DNA of 64,000 bases from Candidatus Eiseniibacteriota bacterium. Its GTDB lineage: Bacteria; Eisenbacteria; RBG-16-71-46. Below are positions 1-64,000 of the stretch, piece after piece. The notes beneath the pieces were generated by a model. That model saw nothing but the letters and a program-made list of their open reading frames with translations, searched no databases and had not been told where the DNA came from. Both the position numbers and the translations under genes were made by a program. Location of the stretch: assembly GCA_044223005.1 (NCBI GenBank), contig JBGAML010000005.1:224523-288522 (forward strand), given 5' to 3'. Within the stretch, counting starts at the first letter, position 1. Every line of letters starts with the position of its first letter.

Positions 1-2
1 AC

Positions 3-701
3 GTGGCGGTGGCCAAGCACGGCAACCGCGCGGTCTCGAGCCGCACGGGCAGCGCCGACGTGCTGGAGTCGCTGGGCGTCGGCATCGACCTGACGCCGGT
101 CGACGCGGCGCGCTCGCTCGACGCGATCGGGATCACGTTCCTCTTCGCGCCCAACTACCACGGCGCGCTGCGGCACGCGGTGGGTCCGCGCCGCGAGCTC
201 GGGATCCGCACGGTCTTCAACGTGCTGGGGCCCCTCACGAATCCCGCGGGCGCCTCGCGCCAGCTGCTCGGCGTCTACGCCGACAGCCTGGTGCGTACGA
301 TCGCCGACGTGCTGCTCGAACTGGGCAGCGAGCGTGCGATGGTGGTGCACGGGCAGGACGGCATGGACGAGCTGACGGTGTTCGCGCGCAACCACGTGGC
401 CGAACTGCGCGACGGCAAGGTGACCGAGTACGAGGTGGATCCGGCGCAGTACGGCCTGGCCCACACCGACCGCCACGGGGTGGCGGGCGGCAACGCCTCC
501 GAGAACGCCGCGCGCGTGCGCGCCGTGCTCGACGGCGAGAAGGGCCCGGCGCGGGATATCGTGGTGCTCAACGCCGCGGCGACGCTCGTCGTCGCGGGCG
601 TGGTGCCGGACCTCGGCGCCGGCGTCGAGCGGGCCCGTGCCGCGCTCGATCGCGGGGACGCCCGCCGCAAGCTCGCCGACCTCGCCGCGTTCCGCGGCTA
701 G
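3..701 (+). CDS. trpD: Anthranilate phosphoribosyltransferase TrpD, C-terminal part (5' end outside window)
   Basis: ORF translation (MAVAKHGNRAVSSRTGSADVLESLGV...NYHGAL...) matches conserved TrpD glycosyltransferase family 3 motifs; followed by trpC/F/B. Confidence 0.9.
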   Translation: MAVAKHGNRAVSSRTGSADVLESLGVGIDLTPVDAARSLDAIGITFLFAPNYHGALRHAVGPRRELGIRTVFNVLGPLTNPAGASRQLLGVYADSLVRTIADVLLELGSERAMVVHGQDGMDELTVFARNHVAELRDGKVTEYEVDPAQYGLAHTDRHGVAGGNASENAARVRAVLDGEKGPARDIVVLNAAATLVVAGVVPDLGAGVERARAALDRGDARRKLADLAAFRG

Positions 702-718
702 GCTCCGCAGGAGGCAAC

Positions 719-1318
719 GTGTACTGCACGCGCTGTGGCACCTGGGCCCCGGAGGCGGGCACCGCGTGCCCGCGCTGCGGCGAGCCGCTGGCCGCGCCGG
801 CCGCCGCACGCCCCGAAACGGCGCCGCGCGCCGCCGCCGTCCCGGCGGGACCGCGCTACGGCGGCTTCTGGCGCCGGCTGTGGGCGTGGCTGGTCGACGG
901 GCTCGTGCTGTTCTTCCCGGACACGATCCTGCGCCTGACGCTCGACCTGCCGACGCCGCTGCGCACGCGCCCGTCGATCGACGGCGACACGCACCGCGTG
1001 ATCGTGGGCTTCGCGATCACGACGGCGCTCTGGTGGCTCTACTGCTCCATCCTCGAGAGCTCGCCGATGCAGGGCACGCTGGGCCAGCAGCTGCTGGGCC
1101 TCAAGGTCACCGACCTCGCCGGCCGCCGCGTGTCGTACCTGCGTGCGACGGGGCGCTACTTCGGGCAGTTCCTCTCGAGCCTGATCTGCGGCGTCGGTTA
1201 CCTGTTCAACCTGTGGACGCCGCGACGGCAGACGCTCCACGACATGGTCTCGGGCTGCGTGCTCGTGCGCCCCGAGCCGGAGCCGGCGCCGGTTGCGCTG
1301 GCCAAGGAGACGGTGTGA
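719..1318 (+). CDS. RDD-family membrane protein with N-terminal CxxC...CxxC zinc ribbon
   Basis: N-terminus MYCTRCGTWAPEAGTACPRCG (zinc ribbon), then GFWRRLWAWLVDGLVLF and later RDD-like region; hydrophobic segments. Confidence 0.6.
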   Translation: MYCTRCGTWAPEAGTACPRCGEPLAAPAAARPETAPRAAAVPAGPRYGGFWRRLWAWLVDGLVLFFPDTILRLTLDLPTPLRTRPSIDGDTHRVIVGFAITTALWWLYCSILESSPMQGTLGQQLLGLKVTDLAGRRVSYLRATGRYFGQFLSSLICGVGYLFNLWTPRRQTLHDMVSGCVLVRPEPEPAPVALAKETV

Positions 1319-2130
1319 GCACTTCGGGCGTGGATTTCCTGGCGCGCATCGCCGCGGACCGCCGCAAGCGGGTCGAGGCCATGCGCACGGCGGTGCCGGC
1401 GCACGTGCTGCGCGAGCGCATCGGCCGCATCGAGCCGGCGGGCCGGCTGGAGCGCGCGCTGCGGCGTGGGGGAGACGCGGGCGCGATCAAGATGCTCTGC
1501 GAGGTGAAACGCGCCTCGCCCTCGCGAGGGATGCTCAACGAGCGCGTCGACCCGGTCGCGACCGCGCGGCTCTACGAAGCCGGTGGCGCGGCGGCGGTAT
1601 CGCTGGTCACCGAGCCGGACCATTTCCGCGGCGATCCCGAGTGGATGAACGCCGTGCGGCCGCAGGTGAAGCTGCCACTGCTGCTCAAGGACTTCGTCAT
1701 CGACTCGTACCAGATCCTCGACGCGGCGGCGCGCGGCGCCGACGCGGTGCTGCTGCTCGCGGCGCTGCTCTCGGAGACCGAGATTCAGCGCTACGTCACC
1801 GAGGCGCGGCTGCTGGGGCTGGACGCGCTGGTCGAGGTGCACGACGAGGCCGAGCTGGCGCACGCGCTGCGCGCGGGCGCGACGATCGTCGGCATCAACA
1901 ACCGCAGCCTGCACACGTTCGAGGTCGACCTGCAGACGTCGATCCGGCTGCTGCCGGGCCTGCCGGATTACGTCACCGCCGTGGCCGAGAGCGGACTCTC
2001 GCGCCCCGAGGACCTCGCACGGCTGCGCGCCACGCGCTGCGACGCCGTGCTGATGGGCGAGGTGTTCATGACGAGCGCCGATCCCGCGGCCACGCTGGCG
2101 AGCCTCGCCGCGGCCGCGCGCGGCGCATGA
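1315..2130 (+). CDS. trpC: Indole-3-glycerol phosphate synthase TrpC
   Basis: GTG start overlapping stop of RDD gene; translation ...IKMLCEVKRASPSRG...VSLVTEPDHFRG...LLKDFVID...GINNRSLHTFEVDL typical of IGPS. Confidence 0.88.
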   Translation: MSTSGVDFLARIAADRRKRVEAMRTAVPAHVLRERIGRIEPAGRLERALRRGGDAGAIKMLCEVKRASPSRGMLNERVDPVATARLYEAGGAAAVSLVTEPDHFRGDPEWMNAVRPQVKLPLLLKDFVIDSYQILDAAARGADAVLLLAALLSETEIQRYVTEARLLGLDALVEVHDEAELAHALRAGATIVGINNRSLHTFEVDLQTSIRLLPGLPDYVTAVAESGLSRPEDLARLRATRCDAVLMGEVFMTSADPAATLASLAAAARGA

Positions 2131-2777
2131 CGGACACGCGCGCGGGCCGCCGGCGGACGCTGGTCAAGGTGTGCGGCCTGACGCGCGCCGGCGACGCCGC
2201 GGGTGCGATCGCGGCGGGCGCCGACTGGCTGGGATTCATCGTCAACGCGGGCGGCCCCCGGCAGGTGGGCGCCGACGGCATGGCGGCGATCATGGCCGCG
2301 CTGCCGGGCGCCACCGGCGTCGCGGTGCTGGCGGCGGTGGGGCCGGAAGAGGCGCTCGCGATCGGTCGGCGCGCGGGCGCGACGCGGCTGCAGCTGCACC
2401 GCTGTGATCCGGCCGCGTGGCCGGCGGATTTCCCGTTGCCGTGCGCGTTCGTGGCGGGCGTCGACGCCGACGGCCACGTGCACGCGCCGGTCGCACCAGA
2501 GCCGCACCTCGTGCATCTCGACACGGCGCACCCCACGCTGGACGGCGGCACCGGCCGCACCTTCCCGTGGGACCGTGCGCGCGAGATCGTGGGCGGACGG
2601 CCGTTCCTGCTCGCGGGTGGGCTCGGCCCCGACAACGTGGCCGCGGCCATCGCCGCGGCGGCGCCGATGGGAGTGGACGCATCGTCCCGGCTCGAATCCG
2701 TGCCGGGGATCAAGGACATGGAGCTCGTGCGGCGCTTCGTCGCCGCGGTACGGGAGTGCGATGAACGCCAAGCCTGA
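2127..2777 (+). CDS. trpF: Phosphoribosylanthranilate isomerase TrpF
   Basis: ATGA overlap with trpC stop; MTDT...LVKVCGLTR...GADWLGFIV...[17 protein letters not shown] motifs. Confidence 0.85.
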
Positions 2778-3957
2778 CATGCCCGACGCCGGCGGCCACT
2801 TCGGCCCCTACGGCGGCCAGTACGCGCCCGAGACGCTGATCCACGCGCTGGAGGAACTGGAGCGCGAGTACCGGCGCGCCCAGTCCGACCCGGCGTTCCA
2901 GCGCGAACTGGACGACGTGCTGCGCGACTTCGCCGGCCGCCCGACGCCGCTGGTCGAGGCGAAGCGGCTTTCGGAAGCGGCGGGCTGCCGCGTGTTCCTG
3001 AAGCGCGAGGACCTGCTGCACACGGGCGCGCACAAGATCAACAACACGATCGGCCAGTGCCTGCTCACGAAGCGCATGGGCAAGCCGCGCGTGATCGCCG
3101 AGACGGGCGCCGGCCAGCACGGCGTCGCCACCGCGGCGGCCGCGGCCCGCTTCGGACTCGAGTGCACGGTCTACATGGGCTGCGAGGACGCGCGCCGCCA
3201 GAAGCTCAACGTGGAACGCATGCGGCTGCTGGGCGCCGAGGTGCGCGAGGTGGACGCGGGCTCGAAGACGCTGAAGGACGCGATCAACGAGGCGATGCGC
3301 GACTGGGTGACACGCGTGCGTGACACGCACTACATCCTGGGCTCGGTGCTGGGCCCGCACCCGTTCCCGGTGATGGTGCGCGACTTCCATCGCGTGATCG
3401 GCATCGAGGCGCGCCGCCAGTTCGACGAGCTCGCGGGCGGCCAGCCGGACGTGCTGGTCGCGTGTGTGGGCGGCGGCAGCAACGCGATCGGCCTCTTCCA
3501 CGCGTTCCTGGGCGACGCGAAGGTGCGCAAGGTGGGCGTGGAGGCGGGCGGCCACGGCCTCGCGAGCGGCAAGCACGCGGCGCGCGTCCCCGAGCACAGC
3601 GTCGGCGTGCTGCACGGCACGCGCACGCTGATCCTGCAGGACGAGCTGGGCATGGTGCGCGAGACGCACTCGGTCTCCGCGGGCCTCGACTACCCGGCGC
3701 TGGGACCGGAGCACGCGTGGCTGCTGGATCAGGGGCTTGCGGAGTACTCGCACGCGACGGACGAGGAAGCGCTCGCGGCGTTCGAGAAGCTCTCGCGGCT
3801 GGAAGGCATCCTGCCGGCGCTCGAGTCGTCGCATGCGCTCGCGTGGGTGCTGCGGGAAGGGGCGAAGCTCGGTCGCGACGCGCGGGTGGTCGTGAACCTC
3901 TCGGGACGCGGCGACAAGGACGTGGCGGAAGTGCTGAGGGTGACGGGGCGGGGGTAG
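2761..3957 (+). CDS. trpB: Tryptophan synthase beta chain TrpB
   Basis: Overlaps trpF by 17 nt; [12 protein letters not shown]-lysine motif, GGGSNAIG, full-length about 398 aa. Confidence 0.92.
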
Positions 3958-4250
3958 GGGCGAGGGGCACCGCTCCGTCAGGCCGCGAGCATGTACGCGC
4001 GACCTGAGACGCACGATCACTCCGCCCTTGACAGCATTCCGCGCGCATCGAGTTCGCTCTCGCGACTGCCTGCGCCGCATCGCTTGAGCGCGCCACGATC
4101 GGCGTGTGTCGCGCCCGGCGCGTCCCATCGCCACAACTTTGTCGCGACGCGCATCATTTCGCGGCGTGCGCGCGCCTGTGGCGGCCGCTTTCGCGTGTGC
4201 TACACAGTGCGTGCGCTCGACACGCACCCGCCCCCGACGCGGATGTGCTC

Positions 4251-5594
4251 ATGCGGACCGTTCGCTCTTTGTTCTCGCTCACGCCCCAGGTCCTGGTTTC
4301 GGAGACGCGCTCGTTGCTGGCGGCGCGCGCCGTCAATCTCGCGGAGTTGCTCGAACACCTCGCCGAGATCGACGCGCGGAAGCTCTACGTCGAGGCGGCG
4401 TACGGCTCGACGACGGCGTTCCTCGTCGGCGAACTGGGGATGGATCCGGATTCGGCGAACAAGAAGATCCAGGCGGCGCGTGCCGTTCGCCGAGTTCCGG
4501 CACTCCTGCCGGCGATTGCGGACGGGCGGCTGCACCTGAGCGCGGCGCTCATGCTGCTACCGTCGATCGATGTCGAGAATGCCGAAGAGCTGATCGCTGC
4601 CGCCTCCAATCGCTCGTGTGGTGCGATCCGAGTGATGCTCGCCGAGCGGGTACGGACGCGCGAGCCACAGGCGGGCGCAGACCTGCTTTCGCAAGTCGTT
4701 GCGAATACTGAAAGCGAACCGGATTCAAATCCGGTCATTTCCAGAAACGGTCAAGTGGCCGCGACGGTCCAGCAGACCGCTGCCCAGCCCGCGCCAGTCG
4801 CTCCGGCCCGCCGCACGATCACGTTCACCGTTCCCGCCGAGCTGGCTGAAGCCTACCGTGCCGCCCTCGCGCTCGCGCCCTACGACGTCGCGCGTGACGC
4901 CGTTCGCGCGTTCGAGCAGATGGTGGCGGCGTGGCGCGAGAAGCTCGAGAAGCGGAAGTTCGGGAGCGAGACGCCCCGTGCCGCCAGCAAGGCGTCGACG
5001 GACTCCCGCTGCATCCCGAAACACGTGCGCCGCGAGGTCTGGCGGCGCGACGGCGGCCAGTGCACGTACGTGAGCGACACCGGCCGCCGCTGCGAATGCC
5101 GCAAGCAGCTGCAGTTCGATCACATCATCTCGCGCGCGCTCGGTGGCGAGTCGACGCCCCCGAACCTGCGGCTCCGCTGTCACGCGCACAATCAGCTCGA
5201 GGCCGAGCGCGCGTTCGGCAAGCGCTTCATGGAGGGCAAGCGCGAGGCCGCCCGCGCCGAGCGCGAACGGGAGAGAGCCGCTCGCGAGGCCCGCCGCGCG
5301 GCCCGCGAGCTCGAGCGCGCCGATCGGGAGCGAGCTGAGAGCCAAGCTCCCGCCGTGCGACGCGCCGAACGCCAACGCGTCGCCGAGTCCGAGGCAGCGA
5401 GCAGGGAAGCCGCCAAGGAGCTGATTCCCTGGCTGCGCGGGCTCGGCCTGCGGCAGCACGAGGCCCGGGACGTCGCGCTTCGGACGCCCATCCTCCCGAA
5501 TGCACCGCTCGAAGCCCGCGTCAAAGCCGCGCTGCGCCTTCTCGGCCCGCGGGGCATGCGCACGACTTCATGCGCCGCTCCGAACCCCGCGTGA
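4251..5594 (+). CDS. DUF222 + HNH endonuclease family protein (REP13E12-like)
   Basis: N-terminal DUF222-like region (LAELLEHLAEIDARKLYVEAAYGSTTAFLV...), C-terminal HNH motif (CTYV...C...FDHIISRALGG...NLRLRCHAHN) followed by Arg/Glu-rich coiled-coil tail; 290-nt non-coding leader upstream. Confidence 0.75.
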   Translation: MRTVRSLFSLTPQVLVSETRSLLAARAVNLAELLEHLAEIDARKLYVEAAYGSTTAFLVGELGMDPDSANKKIQAARAVRRVPALLPAIADGRLHLSAALMLLPSIDVENAEELIAAASNRSCGAIRVMLAERVRTREPQAGADLLSQVVANTESEPDSNPVISRNGQVAATVQQTAAQPAPVAPARRTITFTVPAELAEAYRAALALAPYDVARDAVRAFEQMVAAWREKLEKRKFGSETPRAASKASTDSRCIPKHVRREVWRRDGGQCTYVSDTGRRCECRKQLQFDHIISRALGGESTPPNLRLRCHAHNQLEAERAFGKRFMEGKREAARAERERERAAREARRAARELERADRERAESQAPAVRRAERQRVAESEAASREAAKELIPWLRGLGLRQHEARDVALRTPILPNAPLEARVKAALRLLGPRGMRTTSCAAPNPA

Positions 5595-5670
5595 CCACGA
5601 GCGCGGCCCATGCGAAAGGCGCGACGGCCTCTTCGGCCGTCGCGCCTGCGCTGATCGCGATCCGAAGAAC

Positions 5671-6408
5671 TCAGCCCTTGCTCGGCAGGTACTCCGCCAC
5701 CCGATGCGCGACCTTGCTCGGCGTCAGCGAGTGCAGCCAGATGCGGCCGGGGCCGGTCAGCGTCGCGAGGAACAGGCCTTCGCCGCCCATGAGGATGTTC
5801 GTGAAGCCCTTGATCATCTCGATGTCGAAGCTCACCGAGGCGTCGAACATGGCCACGTGGCCGGGCTCGACGCGCATCTTCTCGCCGGGCTTCAGGTGAT
5901 ATTCGATCGCGTCGCCGTCGAGTTCGGCGAAGGCGGCACCGGGGCCGGTCAGCTTCTGGAGCACGAAGCCTTCGCCGGCGAAGAGGCCGGCGCCGAGGCG
6001 GCGGTTGAAGAAGATGTCCAACGTGACGGTCTTCTCGGCGCAGAGGAACGCGTGCTTGTGGAGCACGATCGACTGCTGGCCGGCGAGCTCGAACGCGAGC
6101 ACCTTGCCGGGGAAGTCGGCCGAGAAGGCGACGTGTCCGGCCTCGCCCTGGGCGGTGTAGTCGACGAGGAAGAGCGTGGCGCCGCTGACGGCGCGCTTCA
6201 GCAGTCCGCCGATGCCGCCGGTCGAGCGCGTGTTCATCTGCACCGACTGGCTCATCCATGACATGCCGCCGGCGTCGGAGACGATCGTCTGGCCGGCGGC
6301 GAGGTCCACGAGCAGCGTCTGCTGGATGCTGCCGTCGATGCGATAGTCGATGCCGGCGGCGGTCCTGCCACTCGTTTCGGCGGGAGCGGGAATGTCGGGG
6401 ATGGCCAT
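5671..6408 (-). CDS. AIM24/TIGR00266 family protein (DUF124)
   Basis: Translation MAIPDIP...matches AIM24-like architecture (about 245 aa, Gly-rich beta-rich repeats, GFTNILMGGEGLFLATLTGPG). Confidence 0.7.
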   Translation of the reverse strand: MAIPDIPAPAETSGRTAAGIDYRIDGSIQQTLLVDLAAGQTIVSDAGGMSWMSQSVQMNTRSTGGIGGLLKRAVSGATLFLVDYTAQGEAGHVAFSADFPGKVLAFELAGQQSIVLHKHAFLCAEKTVTLDIFFNRRLGAGLFAGEGFVLQKLTGPGAAFAELDGDAIEYHLKPGEKMRVEPGHVAMFDASVSFDIEMIKGFTNILMGGEGLFLATLTGPGRIWLHSLTPSKVAHRVAEYLPSKG

Positions 6409-6533
6409 GCGGGCCTCGTCGGGAAAGGGTGGAGGTGGGGCTCGCGCGCGACCGTAGCCGAGCGCTCGCGCGCGGGCCAGCCGGGGCGGCTGTACGCCCA
6501 CGGTCCGCCCGTGCTATAAACGGTCCCCGCCGT

Positions 6534-6610
6534 GCGCCCGTAGCTCAATTGGATAGAGCGTTAGCCTCCGGAGCTAAAGGTTACAGGTTCGATTCCTGTC
6601 GGGCGCACCA
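6534..6610 (+). tRNA. tRNA-Arg (anticodon CCG)
   Basis: Cloverleaf: acceptor GCGCCCG/CGGGCGC, D-arm AGCTCAATTGGATAGAGC, anticodon stem TTAGC/GCTAA with loop CTCCGGA (CCG), T-arm GGTTCGATTCC, encoded CCA. Confidence 0.85.
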
Positions 6611-6643
6611 TCCCTTCCTCCGCGGGCCGTCCCCGGAAACCTC

Positions 6644-7690
6644 GTGAGGTCGCGGCCCTTGTCCACACCGGATCGCTTCGAACCGCATGCGTCGCGCGCG
6701 ATGGCGTCGATGTTCGACGACGTCTCGGGGCGCTACGACCTGCTCAACCGGCTGATGACGCTGGGGCAGGACGGGGCCTGGCGCGAAGCCATGTGGCGCG
6801 GCGTGCCGGAATCGGCCCGCGTGGTGCTCGACTTGTGCACGGGCAGCGGCGTGTCGCTGCCGGGGCTACGCCGGCCGGGCCGCACGGTGCTCGGCGTGGA
6901 CGTGAGCTTCGCCATGCTCGAAGTGGCGCGCGACCAGTTCGGCGGCCCGGGCTGGGCGCCGCGCGTGGCGTGCGCGGACGCGTTCCGGCTGCCGCTGCGC
7001 GACGGCGGCGTGGACGCCGTGACGGTGGCGTTCGGCGTGCGCAACCTGCGCCCACGCACCACCGCGCTGGCCGAGATCGCGCGCGTGCTCTCGGCGGGCG
7101 GCGTGCTCTCGGTGCTCGAGGCCGCGGCGCCCGCGCCGGGTCCGCTCGCGGGCGGGCACGCGTTCTGGCTGCGCCACATGGTGCCGCTGCTCGGGCGGCT
7201 CTCGCCGGATCCGAGCGCCTACCGCTACCTGCGCGACTCGATCTTCGAGTTCGGCGCCGGGCCGGAGTTCGAGCGCGACCTGGACGCGGCCGGATTCGAC
7301 GTGATCGAGCGCCGCAGCTTCCTGCTCGGGGCGACCCGGCTCTGGGTTGCCCGGAGGCGAGGGAGCGCTGGTCAATCTCGCGCCATCGCACGCGACGCCG
7401 TGCAGGATGCACGGAGCACTGGGGCAGCTTCCGCTCCCGGCGACCCCGGCCTGCGCGAGCTCGCGGCCGGAACGGGGGCATGGCGCCACGTCCAGCTCCT
7501 CGTCTCGGCGGCCCTCACGGCCGCCCTGGCGTGGACGTGGAACGTCTACGCCAAGCTCAATGCCGACTTGCCCTTGTCGCCGCCGCAACGGACGATGGGC
7601 TGGTGGCTCGTGGTGGGCGGGACGATCGTTTTCGGGCTGCGGACGCTCTGGTTTCTCGCCACTCTCCGGCTCGTCCGGCGGCGGCGCTGA
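6644..7690 (+). CDS. ubiE: UbiE/MenG-type demethylmenaquinone/ubiquinone methyltransferase with C-terminal membrane extension
   Basis: FDDVSGRYDLLNRLMTLGQD...LDLCTGSG SAM-MTase motifs; C-terminal about 100 aa hydrophobic extension; start may be internal ATG at 6701. Confidence 0.75.
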   Translation: MRSRPLSTPDRFEPHASRAMASMFDDVSGRYDLLNRLMTLGQDGAWREAMWRGVPESARVVLDLCTGSGVSLPGLRRPGRTVLGVDVSFAMLEVARDQFGGPGWAPRVACADAFRLPLRDGGVDAVTVAFGVRNLRPRTTALAEIARVLSAGGVLSVLEAAAPAPGPLAGGHAFWLRHMVPLLGRLSPDPSAYRYLRDSIFEFGAGPEFERDLDAAGFDVIERRSFLLGATRLWVARRRGSAGQSRAIARDAVQDARSTGAASAPGDPGLRELAAGTGAWRHVQLLVSAALTAALAWTWNVYAKLNADLPLSPPQRTMGWWLVVGGTIVFGLRTLWFLATLRLVRRRR

Positions 7691-7768
7691 GACGGTCGGG
7701 GCATCTGGCACAGGCATTGCCAGTTCTGGGTGGGATTTGCCCCACAAACCACCTGGAAGAAGACCCCC

Positions 7769-8779
7769 ATGCATTCCCGTGAACGCCTGCTCGCCTCGCT
7801 GATGGAACTCTCCGGCCGGAACGCGGCGCGCTCGCGTCCCGAACTGGTCGCCAACCTGCTGCGTGGGGCGATCGCGCTCGCGGAGGCGGACGGGGTGGTG
7901 CTCGGCATCACGAACGGCCGCAACTTCGAACGCTGGGCGCTGCGCGCCGGCGAGGACCTGCCGCTGCCGGTCGAAGCGCCGGGAACGCCGGGGCCGTTCG
8001 AACGCTCGATGATGCGTGCCACGGCACCGCGCGCGCTGGCCGATCTCGCCGAGTCCGATCGCGCCGCCACCGAGATCGACTGCCCCGAGCTCGACGCGGG
8101 GCCGGCGATCTTCGTGCCGCTGCGCATGCGCGAGCAGGAACTGGGGTACCTCGCGGCGCTGCGGCGCACGGGAGGGACGCGCTTCGCGCACCGGGAGGCG
8201 CGCCACCTGGCGCTGCTCTCGGCCTACGCGGGCGCGATGCTCGACAACATGCGCGTGTCGGAGAACCTCGAGAAGCTCGCGGTCACCGACGACCTGACGC
8301 AGGTCTACAACTACCGCTACCTCAAGACCGCGCTGCGGCGCGAAGTGAAGCGCGCCTCGCGCTTCCGCCAGCCGCTCTCGCTGCTCATGGTGGACGTCGA
8401 CAACCTGAAGGGCTACAACGACCGCAACGGCCACCTGCGCGGCAGCTTCCTGCTCAAGGAGATCGCGGGGCTGTTCGCGGAACAGGTGCGTTCGTTCGAC
8501 CTCGTGGCCAAGTACGGCGGCGACGAGTTCACGGTCATCCTGCCGCAGACGGTGCGCCACGGCGCCGCGGCGGTGGCGGAGCGGCTCCGCGCCACGGTCG
8601 CCGCGCACAACTTCCCGCTCGCGCCCGCGGGCGGCATCACCGTCAGCGTCGGCATCGCGTGCTTCCCCGAGGACGGCGACAGCGTCACGTCGCTGATCGC
8701 GGCCTCGGACCGCGCGCTCTACGCCGCCAAGCGCAACGGCCGCAACCGAGTCGAAGGCATCGAACCGCTGGCGGCATGA
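7769..8779 (+). CDS. GAF-GGDEF diguanylate cyclase
   Basis: C-terminal GGDEF domain (RYGGDEFTVILPQT, YNDRNGHLRGSFLLKEIA); N-terminal GAF-like region. Confidence 0.8.
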   Translation: MHSRERLLASLMELSGRNAARSRPELVANLLRGAIALAEADGVVLGITNGRNFERWALRAGEDLPLPVEAPGTPGPFERSMMRATAPRALADLAESDRAATEIDCPELDAGPAIFVPLRMREQELGYLAALRRTGGTRFAHREARHLALLSAYAGAMLDNMRVSENLEKLAVTDDLTQVYNYRYLKTALRREVKRASRFRQPLSLLMVDVDNLKGYNDRNGHLRGSFLLKEIAGLFAEQVRSFDLVAKYGGDEFTVILPQTVRHGAAAVAERLRATVAAHNFPLAPAGGITVSVGIACFPEDGDSVTSLIAASDRALYAAKRNGRNRVEGIEPLAA

Positions 8780-8888
8780 CATTCTCCGCGCCCCGGGCGG
8801 GTCGTTGACCGGCCCGCGGGGGCGAGGTAGCGTGCCGCGTCCACATCTGAGAGTCCGCCCGGGTCTCCCGGGCCACACCGGAGGCCGT

Positions 8889-9926
8889 GTGTCGGAGAAG
8901 ATCGGAATCGCCGTCGTCGGGACCGGAGACTGGGGCGCGAACCTGGTCCGGAACTTCGCGAACCTCGCCGGAGCGCGCCTCGTCGCCGTGTGCGACGCGG
9001 ACGCCGCCCGTCTCGCGAAGACCGCCGCGCAATACCCGGCCTCCAAGGCGTACGCGGATGCGGCGCAGGTGGCCGCGGATCCGGAGGTCCAGGGCGTCGT
9101 CGTCTCGGCGTCCGCGGTCGGCCACTACCCGCTCGCCAAGATGATGCTCGAGGCGGGGAAGGACGTGTACGTCGAGAAGCCGCTGACGCTCGAGGTCGCG
9201 CACGCCGAGGAACTCGTCCGGCTCGCCAAGACGGGCAACCGCATCCTCATGGTCGGGCACCTGCTGCTCTACCACCCGGGCGTCCAGTACATGAAGCGCA
9301 TGGTCCAGGACGGCTCGATCGGCGACCTGCTCTACATCTACTGCCAGCGCGTCAACCTCGGGAAGGTCCGCAAGGACGAGAATGCGCTCTGGAGCTTCGC
9401 GCCGCACGACCTGTCGGTCGTGCTGCACCTGATCGGCATGGAACCCACGGACGTCGTCGCCCGCGGCTCGGACTTCCTGCAGAAGGGCGTCGAGGACGTG
9501 GTGTTCGTCGACCTCAAGTTCCCGGGCGGCAAGCTCGCGCACGTGCACGTGTCGTGGCTCGACCCGCACAAGCTCCGCAAGTTCACGGTCGTCGGCACGC
9601 AGAAGATGGTCGTGTTCGACGACATGGAAGCCAGCGAGAAGATCAAGATCTACGACAAGGGCGTCGACCGCGCCGGCGAGGTCGTGTCGTACGGCGACTC
9701 GCTCACGGTGCGCAACGGCGACATCCTGATCCCCAAGATCTCGCTGCAGGAACCGCTCAAGCTGGAGTGCACGCACTTCGTGGACTGCGTCCGCGAGCGC
9801 AAGCGCCCGCTCACCGACGGCCTCGACGGCCTGCGCGTGGTCAAGGTGCTCGACGCCGCGCAGAAGTCACTGAAGGCGGGCGGCGCGCCGGTCGCGATCC
9901 AGCCGCTGCCGCAGGAGGTCGTGTGA
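8889..9926 (+). CDS. Gfo/Idh/MocA-family NAD-dependent sugar-nucleotide oxidoreductase (WbpB-like)
   Basis: GTG start after GGAGG RBS; KIGIAVVGTGDWGANLVRNF Rossmann; family typical of UDP-GlcNAcA 3-dehydrogenase. Confidence 0.8.
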   Translation: MSEKIGIAVVGTGDWGANLVRNFANLAGARLVAVCDADAARLAKTAAQYPASKAYADAAQVAADPEVQGVVVSASAVGHYPLAKMMLEAGKDVYVEKPLTLEVAHAEELVRLAKTGNRILMVGHLLLYHPGVQYMKRMVQDGSIGDLLYIYCQRVNLGKVRKDENALWSFAPHDLSVVLHLIGMEPTDVVARGSDFLQKGVEDVVFVDLKFPGGKLAHVHVSWLDPHKLRKFTVVGTQKMVVFDDMEASEKIKIYDKGVDRAGEVVSYGDSLTVRNGDILIPKISLQEPLKLECTHFVDCVRERKRPLTDGLDGLRVVKVLDAAQKSLKAGGAPVAIQPLPQEVV

Positions 9927-10681
9927 GCAACGTCATCCATCCGAGTGCCCAGGTCGGCGCCGGCACCACGCTGGGCGAGTTCTGCGTGATCGGCCCGAAC
10001 GTGAAGATCGGGACCGGCTGCAAGCTCGGCAACCACGTCGTGATCCACGCCGACACGGTCGTGGGCAACGACGTCCGCATCGACGACCACGCCTCGCTCG
10101 GCAAGTGGCCCATGAAGGCCGCGAACTCGGCGACCACCAAGGAGCAGGACCTGCCGCCGCTCACCGTCGGCGACGTCTGCATCGTCGGGACGGGCGTCGT
10201 GCTCTACCGCGGCGCGGCGATCGACGGCAAGGTGCTGATGGCGGACCTGTGCACGGTGCGCGAGAACGTCACCGTCGGCCGCGGGACCATCGTCGGCCGC
10301 GGCGTGACGATCGAGAACTTCTGCAGCGTCGGGCGTTACTGCAAGCTCGAGTCCGAGAGCTACCTGTGCGCCTACTGCACGCTCGAGGATCGCGTCTTCA
10401 TCGCGCCCGGCGTCGTGACGAGCAACGACAACTTCGTCGGCCGCACGCAGGAGCGCTTCAAGCACTTCAAGGGCGTCACCGTGAAGAAGGGCGGCCGCAT
10501 CGGCGCCGGCAGCGTCACGCTGCCGGGCGTCGTGATCGGGGAGGACGCGCTCGTCGCGGCCGGCTCCACGGTCACGAAGAACGTCGAGCCGCGCGTGATC
10601 GTGATGGGCAAGCCGGCGCGCGTCGTGCGTCCGGTGCCCGTCGAACAACTGCTGGAGAACCAGGGCTGGGTGGACGCGTAG
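9923..10681 (+). CDS. Left-handed beta-helix (hexapeptide) acyl/acetyltransferase (WbpD/PglD-like)
   Basis: GTGA overlap with upstream gene; repeated [LIV]G hexapeptide pattern throughout. Confidence 0.8.
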   Translation: MSNVIHPSAQVGAGTTLGEFCVIGPNVKIGTGCKLGNHVVIHADTVVGNDVRIDDHASLGKWPMKAANSATTKEQDLPPLTVGDVCIVGTGVVLYRGAAIDGKVLMADLCTVRENVTVGRGTIVGRGVTIENFCSVGRYCKLESESYLCAYCTLEDRVFIAPGVVTSNDNFVGRTQERFKHFKGVTVKKGGRIGAGSVTLPGVVIGEDALVAAGSTVTKNVEPRVIVMGKPARVVRPVPVEQLLENQGWVDA

Positions 10682-10718
10682 TCCCCCGGACCCTTCACCC
10701 TTTCGGAGGGGAGTCCCG

Positions 10719-11843
10719 ATGTCGACGAACACGACCATGAAGGTGCCGCTCCTCGACCTTCGTGCGCAGTACGACACGATCCGCACCGAGATCGACGGCG
10801 CCGTGAAGAGCGTCATGGAGAGCTGTCACTTCATCGGCGGCCCCGAGGTCGCGGCGCTGGAGCAGGAGGTGGCCCGCTACTCGCAGACCGCCCACGCGGT
10901 GGCCTGCGCCTCCGGCACGGACGCGATCCTGCTGGCGCTCTGGACGCTCGGGATCGGGCCCGGGGACGAGGTCATCTGCCCGTCGTACACGTTCTTCGCC
11001 ACCGCCGGCACGATCGCGAACAACGGCGCCTCGCCGGTGTTCGTGGACGTCGATCCGCGCACGTACAACCTCGACACGCACCTGCTCGAGAAGGCGATCA
11101 CGCCGCGCACCAAGGCGGTCGTCGCCGTGTCGCTGTTCGGCCAGTGCTGCGACCTCCCGGCGATCAAGGCGATCTGCGACAAGCACCAGATCTACCTGAT
11201 CGAGGACGCCGCGCAGTCGATCGGCTCGGAGTGGGAAGGCAAGCGCTCGGGCTCGATGTGCGACTTCGGCACGTTCTCGTTCTTCCCGTCCAAGAACCTC
11301 GGCGGCGCGGGCGACGGCGGCATGATCGTGACGCAGAACGCCGAGCTCGCCGAGAAGGCGCGGCTGCTCTGCAACCACGGCGCCAAGCCCAAGTACTACC
11401 ACTCGCTCGTCGGCACGAACTCGCGCCTCGACGCGCTGCAGGCCGCGCTTCTGCGCGTGAAGCTGCGCCACCTGGACCGCTGGAGCGAGAAGCGTGCGCA
11501 GAACGCCGCGCTCTACAACCAGCTGTTCGAGGGCTCGAAGGTCGGCCGTCCGTACCACGACACCCGCACGCGCCACATCTACAACCAGTACGTGATCCGC
11601 GTGCCGAACCGCGACGGACTCAAGAAGCACCTCGGCGAGAAGAACATCGGCTGCGAGGTCTACTACCCGGTGCCGCTGCACCTGCAGAAGTGCTTCGCGC
11701 ACCTGGGCTACAAGGCCGGCGACATGCCCGTCTCGGAGGCCGCGGCCAACGAGACGCTCGCGCTGCCGATCTATCCCGAGTTGTCGGAGGAGCAGATCCG
11801 CTACGTGGCCCAGACCGTTCGCGACTTCGTCGAGAACGCCTGA
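10719..11843 (+). CDS. DegT/DnrJ/EryC1/StrS PLP-dependent sugar aminotransferase (WbpE/PglE-like)
   Basis: VPLLDL...FIGGPEV...SGTDA...DAAQS...FSFFPSKNLGGAGDGG typical of the family. Confidence 0.85.
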   Translation: MSTNTTMKVPLLDLRAQYDTIRTEIDGAVKSVMESCHFIGGPEVAALEQEVARYSQTAHAVACASGTDAILLALWTLGIGPGDEVICPSYTFFATAGTIANNGASPVFVDVDPRTYNLDTHLLEKAITPRTKAVVAVSLFGQCCDLPAIKAICDKHQIYLIEDAAQSIGSEWEGKRSGSMCDFGTFSFFPSKNLGGAGDGGMIVTQNAELAEKARLLCNHGAKPKYYHSLVGTNSRLDALQAALLRVKLRHLDRWSEKRAQNAALYNQLFEGSKVGRPYHDTRTRHIYNQYVIRVPNRDGLKKHLGEKNIGCEVYYPVPLHLQKCFAHLGYKAGDMPVSEAAANETLALPIYPELSEEQIRYVAQTVRDFVENA

Positions 11844-11847
11844 GCCA

Positions 11848-11919
11848 TCACGGGCCGTGCGGCCCGTGAGACGAAACCGAAGCGCGCCGCCGAACCCCGC
11901 CCTGTAGGCGGCGCGCTTC
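11848..11919 (+). terminator. Two tandem GC-rich hairpins downstream of aminotransferase gene (putative terminator)
   Basis: TCACGGGCC-GTGC-GGCCCGTGA (9 bp stem) then GAAGCGCGCCGCC-N15-GGCGGCGCGCTTC (13 bp stem); no clean U-tract. Confidence 0.4.
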
Positions 11920-11977
11920 CGAAGGTCTCCAAGAGACCCTGCCGTGGGTCCCCTTCCCGCGGCAGCGATACGGTTCC

Positions 11978-13888
11978 ATGACCGAATCGAATCGTGACGC
12001 CCTGCGGAGCCTGCTCCGCCGGGTGGACGAAGTGCGGGGGCTGTCGGATCGCTCGGCCGGATCGGCCGTGGTCGCGATCGACGACCCCGATGCGCTCGTC
12101 CGCACGCTGGGGGAACTGGTCGAGGAGCTCGAGCGCAGCCATCGCCGGCTGATCGAGACCAACGTCCAGCTCGTGTCCCTGCGCGAGGTCGCCGGCCGGC
12201 TCACCACCACGGTGGACGCCGCCGAAACCACGCGCACGGTGACGCGCTACCTCCGGCACGCGTTCGGGTTCGACCAGGTCGGCCTGCTGCTCGTGGACCG
12301 CACCCGCGGCACGCTCGTCGGCTCGTGGGCCGGCCCCGACGGCACCACGTCGGCGCTCGAGGTGCCGCTCGCCGGCGAGCGCGGTGCGCTCGCGCGGGCG
12401 GTGTGGCTGCAGCGGACGCTCCTGCACCACGACTCGCGCCGCCATCCGCCCGCGGTACTGGCGCCCGGGCACCCGCTGCACGAGACGTTCGAACAGGTCG
12501 GCTCGCTCACCTGCGTGCCGCTGCAGCGCAGCCGCAGTGGCGCCGAGGGCAACCCCTGCGAGCGCTGCCCGGTCCCCGCCTCGATCGCGCCCGCGCCGCC
12601 TCCCGGCCAGAGTGCGGGGGAGTGGCTCGCGCAGCGCGAGGAGGCCCAGCGCCACTGCCTCGGCTGCGACCGGCTGCCCTCGCTCGGCGTGATCGCCGCC
12701 GGACGGCGCGACGGATTGCCGCCGCTCACCGCCGGAGACGTCACGCTCGTCGAGTCGATCGCGCTCTCGGTCGCGCCCATGGTCGAGAACGCCCGGTTGT
12801 TCCAGGCGCTGCGACAGAGCCAGCAGTTCCAGCAGCACGTGCTCGACGGCATGAGCAGCTCGCTCGTCGCCGTGGACCTCGACGGCCGCATGCTCGGCTT
12901 CAACCGCGCCGCCGAGGAGCTGCTCGGCTGGAAGGAAGCGGAAGTGCTCGGGCGCGGTATCGGCGAGTGCTTCGGCGCCGAGATCGAACGGCTCGTCGCC
13001 GAACTCCTCGGCCACGGGGACGACTCCGAGATGCAGGAGACGTCCATGCGCGCGCGCGACGGCGACTTCGTGCCGGTGCGGCTCTCGGCCTCGCTGCTAC
13101 GCGACGACGCCGAGCGCGTCTACGGCGCCATCGCGACGTTCGTCGACCTGCGGCCGCTGCGCCGCGCCGAGGAGCAGGCGCGCCAGCTCGACCGGCTCGC
13201 GGCGCTCGGCCGGTTCACGTCCAGCGTCGCGCACGAGATCCGCAACCCGCTCACCGGGATCGGCATGGGCGTCCAGTCGCTCGCTCGCGCCGTCGGCTCC
13301 GACGACCGGCAGCGCCAGAACGTCGAGTTCATCCTCGGCGAGATCAAGCGGCTCGACCGCATCGTGCAGGAGCTCTTCGACGTCACGCACCCGCGGCGGC
13401 TCGATCTCGCGCCGCGCCCGGTCGCCGAGACGATCGCGCGCGCCCAGCGCTCGGTCGAGGGCGTCCTCGCCACGCGGCAGGTCACGCTGACCGTGCGCGA
13501 GGCCGCGTCGCTGCCGCGCGTGCCGCACGACGCCGACCAGATGCAGCAGGTGTTGATCAACCTGTTCAAGAACGCGGCCGAGGCGTCACCCGCCGGAGCC
13601 ACGATCGCCGTCGAGGTGCAGCGCGTCCCCGGCGCGCGGCGCAACGGCCGTCCCACCGGCGTCGCGATCACGGTGACCGATTCGGGTCACGGGATCGACG
13701 AAGCCACCCAGCGCACGTTGTTCGAACCGTTCTTCACCACCAAGCCGGGAGGCACCGGCCTGGGTCTCTACATCACGCACGACATCGTCAAGCGGCACGG
13801 GGGCAACCTCACCGTGTCCAGTGAGCCCGGGCACGGCGCCACGTTCCGCGTGGAACTGCCGCTCGACACCGAAGGAGAAGCGTCATGA
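11978..13888 (+). CDS. Sensor histidine kinase with GAF and PAS domains
   Basis: HEIRNPLTGI H-box; HATPase motifs (NLFKNAAEA, DSGHGID, GGTGLGL); N-terminal GAF/PAS-like regions. Confidence 0.8.
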   Translation: MTESNRDALRSLLRRVDEVRGLSDRSAGSAVVAIDDPDALVRTLGELVEELERSHRRLIETNVQLVSLREVAGRLTTTVDAAETTRTVTRYLRHAFGFDQVGLLLVDRTRGTLVGSWAGPDGTTSALEVPLAGERGALARAVWLQRTLLHHDSRRHPPAVLAPGHPLHETFEQVGSLTCVPLQRSRSGAEGNPCERCPVPASIAPAPPPGQSAGEWLAQREEAQRHCLGCDRLPSLGVIAAGRRDGLPPLTAGDVTLVESIALSVAPMVENARLFQALRQSQQFQQHVLDGMSSSLVAVDLDGRMLGFNRAAEELLGWKEAEVLGRGIGECFGAEIERLVAELLGHGDDSEMQETSMRARDGDFVPVRLSASLLRDDAERVYGAIATFVDLRPLRRAEEQARQLDRLAALGRFTSSVAHEIRNPLTGIGMGVQSLARAVGSDDRQRQNVEFILGEIKRLDRIVQELFDVTHPRRLDLAPRPVAETIARAQRSVEGVLATRQVTLTVREAASLPRVPHDADQMQQVLINLFKNAAEASPAGATIAVEVQRVPGARRNGRPTGVAITVTDSGHGIDEATQRTLFEPFFTTKPGGTGLGLYITHDIVKRHGGNLTVSSEPGHGATFRVELPLDTEGEAS

Positions 13889-15318
13889 GCAAGGCCAACG
13901 TGCTGGTCGTCGACGACCAGGACTCCATCCGCCACTTCGTGAGCCAGGCGCTCGAGGACGACGGTTACACCGTCGCCACGGCGGGCTCGGTGCGCGAGGC
14001 GCGGGCGGCGATCGAGCAGTCCATGCCCGACATGGCGTTCCTCGACCTGAAGCTCCCCGACGGCACCGGGCTCGAGCTGCTGCGCGAGATCAAGCGCATC
14101 CAGCCCGAGGTGTCGGTCATCCTGATGACCGCGTTCGGCGAGCTCGAGACCGCCGTCGAAGCCATGAGCGCCGGCGCGTTCTGGTTCGTGAAGAAGCCGT
14201 TCCAGGCCGAGGAACTCCTGGCGCTGGCCACGCGCGCGCACGAGTCGCAGAAGATCTGGCTCGAGCTGCGCCGGCTGCGCAACCAGGCGTTCGCGGACGA
14301 GGACTACCTGCACTCGGCGAGCCCGGCCATGCAGGAGGCCTACGCCATCGCCGAGCAGGTCGCGCGCGGCGACACGACCAGCGTGCTGATCGAGGGCGAG
14401 AGCGGCACCGGCAAGGAGTACTTCGCCAACCTGATCCACCGCATGAGCGCGCGGCACTCGCAGCCGTTCGTCGAGATCAACTGCGCCGCGATCCCGAGCG
14501 AGCTGCTCGAGAGCGAACTGTTCGGCCACGAGAAGGGCGCGTTCACGGACGCCCGCGCGCAGAAGCTGGGCCTGATGGAGCTGGCCAACGGCGGCACGCT
14601 GTTCCTCGACGAGATCGGGGAGATGTCGCCCATGCTGCAGGTGAAGCTGCTCCGCGTGCTGGAGCGCCGCACTTTCAAGCGCGTCGGCGGCACCAAGGAC
14701 ATCGCGGTCAACCTGCGCATCATCTCGGCGACCAACCAGGACCTCGAGAAGATGGTGCGGGAGGGAGGCTTCCGCGAGGACCTCTACTACCGCCTCAAGG
14801 TCGTGCCCCTGTTCGTGCCGCCGCTGCGCGACCGGCACGAGGACGTCGTGCCGCTGGCGCGGCTCTTCATGGAGCGCTTCGCGAAGCAGTTCAAGAAGCC
14901 CTTCAAGGAGATCGCACCCTCGGCGCAGCGGATGCTGCTGGACTATCCGTGGCCGGGAAACATCCGTGAGCTGAAGAACCTGTTCGAGCGCACGATCCTG
15001 CTCGAGAACGCCGAGGTGCTGGAGGCCCGGCACCTCAAGATGGCCGCGCGGGCACGCGGCAACGCCGACGCCTCGCTGGGGCAGCGCGTCGAAGAGGCGC
15101 TCAACTCTCCGATCCCGGCGGGCGGCCTGGCGTTCGAGCAGCTGATCGAGGACCTGGAGCGCGCCTTGATCCTCCGTGCCTCGTATGCTACGAACTGGAA
15201 CCAGAGCCGTACCGCGGAACTGCTGAACCTGAAGCGCGACAAGCTGCGTTACCGCATGAAGCTCTTCGGGATCCACGGCAAGGACAACGACGAGAGCACC
15301 CAGACGGATGCCGCCTGA
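13885..15318 (+). CDS. Sigma-54-dependent Fis-family response regulator (NtrC-type)
   Basis: ATGA overlap with kinase; REC (VLVVDDQDS...D), AAA+ GESGTGKE, GAFTDA, ESELFGHEKGAFTDA, C-terminal HTH. Confidence 0.9.
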   Translation: MSKANVLVVDDQDSIRHFVSQALEDDGYTVATAGSVREARAAIEQSMPDMAFLDLKLPDGTGLELLREIKRIQPEVSVILMTAFGELETAVEAMSAGAFWFVKKPFQAEELLALATRAHESQKIWLELRRLRNQAFADEDYLHSASPAMQEAYAIAEQVARGDTTSVLIEGESGTGKEYFANLIHRMSARHSQPFVEINCAAIPSELLESELFGHEKGAFTDARAQKLGLMELANGGTLFLDEIGEMSPMLQVKLLRVLERRTFKRVGGTKDIAVNLRIISATNQDLEKMVREGGFREDLYYRLKVVPLFVPPLRDRHEDVVPLARLFMERFAKQFKKPFKEIAPSAQRMLLDYPWPGNIRELKNLFERTILLENAEVLEARHLKMAARARGNADASLGQRVEEALNSPIPAGGLAFEQLIEDLERALILRASYATNWNQSRTAELLNLKRDKLRYRMKLFGIHGKDNDESTQTDAA

Positions 15319-15844
15319 CGCACGAGCCCCCTGGCTGTCGCGCGCGGTCCTCCTGGCCGCCGTGGCGGTCGGGGGGCTCGTGTCGGGATCGTGTGGGTAC
15401 ACCGCGAGTCCCGCACTGCTGCCGTCGCACCTCAAAACCGTCGCCGTGCCGGTGTTCGAGAACGGCACGACGGAATACACGCTGGAGCAGGACATCACGA
15501 ACGCCGTGATCCAGCGCTTCGTCCGCGACAACCACCTCCGCGTCGTGGACGAGAAGTCGGCCAACTGCGTCGTCCGCGGCAAGGTCACGCAGTACAAGAA
15601 CGCCGTCTTCGGCTTCACGAACTCCGCCCAGGCGCAGGAGTACCGCGTCACGATCGCGGTGCAGGTCACCTTCAAGGACCTCGTGAAGAACCGCGAGATG
15701 TGGAGCGACGAGATCGTCCGCACGGCGAACTACTTCGTCACCGACGTCCCCGGCCAGGCCGCCAAGACCGAACTCGATGGACGCAAAGAAGCCGTCGACA
15801 AGATCGCAGACGAAGTCCTCAGCCGCTCGGTCGAAGGCTGGTAG
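15308..15844 (+). CDS. lptE: LptE-like LPS-assembly lipoprotein
   Basis: Lipoprotein signal with Cys (GSCGY), about 178 aa, located next to holA/leuS as in the leuS-lptE-holA neighbourhood of proteobacteria. Confidence 0.5.
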   Translation: MPPDARAPWLSRAVLLAAVAVGGLVSGSCGYTASPALLPSHLKTVAVPVFENGTTEYTLEQDITNAVIQRFVRDNHLRVVDEKSANCVVRGKVTQYKNAVFGFTNSAQAQEYRVTIAVQVTFKDLVKNREMWSDEIVRTANYFVTDVPGQAAKTELDGRKEAVDKIADEVLSRSVEGW

Positions 15845-16853
15845 CGCGACCGCGGCGAGCACGCCCGCGCGCTCGCGCGCGTCGGGCGGGGCCCGTCCGC
15901 GCCCGCCGGCCGACCCGCTCGCGCTGCTGGAGCGCGCCGACGCGGGCGAGTTCCCGCCGTCGCTGCACGTCGAGGGCCCCGAGGAAGCGCTGAAGGCCGA
16001 GTTCCTCGCCGGCTTCCGCCGCGCCTGGGCCGCCGCGGTCCCCGAGGCGCCGACGCCGCGCGTGCTGCGGCTGGGCGAGGACGACGTGGACACCGTGCTG
16101 TCCGCGCACCACGGCATCTCGATGTTCGCCGCGCGCGAGCTGACGATCGTGCACGCGCTCGAATCCCTGGTGCGCAGCGAGCGCAAGGTGAGCGACCTCG
16201 CCGCCGGCGTCGCGCGCCCCGCGGGCGAGTCGGTGCTCGTGCTGGTCGAGGCCGCCGCCGACGCGCCGCGCAAGTCGCTCGACGCGATCCGCGCCGCGTG
16301 CGCCGCGCGCGTCGAGCTGCACCCCGTCGACGCGAAGACGCTGCTCGTGTGGGGCCGCCGGCGACTGAAGGCCGAGGGCCTGGACGAAGCACCCGGCACG
16401 CTCGAGGCGCTGCTGCGCTCGTGCGAAGGGGAGAGCGTCGCGTTCCTGAGCGAGCTGGGCAAGCTGGTGAGCTGCTGCGCGCGCGCCGGCAAGGTCACGC
16501 CGAAGGACGTCGCCGCGCTCGAACGCCCGGTGGTGGGCGCGAGCCTCGAGGAGTACCTGCTCGCCGTGGCCAGCGGCGAACCCGGACTCGCCGCGCAGCG
16601 GCTCGGCCGCCTGCTCGCGGCCGGCGAGAGCGAGGGCTCGGTGATGTGGGCGCTCGGCAACATGGTCGGCGGCGCGATCGGCGGCTGGTCGATGCGCCCC
16701 GAACTGGCGCGAGTGCTCGGCCGGCGCCGCGGCCCCGCCGATCTCGCCCGCGCGCTCGACGCCGTCTACCGCGCCGAGGCCGCCTGGAAGGGCGGCCGCA
16801 CGGACGCCCTGCTCGCCCTCGAGCAGGCGACCCGCGAGGTCGCCGCACGCTGA
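15777..16853 (+). CDS. holA: DNA polymerase III delta subunit HolA (start uncertain)
   Basis: About 330 aa alpha-helical protein between lptE-like and leuS; pattern resembles delta subunit; track start at 15777 overlaps lptE by 66 nt, true start may be later. Confidence 0.6.
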   Translation: MDAKKPSTRSQTKSSAARSKAGSATAASTPARSRASGGARPRPPADPLALLERADAGEFPPSLHVEGPEEALKAEFLAGFRRAWAAAVPEAPTPRVLRLGEDDVDTVLSAHHGISMFAARELTIVHALESLVRSERKVSDLAAGVARPAGESVLVLVEAAADAPRKSLDAIRAACAARVELHPVDAKTLLVWGRRRLKAEGLDEAPGTLEALLRSCEGESVAFLSELGKLVSCCARAGKVTPKDVAALERPVVGASLEEYLLAVASGEPGLAAQRLGRLLAAGESEGSVMWALGNMVGGAIGGWSMRPELARVLGRRRGPADLARALDAVYRAEAAWKGGRTDALLALEQATREVAAR

Positions 16854-16955
16854 GCAGCCTCCGCGCGGCGCGGGCCATTCGCCCGCGGCCTGCCGTGACG
16901 GGAGGGAAGCCCTCCGCTATCTTCCACGCTCCACCTTCATCCATCGGATCGGTCC

Positions 16956-19391
16956 ATGAGCAAGCGATACCCGTTCTCCGAAGTCGAGCCGCGCTGGCAG
17001 CGTTACTGGGTCGAGCGGAAGACCTTCGCCGCCCCCGACGTGTCGCCGAAGCCGAAGTTCTACTGCCTCGACATGTACCCGTACCCCTCGGGCGCCGGCC
17101 TGCACGTGGGCCACATCGAGGGCTACACGGCGACGGACATCCTCAGCCGCTACAAGCGCATGAATGGCTTCAACGTCCTGCACTGCACCGGCTGGGACGC
17201 GTTCGGGCTGCCGGCCGAGCAGTACGCGGTCAAGACGGGCATCCACCCGGCGATCACGACGCGGCAGAACATCGACAACTTCCGCCGGCAGATGCAGCGC
17301 GCGGGCCTGAGCTACGACTGGGATCGCGAGGTCGACACCACCGATCCGGACTACTACAAGTGGACGCAGTGGATCTTCCTCAAGCTCTACGAGCGCGGCC
17401 TGGCGTACGTCGCCGAGATCCCGGTCAACTGGTGCCCCGAGTTGGGCACGGTGCTCGCCAACGAGGAAGTCGTCGACGGCAAGAGCGAGGTCGGCGGCTT
17501 CGAGGTGATTCGCCAGCCGATGCGGCAGTGGGTGCTGAAGATCACCGAGTACGCCGACCGCCTGCTCGCCGACCTGAAGGACGTCGACTGGCCGAACGGC
17601 ACGCTGATCATGCAGAAGGAGTGGATCGGCCGCTCCACCGGCGCCGAGGTCGACTTCGCGCTGGACGGAGTGCACGGCAACCTGCGCATCTTCACGACGC
17701 GCCCCGACACGCTCTTCGGCGCCACCTACATGGTGCTCGCGCCCGAGCACCCGCTGGTGAGCGTGCTGACGAGCCCGGCGCAGAAGGCCGCGGTCGACGC
17801 CTACGTCCAGGCGACGTCGCACAAGAGCGACCTGCAGCGGCAGCAGGACAAGCAGAAGACGGGAGTCTTCACCGGCGGCCACGCCGTCAATCCCGTCAAC
17901 GGCAAGAAGCTGCCGATCTGGATCGCCGACTACGTGATGATGGGCTACGGCACCGGCGCGATCATGGCGGTCCCCGGCCACGACGAGCGCGACTGGGAGT
18001 TCGCGAAGACCTTCGGCCTGCCGATCGTCGAGGTCGTGAAGGGCGGCGACGTGCAGCAGGCCGCATTCACCGAGACGGACGACGGCACGATCGTGAACTC
18101 CACGTCGCCCGACGGCGCGTTCTCGATCGACGGCCTGAAGCCCGTCGACGCGATCCCGAAGATCACGCAGTGGCTCGCCGCGAGAGGCGTCGGCCAGGAG
18201 GCCGTCAACTACAAGCTGCGCGACTGGCCGTTCTCACGGCAGCGCTACTGGGGCGAGCCGTTCCCGATCGTCTGGACCGATGGCGAACACCACCCGGTGC
18301 CCGAGAGCCAGCTGCCCATCCGCCTGCCCGAGCTCGAGAACTACAAGCCGAGCGGCACGGGGGAGAGCCCACTCGCGAACGCCACCGAGTGGCTCAAGGC
18401 CACCGATCCCGCCACCGGCAAGCCCGCACGCCGCGAGACCAACACGATGCCCCAGTGGGCCGGCTCGTGCTGGTACTACCTGCGCTTCCTCGACCCGAAG
18501 AACCCCGACCGCCTGGTCGACCCCAAGAAGGAGAAGTACTGGATGCCCGTCGACCTCTACGTCGGCGGCTCCGAACACGCGGTGCTGCACCTGCTCTACG
18601 CGCGCTTCTGGCACAAGGTGCTCTACGACATCGGCGTCGTGAGCACACCCGAACCGTTCATGAAGCTGGTCCACCAGGGCATCATCCTGGGCGAGGACAA
18701 TCGCAAGATGTCCAAGCGCTGGGGCAACGTGGTCGACCCGAACGACATGATCGACCAGTACGGCGCCGACGCGCTGCGCATCTACGAGATGTTCATGGGC
18801 CCGCTGGAGGCCATGAAGCCCTGGAGCAGCAAGAGCGTGGAAGGCATCACGCGCTTCCTCGACCGTGTCTGGCGGTTGTTCGTGAACGAGGACGGCAGCC
18901 TCACGCTCACGAACGAGCAGCCCAACGAGGCCATGCTGCGCACGCTGCACCAGACGATCCGCAAGGTCGGCGAGGACGTCGAAGCCCTCAAGTTCAACAC
19001 CGCGATCGCGCAGATGATGGTCTTCGCGAACGAAATGAACCCGCAGCCCGGCCGTCCCAAGGCGATCCTCGAACCGTTCCTCAAGGTAATCGCGCCATTC
19101 GCGCCGCACCTCGCCGAAGAGCTCTGGGCACGAATGGGCCACAAGGACACGATCGCCTACGAACCCTGGCCCGCGTACGACCCGAAGCTCTGCGAGGAGT
19201 CGCAGGTCACACTCGCCGTCCAGGTGAACGGCAAGCTGCGCGCGACGCTCGACTTCGCCAAGGGCGCCGACCAGGACACCGTGCTCACCGCCGCCAAGGC
19301 CGACGAACGCGTCGCCAAGTACCTCGACGGCGCGACCATCCGCAAGGTGATCCACGTGAAGGACAAGCTGCTGAACCTCGTGGTCGGCTGA
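16956..19391 (+). CDS. leuS: Leucyl-tRNA synthetase
   Basis: [16 protein letters not shown] motif, [13 protein letters not shown] motif, 811 aa. Confidence 0.96.
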
Positions 19392-19413
19392 GCCGACGGG
19401 GAGGAGCTCGAAC

Positions 19414-19905
19414 GTGCGCCGCCTCGTTGCGCTCACCGCCGCGGCAACGATCTGCCTGGCCTCGAGCAGCTGCCTGCCCGGGGAGCCCCGTGGCCGAGTC
19501 CACAATGGCCTCTCCATGAGCCAGGGCCCCGTCGGAACGTGGATCGGCGCTTCGGACAGCCTCCAGGTCGTCGTGACCGCCGCACCCGACAGCACCGTCG
19601 CCGTGCGCGGCTGGCTCCTGGGGTACGTGCGCTGCCGCAACGGGGTGCTTCAGTCGATGCCGGTGACGTTCTCCGACCAGGTCCGGTTGCAACCGCTGAT
19701 CGTTCCGTCGGCCGGCGACTACACGGTGAGGGACACTCCAGACTCGCTGCACGTCGAGACGAAGTGGATTCTCGTCGGGTCAGACGAACGGACGTTCGGG
19801 CGCTTCACCGTGGTGATGCACGTGAGCGATCACGCCAGCGGCGCCTGCAACGACGACACGACGACGATCTCCGGCAGCGTGCAGCGCCTCACGCGAATCA
19901 AGTAG
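19414..19905 (+). CDS. Hypothetical lipoprotein
   Basis: Signal peptide plus lipobox (LASSSC); no recognised domain. Confidence 0.45.
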   Translation: MRRLVALTAAATICLASSSCLPGEPRGRVHNGLSMSQGPVGTWIGASDSLQVVVTAAPDSTVAVRGWLLGYVRCRNGVLQSMPVTFSDQVRLQPLIVPSAGDYTVRDTPDSLHVETKWILVGSDERTFGRFTVVMHVSDHASGACNDDTTTISGSVQRLTRIK

Positions 19906-20009
19906 CGCAGGCCGCGAAGACCAGCGCCGCGACGCCCGAGCCGAGGCGACGCGATGTGCGAGGTGGCAGGGGCAACGTCCCGGACCGCAGGGCATCCCAA
20001 ACCCCGAGG

Positions 20010-20053
20010 ATATTATGTGAGCCTCCGGCCTACGGCCGGAGGTTTACATAATA
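20010..20053. repeat. AT-rich 44-nt near-perfect palindrome / long hairpin (probable bidirectional terminator)
   Basis: ATATTATGTGAGCCTCCGGC-CTACG-GCCGGAGGTTTACATAATAT; about 20-bp stem with GC core and AT-rich arms, between two + strand genes in a >70% GC genome. Confidence 0.5.
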
Positions 20054-20303
20054 TCTATTATGCGACTTCATTGAAACTGCCACCACCGCCGCATCCCGCC
20101 TTGCCGCGCCGTGCTTTCGCCTCCCTCGGCCGCGGCCCCTCTCGCCGCGAGCCCCTCTCGAGCCGCCTCGCGATCGCGCCACGCCGCCGAGCGCACGAGG
20201 TGCTAACCTGCGCGCGCACGCCGCCGGTGATCCATCCCGCCGAATCCCCCGGACGCGCGAATCGCTCCCGACCTCGTCCCCGAGCTCTCCGAGGAGATTC
20301 GCC

Positions 20304-21236
20304 ATGATCCGCCGTATCGCCGTCATCGCCGCGCTGGGCAGCTCGCTCGCGCTCGCCACTGCCGCCCGGGCCGCCGAGCCGTACCTCGGCGCCTGGGACG
20401 TCACCCTGAGCCGCCCGGCCGTAGACACGACCTGGCCGTGCTGGTTCCAGCTCGATCGCCTGCCGGGCGTCGGCCTCGTCATGACCTTCCAGGGCATGGC
20501 CAACGCGCCCGTGGCCGTGCGTGGCGTCCAGGCGCTGGACGACGGGCTGCGCTTCGAGGTCCCGAACTTCGGCACGTTCGTCGGCAAGCGCTCCGGCGAC
20601 GGTTACGCCGGCACCATGGCACCGAGCATGGTCGACACGTCGGAGCACCTCGTCGTCGACTGGCGCGCCGTGCGTGCGCCGGGTCTCGACGCGCCCACAA
20701 AGGTCGCCTGGGGCGAACCGATCGCGCTCTTCGACGGCAAGTCGCTCGCGGGCTGGATCGGGCGCCGCGGCGGCAGCGGTGGCTGGGCAGCCAGCGGTGG
20801 CCTGCTGGTCAACGGCGATCTCGCCGGCGACCTCATGACGACGCAGCGCTTCTCGAACTTCAAGCTCCACCTGCAGTACCGGCTGCAACCCGGCGAGGAC
20901 AGCGGACTTCACCTGCGTGGCCGTTATGAGATCCAACTCACCGATCGCCCGGATCCGGCCGGTCCGCTGGGCGCCACGGGAGCCGTCTACGGGTTCTTCC
21001 CGCCCGCCCGCGATGCCGCGAAGCCCGCCGGCCAGTGGAACACGCTCGACGTCGAACTGGTCGGCCGCACGCTCACGGCGCGACTCAACGACGTGCTCAT
21101 CCAGGACCACGTCGTCGTGCCGGGCATCACCGGCGACGCGCTGGATGCGAACGAGTCCGAACCCGGGCCGATCGTCCTGCAGGGCTACCTCGGCCGCATC
21201 GACTTCCGGGACATCGTCCTCACGCCGGCCCGCTGA
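20304..21236 (+). CDS. Secreted DUF1080 (3-keto-disaccharide hydrolase / LamG-like) protein
   Basis: Signal peptide; C-terminal ...PGPIVLQGYLGRIDFRDIVLTP typical ending of DUF1080 family. Confidence 0.65.
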   Translation: MIRRIAVIAALGSSLALATAARAAEPYLGAWDVTLSRPAVDTTWPCWFQLDRLPGVGLVMTFQGMANAPVAVRGVQALDDGLRFEVPNFGTFVGKRSGDGYAGTMAPSMVDTSEHLVVDWRAVRAPGLDAPTKVAWGEPIALFDGKSLAGWIGRRGGSGGWAASGGLLVNGDLAGDLMTTQRFSNFKLHLQYRLQPGEDSGLHLRGRYEIQLTDRPDPAGPLGATGAVYGFFPPARDAAKPAGQWNTLDVELVGRTLTARLNDVLIQDHVVVPGITGDALDANESEPGPIVLQGYLGRIDFRDIVLTPAR

Positions 21237-21250
21237 TCCGGGCTCGCACA

Positions 21251-21280
21251 GGCGATACTGCACACTTGTGCAGTATCGCC
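21251..21280. promoter_or_regulatory. Perfect 14-2-14 inverted repeat with TACTG-N10-CAGTA core (SOS/LexA-box-like operator) 22 nt upstream of radical SAM gene
   Basis: GGCGATACTGCACA-CT-TGTGCAGTATCGCC; the core matches the CTG-N10-CAG SOS-box architecture. Confidence 0.4.
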
Positions 21281-21302
21281 CGCTTGCGGTACAAGGGCAC
21301 TC

Positions 21303-22229
21303 ATGCGCCCCGAGTACCGCGAAGAACCCTGCCGCTCGGCCCTCAATCCCGTCCGCGGGATGCCGTTCGACTGGTCGCTCAACCCGTACATGGGCTGCGC
21401 CCACCGCTGCACGTTCTGCTACGTGCGCGCGTTCGAGCGCCGCGCCGACCGTCCGTGGGACGACCGCTACGGGCGCTCGATCCGCGTGAAGACGAACATC
21501 GCCGAGGTGCTGCGCCGCGAGCTCGCGCGCCGCACGTGGACGCGCGCCGAGGTGCAGGTCGGCGCCGCCACCGATCCCTACCAGCCGATCGAGGCGCGCT
21601 ACCGGCTGACGCGCGCGTGCCTCGAGATGCTCGCCGAGGCGCGCAATCCCTTCGGCATCATCACGCGCGGACCGCTGGTCGTGCGTGACCTCGACGTGCT
21701 CGCCGCGGCGTCCGCGCGCACGGACGTGCGCGTGTACCTGTCCGTGCCGACGCTGGACGAGCGGCTCTGGCGCGCGACCGAGCCCGGCACCGCGCCGCCG
21801 CGCGCGCGCCTGCGTGCCGTCGCGCGCCTCGCCGAAGCGGGCATCCGCGTCTCGGTGCTGGTCGCGCCGTTGATCCCGGGGCTCAGCGATTCCGATGCGT
21901 CGCTCGCGCAGGTCGTGCGCGAGGCGCGTGCCGCCGGCGCGGAGCGGCTCTCGGCGATCGTGCTCCACATGCAGCCCGGGACGCGCGAGCATTTCATGCA
22001 GACGTTGGGCGAAGAATGGCCCGAGGAACGCACGCGGCTCGAGGCGCTCTATGGCGCGCGCGGCTACCTGCCGGGCCGCACGCAGCAGCAGGTGACCGAT
22101 CGCTTCGCGGCGATCCGCGCCCGCGTGCCACGCCGCGAGGGCCTCCCTCCCGCGATCCGGCCGGCTCCCCTCCCGGCGGCCGATCCCGAACCGCCCGCGT
22201 TCGCGCAGCAGCTCGGGCTGGCGCTCTGA
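21303..22229 (+). CDS. Radical SAM protein, SplB/Rv2578c-like DNA repair photolyase family
   Basis: CxxxCxxC radical SAM motif (CAHRCTFCYV), about 308 aa, family similar to spore photoproduct lyase-like proteins. Confidence 0.75.
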   Translation: MRPEYREEPCRSALNPVRGMPFDWSLNPYMGCAHRCTFCYVRAFERRADRPWDDRYGRSIRVKTNIAEVLRRELARRTWTRAEVQVGAATDPYQPIEARYRLTRACLEMLAEARNPFGIITRGPLVVRDLDVLAAASARTDVRVYLSVPTLDERLWRATEPGTAPPRARLRAVARLAEAGIRVSVLVAPLIPGLSDSDASLAQVVREARAAGAERLSAIVLHMQPGTREHFMQTLGEEWPEERTRLEALYGARGYLPGRTQQQVTDRFAAIRARVPRREGLPPAIRPAPLPAADPEPPAFAQQLGLAL

Positions 22230-22253
22230 CGCGCGCTGCGGCATCGTCGCCGC

Positions 22254-23621
22254 ATGCGCTCCGTCGATCCCGCCACGCTCGAAATCGTCACCGACGTCGA
22301 GGACCATTCGTCCGCGCAGGCGGCAGCGCTTCTCGCCGCGGCGGCAGCCGCGTTTCCGGCCTGGCGCGACGCCGGCATCCCGGCGCGCGCCGCCGTGCTC
22401 CGACGCGCGGGCGCGCTGCTCCGCGAGCGGCGTGACGCGCTCGCCACGCTCGCCGTGCGCGAGATGGGCAAGCCGATCGCGCAGGCCGAGGCCGAGGTCG
22501 AGAAGTGCGCGGCCGCGTGCGAGTGGTTCGCCGAACACGCCGCGGCCGCGCTCGCGCCCGAGACGATCGCGAGTGACGCCACGCGCAGCGGCGTGCGCAA
22601 CCTGCCGTTCGGCGTGGTGCTCGCGGTGATGCCGTGGAACTTCCCGTTCTGGCAGGTCGTCCGCGCCGCCACACCCGCGCTCGCGGCCGGCAACACGGTC
22701 GCGCTCAAGCACGCGTCCAACGTGCCCGGCGTCGCGCTCGCGATCGAAGCGCTGTTCCGCGACGCCGGCGCGCCTCCCGGCGTGTTCACCACGCTGCTCG
22801 TCGGCGCGCGCGACGTGCCGGCGCTGATCGCGCACCCGGCGATCGCGGCGGTGACGCTGACCGGCAGCGAAGCCGCGGGCCGCGAGGTGGCCGCGTGCGC
22901 GGGCCGCGCGCTCAAGCCCTGCGTGCTGGAGCTCGGCGGCTCGGATCCGTTCGTCGTGCTCGCCGACGCCGATCTCGATGCGGTCGTGCCACTCGCCGTC
23001 ACGGCGCGCGTGCAGAACAACGGCCAGAGCTGCATCGCGGCCAAGCGCTTCATCGTGGTCGAGCCGCTCGCCGACGCGTTCGCCGAACGCTTCGCGCGCG
23101 CCATGGACGCGCTCGTCGTGGGCGACCCATTGGACCGCGCGACGCAGGTGGGCCCGCTCGCGAAGCCGGAGTTCGTCGACGACCTCGAGGACCAGGTGCG
23201 CCGCAGCATCGCCGCCGGTGCACGCCTGCTCGTCGGCGGCCGCCGGCCCCCGGGGCTCCGCGGTGCGTTCTACGCGCCGACCGTGCTCGCGGAGGTGCGC
23301 CCGGGCTGCCCGGCGTTCGACGAGGAGACGTTCGGCCCCGTGGCGCCGGTGATCCGTGCGCGCGATGACGCCGAGGCGCTCACGCTCGCCAACCATTCGC
23401 GCTTCGGGCTCGGCGCCAGCGTGTGGACGCGCGATGCGGCGCGCGGCGAAGCGTTCGCCGCGCGGATCGAAGCCGGAGCGGTGTTCGTCAACGGCATCGT
23501 GAAGTCGGATCCGCGGCTGCCGTTCGGCGGCATCAAGGCGTCGGGCTGGGGCCGCGAGCTGGGCGTCGCCGGCCTGCGCGCGTTCACGAACCTGCAGACC
23601 CACTGGGCGCGCGAAGCCTGA
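22254..23621 (+). CDS. NAD(P)-dependent succinate-semialdehyde / aldehyde dehydrogenase
   Basis: ALDH motifs: VLELGGSDP, NNGQSCIAAKR catalytic Cys, EETFGPV. Confidence 0.85.
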   Translation: MRSVDPATLEIVTDVEDHSSAQAAALLAAAAAAFPAWRDAGIPARAAVLRRAGALLRERRDALATLAVREMGKPIAQAEAEVEKCAAACEWFAEHAAAALAPETIASDATRSGVRNLPFGVVLAVMPWNFPFWQVVRAATPALAAGNTVALKHASNVPGVALAIEALFRDAGAPPGVFTTLLVGARDVPALIAHPAIAAVTLTGSEAAGREVAACAGRALKPCVLELGGSDPFVVLADADLDAVVPLAVTARVQNNGQSCIAAKRFIVVEPLADAFAERFARAMDALVVGDPLDRATQVGPLAKPEFVDDLEDQVRRSIAAGARLLVGGRRPPGLRGAFYAPTVLAEVRPGCPAFDEETFGPVAPVIRARDDAEALTLANHSRFGLGASVWTRDAARGEAFAARIEAGAVFVNGIVKSDPRLPFGGIKASGWGRELGVAGLRAFTNLQTHWAREA

Positions 23622-23634
23622 TCGCGCGCGGCGC

Positions 23635-25755
23635 TCACGCGCTCCAGTGGGCCGCTTCCCAGTCCGGCCCCGGAACCAGCAGGCGCAGCACCTGCCCGGG
23701 CGGCAGGCTCTCCAGCCGCTCGCCCGCGCGCTCGACGTGCAGCAGCAGCTCCAGCGCCTGGCCCGGCGATGCGCCCAACGCGGCCACCGGCAGCTCCGCT
23801 TCGAGCACGTCGTCGATCGCGACCGTGCCCACGGCCGCGCCGTCGTCGGCGAGCAGCGCACCGGTGCCCGGCACCAGATGCTCGACGCGAAAACGCTTCG
23901 GCGCCGGCGCGACCAGCTCGATCACGAGCGAGGCGTCCGCGCCCGGCAGTTCGTCGCCCGCGAAGTCGAGCCGCAGGTAGAGCGCGCGCTCGTCGAAGCC
24001 GTAGTGCAACCCCGAAGCGATCGGCGCCGTCACGCGGTGCATCGACCCGCCTCCCGTGCCGAGCTTCCATGAGCCTGCGCCGTGCCACTCGTAGTAGCGG
24101 CTCATGCGCCCGTCGATCACCGGGTGCACGAACGCCGTCGGCTCGTGGTGCTCGGAACCCGCGCGCGGCGGCGCCGCGACCGGCAGCGAAACCCAGGACG
24201 GCGAAGGGATTCCCGCACGCTCGTGTGCCGCCTGAAGGTGCGCCCGGAAGAGGCTGTCGAAAAGCGCCTTGTCGGCCGTGTAGTGGTCCTCGCCGAACCA
24301 CCAGAACCAGTCCGAGCCCTCGGCCGCCGCGAGCGCCGACCAGGCCGCCGGATGGCTCGCGCGCGTCCTCCCCTGCGCCACCAGCGCCGCGCGCGTGCGC
24401 GCGAGCAGGTCCCACGCGCGATTCTTCTCGGCGTGGCCGGCCCAGATGTGGAAGTCGGCGTCGATCCACGAGCCCGAGTGCAGCTGCGGCAGCGTCGCGC
24501 GCACCGGGCCTTCGGCGAGCACCTCGGCGGGCGTGCGCGTGCGCACGTCGGGCGCCGCCTCGAGCGCGGCGTAGAGCTGCTCGAGGAATGGCCGGCCGTC
24601 CTCGGCGTAGTGCTCCCAGCAGTTCTCGCCGTCCAGGATCACGCACGCGACCGGCCGGCCTTCGCGCCCCGCGGCGCGGTGAGCCTCGGCGATGCGGCGC
24701 AGCTGGCGCATGAAGTCGGCGACCGCGTCGGCGGGCGACCACGTGCTGTAGACGAAGCCGATCCGGTCCGAGAGCTCGTGGTCGCGAAAGAAGAGCGCGA
24801 TCTCGCCCGCCGGCGTCGCGAAGCGCCACGGCTGGTAGAGGTCTTCACGCTTCAGGCCCGCGATCGACCGCCAGAGCACCATCTCGTCGGTGGCGATCCA
24901 GCGCACACCCGCGCCGGCCAGGATCTCGGCGGCCTCGGGGCTCACGCTGCCCTCGGACGGCCACATGCCCACGGGGCGGCGGCCGAACGTCTTCGCCGCC
25001 GCGTCGAGACCGTGCTCGACGTGCCAGCGGGCGTCCTCGGGCGCCGCGAACGGCTCGGAGGGCACCGGCAGGTCGGGCCGCGCGCGGCGGCCGGTCTTCA
25101 CGTCGACGAGCAGCGGCAGGATCGGGTGGAACGCGGGCGAGCACGCGATCTCGACCTGGCCGCGTTCGGCCAGCGCCGCGTACGCCGGCACCACTTCGCG
25201 CAGCAGCGCCGCGTGCAGCGCGAGCAGCGCGTCACGCTCGGCTTCGCCCGCGCGCCCGGCTTCGGCCGCCGCGGCGGCGGCGAGCGCTTCGGGCCGGTCG
25301 AGCAGCAGCGGATCGAGCCACGCCAGCAGGAAGTACGCGACCAGCCGCAGCAGGTCGGCGTCGCCGGCCACTGCCGGCGCGCGCAGCTTCGTGCACAGCG
25401 ACTGGTACGCGGGCCAGCGCTCGCGCGCCCAGCGCGGCGCCATGCGGGCGCGCGCCTGGAGCTCGGCGCGCTCGGACGCCGACAGGCCGGCGACGGGCCT
25501 CGCGAGCAGGTCGAACAGCGCGTCGGACCGCCCGGCGATCGCGCCCTCCAGCTGGTCGAGCAGCGAAGGCACGAAGTTGAAGGTCGCCTTGACGCGCGAA
25601 TGGCGCTCCAGATGGAGCGCCATGTCGAGGTAGTCCTTCGTCGCGTGCAGCCGCACCCACGGCAGGAGCGCGCGGCCGTCGCGCGGGTGGCGGTAGTCCG
25701 GCTGGTGATGATGCCAGACGAAAACGAGATCGACGCCCGGGGTGTCGGGACTCAT
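23635..25755 (-). CDS. Glycoside hydrolase family 57 protein (alpha-amylase / branching enzyme-like)
   Basis: N-terminus VFVWHHHQPDYR...LHATKDYLDMA typical GH57 motifs; start chosen at MSPDTPGVDLVF. Confidence 0.8.
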   Translation of the reverse strand: MSPDTPGVDLVFVWHHHQPDYRHPRDGRALLPWVRLHATKDYLDMALHLERHSRVKATFNFVPSLLDQLEGAIAGRSDALFDLLARPVAGLSASERAELQARARMAPRWARERWPAYQSLCTKLRAPAVAGDADLLRLVAYFLLAWLDPLLLDRPEALAAAAAAEAGRAGEAERDALLALHAALLREVVPAYAALAERGQVEIACSPAFHPILPLLVDVKTGRRARPDLPVPSEPFAAPEDARWHVEHGLDAAAKTFGRRPVGMWPSEGSVSPEAAEILAGAGVRWIATDEMVLWRSIAGLKREDLYQPWRFATPAGEIALFFRDHELSDRIGFVYSTWSPADAVADFMRQLRRIAEAHRAAGREGRPVACVILDGENCWEHYAEDGRPFLEQLYAALEAAPDVRTRTPAEVLAEGPVRATLPQLHSGSWIDADFHIWAGHAEKNRAWDLLARTRAALVAQGRTRASHPAAWSALAAAEGSDWFWWFGEDHYTADKALFDSLFRAHLQAAHERAGIPSPSWVSLPVAAPPRAGSEHHEPTAFVHPVIDGRMSRYYEWHGAGSWKLGTGGGSMHRVTAPIASGLHYGFDERALYLRLDFAGDELPGADASLVIELVAPAPKRFRVEHLVPGTGALLADDGAAVGTVAIDDVLEAELPVAALGASPGQALELLLHVERAGERLESLPPGQVLRLLVPGPDWEAAHWSA

Positions 25756-25780
25756 CGCGCGTCCATGCGCCCGGGGCGCG

Positions 25781-26500
25781 TCAGTGACCGGTCGCGCCGA
25801 GTTCGGCGATCTGCACGCGCGCCGGATTGGCGTAGCTCGTCTCGCCGAAATCGTCGACGAGCTTCTGCAGCTTCGCCGCCGCGCCCGCACGGTCGCCCGT
25901 CGCGAGCAGGCAGCGCGCCTCCGCGGCGAGCATCTCGGCGCTCGTCTCGCGATCGAACACGCCGACGAGCGCGTCGTACGTCTTGGCCGCCTCGGCGTAC
26001 TGCTTGTCGCTGTCGAGCGAGTACGCGAGGCTGCGGCGCACGCTCTGCGCGAACACGCCGCTGCTCTTCTTGGCGAGGTACGCCTTGTACTCGGTGACCG
26101 CGCCCTTGAAGTCGCCGCGCCAGTAGGCCGCGTCACCGGAGATGCGGTGCGCGTCGATGCCGCTCGGCGTCGAACCCCACTGCTTGGTCACTTCCCCGGC
26201 CGTCGAGCGGGCGCGATCGTAATCGCCCTGCCAGAACAGCATGTCGGCCTCGGCCAGCTTCTTGGACGCGAGGTTCTCCTGGGCCGCGCTCTGCCGGATC
26301 GTGTAGAAGGCGACGCCCGCGACGACGACGATGGCACCGATCACGCCCAGCGCGATGCGCCCGTAGCGTTCCCAGAGCCCCGTGACCTTGTCCAAAGCCT
26401 CCGCGCCCGGGTCGTCCAGCGCGTGCGTCTTCCGCGTCTCCAGCGACAAGCGAAACCTCCAGGACAGCGACCGAATCGTCGGGGTGATCCGCGGGGCCAA
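25781..26500 (-). CDS. TPR-like membrane-anchored protein (YfgM-like)
   Basis: Single N-terminal TM helix (IALGVIGAIVVVAGVAFYTI) followed by TPR-like helical repeats. Confidence 0.55.
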   Translation of the reverse strand: MAPRITPTIRSLSWRFRLSLETRKTHALDDPGAEALDKVTGLWERYGRIALGVIGAIVVVAGVAFYTIRQSAAQENLASKKLAEADMLFWQGDYDRARSTAGEVTKQWGSTPSGIDAHRISGDAAYWRGDFKGAVTEYKAYLAKKSSGVFAQSVRRSLAYSLDSDKQYAEAAKTYDALVGVFDRETSAEMLAAEARCLLATGDRAGAAAKLQKLVDDFGETSYANPARVQIAELGATGH

Positions 26501-26560
26501 CCCACGGTAAGCGACGGAAAACAGTACCGGGCAAGCGTCTCGGGCGTCAAGCCGGCCCGC

Positions 26561-27667
26561 TCAGGTCACCGCGCAGCGGGCGCAGGCCACGTGGCCGCGG
26601 GCGCGCACCAGCATCTCCGCCAGCGCCCCGCAGGTCGGGCACGCCGGCAGCGCCGGGCGGCCCCTCGCCACGTCCACGAGCGAGCGCAGCTTGACCCGGA
26701 CGGCGCCCGCCTTGAGCTCTTGCTCGAGGTCGGCGACCGGCCACGACCATTCCTCGAGGCCCCAGAGCCGCACCTCGGTGCGCATCTCCCAGCGGTGACG
26801 GATCTCGGCGGCCCGGCGTTCCCACTCCAGCTTGAGCGAGGTCGCGTCGCCGTGCTCGAGCTCGTGCTCGTCGTGCCCGATCCGGCGGCGGAGGCGGTCC
26901 TCCTCCTCCTCGATGCGCGCCGAGAAGAACGCCCCGAGGCGCTCCAGTTCGTCGTCGCGGAGCCGGCCGACGGACGTCTCCCACTCGGCCTCGCGCTCGT
27001 CGGCGAGCGCCTCGAGCGTCTGGCGCGCGCTCTCGAGCCAGCGCTCGCGCAGCTCGGGCTCGAGCTCCTCGCCCATCTGGTAGAGCCCCTCGCGCGGGCG
27101 CACCTCCGGCACCTGTGGGGCCTGCGCGCGTTCGAGCACCTCACCCCCGCTGCCGACCAGCACGACCCACTGCTCCTGCCACGGCAGCCCGCCCCAGCGC
27201 GTGATCACGGCGTGGAACGCGACGCGCCGCTCGTAGCGCACGGGCCCGAGCCGCGGCGGGCTCCACGTGAGGCCGCGCACTTTGCACACGCCCGCGAGTC
27301 CGTCCGCCGGCGCGCCGGGCACCTGCGCGAGCGCGGTGCGGCGCGTGAACGCCGGCTCGGCGAGCGCAGCCTCGAGGATGCGGCGGCCCGCCGAGCTGCC
27401 GGGCGCGGTGAACCATGCGCCACGCGGCACGGTCGGGCGCGCGGGATCGAACACCAGCCGCACGCGCTGGCGGCGCCAGCGCTTCTGCAGCGCGGCCGAC
27501 AGCAGCACTTCCCAGTCGCCGCGCGGGGCATCCTCGACCGAGCAGCCCACCATGCCCAGCCAGCGCCCGACGAACGCCCGCCACTCCGGCTGCTCCGCGG
27601 CGGTCTCGCCGCGCGGGATCGCGGGTGTCTCGGCGGCGCGCTTGCGCGTGGCGGTCTTCGGCGTCAC
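26561..27667 (-). CDS. Hypothetical protein with C-terminal CxxC...CxxC zinc ribbon, translationally coupled to SNF2 helicase
   Basis: GTGA overlap with helicase stop; C-terminus ACPTCGALAEMLVRARGHVACARC; Glu/Arg-rich helical segment; no family recognised by eye. Confidence 0.5.
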   Translation of the reverse strand: MTPKTATRKRAAETPAIPRGETAAEQPEWRAFVGRWLGMVGCSVEDAPRGDWEVLLSAALQKRWRRQRVRLVFDPARPTVPRGAWFTAPGSSAGRRILEAALAEPAFTRRTALAQVPGAPADGLAGVCKVRGLTWSPPRLGPVRYERRVAFHAVITRWGGLPWQEQWVVLVGSGGEVLERAQAPQVPEVRPREGLYQMGEELEPELRERWLESARQTLEALADEREAEWETSVGRLRDDELERLGAFFSARIEEEEDRLRRRIGHDEHELEHGDATSLKLEWERRAAEIRHRWEMRTEVRLWGLEEWSWPVADLEQELKAGAVRVKLRSLVDVARGRPALPACPTCGALAEMLVRARGHVACARCAVT

Positions 27668-29658
27668 TGGCCCGAGCCCTCGTCCTCGTGGTCCGCCGGT
27701 CCGCGGAAGAGCCAGCTCTGGTTGTCGCGCTGCTGCTGGTAGAGCTTGCGCGCGGTGACCAGGTGCTGCGCGAGCTCGCCGAAGCGCTTCTTGCGAACGC
27801 GCGGCGAGCGCGACTCGGTCCAGCGCCGGAACACCTCGTCCTCGAACGAGCCGTGCGTGTTCCACGCGCCGAGGATCTCCTCCATCTCGCCGACGACCAG
27901 CTCGAACATGCGGATCTTGCGCTCGAGGATCTCGAGCACGTAGGCCTCGATCGTCCCGCGCGCGACCAGGTTGGTGACGCGCACCGGGTGCTCCTGGCCG
28001 AGCCGGTGCACGCGGCCGATGCGCTGCTCGAGCCGCATCGGGTTCCACGGCAGGTCGTAGTTGATCACGTTGCGCGCGTACTGCAGGTTGCGCCCCTCGC
28101 CGCCGGCTTCGGTACTGACCAGGACCTGGTCGCGCAAGCGGAACGCCTCGAGCGAGTCCTCCTTCTCGCGCCAGCCCATCTCGCCGTGGAAGACCTGGTG
28201 CGACAGCCCCGCGTCGTTGAGCGCGTTCACGATCGCGTCCTGCGTCGCGCGGAACTGCGTGAACACGATCGCCTTCTCGCCCTGGAGCGCGGTGATCGAG
28301 CGCAGCAGCGTCTTGATCTTGCTCGGGTCGGCGCTGAGCGCCGCCGCGCGGTCGGCGAACGCGCGCACGCGCTTCGGGTCGAGCCCGTCCGGGTGTGACG
28401 CCAGCCGCAGCAGCGTGCCGGCGGCGGCGGCCCACGACGAGCCCATCTCCTTCTGCAGCACCATCAGCGTGAAGTAGTGCGGCTTGCCGGGCTGCCCGGC
28501 GTCGCCGTGCACGGCGTCCGCGACGAACTCGCTCACCTGCTTGTAGAGGTTGCGCTCGGCGACGTTCTGCGGCACCCACAGCGTGTCGACCTTGCGCGGC
28601 GCGAACGTCAGCTGCGTGTCGCCCCGCCGCGTGCGGATCATGACGCTGCGCAGCAGGCGCCGCAGCCGGGGCGTGTTGCGCGGCGTGCGCTTGTCGTGGC
28701 CGGAGAGGAAGTCGCGCCGGAACTGCGAGAACGTCCCGACCGTTCCCGGGCGCACGAGCGTGACGAGGTTGTAGAGCTCGCGCAGGTCGTTCTGCACCGG
28801 TGTCGCGGTGAGCAGCAGCAGGTAGCGGGGATTGAGGTCGTTGATGAACTTCCAGCCCAGCGTGAGGTGGTTGCGCAGGCGGTGCGCCTCGTCGACCACC
28901 ACCATGTCGTAGTTCGCGCCGCGCACGCGCCGGCGATGGCGTTCGTGGCGCGCGGTCTCGAGCGACGAGATCACGAGCGGATGCCGCCCCCACTGCCCCG
29001 CCGGTCCGCGCGAGACCACGAAGTCGAGCTCGAACTTCTCCCACAGCTCGGCGCGCCACTGTTCGCACAGCGACGCCGGCACGAGCACGAGCACGGTCCG
29101 CACCGCCCCGCGCAGCAGGTACTCCTTGAGCACGATGCCCGCCTCGACCGTCTTGCCGAGGCCGACCTCGTCCGCGAGGATCCCGCGCCCGCCGAAGTCG
29201 CGCAGCACGCGCAGGCAGGCATCCACCTGGTGCGGGAACCGTTCGACGCCGCGCAGCGAGTCGAGCGACAGCAGCCGGTCGGCGCTCGCCCAGCCCGCCC
29301 ATTCCTCGGCCTGCGCGCGCGCGTCGAAGTGCGCCTGCGACTCCGAGCCGTTCGCGAGCCAGCGCTCGAGCAGCCGGTCGCCCTGCGGATGCCACGCGCG
29401 CCGCGGCCCCGACGCGCGCGGGACCAGCGGCAGCGGTTCGTCGTCGCGCCCGTCCCCCGCCACCACCGTCTCGCGCGACCGCGAGCCGTCGACGATCTCC
29501 CAGTCGCGCGCGGCCGAGAGCCGGCGCAGCTGGCCGTCGAACACGACCTCGAGCACCTCGCGGCCGCGGTCGGTGTGCACCTCGACGATCAGTCCCTCGC
29601 CGAAGAGCGGGTGGTGGAGCCGCTGCCCCACCTGGTAACGGGCGTCGTTCACGTCCAC
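27664..29658 (-). CDS. SNF2/Rad54-family helicase (DEAD/DEAH box, SNF2_N + HelicC)
   Basis: Motif I ILADEVGLGKT, motif II VVVDEAHRLRN, LLTATPVQN, QRIGRVHRLGQ; N-terminal about 150 aa non-helicase domain. Confidence 0.85.
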   Translation of the reverse strand: MDVNDARYQVGQRLHHPLFGEGLIVEVHTDRGREVLEVVFDGQLRRLSAARDWEIVDGSRSRETVVAGDGRDDEPLPLVPRASGPRRAWHPQGDRLLERWLANGSESQAHFDARAQAEEWAGWASADRLLSLDSLRGVERFPHQVDACLRVLRDFGGRGILADEVGLGKTVEAGIVLKEYLLRGAVRTVLVLVPASLCEQWRAELWEKFELDFVVSRGPAGQWGRHPLVISSLETARHERHRRRVRGANYDMVVVDEAHRLRNHLTLGWKFINDLNPRYLLLLTATPVQNDLRELYNLVTLVRPGTVGTFSQFRRDFLSGHDKRTPRNTPRLRRLLRSVMIRTRRGDTQLTFAPRKVDTLWVPQNVAERNLYKQVSEFVADAVHGDAGQPGKPHYFTLMVLQKEMGSSWAAAAGTLLRLASHPDGLDPKRVRAFADRAAALSADPSKIKTLLRSITALQGEKAIVFTQFRATQDAIVNALNDAGLSHQVFHGEMGWREKEDSLEAFRLRDQVLVSTEAGGEGRNLQYARNVINYDLPWNPMRLEQRIGRVHRLGQEHPVRVTNLVARGTIEAYVLEILERKIRMFELVVGEMEEILGAWNTHGSFEDEVFRRWTESRSPRVRKKRFGELAQHLVTARKLYQQQRDNQSWLFRGPADHEDEGSGQ

Positions 29659-31058
29659 AAGTCGAACTCCTGGCCCTTCTCCGGCACGTGGACGGTCGCC
29701 CCCGTGCGTTCGCGCAGCTTCTCCGCCAGCGTGTCCGCGGGCCCGGGTTCGCCGTGCACGAGGAAGATCGTGGGCGGCACCGGCTTCATGGACGTCACCC
29801 AGCGGATCAGCTCGTCCTGGTCGGCGTGCGCGCTGAAGCCGTCGAGCCCGGCGATCTCGGCGCGCACGCGCACCGGCTCGCCCAGCACGTTCACCGTCTC
29901 GGCGCCGTCGCGCAGCCGGCGGCCGAGCGTGCCGTCGCCCTGGTAGCCGACGAACAGCACCGTGTTGCGCGCATCGCCCAGCGCGTGCTGCAGGTGGTGC
30001 ACCACGCGCCCGCCTTCGCACATGCCCGAGGCCGAGACGATGATGCAGGTGCCGTCGCTCTCGTCGAGCGCCCGGGACTCGTCGGGCGAGCCCACGTAGC
30101 GCAGGCGCGAGAAGCCGAACGGCTCCCCGTTGCCGCTGGTGAACTGGGCGTAGGTCTGCTCGTCGAAGCACTCGGGGTGCTTCGCGAACACCGCCGTCGC
30201 GCTCCGGGCCATGGGGCTGTCGACGAAGATCGGCAGCTCGGGGATGCGCCCGGCGAGCGTCAGTTCGTGCAGCGTCGCCACGAGTTCCTGCGTGCGGCCG
30301 ACCGCGAACGCCGGCACCAGCAGCCGGCCGCGGCGCTCGACCGTGCGCTTCACCGCGTCGATCAGCCCATCGATCGTGGCCTTCTCGTCGGCGTGCACGC
30401 GATCGCCGTACGTGCTCTCCATCACCAGCACATCGGGCGCCACCGGCGTCTCGGGGTCGCGCAGGATCGGCCGCTTCCAGCGCCCGAGATCACCGCCCAT
30501 GCACACGCGCAGCGTCCGGCCCTCGGCCTCGAACTCGAGCGTCGTGATCGCCGAGCCGAGGATGTGCCCCGCGTCGTAGTAGGTGGCGCGCACGCCGGGA
30601 AGCGGCGAGAACGGCTCGTGGTAACCGTGCGTCTCGAAGCGCGCGAGCGTGCCCTCGACGTCCTCGAGCGTGTAGAGCGGCCGCCGCGGCGGGCGCCCGG
30701 CCTGCCCTCGGCGGTTCACGTGCTCGACGTCCTTCTGCATCAGGAACGCGCTGTCGGGCAGCATCACGCGCGACAGGTCGGCGGTCGCGGGCGTCATGTG
30801 GATCGGCCCGCGGTAACCCTGCGCCGTCAGCGTCGGCAGGTTGCCCGTGTGGTCGAGGTGCGCATGCGACACCACGACGCTGTCCACTTCGCCCGGCGCG
30901 AAGAGGAACGAACGGTTGATGCGGTCCGCTTCGTCGCGGTGGCCCTGGTAGAGGCCGCAGTCGAACAGCAGCCGCTTGTTGCCGAAGCGGAGCAGGTGGC
31001 GCGAACCGGTGACGGTGCGCGCCGCGCCGTGGAACGCGATCGAGAGCGGAGTCTTCAT
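29649..31058 (-). CDS. MBL-fold beta-CASP nuclease (COG1236/CPSF-Ysh1/RNase J-like)
   Basis: HAHLDHTG metallo-beta-lactamase motif, beta-CASP region, C-terminal RNA-specificity-like domain, about 469 aa; 10-nt overlap with helicase start. Confidence 0.85.
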   Translation of the reverse strand: MKTPLSIAFHGAARTVTGSRHLLRFGNKRLLFDCGLYQGHRDEADRINRSFLFAPGEVDSVVVSHAHLDHTGNLPTLTAQGYRGPIHMTPATADLSRVMLPDSAFLMQKDVEHVNRRGQAGRPPRRPLYTLEDVEGTLARFETHGYHEPFSPLPGVRATYYDAGHILGSAITTLEFEAEGRTLRVCMGGDLGRWKRPILRDPETPVAPDVLVMESTYGDRVHADEKATIDGLIDAVKRTVERRGRLLVPAFAVGRTQELVATLHELTLAGRIPELPIFVDSPMARSATAVFAKHPECFDEQTYAQFTSGNGEPFGFSRLRYVGSPDESRALDESDGTCIIVSASGMCEGGRVVHHLQHALGDARNTVLFVGYQGDGTLGRRLRDGAETVNVLGEPVRVRAEIAGLDGFSAHADQDELIRWVTSMKPVPPTIFLVHGEPGPADTLAEKLRERTGATVHVPEKGQEFDLWT

Positions 31059-31059
31059 G

Positions 31060-31683
31060 TCAGTACGCCGCGTAGAACATGACGCCCACGCTGGCGCGGA
31101 CGTCGTGGTTGGTCTTCTGGTCGAGGAAGATGCTCGAGTACTTGGCCGACCCGGTGATGGCCCAGCTCCGGTACACGAACCACTCGGCGCCGCCGGACAC
31201 GCTCAGGTAGAAACCGTCGCCGTTGAGCGGGTACTGCGTGTCGCCGTTCTCGAGCCGGGCGTTGAGCTGCGCGAGCCCGGCGCCCGCGTTGACGTAGCGC
31301 GGCACGCGCGTGCGGGTGCCGAAGTACTGGTAGAGATCCACGCCCGCCAGCGTCAGCCGCAGCTGGTTGCGGGCCACGTTGTCCGAGTCGGGCGAGAACG
31401 CGGTCTGGCCGAGGTTCCGCCCGCGCGCCTTGAGCCGCTGGGCCTCGAACGACAGCCCCAGCGCCCGCTCGTAGCGCATGCGGTAGCGCAGCTGCACGTC
31501 GAGGTTCCCGCCGAGGCCGAACTCGTCCCCGAGCGATCCCGACTTGGCGAGTCCGCCGTATCCACCGCTCATGCCGATGCCCACCTGGCCGGCGCGCGGA
31601 AGCAGGACGCTCCACGCGTGCGACGGTGCGGCCCCGGACACGACGAGCAGCAGGACGATCACTGCCGGACGGACGAACTTCAT
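31060..31683 (-). CDS. Small outer-membrane beta-barrel protein
   Basis: Signal peptide, alternating amphipathic beta-strand pattern, C-terminal aromatic (…MFYAAY); stop abuts start of beta-CASP gene. Confidence 0.55.
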   Translation of the reverse strand: MKFVRPAVIVLLLVVSGAAPSHAWSVLLPRAGQVGIGMSGGYGGLAKSGSLGDEFGLGGNLDVQLRYRMRYERALGLSFEAQRLKARGRNLGQTAFSPDSDNVARNQLRLTLAGVDLYQYFGTRTRVPRYVNAGAGLAQLNARLENGDTQYPLNGDGFYLSVSGGAEWFVYRSWAITGSAKYSSIFLDQKTNHDVRASVGVMFYAAY

Positions 31684-31724
31684 CGACTCCTCCGATTTCC
31701 CGATCGGGTGGATCGCGGACCCCT

Positions 31725-32687
31725 TCAGGCCCGCGGGTGGAACTGGCGATGCACCTCGCGCAGGTAGCTGCGGTCGAGATGCGTGTAGATGGCGGTGGTG
31801 GTGACCGAGGCGTGGCCCAGCAGCTCCTGCACGACGCGCAGGTCGGCGCCGCCCTCGAGCAGGTGGGTCGCGAACGAGTGCCGCAGGGCATGCGGATGCA
31901 CACGCGCCGTGAGCCCGGCCTTGCGGGCCAGCGCGCGCAGGATCTTCCACCAGCCCATGCGCGAGAGCGGTCCCCCGCGCGCGTTGCAGAAGACGCGGTC
32001 GTGGCGCGCGCGGGACGCGAGCTGCGGCCGCCCGCGGTCGAGCCACTCGCGCAGCGCGCGCTCCGCCTGGCGGCCGAACGGGACGAGCCGCTGCTTGTCG
32101 CCCTTGCCGACCACGGTGAGCACTCGGCCCGAGAAACTGACGGCGTCGCGCTCGAGCCCGATCAGCTCGCTGACGCGCAGGCCGCACGCGTAGGCGACCT
32201 CGAGCATCGCGCGATCGCGCAGCGCGAGCGCGCCCTCGCCCTCCGGCTGCGCGAGCAGCGCCTCGACGTCGGCGAGCGAGAGCGCGTGCGGCAGCTTGCG
32301 GTCGCGCCGCGGCGCCGGGATGCGCGCGAACGGGTCGGCGCCCGGCGTCGCCGCGCGCGCGAGGTAGCCGTGCAGGCCACGCAGCGACGAGCGCCGGCGC
32401 GACACGGTCGAGCCCGCCAGCCCGCGGCGCGCGAGCTGCGCGAAGTACGCGTCCACGAACGTCGGCGTCGCCTCGCGCCAGTCGGCCAGGCCGTGCTTCA
32501 CCGCGAACGCGAGGTAGTCGTCGGCGTCGCGCCGGTAGGCGTCGAGCGTGTGCGCGCTCAGGCGCCGGCCGGTACGCAGCTCGTCGAGCCACGCCTCCGC
32601 CGGCAGGCGCAGGCCCGCCGGCACCGGCGTCTCCGCCGGGGCGGTCGCCACCGCGGTGGCGCGCGGCCGGGTGCGCGTCGCGCTCAC
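31725..32687 (-). CDS. Tyrosine recombinase XerC/XerD family
   Basis: R...HALRHSFATHLL...LLGH...TTAIYTHL catalytic motifs; 4-nt overlap with uvrC. Confidence 0.85.
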   Translation of the reverse strand: MSATRTRPRATAVATAPAETPVPAGLRLPAEAWLDELRTGRRLSAHTLDAYRRDADDYLAFAVKHGLADWREATPTFVDAYFAQLARRGLAGSTVSRRRSSLRGLHGYLARAATPGADPFARIPAPRRDRKLPHALSLADVEALLAQPEGEGALALRDRAMLEVAYACGLRVSELIGLERDAVSFSGRVLTVVGKGDKQRLVPFGRQAERALREWLDRGRPQLASRARHDRVFCNARGGPLSRMGWWKILRALARKAGLTARVHPHALRHSFATHLLEGGADLRVVQELLGHASVTTTAIYTHLDRSYLREVHRQFHPRA

Positions 32688-34525
32688 GCGGCTCCCTCCC
32701 GCTCCGCGAGGTGCGCGAGCACGCGCTCGGCGAGCGCCTTCGGCACGCGCGCGCGCTCGGCGATCTCCTCGGCCGAGGCGCCGCGCAGGGCCGCGACCGA
32801 GCCGAACGCCTTGAGCAGCGCCGCGCGCCGCGTCGGTCCCACGCCGGGCACCGTGTCGAGCGCGCTGCCGATGCGCGCTCGGGAGCGCAGCGCGCGGTGG
32901 TACTCGAGCCCGAACCGGTGCGCCTCGTCGCGCAGCCGCTGCAGCGCGCGCAGGGCAGGCGAACGGCGCGCGAGGCGCAGGTCCGGCAGCCCCTCGCGCA
33001 CGACGAGTTCCTCGCGCTTGGCGAGACCGATCATCGCGACCGCGCGCGTGGCGACACGCGACATCGCGTCGCGCGCGGCGCCCAGCTGGCCGGCGCCGCC
33101 GTCGATCACCACGAGGTCCGGCCGCGGCAGCTCACCCGACTCGACGCGCGTCCAGTAGCGCTCCACCGCTTCGCCGATCATCGCGAAGTCGTCCGGGCCC
33201 GGGCGGCGGATGCGCATGCGCCGGTAGAGCGACTTGCGCGCGCGCCCGTCCTCGGAGGCGACGACCGCGGCGACCGCCTGGTCGGGACCGAAGTTGGAGA
33301 TGTCGAAGCACACCATGCGGTGCGGCGGCGCGTCGAGCCCGAGTTCCTTCTGCAGCCCGAGCACCGCGGCCGAGAAGCGCGCCCGCCGGCCGCTCGCGCG
33401 CGCGGCGAGGTGTTCGAGCGCCGCGGCGGCGTTCTTCTCCGCGACCTCGACCAGCCGCCGCGAACGGCCGCGCACCGGCGCGAGCAGTTCGACCGCGTGG
33501 CCCGCGCGGCGCGAGAGCGCCTCGGCGAGCGCGGGCGCGTTGGCCGGCGCCTCGCTCACCAGCACGCGGCGCGGCAGGTCGGTGCGCGCCAGCGCGTGCT
33601 GCGTCACCCACAGCTCGACGATGGCGCCGTCGTCCGTGCCCGCGGCGCGCGCGAGGATGCGCGACTCCTTGCCGATCACGCGGCCGCCGCGCACGAGCAG
33701 CGTCGCGAGCGCCGCGCGCTCACCGTGCCGCGCGACGCCGAGCACGTCGGTGTCGCGCGGATCGTTGGTCACCATCTTCTGCGGCACCTGCGCGCGCTCG
33801 AGCAGCCGGATCTGGTCGCGGCGCTGGGCGGCGATCTCGTAGCGGCGCCCGGCCGCGGCCTCGTCCATCTCGCGCCGCAGCTGCGCCAGCAGTTCGTCGT
33901 TGCGCCCGGCGAGCAGGAGCATCAGGCCGTCGGCCATCGCCCGGTACGCCTTCGGCTCGACGCGCGCGCGGCTGTAGCAGGGTCCCGCGCAGCGCTTGAT
34001 GTGGAAGTAGAGACAGGGACGGTCCTGCCGGCGGTAGTCGTCGAAGTTGCGGCACGTGCGCAGCGGGAAGACGCGCCGCAGGTCGCGCAGGGTGCGCCGC
34101 AGGTTCTTCACGTCCGTGAACGGACCCAGGTAGCGTGCGCCGTCGTCGCGCACGCGCCGCGTCACCGACAGCCGCGGAAACTCGTCCTGCATCGAGAGCT
34201 TCACGAACGGGAAGCTTTTGTCGTCCTTGAGCAGGACGTTGTAGTTCGGACGATGCTGCCGGATCAGCGTCGATTCGAGGAGCAGGGCCTCCGCCTCGGT
34301 GTCCGTGAGGATCACGTCCACGTCCGCGGCCCGTTCCATCATCTCGTCCATACGCGGGCGCTGCGGGTCGTGCCCGAGGTAGCTGCGCACCCGGGACGCC
34401 AGGCTCAGGGCCTTGCCGACATACAGCACTTCGCCCCGGGCGTCCTTGAACAGGTAAACCCCCGGCGAGGCCGGCAGATCGGCGATTTTTTCGCTCAGCG
34501 CGCTCACGGAGCCCTCCGGAAGCAC
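32684..34525 (-). CDS. uvrC: Excinuclease ABC subunit C
   Basis: GIY-YIG N-terminus (PGVYLFKD...LYVGKA), UvrBC, RNase H-like and C-terminal HhH domains, 613 aa. Confidence 0.93.
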   Translation of the reverse strand: MLPEGSVSALSEKIADLPASPGVYLFKDARGEVLYVGKALSLASRVRSYLGHDPQRPRMDEMMERAADVDVILTDTEAEALLLESTLIRQHRPNYNVLLKDDKSFPFVKLSMQDEFPRLSVTRRVRDDGARYLGPFTDVKNLRRTLRDLRRVFPLRTCRNFDDYRRQDRPCLYFHIKRCAGPCYSRARVEPKAYRAMADGLMLLLAGRNDELLAQLRREMDEAAAGRRYEIAAQRRDQIRLLERAQVPQKMVTNDPRDTDVLGVARHGERAALATLLVRGGRVIGKESRILARAAGTDDGAIVELWVTQHALARTDLPRRVLVSEAPANAPALAEALSRRAGHAVELLAPVRGRSRRLVEVAEKNAAAALEHLAARASGRRARFSAAVLGLQKELGLDAPPHRMVCFDISNFGPDQAVAAVVASEDGRARKSLYRRMRIRRPGPDDFAMIGEAVERYWTRVESGELPRPDLVVIDGGAGQLGAARDAMSRVATRAVAMIGLAKREELVVREGLPDLRLARRSPALRALQRLRDEAHRFGLEYHRALRSRARIGSALDTVPGVGPTRRAALLKAFGSVAALRGASAEEIAERARVPKALAERVLAHLAEREGAA

Positions 34526-34637
34526 GAGTGGGGGTACTCGAGGGGACTACACTACATGGGGAACGCCGGTCCGAACAATGCCCGTTTGCCGGCCGCGGGG
34601 CCCAGCCGACCACGCCGCACGGACCGCGCCCACCGCG

Positions 34638-34666
34638 CTTGACAGCCCCCCGTCGAGACCCGTAAG
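34638..34666 (+). promoter_or_regulatory. Candidate sigma70-type promoter for rpsT
   Basis: TTGACA - 17 nt - GTAAGT about 45 nt upstream of rpsT ATG; weak -10. Confidence 0.3.
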
Positions 34667-34711
34667 TTTCCACGGCTTTTGACGTTCACGGATACCGTTC
34701 AGGAGGATTCC

Positions 34712-34969
34712 ATGCCGCATCACAAGTCCGCGGCCAAGCGCGTGGTGACGAACGAGAAGAGTCGCCAGCGCAACATCGCCGCGACCAGCCGGATGAAGTC
34801 GGCCATCAAGGCCGTGCGTTCGGCCAGCACGCGCAGCGCCGGCGAAGCCGCGCTCCGCAACACCGTGGCGGTGCTCGACCGCACCGCCGCCAAGGGCATC
34901 ATCAAGCGCGAGACCGCCAGCCGGCAGAAGTCCCGCCTGGCCAAGCACGTCGCCAAGCTGCCCGCCTGA
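34712..34969 (+). CDS. rpsT: 30S ribosomal protein S20
   Basis: AGGAGG RBS; MPHHKSAAKRVVTNEKSRQRN... characteristic S20. Confidence 0.9.
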   Translation: MPHHKSAAKRVVTNEKSRQRNIAATSRMKSAIKAVRSASTRSAGEAALRNTVAVLDRTAAKGIIKRETASRQKSRLAKHVAKLPA

Positions 34970-34980
34970 CGAGGTTCCCC

Positions 34981-35412
34981 GTGCCGTACCCCTCGCCGGC
35001 CGCTCGCTTCCTCGCGGTCACGAAGGGTGCCCTGCTTCTCGCCGCCGTCTGCGCTCCCGCGCAGGCGGCGTTCGCGTTCGAGGTGGTACCCCGGCCCGCA
35101 CCCGTCCATCGCCCGCACAAGGCCGCGTGGCTGTGCGCCGCCGCGGGTGCCGGGCTCGTCGCCGCCTCGTTCTCGCTGAGCGATCGCGCGGACCGGCGCT
35201 ACGACGCCTACCTGCACGAGGCCGACCCCGCGCGGATCGACGCGCGCTGGCGGGAGACCGTGAACGCCGACCGGCTGGCGAGCGGCTCGCTGCTGGGCGG
35301 CGAGGCGCTGCTCGTCGGGGCCGTGTGGCTCGGCTTCCTCCGCCCCTCGCCCGCTTCGCGCGTGGCGCTGGTCGCCACGGGAGACCGGTGCGCGGTCTCG
35401 CTGCGCTTCTGA
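34981..35412 (+). CDS. Hypothetical secreted/membrane protein
   Basis: Signal-like N-terminus and second hydrophobic helix; no recognised domain. Confidence 0.4.
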   Translation: MPYPSPAARFLAVTKGALLLAAVCAPAQAAFAFEVVPRPAPVHRPHKAAWLCAAAGAGLVAASFSLSDRADRRYDAYLHEADPARIDARWRETVNADRLASGSLLGGEALLVGAVWLGFLRPSPASRVALVATGDRCAVSLRF

Positions 35413-36638
35413 TCCTGGCGGCGCTCGCCGCCGGCTGCAGCAATCGCGAGCGCGCGAACCCGCTCGACCCGTCCAATCCCGCGACCGGCGGCCGGCCGTC
35501 GGGCTTCGACGCGGTCGCCGGCTACTCGATCGTCACGCTCCGCTGGCAGCCACAGCCCGGGCTGGCCGTGGACGGTTACCGGCTCGAACGCTTCGCGCCC
35601 GGGGATTCGCTGTGGCGGCCGCTCGGCGACGTACGCCCGGTCACGAGCACGGGCACCACCGACCCCGGCACGACGAACGGGAAGACGTACCGCTACCGTC
35701 TCGGCTACGTGGTGAACGGCGCCACGAACGGCGACTGGGCCGAGGACGTGGCGACGCCCGGGCTGCTGCGCCCGTGGGTCGCCGACGCCGGTGCGGACGC
35801 GCTCGTGCGCCTCTCGCCGGACGGCCGCGACATCGCGTATTCGATCACCGATGTCGGCGGCATCCAGGCACTTGCCGTCGACCGCGGCACCGGCTCGGTC
35901 TGGACGAGCGCGCCCTTCGACGGAATGGTCACGCGCCGTTTTCCCGGCGAGACCTCACCCACCGTGATGACCGGCCTGCACCAGCCGTTCACGATCGCCG
36001 TCAGCCCCTATGACCACTCGGCGTGGATCTGCGAACTCGACGGTTCGATCGCCCACCGCAATCCGTCGGGGACCGTCACCTCGCCGGGCTCGATCGGCCT
36101 GCTCGCCTCGCCCACGGGCGCCGCGGTCGGCGCCGCCGACTTCTCGCTCTGGGCGTGCGAGAACGCGGGCCATCGCGTGCGGCACTGGGCGGTCGACGGC
36201 ACGCTGCTCTCGACCACCTACGTCGGCTCGCCGTCGCGAGTCGCCGTGGACTCCTCGACGCGGATCGCGTGGGTGACCTCGCTCTCGCTCGGCCGCGTGT
36301 GGCGCATCGCCCCCGACGGCACGCTGCTCGACTCGACGGGCGTGGCCGCGGGCCCGATCGGGATCGCGCTCGACCGCGCCCACGGCCGCGCCTGGGTGGC
36401 CGACGCCGCGGGCGACCGGCTGATCGCGCTCGATCCCGACACCGCGGCGGAGCTCTTCCGCGTCACCGGCCTGCGCGAACCGCGCGACGTGGACGTGGAC
36501 CCGCTCACCGGCGACGCGTGGGTCGTCGCGCGCACGGACGGCGAGATCGTGCGCGTGTCGAAGGACGGCGTCGTGATCGCGCGGGTGGGCGGATTCCGCG
36601 ACCCGGTGGAAGTGCGCATCGACCCCGGGACGCAGTAG
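35388..36638 (+). CDS. Lipoprotein with FN3-like domain and beta-propeller (NHL/SMP-30-like) repeats
   Basis: GTG start, lipobox LAAGCS; FN3-like (YSIVTLRWQP...GYRLER); repeated ...AWV(A/T)D... blades. Confidence 0.5.
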   Translation: MRGLAALLILAALAAGCSNRERANPLDPSNPATGGRPSGFDAVAGYSIVTLRWQPQPGLAVDGYRLERFAPGDSLWRPLGDVRPVTSTGTTDPGTTNGKTYRYRLGYVVNGATNGDWAEDVATPGLLRPWVADAGADALVRLSPDGRDIAYSITDVGGIQALAVDRGTGSVWTSAPFDGMVTRRFPGETSPTVMTGLHQPFTIAVSPYDHSAWICELDGSIAHRNPSGTVTSPGSIGLLASPTGAAVGAADFSLWACENAGHRVRHWAVDGTLLSTTYVGSPSRVAVDSSTRIAWVTSLSLGRVWRIAPDGTLLDSTGVAAGPIGIALDRAHGRAWVADAAGDRLIALDPDTAAELFRVTGLREPRDVDVDPLTGDAWVVARTDGEIVRVSKDGVVIARVGGFRDPVEVRIDPGTQ

Positions 36639-36647
36639 GCCCGCCGC

Positions 36648-39158
36648 TCACCACCGCGTCGCGAGCCCGAACCGCACCGCGCGCGGCGGGTTCGAGAGCC
36701 GCGGATCGTGCACGTCGATCCAGTACGGCGATCCCAGCGACGGCACCACCCACCAGCCGCCACCGCCCCGGCCCGTCAGCGTCCGGTGCGCGCCGTAGTC
36801 GTCGTAGGTGGTGTTCACGTAGGGGTTCGGGTAGCCGTCGACGGTGGCGAGCGATTCGCCGCGGTGGTCGAACAGGTTGCGGATCGAGCACGAGAGCTCC
36901 CAGCCCCGCGCCCGCTTCGGCGCCCAGCGCACGTCGACGTCGGTCGCCTCGAACGTGTCCAGCCGGCGGCTGTCGATCGCGCCCGCGTCGGTCTGGGGCG
37001 CGCGCAGCGGCTTGGGTGTCCACGGAAGCGCACTCGAGGCCTGCGTCGTCCACGCGAACGCCCAGCCACCCCGCGCGCGCCATGCCGCGTGCGCGCGCAG
37101 CGTGTGGCGCTGGTCCCACGAGAGCGGCGTGTCGGCGCGCAGCGTCGAGCGCGACTCGCGCAGGACGCCGTAGGGATCCCCCGCGGAGCGCGATTCGTTG
37201 CCCCACGCCTGCATCCAGGTCCAGCTGAGCGAGACGCGGCGGCCGTCGCCATCGTCTCGCACGAACTCGGCCTCGCCTCCCACCGCCTGCCCCTCGTCCT
37301 CGCCGACGTACCGCAGGTTGGCCGGGCCGGAGCCCGCGCGCACCAGCCGCGCGCCCGGCTGCCCGTAGACGTCGCGCACGAACACCGCGAGCTGGATCGC
37401 GGACGTGGCCGAGAGCAGGTGCTTGAGCGCGGCGTCGACACCGATCGCCGTCGCGGGTTCGAGCGCCGGGTTGCCGAGCGGCTCGCGGTTCGAGGCGACG
37501 GTGCGGCTGTCGTAGAGCAGGTCGCGCGGCGGTGCCTGGTGCACGCGCGCGTACGCGAGCGTGAAGACGTCCCGCACCGAGACCGGGTACGCCACCGCGA
37601 ACCGCGGCGACCACGTCGCGAGCACGCGGCCGTCCGCGGGCAGCGACTGGCGATCCGCCTGCGGGCCCGCGGTCCAGAGATCGAGCCGCAGCCCGACATC
37701 GAGGATCATGCCCGCGTGCTCCCAGCGATCCTGCACGTACGCGAAGCCACCGGGTGCGAAGGCGCGGAAAGCGCGCACCGTGTCGATCGGCACCATCAGC
37801 GGATCGCCGTTCTGCGACCAGCCGGTGGCGAACCAGTCGGTCGAGCGCACCGCGACCGCCTCGTACGTCGTGCCGAGCCCCGCCTGCAGCAGTCCGTTCG
37901 TGCGCGTCGCGCGGACGCCGTCGGCGCGCAGCGTCCACGTGTCGGTGTCCGCCTGGCGGACGTAGGGATCGTCGCCCCAGAAGACGTGCAAGAGATCGAC
38001 GTCTTCGGGGTTCAGGTAGCGCGGGCGCGTGATCCGCCCCTCGACGCCGCGCGTGCCCCCGGTCGCGGTCACCGTGCGGTCACGCAGCCAGCCGAGCGTG
38101 ACGAGCGTCCGCAGCGGCGCGAACGGCAGCTCCCCCGTCGCGATGGCGGCGAGCCGGCGGTCGTCGGTGATCGCGAGGTGGTCCGCCGCGCGGTAGCGCG
38201 CGTAGCCCGGCAGCGGCACGTCGCTGTAGACCGGCGGCAGCTTGGGATTGGCCGGGACGAACACGTAGCCGTCGACCGACCACTGCGGGTCGAACGGCTC
38301 GCGCACCGAACGCCCCGCGAGCAGCTGCAGCGAAGTGCGCCGCGGGTTCGCGACCGGCGCCAGCCGGAGCGAGAGCGCCGCGTCGTTCCGCGCCCGCCAG
38401 CCGAGCGGCACGCCCAGCACGGTGCTCCCGCTGCGCGAGCGCAGCCGCGGCATCCACGTGTCGTCGAACGTCCCCTCGCCCGCTGCGATCACGCCCCAGC
38501 CCGTCGCCGGCAGCGGCGCCGAGATCCGCGCGCTCGCACGATCGAACCGGTGCTCGCGCTCGCCGGAGCCCTGCCACGACCACTCGCCCGAAGGCCGCGC
38601 ACCCGGATCCGACGGCCGCAGCGTCAGCACCCCCGCGAGCGTCGCCGCGTCCCGGGCGTCGGGCGCGCCGCTCGCCAGCTCGGCCGCGCGCAGCGCCGCG
38701 AGCGGCACGCTCGTCGCCGAGCCCCGGAGCGGCTCCAGCAGCGAGACGCCGTCCAGCACCATCGCCGTCTCGCCGGCACGTCCGCCGCGGACGTGCAGCT
38801 CGCCCCCCTGCGCGACCACGCCGGGCTGCAGCGCCACGACGCCCGCGAGCCCGTCCGCCGGCAGCGAATGCAGCACGTCCTCGCGCACGGCGTGGACCAC
38901 CTGGGCCGACCGCAGGTCGTGCAGCGGCGAACGCACTTCCACCGCGGGGAACTGCCGCACGATCTTTGCCGGCGCGGCGGCGCTGTCGGGGACGGTGCGC
39001 GGCGCCGCCGCGGCGGGCCGGGTGGCGAGCAGCACGAATGCGAACGCGTGGAGGATGGCGGCCGGCAGCACGGAACTCCTCGGGATCCCGGTCGGGACGG
39101 CCCGGTACGACGACGCCGAGCGCGGCGCGCCCGGTGCCCGGACAGCATCGGGCCGCAT
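36648..39158 (-). CDS. TonB-dependent outer-membrane receptor
   Basis: Signal peptide, plug domain, long beta-barrel, C-terminal ...FGLATRW aromatic terminus. Confidence 0.8.
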   Translation of the reverse strand: MRPDAVRAPGAPRSASSYRAVPTGIPRSSVLPAAILHAFAFVLLATRPAAAAPRTVPDSAAAPAKIVRQFPAVEVRSPLHDLRSAQVVHAVREDVLHSLPADGLAGVVALQPGVVAQGGELHVRGGRAGETAMVLDGVSLLEPLRGSATSVPLAALRAAELASGAPDARDAATLAGVLTLRPSDPGARPSGEWSWQGSGEREHRFDRASARISAPLPATGWGVIAAGEGTFDDTWMPRLRSRSGSTVLGVPLGWRARNDAALSLRLAPVANPRRTSLQLLAGRSVREPFDPQWSVDGYVFVPANPKLPPVYSDVPLPGYARYRAADHLAITDDRRLAAIATGELPFAPLRTLVTLGWLRDRTVTATGGTRGVEGRITRPRYLNPEDVDLLHVFWGDDPYVRQADTDTWTLRADGVRATRTNGLLQAGLGTTYEAVAVRSTDWFATGWSQNGDPLMVPIDTVRAFRAFAPGGFAYVQDRWEHAGMILDVGLRLDLWTAGPQADRQSLPADGRVLATWSPRFAVAYPVSVRDVFTLAYARVHQAPPRDLLYDSRTVASNREPLGNPALEPATAIGVDAALKHLLSATSAIQLAVFVRDVYGQPGARLVRAGSGPANLRYVGEDEGQAVGGEAEFVRDDGDGRRVSLSWTWMQAWGNESRSAGDPYGVLRESRSTLRADTPLSWDQRHTLRAHAAWRARGGWAFAWTTQASSALPWTPKPLRAPQTDAGAIDSRRLDTFEATDVDVRWAPKRARGWELSCSIRNLFDHRGESLATVDGYPNPYVNTTYDDYGAHRTLTGRGGGGWWVVPSLGSPYWIDVHDPRLSNPPRAVRFGLATRW

Positions 39159-39210
39159 CGGCGAGGACGCAAGCCCCCGGGCCGCGCGCCCCCCCGCCCG
39201 TGGCGGCCGG

Positions 39211-42012
39211 TCAGAAGTTGTAGGAGATGGAGAAGTAGTGCTGCGGGATCGCCGAGTCGAAGTGGACGAAGTCCTGCGTCGTCCAGCTCCAGTTCCAGCG
39301 CAGCGCCGGGTAGAAGCCGCCGCCGAGGTAGAGGGCCCAGCCGAGCACACCGCGCTCCTCCCTCTCGCCGGGACTCCAGGCTCGGGCCCCGTCGGCGTAG
39401 AGGGCGCCGTTGACGGTGGGCAGCATCCAGGGCGCGGGCACGGCGAGCAGCAGGCCGCGGACGACCGGGAAGCGGGCCTCGACGTTGGCGCTCACCATTC
39501 TCGGCCCCGCGAGTTCGCGCCAGTTGCTCACGTGCAGCCGCGACGGGCCGCCGAGGTAGACGTTCTGCGCGTCGGGGCCGAAGCTGCCCTGTGCGTTGGC
39601 GCGCATGGCGAGCACGATGCCGCGCAGGGGCTGGCGGTAGTGCCGGACCTCGGCGAGCACCGTGCCGAAGTCGGCGCGGCCCGAGGTCATGTCGCGGGTG
39701 AAGCCGGTGGTCAGGTTCGCGCGCAGGCCGCCCACGGGGCCGGACCATGTCCAGCGCGAGTTGTCGTGCACGAGGCTCAGGTAGTTCGAGACCAGGTCGA
39801 CCGTCGGGGCGTCGCCGTTGCGCAGCAGGTGGTGCGACGCGTGCCGGATCTCGAGCGACGCGTCGATGCGGTCGAAGCGGTCGAGCGGGTAGCTCGCGAG
39901 GCCGACCGCTCCCACCCGCACTTCGCGCCGCAGCAGCTCGAAGTCCGGATCGTAGAGGCTCGTCAGCCGGAACAGGCCGAGGCCGTAGTTGAGCCGCCGG
40001 CCCTGGTTGAAGTACGTGACGCCTCCCTCCCAGCCGTTCCAGAAGTCGCCGAAGCTCTCGGAGTCGTTGGCGAGCGTCACCACCCACGTCTCGTTGCCGA
40101 GCAGGTCGCTGAACGCGAGCTGGCCGAAGCTCATGCCGTTGTTGAACGACGGGCTCACGCCGATCGCGTTCTGCAGCAGGTCGAGACCGATCCGCCGCTG
40201 GTAGTCCTGCGGCGGCATCGAGTCCACCACCGTGGGCAGCACCGCGTGCGCCACGAGTTCGCCCTCGGGTTCGGCAGCCAGCGTGTCGGGGCGGAAGCGG
40301 ATGCACCACGTGCGGAACGTCACCGCGTCCTGGCCGGTGAAGAGCAGGCCGCCACCGTCGCGCGTCCAGTCGGGATCGGTCGCGGGCCCGAGCAGGCGCG
40401 TGACGCGGCGGGCCTCGCGCGGGCCGTCCACCGGGCGCACCCACAGGTCGCTCGTCCCGCCGCGCGTCGAACGGAACGCGAGCCAGCGGCCGTCGGGCGA
40501 CCACGCGGGCTGGCGATCGTCGCCGGACGGCGGCCAGCTGACGCGCTCGCTCGCGCCACCGGCGAGCGGCAGCCGGAAGAGCGCGTAGCGCCCGCCCATC
40601 TCGCCGCGGTCCGACGCGAACGCGACCCAGCGGCCGTCGGGCGAGACCGCGGGATCGACGTCGTCGTAGTCGTCGTGCGTCAGCCGCTCGAGCGTCTCCT
40701 CGCCGCGGCGGCTCCACGTGATCCGCCAGAGGTCCGCCTGGCCGTCGTAGTCCTGCGCGGCGAAGACCACCGCGGAGTCCCCGGGGACGATGCTCGGATC
40801 GTGCAGTGCGACGAGTTCGGGAAACTCCGCGCGACGCAGCACCCGCCCGGTGCGGCCATCGAGCAGGTAGAGCGCGTCGCGACCGCCGTGCTGCGCGGTG
40901 ACGGCGATCGCTCCGCTCGCGGAGACCGCGGGACGGTTCTGGAACAGGTGGAACGATTCGAACGACGGCGTGCCGCCGCTGCGCAGCAGGCGCCGCTCGC
41001 GCCGGCGGCCGTCGCGGCCCGGCTCGCTGGTCATGAGATCGACCGCGCCGTCGTTCACTTCGAACCACGCCAGGCGCACCGTCGTGTCGGAGTCCGCGGG
41101 CGCCGCGGGCAGCGCGCGGGGGCCGAGGTTGAAGCGGCTCTCCTGGCGGAACGGCTTCGCGCACTCCGAGGGCCGCACCGCCGTCGTGAGCGCCGGGTAG
41201 TAGTGCCGGCGCATCGCTTCGAACCACTCCTGGTCCACGTCGGCGAGCGGGCGGCCGTACGTGATCCGGAACACGGTCTCGAAATCCTCCGCGCGCCAGG
41301 CGTTCTCGAGCACGCCGATGATCCGCGACTCGCCACCGTGCTTCGAGAGCCAGATCAGGAACGACTGGCCCTCCTTGTACATCTCGACCGAGCCCGTGAT
41401 CGGTTCGCTCTTCGTCATCGGATAGGCCATGTTCGAGACGAACATGTCGCGCAGCAGGCCCTCGCCGTCCTCGTCCCAGGGATTGCCGAAGTACTCCGCG
41501 AGGCCTTCGGTGAACCAGAGTGGCGGGAACCAGCCCGGCGTGCGGTGGTGCGCGTGCAGCACCTGGCCGATCTTCTCGAGCATGTAGGCGTGCGCCATCT
41601 CGTGCCGGGTCACCCAGCGCAGCCGCGCCCACGAGCCGGTGTGCGGGATCAGCACGCGGCCCTTCACGAGCTCCGTCAGGCCGCCGATCGACTCGGTCAG
41701 GAGTTCGGGCGTGGCGTTCGTCTGCTGGAACAGGTGGTGCGCCGAGTAGAGCAGCAGCGGGATCTTGTGCCGGGGGTGGACGGCGAACCGGCGGTCGTAC
41801 TCGACGCTCACGCTCTCGGCGAACGCCGTGAGCGCCCGTGCGAGGCTCTCTTCCTGCGCGTAGTAGTGGACGCGCAGGTGCGGCGTCTCGAGCACGGACC
41901 ACTCGAGCGACTCGTAGTGGACCTTGTTCTTGCCGAACACCTGCGCCGCGGACGGAAGCGGCGCGAGCACCAGCAGGACGAGCACGACGGAAAGGAAGCG
42001 CCAGGCGCGCAT
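39211..42012 (-). CDS. Large secreted multidomain protein: HExxH metallopeptidase-like N-domain + PD40/TolB-like beta-propeller repeats + C-terminal outer-membrane beta-barrel-like region
   Basis: Signal peptide; HEMAHAYM motif; repeated SPDGRW(V/L)AF PD40 blades; C-terminal ...SISYNF aromatic terminus. Confidence 0.65.
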   Translation of the reverse strand: MRAWRFLSVVLVLLVLAPLPSAAQVFGKNKVHYESLEWSVLETPHLRVHYYAQEESLARALTAFAESVSVEYDRRFAVHPRHKIPLLLYSAHHLFQQTNATPELLTESIGGLTELVKGRVLIPHTGSWARLRWVTRHEMAHAYMLEKIGQVLHAHHRTPGWFPPLWFTEGLAEYFGNPWDEDGEGLLRDMFVSNMAYPMTKSEPITGSVEMYKEGQSFLIWLSKHGGESRIIGVLENAWRAEDFETVFRITYGRPLADVDQEWFEAMRRHYYPALTTAVRPSECAKPFRQESRFNLGPRALPAAPADSDTTVRLAWFEVNDGAVDLMTSEPGRDGRRRERRLLRSGGTPSFESFHLFQNRPAVSASGAIAVTAQHGGRDALYLLDGRTGRVLRRAEFPELVALHDPSIVPGDSAVVFAAQDYDGQADLWRITWSRRGEETLERLTHDDYDDVDPAVSPDGRWVAFASDRGEMGGRYALFRLPLAGGASERVSWPPSGDDRQPAWSPDGRWLAFRSTRGGTSDLWVRPVDGPREARRVTRLLGPATDPDWTRDGGGLLFTGQDAVTFRTWCIRFRPDTLAAEPEGELVAHAVLPTVVDSMPPQDYQRRIGLDLLQNAIGVSPSFNNGMSFGQLAFSDLLGNETWVVTLANDSESFGDFWNGWEGGVTYFNQGRRLNYGLGLFRLTSLYDPDFELLRREVRVGAVGLASYPLDRFDRIDASLEIRHASHHLLRNGDAPTVDLVSNYLSLVHDNSRWTWSGPVGGLRANLTTGFTRDMTSGRADFGTVLAEVRHYRQPLRGIVLAMRANAQGSFGPDAQNVYLGGPSRLHVSNWRELAGPRMVSANVEARFPVVRGLLLAVPAPWMLPTVNGALYADGARAWSPGEREERGVLGWALYLGGGFYPALRWNWSWTTQDFVHFDSAIPQHYFSISYNF

Positions 42013-42059
42013 CGCGGATCGGACCTCGAGGATGTCGCTGCGTCGCTCCGCGGAATCCG

Positions 42060-42818
42060 TCAGCGGAGCATGTCGTCCATCACGTACAGGCCCGGTCCTG
42101 CCCCCGACACGAAGCGCGCCGCCGCCACCGCGCCATGCGCGAAGGCGGCCCGGTCGTGCGCCACGTGCCGGAGTTCCAGCGTCTCCCCCTCACCCGCGAG
42201 CAGCACGGTGTGGTCGCCGACCCACGTGCCCCCGCGCACGGCGTGCACGCCGATCTCGGCGGCCGTCCGTGCCCCGACGGCGCCCTCGCGGCCGTGGCGC
42301 AGGGCGTCCCGGCCGAGTCCGCGCGCACCGAGTGCGTCGTCGGCCAGCGTCAGCGCCGTACCCGAGGGGCTGTCCTTCTTCATCCGGTGATGCCGTTCGA
42401 CGATCTCCACGTCCCAGCTCGCCGGCACGGCCGCGAGCGCCGCCGCCAGCGCGCGGCGCAGCGCCGCGACGCCGAGGCTGAAGTTGCTCGCGCGCAGGAC
42501 GGCCACCTTCGCCGCCGCGCCGCGCACCGCCTGCTCCTGCTCGGCCGAGAGCCCGGTCGAACCCGACACGAGGGGTACGCCGCGCTCGGCGCAGAGTGAC
42601 GCCCCCACGACGGCCCCCGCGGGACTCGAGAACTCCACGGCGACCACGCCGGGGCGGATGACCTCGGCGGGATCGGCGGTCCATACCCCGCCACCGCCCG
42701 CGAGGTTCGCCGCGACGTCGACCGACGCGGCGATCTCCACGTCGGGCGCGGCCGCGGCGGCCGCGGCGATCGCACGCCCCATCCGTCCCGCGGCGCCGAG
42801 CAGTGCGATCCGGATCAC
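42060..42818 (-). CDS. dapB: 4-hydroxy-tetrahydrodipicolinate reductase
   Basis: GTG start (VIRIALLGAAGRMGR Rossmann), E(I/R)HH(R)xKxDxPSGTA motif (ERHHRMKKDSPSGTA). Confidence 0.85.
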   Translation of the reverse strand: MIRIALLGAAGRMGRAIAAAAAAAPDVEIAASVDVAANLAGGGGVWTADPAEVIRPGVVAVEFSSPAGAVVGASLCAERGVPLVSGSTGLSAEQEQAVRGAAAKVAVLRASNFSLGVAALRRALAAALAAVPASWDVEIVERHHRMKKDSPSGTALTLADDALGARGLGRDALRHGREGAVGARTAAEIGVHAVRGGTWVGDHTVLLAGEGETLELRHVAHDRAAFAHGAVAAARFVSGAGPGLYVMDDMLR

Positions 42819-43705
42819 GCGCGCGCCGCCGAACCGGCCAGCGCCACGCCGGCCGCCCGCGCCGCCTCGAGGATCAGCTTTTCGCTCGCCGGCTCGACCG
42901 GCACGAGCGGCAGGCGCAGCTCGTTGGCGATCAGGCCCATCTCGGCGAGCAGGTACTTGATCGGGCCCGGGTTCGACTCGACGAAGATCGCCTTGAAGAG
43001 GCCCTGCAGCTTGCGGTGCACCGCCTGCGCTTCCGGGAGGCGGCCCGCACGCGCGGCGTCCGAGAGCGCGCGCATCTCGCGCGGCACGGCCTGCCCGGCG
43101 ACCGAGATGATCCCTTCGCCACCGACCGCGATCACCGGCAGCGTGAGGCCGTCGTCGCCCGAGAGCAGCGTGAGCTTCGTCTTCGTCTTGACCGCCGCGA
43201 TCTGCTCGAGGTTGCCGGAGGCTTCCTTCACCGCCTTCACGTTCGGCAGGTCCTGCACCATCGCGAGCACGTCCGGCGTCGTGTTGGTGCCCGTGCGGCC
43301 GGGAACGTTGTAGAGGATCAGCGGCAGCGAGGTGCTCTTCGCGACGGCCGTGAAGTGCGCCGCCTGTCCCTTCGGCGTCGGCTTGTTGTAGTAGGGCGTG
43401 ACGACCATCGCGCCGTCGACGCCGACCTCTTCGGCCATCTTCGTGAGCACGATCGATTCCGCGGTGTTGTTCGTCCCCGTCCCGGCGACGATCCAGCAAC
43501 GGCCCTTCGCGCGCTCCTTCACGAACGCGAGCAGCGCTCGCCGCTCCTCGTGCGAGGCAGTCGCGGCCTCACCGGTCGATCCGCTCACGACCAGTCCCTG
43601 CACGCCGCCCTCGATCATCCACTCGACGAGCCGCGCGGTCGCGTCGTAGTCGATCGAACCGCCCTTGAACGGCGTCACCATCGCGACCGACAGTCCCTCG
43701 AACAT
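42815..43705 (-). CDS. dapA: 4-hydroxy-tetrahydrodipicolinate synthase
   Basis: MVTPF...GSTGE...PYYNKP...ILYNVPGRTG; catalytic Lys in AVKEASG. Confidence 0.9.
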   Translation of the reverse strand: MFEGLSVAMVTPFKGGSIDYDATARLVEWMIEGGVQGLVVSGSTGEAATASHEERRALLAFVKERAKGRCWIVAGTGTNNTAESIVLTKMAEEVGVDGAMVVTPYYNKPTPKGQAAHFTAVAKSTSLPLILYNVPGRTGTNTTPDVLAMVQDLPNVKAVKEASGNLEQIAAVKTKTKLTLLSGDDGLTLPVIAVGGEGIISVAGQAVPREMRALSDAARAGRLPEAQAVHRKLQGLFKAIFVESNPGPIKYLLAEMGLIANELRLPLVPVEPASEKLILEAARAAGVALAGSAARA

Positions 43706-43728
43706 GGAATCCCTCCCGACGCTCCGCG

Positions 43729-44532
43729 TCAGTCCCGCCACGTTCCCCGGAACACGGCTTCCGCCGGCCCCGTGAGCGTGGCCACGCGCCCTCCGGCGCG
43801 CTCCTCGAACGCCACCACCAGGTCGTCGCCTCCCGCCGTGCGCACCGTGACCGGTGCCGGCACGCCGGCCGACACCGCCCAGAGCGCGGTCGCGATCGCG
43901 CCGCTGCCGCAGGCGAGCGTCTCGCCCTCGACCCCGCGCTCCCACGTCCGCATCGCGACGCGGCCGTCGGCCGTGCGCGCGACGAAATCGACGTTGGCTC
44001 CCGCGGCGCCGAAGCGTTCGTGCCGGCGCAGCGGCGGAGCCCACTCGCCCAAGGGTACCGCGTCGACCCGCTCGACCGGCACCACGAAATGCGGCACCCC
44101 GGCCACGACGTACGCGCCGGAGAAGCTCCGCCCCGCCGCGGCCGCCTCGCGCGGCTCGGGGGCGCCCACGGCACCGAACTCGAGGGTGATGCGCCCGTCC
44201 GGCAGCGCTCGCGCCGCCTTCTCGCCCGCCGCGGTCGCGAACCGCACGACGCCGCCGGTGCCGAGCCCGAGGTCCAGTGCGAACCGCGCGAGGCAGCGCG
44301 CGCCGTTGCCGCAGAAGTCCGCCGGGCCCCCGTCCGCGTTGTGGTAGCGCATCCCGAAGTCGAGCGTCGCGTGCCGCTCGAGCAGCAGCACGCCGTCGGC
44401 GCCGATCCCGCGGCGGCGGTCGCACAGCCGCGCGAAGAGCGCGCCGGGGTCCGCGGGCAGGAACGGCTCGCGGTGGTCGATCACCACGAAGTCGTTCGCG
44501 GCCCCGTGCATCTTGGTGAACGCGAGCGTCAC
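43729..44532 (-). CDS. dapF: Diaminopimelate epimerase
   Basis: FTKMHGAANDFVV, FCGNGARC and ACGSGA catalytic Cys motifs. Confidence 0.85.
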   Translation of the reverse strand: MTLAFTKMHGAANDFVVIDHREPFLPADPGALFARLCDRRRGIGADGVLLLERHATLDFGMRYHNADGGPADFCGNGARCLARFALDLGLGTGGVVRFATAAGEKAARALPDGRITLEFGAVGAPEPREAAAAGRSFSGAYVVAGVPHFVVPVERVDAVPLGEWAPPLRRHERFGAAGANVDFVARTADGRVAMRTWERGVEGETLACGSGAIATALWAVSAGVPAPVTVRTAGGDDLVVAFEERAGGRVATLTGPAEAVFRGTWRD

Positions 44533-45584
44533 GGCGTGCCGCTCCCGGGACGCCGCAGCACGAACACCACGCCCGAGATGTCGGCGCCCGGCTCGATCGT
44601 CACGCGGACCTCTTCGCTCGCGGGCTCGGTGTCGCGCTTCCACGCGCGGTCGCCGTCGATGTCGCGATAGGCACGCACGCGATACTCGCCCGGCTCCCAC
44701 TGGAAGTCGAAGCTCAGGTTCTCGGGCACCGCCCAGACGACGCGCTTGGCCGTGTCCGCGACCGAGGTCACGATGAGCCGGGCCGGCCCGGTGCGGTCGC
44801 TCACGCTGTCGACCAGGCTGCCGGCGAACCGGCCCGGGGCGCGCGGGTTCACCATGCGCAGCCGGATGCCCTCCGCCACCGGGTGTTCGGCCGTGAGCAC
44901 GATCGTCGTGTCGAGCGGCACGAGCAGGTCCGCGGCGGGCTCGAACGAGCGGTTGCCGTTCAGGTCCGCGAAGCCCCAGAGCCGCCACCGCCCGAGCGAG
45001 AGCCCGGCGATGCGGAAATCGTCCTTCAGGTTCACGACGCCCAGCGCGTCGAAATCGCGCGCCGTGCTGTCCGGCGCCCGGCCCTCGGCGTAGCACCAGA
45101 TCGCGGCGAGCGGCGAGCGGAACCCGACCGCCTCGAGGCGGCCGGCGATCGCGCCGGGCGGGAACGTCGCCGAGGTCGTGAACACCACGGCCCGCGACTG
45201 CGCGAGCGCGTTGCCGTGGCGGTCGCGCGCCCCGGAGCTCACGTAGAGCGTGTACGCGCGTTCGGACTTGAGCGTGTCCTTGAGCACGAGCGTGACCGTG
45301 TTGCCGGCCCAGCGGCGCTGTTCGATCTCGAGCGGCGGCGAGAAGTCGAACGCGTTCCCGGTCGAACGCGGTTCCATGCCCTCGCTGAACGTGATCGTGA
45401 GGTGCGGCCGCGGGCCCACGCCGGCCGCGCCGGAATCGGGCGTGATCGAGACGATGCGCGGCGGCTCGAGATCCGGCGGCCCGCCCGTGGGCGGCCCCTT
45501 CTTGGCGCAGCCCGCCGCGGCGAGCGCCAGCACCAGCGCGGCGAGCGCGAGCGCGCGCTCAGGCCCGCGGATGTGCCTGGGCAT
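44529..45584 (-). CDS. Lipoprotein with Ig-like (SbsA-type) domains
   Basis: Lipobox LAAAGC; IVSITPDSGAAGV...LTITFSEGM Ig-like fold pattern. Confidence 0.5.
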   Translation of the reverse strand: MPRHIRGPERALALAALVLALAAAGCAKKGPPTGGPPDLEPPRIVSITPDSGAAGVGPRPHLTITFSEGMEPRSTGNAFDFSPPLEIEQRRWAGNTVTLVLKDTLKSERAYTLYVSSGARDRHGNALAQSRAVVFTTSATFPPGAIAGRLEAVGFRSPLAAIWCYAEGRAPDSTARDFDALGVVNLKDDFRIAGLSLGRWRLWGFADLNGNRSFEPAADLLVPLDTTIVLTAEHPVAEGIRLRMVNPRAPGRFAGSLVDSVSDRTGPARLIVTSVADTAKRVVWAVPENLSFDFQWEPGEYRVRAYRDIDGDRAWKRDTEPASEEVRVTIEPGADISGVVFVLRRPGSGTP

Positions 45585-46443
45585 AGGCCTCCTTGAGGCG
45601 CGCGGGCGTGACGTGCGTGTAGACCTGCGTGCTCGCGAGCGAACGGTGGCCGAGCAGTTCCTGAATCGCGCGCAGGTCGGCGCCCGCATCGAGCAGGTGG
45701 CTCGCGAACGAGTGCCGCAGCGCGTGCGGCGTGATGCCGAGTCCCGCGGCGACGCCGGCGAGCCGGCGCCGCACGGCCCGCTGCACGGTGCGTCCCGAGA
45801 GCCGCCCGGCGCGGCCGGCGAAGAGCGGCTCGCCCGGCGCCATGCGCGAGCGGCCCTCGCGCGCCAGGTAGCGCTCCAGCGCCGCCATGGCGCGCTCGCC
45901 CACCGGAGCGATGCGCTCGCGGCGGCCCTTGCCCCGCACGCGCAACAGCGCGCCGGCGCGGTCGAGGTCGCCGTGGTCGAGGCCCACGAGCTCCGAGAGC
46001 CGCAGGCCGGCCGAGTACGTCATCTCCATGAGCGCCGAGTCGCGCGCCGCCTGCGGATCGTCGGCCGCCGCGAGCCGGTCGAGCGCGGCCGCGAGATCGA
46101 TCTGCGGCAGCGTGCGCGGCAGGCGCCGGCGGTGGCGCGGGAACGGCAGCGCCTTCGCGGGATCGGCCTCGAGCACGCCGCGGCGGACGCAGAAGCGCCC
46201 GAAGCTCCGCCACGCCGCCAGCGCGCGCGCGGCGCTGGTGCTCGCGTGGCCGGTGCGGAAGAGGTCGCGCATCGCGCGCTCGAGCAGCTCGCGCGTCCAC
46301 GCCGAGGGCGCCACGGGCCGGTCCGCCCCGGCGGCCAGGTCCAGCACGCGCCCGATGTCGCGGCGGTACGCCGCGAGCGTGTGCGGCGAGCCGCGCCGGC
46401 TCGCCGCGAACTCGCCCAGGAAGTCCTCGAGCGCCTTACGCAC
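45559..46443 (-). CDS. Tyrosine recombinase XerC/XerD family (second copy)
   Basis: RHSFASHLL...LLGH...TQVYTHV catalytic motifs; overlapped by topA. Confidence 0.85.
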   Translation of the reverse strand: MRKALEDFLGEFAASRRGSPHTLAAYRRDIGRVLDLAAGADRPVAPSAWTRELLERAMRDLFRTGHASTSAARALAAWRSFGRFCVRRGVLEADPAKALPFPRHRRRLPRTLPQIDLAAALDRLAAADDPQAARDSALMEMTYSAGLRLSELVGLDHGDLDRAGALLRVRGKGRRERIAPVGERAMAALERYLAREGRSRMAPGEPLFAGRAGRLSGRTVQRAVRRRLAGVAAGLGITPHALRHSFASHLLDAGADLRAIQELLGHRSLASTQVYTHVTPARLKEAYAQAHPRA

Positions 46444-48931
46444 CCGCCGGCTCGAGCGGGCGCCGAGCCTTGCACTTCACGCACTGCAGGCTCGAGCCCG
46501 ACTTGGCGATCTTCTCCACCATGAACGGCGCACCGCACTCCTCGCACGGCACCGGATGCGGCCGGTCCCAGAGCGCGTAGTCGCACTCGGGGTAGCGCGT
46601 GCACGAGAAGAAGGTCTTGCCCTTGCGGCTGCGCTTCTCGGCGATCTCGCCCTTGCCGCACTGCGGGCAGGTCACGCCGAGCGTGAACGGCTTGGTGAAC
46701 TTGCACTCCGGCCGCCGCGAGCAGTGGATGTAGCGCCCGTACGGGCCGTTGCGCGCGACCAGGCCCGAGCCGCACTCGGGGCACGTGCCCTCGACCGGGA
46801 CCGGCAGTTCCGACGCGTCCAGCGGCTGCGTGTGCTTGCACTCGGGATAGCCCGGGCAGGCGAGGAACGCGCCGTTGCGCCCGAACTTCTTCACCAGCTT
46901 GTGCTGGCCGCACGACGGACAGGTGATCTCGGTCGGCTGCTGCAGGCTCGCCTTGATCTCCTTGGTCTTCGTCTTGGCCTTCTCGAGGTCCAGCGAGAGC
47001 GGGCCCCACAGGTCGCGCACGACCGCGTGCCATTCGCGCTTGCCCTCCTCGACTTCGTCGAGTTCCTCCTCCATGCCGGCGGTGAACTCGACGTTGAAGA
47101 CGTCCGGGAACGTGTCGACGAGCAGCTTGGTCACGAGCATGCCGAGGTCGGTGGGCTTGAGCGAACGCCCGTCGCGCTCCACGTAGTCGCGCTTGGTGAT
47201 CGTCGAGACGATCGTCGCGTAGGTGCTCGGCCGGCCGATGTTCTCCTCTTCGAGCGCCTTCACGAGCGAGGCGTCGGTGTAGCGCGCCGGCGGCTGCGTG
47301 AAGTGCTGCTCGGGACGGAGCGTGCCGTCGTGGTCGCCCACGGGCTCGGACGCGGGCTTCAGCGCCTCGCCCTGCGTGAGCGCCGGCAGGCGGCCCTCCT
47401 CGTCCTCGTCGTCGTCGTCGCGTCCGTAGACCTTGAGCCAGCCCGGGAAGCGCAGCACGCTGCCCGAGGCCCGCAGGCCCAGCCGGCCCGACGTGATGTC
47501 GACCGAGGTCATGTCGTACTCGGCCGGCGTCGCCTGCGACGCCACCGCACGCTTCCAGATGAGGTCGTAGAGCTTGTACTGCTCGTCGGTGAGGAACGGC
47601 CGCAGCGACTCGGGCGTGCGCTCGATCGCGGTCGGGCGGATCGCCTCGTGCGCCTCCTGCGCGCCCTTCTTGCTGCGGTAGAGGTTCGGCTTCTCCGGCA
47701 CGTAGTCGGCGCCGTACTGCTTGCCGAGCCACTCGCGGATCTCGGCCAGCGCCTCGTTGGAGAGCCGCGGCGCGTCGGTACGCATGTACGTGATCAGGCC
47801 GACACTGCCCTGCCCCTTCACCTCGATGCCCTCGTAGAGCTTCTGCGCCACCTGCATGGTGCGCTGGCTCGTGAACCCGTAGCGGTTCGACGCGGCCTGC
47901 TGCAGCGTGCTGGTGATGAACGGCGGCGTGGCGCTCTTGCGGCGCGGCTTGGTCTCGATCGCCACGACGCGCGCGTCGGCGCCGCGCAGCTCCTCGGCCA
48001 GCGCGCGGGCGCGTTCGCCGGCGTCGGCGCCGCGGAGCTGTTCCTTCTCGAGCTTGTCCTCGCCCACCCGCACGAGCCGCGCCGTGAAGCGCTCGCCCGC
48101 GCCGTTCTGGTAGTCGACCTCGACCGTCCAGTACTCCTCAGGCACGAACGCGCGGATCAGGTCCTCGCGCTCGCAGATCAGGCGCAGCGCGACGCTCTGC
48201 ACGCGGCCGGCCGACAGCCCGTACTTGACCGTGCTCCACACGAACGGGCTCACCTTGTAGCCCACGAGCCGGTCCAGCACGCGCCGGCCCTGCTGCGCGT
48301 TGTAGAGATTCAGGTCGAGCTCGCGCGCGTGCTGCAGCGCCTCGGTGACGGCGCGCTGCGTGATCTCGTTGAACGTCAGCCGCATGATCGGCCGCTGGGT
48401 GCCCTTGAGCACCGTCGCGAGATGGCAGGCGATCGCCTCGCCCTCGCGGTCGGGATCGGGCGCCAGGTAGATCATCGCGGCGTGGCGCGCGGCCGCGCGA
48501 ATCTTCGCCACGACCGCCTTCTTGGTCGGGATCAGCTCGTACTCGGGCTCGAAGTCGTTCTCGAGATCCACGCCGAGCTGGCTCTTGGGCAGGTCCATCA
48601 CGTGCCCGTTGGACGCGAGCACCATGAAGTCGCGGCCCAGGAACTTGTTCAGCGTCTTGCTCTTGGTCGGCGACTCGACGATCACGAGATTCTTGCCCGC
48701 AGCCTTGGAGCCGGCGGCTTCGAGGGCGCCCTCGTCGAGCTCCTCGCCGGCCGCGGCAGGCGCGGCGGCGCGGCCACGGCCCTTGCGGGCCACGGCGGGT
48801 GCGGTGTCGGTCGCCTTCACGGCCGTGCGGCGCGCGGGCGCGGCCTTCCGGGCCGTCTTCTTCGCCGCCGACTTCTTCGCGCTCCGCGCCGGGGCGGCGC
48901 CCCGGTCAGTGCGCGACTTCGACGTCGCCAT
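46436..48931 (-). CDS. topA: DNA topoisomerase I with C-terminal zinc ribbons
   Basis: TOPRIM (LVIVESPTKSKT), catalytic Tyr region, three C-terminal Cx2C...Cx2C zinc ribbons, N-terminal Lys/Ala-rich tail. Confidence 0.93.
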   Translation of the reverse strand: MATSKSRTDRGAAPARSAKKSAAKKTARKAAPARRTAVKATDTAPAVARKGRGRAAAPAAAGEELDEGALEAAGSKAAGKNLVIVESPTKSKTLNKFLGRDFMVLASNGHVMDLPKSQLGVDLENDFEPEYELIPTKKAVVAKIRAAARHAAMIYLAPDPDREGEAIACHLATVLKGTQRPIMRLTFNEITQRAVTEALQHARELDLNLYNAQQGRRVLDRLVGYKVSPFVWSTVKYGLSAGRVQSVALRLICEREDLIRAFVPEEYWTVEVDYQNGAGERFTARLVRVGEDKLEKEQLRGADAGERARALAEELRGADARVVAIETKPRRKSATPPFITSTLQQAASNRYGFTSQRTMQVAQKLYEGIEVKGQGSVGLITYMRTDAPRLSNEALAEIREWLGKQYGADYVPEKPNLYRSKKGAQEAHEAIRPTAIERTPESLRPFLTDEQYKLYDLIWKRAVASQATPAEYDMTSVDITSGRLGLRASGSVLRFPGWLKVYGRDDDDEDEEGRLPALTQGEALKPASEPVGDHDGTLRPEQHFTQPPARYTDASLVKALEEENIGRPSTYATIVSTITKRDYVERDGRSLKPTDLGMLVTKLLVDTFPDVFNVEFTAGMEEELDEVEEGKREWHAVVRDLWGPLSLDLEKAKTKTKEIKASLQQPTEITCPSCGQHKLVKKFGRNGAFLACPGYPECKHTQPLDASELPVPVEGTCPECGSGLVARNGPYGRYIHCSRRPECKFTKPFTLGVTCPQCGKGEIAEKRSRKGKTFFSCTRYPECDYALWDRPHPVPCEECGAPFMVEKIAKSGSSLQCVKCKARRPLEPAGA

Positions 48932-49384
48932 GAGATCCGTCCCCGGAATGATCGTCACCGTCGTGCTCGAGCACGACGCGGGCCGCCACGTCACGAGCCA
49001 GTTCCACGTCCACGGGCCGCACGCTGCTGCCGACGAGCAGGTCGAGCACGCGCTCGAACTGGCCGGCGTCGAGCGCCCCGTGGCGCTGCAGGTCCAGCAG
49101 GTAGCCCCACGCCTCGGGGCTCAACGATTCGCGCTCCTCGGCGCTCGGGATGCGCGCGGCCTGGCGGCCGGGCGTCCCGGCCACCCACGCCGGCGGCACG
49201 CTCGCCCCCGCCATCGCGCGGATCGCGAGGATCGCCGAGTGCAGTTCCTCGCCGGACCAGCGCCCTTCCTCGATCGCCTCGCCGAGCGTCTCGAGCGCCA
49301 GTTCGTCGCCCTCGAGGTAGTCCTCGAGCTTGTCCGCGACGAGCTTGAGCAGTCGCTGCACGCTGTCCTGTTCGGGCCGCTCGC

Positions 49385-49388
<4 letters not shown>
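48906..49388 (-). CDS. smg: Smg (DUF494) family protein
   Basis: About 160 aa acidic protein, ATGA-coupled to secA stop, overlapped by topA start; Smg/DUF494-like sequence. Confidence 0.6.
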
Positions 49389-52375
<2,987 letters not shown>

Positions 52376-52610
52376 GGGCGGGAGCATAGTGGGTGAGTTC
52401 CGCGAGGGCAAAACCGCGGCATTCGCGGGGCCTTCGCGGGGGGAGGCTGCGGACTCGGATGCAGCGGCCCCGCCGGAGGATGCAGCGGCCGGGGGCCAAG
52501 GCGCGCGTGCGTCACGGGCACGTCACGCGCCCACGCGCGGGGCGCGGCGCCGGAATGCGCGCGGCCCGGCGCGAGGCGCCGGGCCGTGGAGGGTCGACGG
52601 GCGATTCGAA

Positions 52611-52817
52611 TCAGACTTTCGAGACGTGCGTCGCTTCGGCGCCGCGGGAACTTCGGGTGACCTCGAACTGGACTTGCTCGCCTTCGTGGAGGGTTCGGAA
52701 ACCCTGCACCTCGATGGCCGAGTGATGCACGAACACTTCTGAGACGTCGCTGTCCTCGGCGGTGATGAAACCGTAGCCCTTCTGGTCGCTGAACCACTTG
52801 ACGGTGCCACGCGCCAT
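52611..52817 (-). CDS. cspA: Cold-shock protein (CspA family)
   Basis: MARGTVKWFSDQKGYGFI...VFVHHSAI RNP1/RNP2 motifs, 68 aa. Confidence 0.9.
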   Translation of the reverse strand: MARGTVKWFSDQKGYGFITAEDSDVSEVFVHHSAIEVQGFRTLHEGEQVQFEVTRSSRGAEATHVSKV

Positions 52818-53005
52818 GTGTGGTCCCCTCCGTGTGATGTGAATCGTTCCGGCAGGCCCGGACCCTGATCGAAGGGTGCTCCCGCGGCCACGGGCGGTCA
52901 AGACCCGATTCACCCGCGGCAGCCGCGCTCGTGCGACCTGACGACTCGCGGACAGCCCTTCCCCCGCAAGTGACGGGAAATGCGTCGCGGGAATCCCGGC
53001 GGCCG

Positions 53006-53926
53006 TCAGGCGACCGGCGTGGTCCGGCCGCCGCGGCGGCGAGCCGAGAGCCGCTCGTGCAGCGCGCGCGCCTGGGCGTGCAGCGCGTCCACGTCGAGCA
53101 CCAGTTCGAGCTGCGCGAGGGCCTGCGTCGTGTCGCCCAGCGCTTCGAATGCGCGCGCGAGCTCGACGCGCGCGCCGTGGAACGACGGGTTGAGCTCGAG
53201 CGCCTGCGCGAGCGATTCGATCGCGTCGTCCACCGCGCCCATCTGCAGCTCGTGTGTGCCGAGCAGCAGCTGCAGGTCGGCGTAGCCGGGCCGCTCGAGC
53301 GCCGCGGCGCGCAGCACCGCGAGCGCGCGCGCGCCGTCGCCGGCCGCGACGTGTTCCTGGTAGAGCCGCAGCTCCGCCTCGAGCCACGCGTCGCTCTGCG
53401 CCAGCGCACGCCGCAGCAGCGGCGCGGCCTCCTCGAAATCGGCGTGACCCAGCCGCTCCATGCCCTGCTGGAACGCGCCCGGCTCGGCCAGCGTGCCGTC
53501 GGCGGCGAGCACGCGCAGCGTCTCCATCGCTTCGGCGATGCGGCCGTCGCGCGCGTCGAGCAGCGCGCGCTCGACGGCGGCGTTGCGGTAGCGCGGATTG
53601 ACGGCGAGCGCGCGCTCGAACGCGGCGCGGGCCTCGGCCCGGCGCCCGCGACGCACGAGCACGCTGCCCAGCTGGCAGTGCAGGTCCGCCCAGTCGACGA
53701 GCCGCGCGGCGCGCTCGAGCGCGTGCTGCGCCGACTCGAGGTCGCTCGCCGCTTCGGCGGCACGCGCCACGGCGCCCAGCGTCGCGGCGGCCTCGGCGCG
53801 CTCGTCGGAACCGAGCGAATCGGCGAGCGCGGGCTCGAGCACGGCGAGCGCGCGGGCGAACTCGCGCTGGCGCGCGAGCTCGAGCGCCTGCTCGCGGGGA
53901 TCCGGACCGGGAACGGGAGCGTTCAT
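53006..53926 (-). CDS. Tetratricopeptide-repeat protein
   Basis: Multiple TPR-like Ala/Leu-rich helical repeats. Confidence 0.55.
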   Translation of the reverse strand: MNAPVPGPDPREQALELARQREFARALAVLEPALADSLGSDERAEAAATLGAVARAAEAASDLESAQHALERAARLVDWADLHCQLGSVLVRRGRRAEARAAFERALAVNPRYRNAAVERALLDARDGRIAEAMETLRVLAADGTLAEPGAFQQGMERLGHADFEEAAPLLRRALAQSDAWLEAELRLYQEHVAAGDGARALAVLRAAALERPGYADLQLLLGTHELQMGAVDDAIESLAQALELNPSFHGARVELARAFEALGDTTQALAQLELVLDVDALHAQARALHERLSARRRGGRTTPVA

Positions 53927-53978
53927 ACCCCGGGGTTATCGGCCGTTCGGGGGGCCGACTTGCGGCTCGCCCGTGGGC

Positions 53979-55889
<1,911 letters not shown>

Positions 55890-56031
55890 GCGGGCGGAGT
55901 CCGTTCCGGTGGACGAGGCAGGGAATCTCCCGTCCAGTCTCGGCCGCGCACGCGCGGGGTGAACCCACCCGCGGACGAATGCGCCCCCGCCACCGAAATG
56001 CCCGCCACCGCGGGGCTTCGGGCCCGGCGGA

Positions 56032-56706
56032 TCAGCCCAGCATGAACTTCATGAGGAAGCCGGCCGAGAGCGTGATGCCCAGGTTGTCGTCGAGCGGGAT
56101 CGGGAGCATCTCGACGATCGTCGCCACGAGGGCCCCCGCGACCAGGACGCCGAACGGCACGGGCGCCGCCCACGCGACGTAAGCGCTCCACGCGAGGCAG
56201 GCGGCGAGGCAGCCCAGCGCCCCTTCGAGCGACTTGTTGAAGAAGCGGTGGCGGCCCCACGCCCGTCCCACGAGCGCGCCGGTCGCGTCGCCCAGCACCG
56301 TGAAGCCGAGCGCGGCGGCGGCCACGGGCTGCGGGAAGATCTCGATCGCCAGCAGCGACGCGAGCAGCAGGTAGGTCGAGCCGAGCAGGCTGAACTCCTC
56401 GTGTTCGCGGATCAGCTCGCCGAGGAAGTGCTTGAAGAACTGCCGCACGCGATGTTCGTGCAGCCGCAGCAGGTCGATCGCGATCGCGCTGACCGTCAGC
56501 GCCACGAACAGCAGCGCGAACTGCGACCGACCCCGGGGCCACGGCAGCACCTCGTGCAGCAGGTCCAGCGGCAGCACGATGAACATCACGTGGATGGCCT
56601 TGCGGCGGGCCTCGGCGAGCCACTGCGGCGTGCGCAGCGGCTGCAGCGGATCGGTCGGGACCGGGGGCGTGCTCACGCGCGCAAGGTAGCACGAGCGGCG
56701 CCGCAT
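56032..56706 (-). CDS. CTP-dependent polyprenol/diacylglycerol kinase-like (CTP_transf_1 / dolichol kinase-like) membrane protein
   Basis: Polytopic membrane protein about 225 aa with family-like motifs; start ambiguous (ATG 56706 or GTG 56676). Confidence 0.45.
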
Positions 56707-56749
56707 TCGGGCGTGGACGCCGCGCGTGGCCCGATGGCAGAGTCGGCGC

Positions 56750-58804
56750 ATGCTGGCCGCCAGGAATCTCCGCGCCGGGCTCCTGCTCGCGCTCGCCCTC
56801 ACCGTGCCCGGGTGCGGCGCGCGTGGCCCCGTCCCGCCGGCGGCGTGGGATCCCGACTCCATCCCGAACGCGTACGCGCGACCGCAGGCCGCACTCGCGC
56901 TGCCGGGCGCGACGCGCGCGTTCCAGGTCCGCGAGGACGGCAGCCTCTACGACGGCGCATGGTCCGTGGCGCTCCACCTGGCCGCGGACGGCGACACCGC
57001 CGGCGCGACGGGCGCGATCGCGTGCGAACGGCGCTGGTGCCCCGTCGTGCGCTGGCACCGCGACGCCGGCGCCGTGCGGTGGGCGTTCGAGGCCGTCGCG
57101 TTCGCCGCGCCGGCCCCGGCCGACACGCAGCTGTTCGCGTCGCTCGAAGTCGTCGCCGTGAATCGCGGCTCGGCCGCCGCACGCTGCACGCTCTCGGCCG
57201 CGCTCGCGCCGCCGCGGCACGCCGATGGCTGGCTCGCCGTGGACGGCCCACCCTCCGGCGCGCCGCTGCCCGCGTGGGACGCCGCCGTCCGGCTCGACGG
57301 CGCGGACGCCGCGAGCGGTCCGCGCGTGGCCTTCACCCTCGCTCCCGGCGCGCGCCGGACGCTGCGCCTGGTGCTCGCCACCTACCCCGACGCCGCGCTC
57401 GCGGCGCGGGCGCGCGTGCCGCACGCCGAGCGCGTGGGCGCGACGCGGCGTGGGTGGACCGACGCGACCTCGCGCGGCCTCGTGCTCGAGCTCGGGGACG
57501 CCGAGGTCGAAGACGCCGTCCGCGCGGCGCGCGTGGTGCTGCTCACGTGCCGCGAACGCCACGGCGGCGACTGGCTCCCGACGGGCGGTCCGTTCCAGTA
57601 CCACGACGTCTGGCTGCGTGACGGCGCGCGCGCGGTCGCGGCGCTCGCGGTCGCGGGACACACGCGCGAGGCGCGCGAGCTGGCGTCGGGCTTCGCGCGC
57701 TTCCAGTGGCCGCACGGCGTCTTTCTCAGCCAGCGTGGGCAGCTCGACGGCAACGGCCAGGCGCTCTGGGCCTTCGCGCAGGCCGCACTGCGGCCGGCGC
57801 CGGACAGCACCGTGGCGCGCTTCGCGGAGATGGCCTACCAGTCCGCGGGCGCGGTGTACCACCAGTACGAGCTCGGCACCACGGCGCCGTGGCCGCTCGC
57901 GCGGCTGCTGCCGTTCGCCGAACCGCGCGACGACGAACTCGTGCGCGCGCAGCTCGTGGGCAACGACGCGTGGTCCCTCGCCGGGCTCGAATCCGCGAGC
58001 CGGCTCCTGCGCGCCGCGCACCGCGACGAGGACGCCGGTCACGTCGATTCGCTGCGGATGCACTGCCGGGAGGAAGTGACGCTGGCGCTCGCGCCGTTCG
58101 GGAGCGGCCCCCTCCCGCCCTCGTGGCAGGGCGCGGGACGGGACTGGGGCAACCTCGCGGCGGGGTGGCCCTGCCGCATGCTGGACGCGGGCGACGCTCG
58201 CCTGCTCGCGACCGCGACGCGCGCGTGGGGGCGCAGCGATGCACCCGGGCTCGTGAGCTACGGCGCCGCGGATTCCGTGCACGGCTACCTCGGTGCCGAT
58301 CTCGGCACGTGGGCGCTGCTCGCCGACCGGCCCGCGGACGCGCACCGCGTGCTCGAGGCGCTGCTGCACTGGCGCGACGGCTGCGGCGGTGGCGCGGAGT
58401 TCTTCTCCGCGTCGACGCGCGAGTTCGGCAGCAACTTCCCGCCGCACCCGACCTGCGCCGCGGCGCTCGTGGCGATCGTGCGCAACGCGCTCGTCTACGA
58501 CGACGGCGACACGCTCCAGCTCACGCTGGGGCCGCGGCCTGCGTGGTGGTCGGGGGCGCACGTGCGCGGCGCGCCGACCCGGTGGGGCACGCTCGACCTG
58601 CGCTTCTCGCGCGCCGGCGATCGCGCGCAGTGGCAGTGGACCGCGGTGCCGGTGTGGTGCGCGCTGCGCCTGCCGGCGGGCACCGTGCTCGCCGCGCGCG
58701 CCACGGCGCCGTGCATCGGCGCGCCGGGCGACCGTGTCGTCCTCGCCCCTCCCGGCACGACGGCGGCGACGGCGGCACTGGCGCCGGCCGGAGGCGCGCG
58801 ATGA
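56750..58804 (+). CDS. Lipoprotein, putative (alpha/alpha)6 glycoside hydrolase (GH15/glucoamylase-related)
   Basis: Lipobox TVPGCGA; YHDVWLRDGARAV resembles the W-x-RD motif of GH15-type six-hairpin glycosidases. Confidence 0.4.
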   Translation: MLAARNLRAGLLLALALTVPGCGARGPVPPAAWDPDSIPNAYARPQAALALPGATRAFQVREDGSLYDGAWSVALHLAADGDTAGATGAIACERRWCPVVRWHRDAGAVRWAFEAVAFAAPAPADTQLFASLEVVAVNRGSAAARCTLSAALAPPRHADGWLAVDGPPSGAPLPAWDAAVRLDGADAASGPRVAFTLAPGARRTLRLVLATYPDAALAARARVPHAERVGATRRGWTDATSRGLVLELGDAEVEDAVRAARVVLLTCRERHGGDWLPTGGPFQYHDVWLRDGARAVAALAVAGHTREARELASGFARFQWPHGVFLSQRGQLDGNGQALWAFAQAALRPAPDSTVARFAEMAYQSAGAVYHQYELGTTAPWPLARLLPFAEPRDDELVRAQLVGNDAWSLAGLESASRLLRAAHRDEDAGHVDSLRMHCREEVTLALAPFGSGPLPPSWQGAGRDWGNLAAGWPCRMLDAGDARLLATATRAWGRSDAPGLVSYGAADSVHGYLGADLGTWALLADRPADAHRVLEALLHWRDGCGGGAEFFSASTREFGSNFPPHPTCAAALVAIVRNALVYDDGDTLQLTLGPRPAWWSGAHVRGAPTRWGTLDLRFSRAGDRAQWQWTAVPVWCALRLPAGTVLAARATAPCIGAPGDRVVLAPPGTTAATAALAPAGGAR

Positions 58805-59490
58805 CGCCGGCGCGCACGCCGTCCCGCGCACCGGGCGCGGCGAAGCCCGCTCCCGGGCCACGCCGCATGGCGGGCGTCCTCGCCGTCGCGGGCGTGATCG
58901 TGGTCGCGGTCGCGATCGGCACGCTCGTGCGCGGGCGCGGCAGCGCGCCCGCGCCCGCTCCGGCGCCCGCGGCCCCGGTGGCCGATTCGCTCGCCACGAT
59001 GCCGGCGGACTCGGCGTACGCGACGGCGTTGCGGCTCGTCACCGAGCACCGGAGCACCGAAGCGCTCGCCTACTTCCGCCGCGCCCGGCGCGGCCTGCAG
59101 GACGACTTCGCCGCCTTCCACTACAACTACGGCGCCGCGCTGTACAACGGCCTGTTCGTCGCCGACACGGTCGCCGGGCTCACGCGGCCCGCGCAGGGGT
59201 CGAGCGACGCCCGCGTGGGCGTGATGCGCGAATCGCTGCAGGAAGTCCTGCGCGCGATCGACCTCGCGCAGACGCCGCGCGAGCGGGCGTTCTACGCGAA
59301 CCGGCTCGGGCACATGCTGCAGACGTGGGGCTTCGCCTGGGAAGCGTTCACGTGGTACGGGAGCGCCACCAACGCCGACCCCGGCAACCTCACCTACCGG
59401 CAGCGAGCCGCCGGCTTCCAGGCCATCATGGCCGATCCGCTCGTGCGGCCGGGCGAGCAGTCTCCAGATCCGGCGTCACTCGACCGCTGA
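58801..59490 (+). CDS. Hypothetical membrane-anchored protein
   Basis: ATGA-coupled to upstream gene; one TM helix; no recognised domain. Confidence 0.4.
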   Translation: MTPARTPSRAPGAAKPAPGPRRMAGVLAVAGVIVVAVAIGTLVRGRGSAPAPAPAPAAPVADSLATMPADSAYATALRLVTEHRSTEALAYFRRARRGLQDDFAAFHYNYGAALYNGLFVADTVAGLTRPAQGSSDARVGVMRESLQEVLRAIDLAQTPRERAFYANRLGHMLQTWGFAWEAFTWYGSATNADPGNLTYRQRAAGFQAIMADPLVRPGEQSPDPASLDR

Positions 59491-61503
59491 TCCGCCCGCG
59501 GCGTGCGGCCGCAGTTCGCGGTAGGCCTGGCGAAACCCGAGGATGCGCCGCGCGTAGTCCTGCGACGCCGCGTTGGACGCGAACTCCACGTACAGCGCAT
59601 CGCCCCCGCGGTCGACGAGCGTGCGCCAGTCCGCGCGGATGGTGCCGGGCCCGGCGTTGTACGCCGCGAGCGCGACCGGCACGCTGCCTGCGAAGCGCTG
59701 CAGCAGCCGCGCGAGGTAGCGGGCGCCGAACGCGATCGCCACGGGCGGGTCGAACAGTTCCGAATCCGCGGGCACCGGCCGGTGCAGCAGCTGCGCGGCG
59801 TCGATCGCGGCCTTGGGCAGCATCTGCGTGAGCCCGAGCGCATTGCTCTTCGAGCGCGCGCGCGGATCGAAGCGGCTCTCCTGCCGCATGAGCGCCCAGA
59901 GCAGCGCGCGTTCGACGCCCAGCGATTCGGCGGCGGCGACCTGCGGCTCGTACGCGGGCGGATACGCCCACGCGATCACCGGCCACGCCGCGCGCTCGTC
60001 GCGCGTCAGCAGCGACGCCCGGTCGGCGAGCCGCGTGCCCTCGGCGGGATCGCCGGCGTCGTACGCCGCGGCCGCGAGCGCGATGCCCGTCCATGCGTCG
60101 CGGCGCGCCGCGCCCAGGCGCTCGTCCCCGGCGCGCCAGCGCACGGCGAGAGCGCGCGCGTCGGCGGTGCGGTGCGACGCCAGCAGCCGCCGCACGTCGT
60201 CCGCGACGACGGACGACTCGGCGGGCGCGGGCCACGCGAGCGAATCGGGCCAGCCGCGCATGCCCAGCGTCTCGCGCGCGGCGGCCCGGTACACGCCGTA
60301 GCCCGGCAGGCGCGCGAGCCCGCGGAGCAGCGAATCGCCCGCCGTGCGGTCCGTCGCCCGCAGCGTCACGCCGAGCCAGAAACGCGCGTCCTCGGCGGGC
60401 TCGCCGCGCCACCACGCCGCGGCGGAATCGGGATGCCCGAGCACCACCTGCACGAGCCCGGCACGCACGCGCGCCGCGGCCGCGCGCGAATCCCCGAGCT
60501 GCGCCGCGCGGGCGAACGCCGCGAGCGCCTCGCGCCAGCGGCCCCGGTCCTCGGCTTCGCGCCCGGCCTCCCACGCCGCGGTCGCGCGCAGGTCGAGCCC
60601 GGCGGCGGCCATGCGCTGCACGCGCGCGTAGGCCGCGAACGCCGAATCGGTGCGCCCCGCATCTCGCAGGGCGCGCGCGCGCTCGAGCCCGGCGCGCGCG
60701 ACGGCGTCGGGGCCGTCGGCGAGCCGAGCGGCGCTGTCCGCCGCGGCGAGCGCCGCGAGCGGCTGGCGGGCGTCGCGGTGCAGCTCCGCGAGCCGCCGGA
60801 AGAGCGGGCCGCGCGCGCCGGCGTCGGTGCGCGCGAGCGCGCGGCGCTCGAGCCGGATCGCCCCGGCGCGATCGGCGCGGAACGCCGCGGCGTCGGCCGC
60901 CGCGCGCAGGTCGTCGGCGCCGAGCGAATCGCCGCGCGCGCCCGCCAGCGAATCGAGCCGCGCGAGCGCCCGTGCCGCCGGCGCCGCGATCGAACCGTAG
61001 ACCTGCAGCACCTGCCGCGAGAACGCCGCGGCGCGCGCCGTGTCGCCCGCCGCGAGCGCGAAGGCCGCGCGACGGTCGAGCCACTGCGCCCGCTCGGCGT
61101 CGGGCCAGCCGGTGCGGGCCGCCGGCTCCAGCACCGAGTCCGCGGCCGCCGGGCCGCGCGCCGCCGCGACGGCGTCGGCCACGGCGCGCAGCGCCTCCCA
61201 CTGCCACGGACTCGCGAGCGCGGCCAGCGCGCGCCGGCACGAGTCCGCGCCCGCGCTGTCGCCCGCGGCCGCGCGCCAGTCGGCGAGCACGCGCAGTGCC
61301 GTCGGCGCGGTGGCTGGCGACGCGAGCCGCTCGCGCCACTCGGCGAGCCGCGCGAGCGAGTCGGCACTCGTCCACGCCGGCCGCGCCGCGAACGTCCAGC
61401 GTACGCCGGCCGAGTCGGGCGCCAGCGTGGCGGCGCGCGCGGAGGCCGCGACGGCGAACGCCAGCACGAGTGCGGCGGCGTGCCGAAGCCGCCTCACTCC
61501 CAT
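59476..61503 (-). CDS. Soluble lytic murein transglycosylase (Slt family)
   Basis: Signal peptide, superhelical Ala-rich N-domain, C-terminal SLT catalytic domain (ESRFDPRARSKSNALGLTQM...AAYNAG). Confidence 0.8.
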   Translation of the reverse strand: MGVRRLRHAAALVLAFAVAASARAATLAPDSAGVRWTFAARPAWTSADSLARLAEWRERLASPATAPTALRVLADWRAAAGDSAGADSCRRALAALASPWQWEALRAVADAVAAARGPAAADSVLEPAARTGWPDAERAQWLDRRAAFALAAGDTARAAAFSRQVLQVYGSIAAPAARALARLDSLAGARGDSLGADDLRAAADAAAFRADRAGAIRLERRALARTDAGARGPLFRRLAELHRDARQPLAALAAADSAARLADGPDAVARAGLERARALRDAGRTDSAFAAYARVQRMAAAGLDLRATAAWEAGREAEDRGRWREALAAFARAAQLGDSRAAAARVRAGLVQVVLGHPDSAAAWWRGEPAEDARFWLGVTLRATDRTAGDSLLRGLARLPGYGVYRAAARETLGMRGWPDSLAWPAPAESSVVADDVRRLLASHRTADARALAVRWRAGDERLGAARRDAWTGIALAAAAYDAGDPAEGTRLADRASLLTRDERAAWPVIAWAYPPAYEPQVAAAESLGVERALLWALMRQESRFDPRARSKSNALGLTQMLPKAAIDAAQLLHRPVPADSELFDPPVAIAFGARYLARLLQRFAGSVPVALAAYNAGPGTIRADWRTLVDRGGDALYVEFASNAASQDYARRILGFRQAYRELRPHAAGGSAVE

Positions 61504-63032
61504 TCGATCGTCGCGGGCGGCTTGCTCGTCACGTCGTAGACGACGCGGTTCACGCCGCGGACCTCGTTCGCGATCCGGCTCGCGGCGCGGGCCAGCAGCG
61601 CGTGCGGCAGGCGCGTCCAGTCGGCGGTCATGCCGTCGACGCTGTTCACCGCCCGCAGCGCCACCACCTTCTCGTACGAGCGTTCGTCGCCCTTCACGCC
61701 CACGGTCGCGACCGGGAGCAGCACCGCGAACGCCTGCCACGTGCGGTCGTACCACTTCGCGCGCCGCAGTTCCTCGAGGAAGATCGCGTCCGCGTGCCGC
61801 AGCAGGTCCAGGTCCGGCTCGTCGACCGCGCCGAGGATGCGCACCGCGAGCCCCGGACCCGGGAACGGATGGCGATCCACGAGGGGCGCGGGCAGCCCCA
61901 TCTCGCGCCCCAGCGCGCGCACCTCGTCCTTGAACAGCCAGCGCAGCGGTTCGACGAGCTGGAGCTTCATCCGCTCCGGCAGGCCGCCCACGTTGTGGTG
62001 CGTCTTGATCACCTGCGCGCCGAAGCCCGCGGAGGCCGATTCGATCACGTCCGGGTAGAGCGTGCCCTGCGCGAGAAACTCGACCGGACCGATGCGCGCC
62101 GCCTCCTCCTCGAACACGGCCACGAACTCGTTGCCGATGATGCGCCGCTTGGTCTCCGGATCCGTGACGCCCGCGAGCTTCGCAAGGAAGCGCTCGCGCG
62201 CGTCCACGATGCGCAGGTTCAGGTGCCGCCGCTCGCCCAGCTCGCGCCGCACTTCGTCCGCCTCGTTCATCCGCATGAGGCCGTGGTCCACGAGCACGCA
62301 GGTCAGCCGGTTCCCGATCGCGCGGTGGATCAGCGTCGCGGCCACCGTGGAGTCCACGCCACCCGAGAGCCCGCAGAGCACGTGCCCGTCGCCCACGCGC
62401 GCACGCACGTCGCGCACGGCTTCGCGCAGGAAGTGCTTCATCGACCAGCCACCCTTCAGGCGCGCCACGTCGAACACGAAGTTGGCGAGCACCTTCGCGC
62501 CGTACGGCGAGTGCACGACCTCGGGATGGAACTGGATCAGGTGGAACGGCTTGCTCTCATGGCTCGCGGCCGCGAACGCGCAGCTCGAGGTGTGCGCGAC
62601 GCGCTTCCAGCCCGGTGCCAGCGCCTGCACTTCGTCGCCGTGGCTCATCCACGCGCGGAAGCGCTTCGGCACGCCCTTGAAGAGCGGCGAGCGGCCGTCC
62701 TGCACGAACGTGGCGACGCCGTACTCGGCGCGTGGCGCGCGCGCGACTCGCCCGCCCAGCAGCTGCTGCGTCACCTGGAAGCCGTAGCAGATCCCGAGCA
62801 GCGGCTTGCCCAAAGCGTAGATGCCGGGATCGGGCAGCGGCGCCTCCGCGCGCCAGCCGCTCGCGGGCGAGCCCGAGAGGATCAGCGCCGAGGGCTTCGC
62901 CGCGCGGATCGCGGCCGCGCTCGTCGTCCCGGGAACGATCTCCGAATAGACGCCGAGCTCGCGCACGCGGCGTGCGATCAGCTGCGTGTACTGCGAACCG
63001 AAATCGAGGATCAGGACGCTCGGGCGGGGCAT
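61494..63032 (-). CDS. guaA: GMP synthase (glutamine-hydrolysing)
   Basis: GATase (ICYGFQ, H..E), PP-loop SGGVDS, C-terminal dimerisation domain ending TIEWE. Confidence 0.96.
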   Translation of the reverse strand: MPRPSVLILDFGSQYTQLIARRVRELGVYSEIVPGTTSAAAIRAAKPSALILSGSPASGWRAEAPLPDPGIYALGKPLLGICYGFQVTQQLLGGRVARAPRAEYGVATFVQDGRSPLFKGVPKRFRAWMSHGDEVQALAPGWKRVAHTSSCAFAAASHESKPFHLIQFHPEVVHSPYGAKVLANFVFDVARLKGGWSMKHFLREAVRDVRARVGDGHVLCGLSGGVDSTVAATLIHRAIGNRLTCVLVDHGLMRMNEADEVRRELGERRHLNLRIVDARERFLAKLAGVTDPETKRRIIGNEFVAVFEEEAARIGPVEFLAQGTLYPDVIESASAGFGAQVIKTHHNVGGLPERMKLQLVEPLRWLFKDEVRALGREMGLPAPLVDRHPFPGPGLAVRILGAVDEPDLDLLRHADAIFLEELRRAKWYDRTWQAFAVLLPVATVGVKGDERSYEKVVALRAVNSVDGMTADWTRLPHALLARAASRIANEVRGVNRVVYDVTSKPPATIEWE

Positions 63033-63072
63033 GGATCGCAACCTCTGCGGACGGTTCGCCCGCGGTGGGCGG

Positions 63073-63579
63073 TCAGGACAGCTCGGGGATCTCGGTGGCG
63101 TCGAACAGCTGCCGGAGGTGATCGACGAGCCAGTCGTCGTCGTGGAACGTGGCCATGCGGTGCAGCACGAGGACGAGCACGAAGACGCCGGCCATGAGGG
63201 CCGGCACCCAGCCCGTGCCCGCCCGCACCTCTTCGGTGGCGAGCACCGCCGAGAATGCGATCAGGAAGAGCACGGCGAGCGAGAGCCCGATCAGGTCCAC
63301 GCGCCGCCAGCCGATCGCGAGCTCGACGCGCGTCCCCATTCCGCCCGCGACGAAGCTGCCCCGGGCCTCCGAGGGCAGCGCCTTGCGCGACCCGAGCCAG
63401 CGCGAGCACGAGAAGCGCTCCTCGTTCGCGCGCCCCTTCATCGGCTGCTTCGTGGCCCAGAACGCCCAGAAGGGCGCGAGGTCGGCCCGGAGCCGCTCGA
63501 CGCACGCGCTCGCAGGCAGCGCCGTGGTGAGCACGACGCGCCGGACGTGGAACGGGTTCAGGTGCTGCGCGACGGTCAT
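63073..63579 (-). CDS. Hypothetical membrane protein
   Basis: About 168 aa, two TM helices, no recognised domain. Confidence 0.4.
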   Translation of the reverse strand: MTVAQHLNPFHVRRVVLTTALPASACVERLRADLAPFWAFWATKQPMKGRANEERFSCSRWLGSRKALPSEARGSFVAGGMGTRVELAIGWRRVDLIGLSLAVLFLIAFSAVLATEEVRAGTGWVPALMAGVFVLVLVLHRMATFHDDDWLVDHLRQLFDATEIPELS

Positions 63580-63599
63580 CGGGGCCTCGAGTCCTGCGC

Positions 63600-64000
63600 T
63601 CAGTGCCGGAACGTCCGGCGGTCGGTGAAGACCATCGCGACCCCGAGGCGGTCGGCCTCGGCGATCACGTCGGCGTCGCGTACGGAGCCGCCGGGCTGCA
63701 CGATCGCCGTGATGCCGGCGTCGGCGGCGTGCGTGATGCTGTCCGGGAACGGGAAGAAGCCGTCGCTCGCGAGCACGGTTCCGTGCGTGTCGTGGCCGGC
63801 GCGACGGGCCTTCATCAGCGCCACGTCCACGGCGTCGACGCGCGAGGTCTGGCCGCTGCCGAGGCCCACCATCTCCTCGCCGCGCGCGAGCACGATCGCG
63901 TTGCTGCGGGCGACCGCGCAGACTTCCCACGCGAACACCATCGCGGCCATCTCGTCGGCGGTCGGCGCGCGCCGCGTGACCGTGCGCCACGGCGGCGGAT
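63600..64000 (-). CDS. purH: Bifunctional AICAR transformylase/IMP cyclohydrolase PurH, C-terminal part (5' end beyond window)
   Basis: C-terminal AICARFT segment ...GSGQTSRVDAV...LASDGFFPF...IVQPGGSVRD. Confidence 0.8.
   Translation of the reverse strand, partial: PPPWRTVTRRAPTADEMAAMVFAWEVCAVARSNAIVLARGEEMVGLGSGQTSRVDAVDVALMKARRAGHDTHGTVLASDGFFPFPDSITHAADAGITAIVQPGGSVRDADVIAEADRLGVAMVFTDRRTFRH

Follow-up and report, generated by a model that had tools for sequence, protein, structure and literature searches.

The DNA analysed here (the window) is a stretch of 64,000 nt with a GC content of 72%, whose genes run in the order sigma54 regulator–LptE–hypothetical–LeuS–…–radical-SAM–aldehyde dehydrogenase–GH57–TPR. 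The same order is found in MAGs of Candidatus Eisenbacteria, and this synteny places the window in that group. Our interest centres on a gene for a radical-SAM protein of 308 aa (21303–22229, + strand; PF04055, 1.6e-18), the closest database relative of which is 90% identical (locus L001). Twenty-four nucleotides 3' of it lies a gene for an aldehyde (succinate-semialdehyde-like) dehydrogenase (22254–23621, + strand; PF00171, 6e-140), which may be co-transcribed with it; the dehydrogenase gene follows the radical-SAM gene in the related loci L002, L003 and L211, and does not in L212. On the other side, between leuS and the radical-SAM gene, is a PF06439 (3-keto-disaccharide hydrolase/DUF1080) gene (20304–21236, + strand). 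The window, L001 and L212 have this gene; L002, L003 and L211 lack it and have instead 240–750 nt of GC-rich DNA that appears to be non-coding. It represents a variable insertion or deletion within an otherwise syntenic region.

The translated radical-SAM ORF contains the cluster motif CxxxCxxC in the form CAHRCTFC, and its best NCBIfam matches are NF038135 (Rv2578c family; 262.4 bits against a cut-off of 430) and NF033668 (PA0069 family; 210.9 bits against a cut-off of 360). As judged by these profile scores, the protein is a relative of the Rv2578c/PA0069 (COG1533 'SplB-like') group and not a certified equivalog of either family. A preliminary description of the locus had labelled the gene SplB/Rv2578c-like; the label is apt insofar as it denotes a radical-SAM protein of the Rv2578c/PA0069 type, and misleading if it is taken to mean a true spore photoproduct lyase (SplB, TIGR04070), an identity that we reject at 28.5 bits against a cut-off of 400.

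The TGA of the PF06439/DUF1080 gene ends 14 nt 5' of the sequence GGCGATACTGCACA-CT-TGTGCAGTATCGCC (21251–21280), and the ATG of the radical-SAM gene begins 22 nt 3' of it. Direct reading of the sequence confirms what had been claimed for this site, namely a perfect 14-2-14 inverted repeat 22 nt ahead of a start codon; as RNA, it would form a 13-bp hairpin. It ranks first in length among the perfect inverted repeats of the 64-kb window. The second longest, a perfect 13-nt repeat (GGCGCGACGGCC..GGCCGTCGCGCC, 5617–5647), is situated between two convergent genes and resembles a terminator hairpin. When the window was simulated with a first-order Markov model, 5% of the simulations reached arms of at least 14 nt, so the length of the palindrome is by itself marginal evidence and does not prove a function. 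The site is also singular: TACTG-N10-CAGTA has one match with zero mismatches in the window (matches with two mismatches resemble noise), and the core TGCACACTTGTGCA finds no second match there even with up to three mismatches allowed. Rfam, run at gathering thresholds over the whole window, returned only a tRNA (6534–6607), and no known RNA family matched the hairpin.

Conservation upstream of radical-SAM orthologues

Evidence that part of the palindrome is under constraint was derived from the upstream regions of orthologous genes, which we gathered by protein homology only (L001–L003, L211 and L212, plus a metagenome scan). The core TGCACnCTTGTGCA is kept in 11 orthologous loci besides the window, and at all 12 the sequence TGC[A/T]CnCTTGTGCA begins 42–46 nt before the start codon. 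In the alignment of these 12 upstream regions, eleven columns (11–13, 15 and 18–24) are invariant and the flanks diverge; the near-invariant core in the window is TGCACACTTGTGCA (TGCAC-N4-GTGCA, 21259–21272). Dyad symmetry, fixed spacing and sequence conservation thereby coincide at 12 loci. It is this retention of the core at a constant distance from the start codon, across 11 orthologous loci, that marks the site as more than chance. A GC-rich palindrome of no function would be expected now and then, given that perfect arms of at least 14 nt turn up in 5% of simulated windows; nevertheless, such an accident would not explain the conservation at a fixed position, nor the identity of the site to the lexA promoter boxes described below, nor that the site is relatively AT-rich within a 72% GC genome. 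We regard a chance origin as exceedingly improbable, contradicted already by the conservation.

The constraint does not extend to the ends of the palindrome. The left outer arm (GGCGA, 21251–21255) and the right outer arm with which it pairs (TCGCC, 21276–21280) lengthen the dyad into a long stem, but these outer columns differ in 10 of the 11 orthologues. In L001 the outer arms have a different sequence that is again complementary (GGGCCCAGC/GCAGGGCCC, 8 of 9 pairs); with the window and L001 left out, outer-arm pairing is at the random level by our own count. The full 14-nt arms had been put forward as the operator: their inner part is indeed the conserved core, whereas GGCGA and TCGCC fall outside the conserved site.

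Could the palindrome serve mainly as an RNA hairpin, that is, as a terminator lacking a U-tract, or as a stabiliser of the 3' end, for the PF06439/DUF1080 gene? The palindrome begins only 14 nt past the DUF1080 stop codon, the RNA fold is strong (−32.7 kcal/mol, z = −4.66, with a 13-bp hairpin), and the outer arms of L001, altered yet still complementary, present a compensatory pattern. A GC-rich perfect stem right after a stop codon is also what an intrinsic terminator looks like; unlike one, this stem has no U-tract after it, and its conserved core, of the kind bound by proteins, persists where there is no upstream gene. A Rho-independent terminator is rejected in that the hairpin is followed by the tail CGCTTGCGG, free of any T/U run, and a terminator scan of 19800–21500 called a single terminator-like site (20011–20053) and none at the palindrome. 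Moreover, the core and its distance from the start codon are the same in L002, L003 and L211, in which no gene lies between leuS and the radical-SAM gene, and L132 and L212 keep the core with an upstream gene present but without the extended stem. Since the core is kept with or without an upstream gene, we view it as a sequence-specific site tied to the start of the radical-SAM gene, not as a hairpin belonging to the upstream stop codon. Added to this are the random level of outer-arm pairing noted above, the invariance of the core (which leaves no covariation in support of a stem) and the presence of the same 14-mer within lexA promoters. A role as terminator only is thereby ruled out; the hairpin cannot be the main function of the palindrome, and the reading of the site as primarily an RNA element is in our estimation very improbable. 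The extended stem does show that the sequence has been shaped by something other than LexA as well. The complementary extension of five bases in each outer arm is specific to the window's lineage and makes of the box a 13-bp RNA hairpin just past the upstream gene; that the hairpin has, in this sublineage, an additional 3'-end role for that gene, beside an operator, is plausible, though we consider it less likely than not.

A further dyad occurs downstream of leuS, where four Eisenbacteria genomes share the conserved AT-rich sequence TT(G/T)ACATAATA-N2-TATTATGCGAC (window 20011–20067; L002 ~73–100; L003 ~4424–4448; L211 ~2890–2915). In the window it is preceded by an overlapping hairpin with a 20-bp stem, which is the site that the scan called terminator-like (20011–20053); in L211 it is only ~45 nt 5' of the LexA box. 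The leuS-downstream dyad has the same half-site-N2-half-site layout as that box and another sequence; a second operator, a promoter and the terminator of leuS are all conceivable identities for it.

The conserved positions also suggest how the core may relate to a promoter. Together with the conserved spacer CTT, the sequence TGTGCA of the right half-site creates a −35-like hexamer, TTGTGC, at the radical-SAM genes (21266–21271, + strand, in the window), a candidate suggested by the conservation of the spacer and the constant distance to the start. A TAnnnT-like hexamer follows 16–18 nt 3' of TTGTGC, mostly 6–7 nt before the start codon (10 nt in L200): in the window this putative −10 element is the weak TACAAG (21290–21295, + strand), 7 nt before the ATG, and in the orthologues it reads TAGCCT, TAGTTT, TAGGAT, CATAAT, TATTCC or TATGCG. 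A consensus scan of 19800–21500 called no sigma-70 promoter, and a Shine-Dalgarno sequence is absent in most of the radical-SAM loci examined. We tentatively suggest that the radical-SAM mRNA is leaderless or near-leaderless, and that its −35 element would be covered by LexA.

A different box stands at the equivalent place in other orthologues. In 17 loci of close radical-SAM orthologues from soil metagenomes (L134–L137, L139, L141, L142, L146, L148, L150, L175, L177, L178, L180, L182, L186 and L193), a perfect GAAC-N4-GTTC lies 23–40 nt before the start codon, against a chance expectation that we estimate at ~0.003 per 200-nt region. We take this motif to be the LexA (Cheo) box of Gram-positive bacteria and Actinobacteria. 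Its occurrence at this position suggests that the gene has stayed under LexA from one lineage to the next even as the box itself was exchanged.

The box in lexA promoters and at other genes of related genomes

Our evidence for a regulon comes from relatives of the window's organism, at loci that were in part selected by the motif itself. A scan of a genome collection with ACTGCACANNTGTGCA returned at least 120 loci; among the matches listed, at least four are from Eisenbacteria, at least five from Zixibacteria and at least two from Ignavibacteria, and most of the others are scattered single matches. Several MAGs have in common the architecture cTTGACAac-TGCACAnnTGTGCA-gTAnnnT, a sigma-70-type promoter with the box occupying its 17-nt spacer. 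Among the 120 matches listed, TTGAC is found exactly 8 nt upstream of at least 15 sites, against an estimated ~0.25 expected. Other matches were set aside. Those in Saccharibacteria (L016, L087, L088, L094 and L096) fall inside a conserved ORF of ~189 aa and reflect coding conservation, not an operator; the Planctomycetota match L053, between convergent genes, was rejected as noise; and the matches listed from most other phyla resemble chance 14-mers.

The box is most consistently found at lexA itself. All eight Eisenbacteria-type lexA loci examined, six of them chosen independently of the motif, have TGCACAAATGTGCA between their −35 and −10 elements, and TGCACAnnTGTGCA is perfect in each of the eight, the pattern expected of autoregulation, here in relatives. 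The two motif-selected loci are L004 and L064, the latter on a complete chromosome of Candidatus Eiseniibacteriota; both encode proteins with PF01726 and PF00717. A motif-independent sample was assembled from homologues of the L064 LexA, and comprised the loci of four LexA proteins annotated as Eisenbacteria and one annotated as Latescibacteria: in all five (L214 among them) TGCACAAATGTGCA is perfect and framed by the promoter in the same way, and the four Eisenbacteria loci read cTTGACAnc-TGCACAAATGTGCA-(g/c)TAnnnn upstream of lexA, as do L214, L055, L064 and L004. The lexA promoter of L055 has this box at a site beyond the reach of the search pattern, 3 kb from the site at a DUF6504-like gene of the same genome. 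The lexA loci and the radical-SAM loci come from different assemblies; L055 displays two boxes (lexA and DUF6504) in one genome. The overlap of box and promoter is plain at lexA, where the box occupies the whole 17-nt spacer; at the radical-SAM genes there are weak −35 and −10 candidates together with the constant distance to the ATG. In L126 (1471–1500), L129 (1413–1443) and L055 (6296–6325, − strand), the lexA −10 hexamer is only 7–10 nt before the annotated ATG, and these lexA mRNAs may be leaderless or near-leaderless; in L064, L124 and L214, lexA has a leader of 120–260 nt.

The LexA proteins of the lineage are canonical. In alignment, the Eisenbacteria proteins have an identical recognition-helix stretch, STNGVRYYL, and they combine PF01726 with PF00717 and keep the AG cleavage site, the serine of an SM motif and the lysine of a VKR motif. 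In other words, the relatives encode a self-cleaving LexA of the usual design, with a winged helix-turn-helix, an S24 peptidase domain, an Ala-Gly bond and a Ser/Lys dyad. We did weigh whether the box might be the operator of some other dimeric helix-turn-helix regulator that controls lexA and repair genes alike. The operator assignment is built on sequence, and the FCB group offers a precedent for regulator replacement in the non-canonical, phage-repressor-like SOS regulators of Bacteroidetes (PMC8565304). On the other hand, a canonical LexA with its residues intact is present in the lineage; lexA is the gene that the box precedes most consistently, in 8 of 8 loci, and autoregulation is a hallmark of LexA; and the 16-bp CTG-N10-CAG frame fits the geometry of an E. 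coli-type LexA box. Control by a regulator other than LexA is, we judge, quite improbable.

Bearing in mind that some of these sites were found through the motif itself, we observed the box at further genes related to DNA damage, translesion polymerases and helicases among them, in the related genomes. In four loci, lexA heads an operon with a DUF6504-like gene (83–98 aa) and a Y-family polymerase gene (PF00817): L124 (1501–3788), L125 (1501–3668), L129 (1444–3293) and L214 (1501–3699). DUF6504-like genes (83–84 aa) also occur behind a box promoter of their own (L055, 3052–3302; L102, 750–1004; L032, 3445–3699), and DUF6504 looks like an uncharacterised accessory protein of the SOS response or of translesion synthesis. 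In L068 the box precedes a gene of no assigned family, which is followed by that for a DinB-like polymerase. In Zixibacteria, Ignavibacteria and other MAGs, a promoter with the box in its spacer stands before a small Zn-ribbon ORF (L024, L045, L110 and L123) and, in loci that reach far enough, before a gene for a Hel308-like helicase of roughly 880–900 aa (L018, L045, L063 and L123); the two genes occur together in L045 and L123, in what looks, from gene order and motif, like a conserved SOS-regulated operon. Absence of the motif from SOS genes would have spoken against the operator proposed in the preliminary description; instead, it was found in relatives at lexA (8 of 8) and at genes for DinB-like, DUF6504 and Hel308-like proteins.

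The window was also scanned with a matrix that left its own site out and drew on 13 sites in other genomes, 4 of them from lexA promoters and 9 from radical-SAM orthologues. The matrix has the consensus TACTGCACAATTGTGCAGTA and 22 bits of information. The 20-bp box TACTGCACACTTGTGCAGTA (21256–21275) reaches 36.1 bits, as high as the best of the training sites, and no other position in the 64 kb exceeds 8.7 bits. No credible further site emerged in the window from the TACTG-N10-CAGTA search, the core search or the matrix scan. The window does contain uvrC (32684–34546, − strand), divergent from rpsT, and the matrix scan found no LexA box for it; nucleotide-excision repair in the window would thus apparently lie outside the control of the TGCAC-N4-GTGCA box, which argues for a regulon that is small or unlike the textbook SOS response. 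The window site reads CTGC-ACACTTGT-GCAG; the C that follows CTG, like the G opposite it in the dyad, is near-invariant in the matrix and invariant in the 12 aligned orthologous sites. The site is not an E. coli-type box, CTGT-N8-ACAG with an AT-rich spacer, with which it shares only the CTG-N10-CAG frame and the TA flanks. The TACTG-N10-CAGTA frame first noticed at the locus is accordingly retained in the consensus TACTGCACAATTGTGCAGTA, but the invariant bases are TGCAC...GTGCA and not those of E. coli.

A proposed LexA operator in the Eisenbacteria

The upstream regions of the radical-SAM orthologues contain a conserved dyad, the lexA promoters of relatives contain the same dyad, and the lineage has a canonical LexA. 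Taking together the synteny with Eisenbacteria, the autoregulatory box at lexA, the footprint of conservation at the radical-SAM genes, the genes of the apparent regulon, the GAAC-N4-GTTC box of other orthologues, the literature, the residues of LexA and the matrix score, we are confident, on sequence grounds, in proposing that the central 20 bp, TACTGCACACTTGTGCAGTA, is an SOS box, the LexA operator of a bacterium of the Eisenbacteria lineage. The suggestion that a LexA/SOS operator precedes a repair-type radical-SAM gene thus gains support from conservation and from the lexA promoter boxes of relatives. The operator is very probably a switch of an ordinary type, in a lineage-specific version of the SOS box. 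As to promoter geometry, LexA binding and induction by damage, we infer the following: a LexA dimer on the TGCAC-N4-GTGCA dyad would occupy the promoter of the radical-SAM gene, probably a leaderless one whose −35 element coincides with the right half-site of the dyad; the bound repressor would hold off the radical-SAM gene and possibly the aldehyde dehydrogenase gene behind it; and DNA damage would, through RecA-stimulated self-cleavage of LexA, free the promoter.

We also advance a broader proposal, tentatively, as one that is somewhat less likely than not: Eisenbacteria, Zixibacteria, Ignavibacteria and other lineages known from MAGs would have in common an undescribed LexA motif, TACTGCAC-N4-GTGCAGTA. 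If so, the motif would govern a compact regulon made up of the lexA–DUF6504–Y-family polymerase operon, the SplB-like radical-SAM gene and the Zn-ribbon–Hel308-like helicase operon; transcription of some targets would start at leaderless promoters, with an operator half-site itself as the −35 element; and the sublineage of the window would have lengthened the operator to a perfect palindrome of 30 bp, which would serve the upstream gene as a 3' hairpin as well. We found no description of an SOS regulon or LexA motif for Eisenbacteria and the neighbouring FCB lineages in the literature that we searched. The analysis would provide these lineages with a LexA motif and a first sketch of an SOS regulon, and would assign a regulatory function to an intergenic palindrome of an uncultured candidate phylum.

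Comparison with known LexA boxes and targets

The LexA box of E. coli and of Gamma- and Betaproteobacteria is TACTGTATATATATACAGTA, or CTGT-N8-ACAG. The box described here resembles it in its 20-bp frame, in the TACTG/CAGTA ends, in the CTG-N10-CAG spacing and in a dyad suited to a LexA dimer; as in E. coli, it is found at lexA itself, whose promoter it overlaps, and at genes for translesion polymerases. It differs in that position 4 and its mirror are C/G (CTGC...GCAG) where E. coli has T/A, and in that the inner CAC...GTG is invariant whereas the E. coli spacer is AT-rich. The recognition helices differ too: STNGVRYYL in Eisenbacteria, as against SPNAAEEHL in E. coli.

The LexA of Fibrobacter succinogenes, whose phylum, Fibrobacteres, falls like Eisenbacteria within the FCB group, reportedly recognises the box TGCNC-N4-GTGCA, said to mark a stage on the way to the gammaproteobacterial box. 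The core in the window, TGCAC-N4-GTGCA, is presumably the same dyad with the same spacing, in a comparison that covers the core; our text searches of the literature did not return the Fibrobacter motif. A step of that kind would fit the TACTG/CAGTA flanks seen here. Were the broader proposal correct, TACTGCAC-N4-GTGCAGTA would join the presumed Fibrobacter core to proteobacterial TACTG/CAGTA ends, and would be a living intermediate in the evolution of the LexA box; the motif bears on how that box changed between its Gram-positive and proteobacterial forms.

Genes of the SplB-like family are known targets of LexA. In M. tuberculosis, ChIP-seq places LexA at Rv2578c/Rv2579, where induction depends on RecA (PMC3381160); PA0069 belongs to the 15 SOS genes of P. 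aeruginosa (bioRxiv 10.1101/2022.03.14.484287, citing Cirz 2006); and SplB/COG1533 or 'a radical SAM protein' appears in the LexA regulons of Bacteroidetes, Verrucomicrobia and Balneolaeota (PMC8565304; PMC7739468). The window would add one more phylum in which an SplB-like radical-SAM gene is among the genes most persistently controlled by LexA, and such persistence makes a stronger case for an enzyme that acts on damaged DNA. Like Rv2578c, PA0069 and the splB/COG1533 genes, the gene in the window belongs to this family and stands directly behind the LexA box of its lineage; unlike them, its protein falls below both equivalog cut-offs, and its box is TGCAC-N4-GTGCA, where 17 orthologues have GAAC-N4-GTTC and Balneolaeota have a direct repeat.
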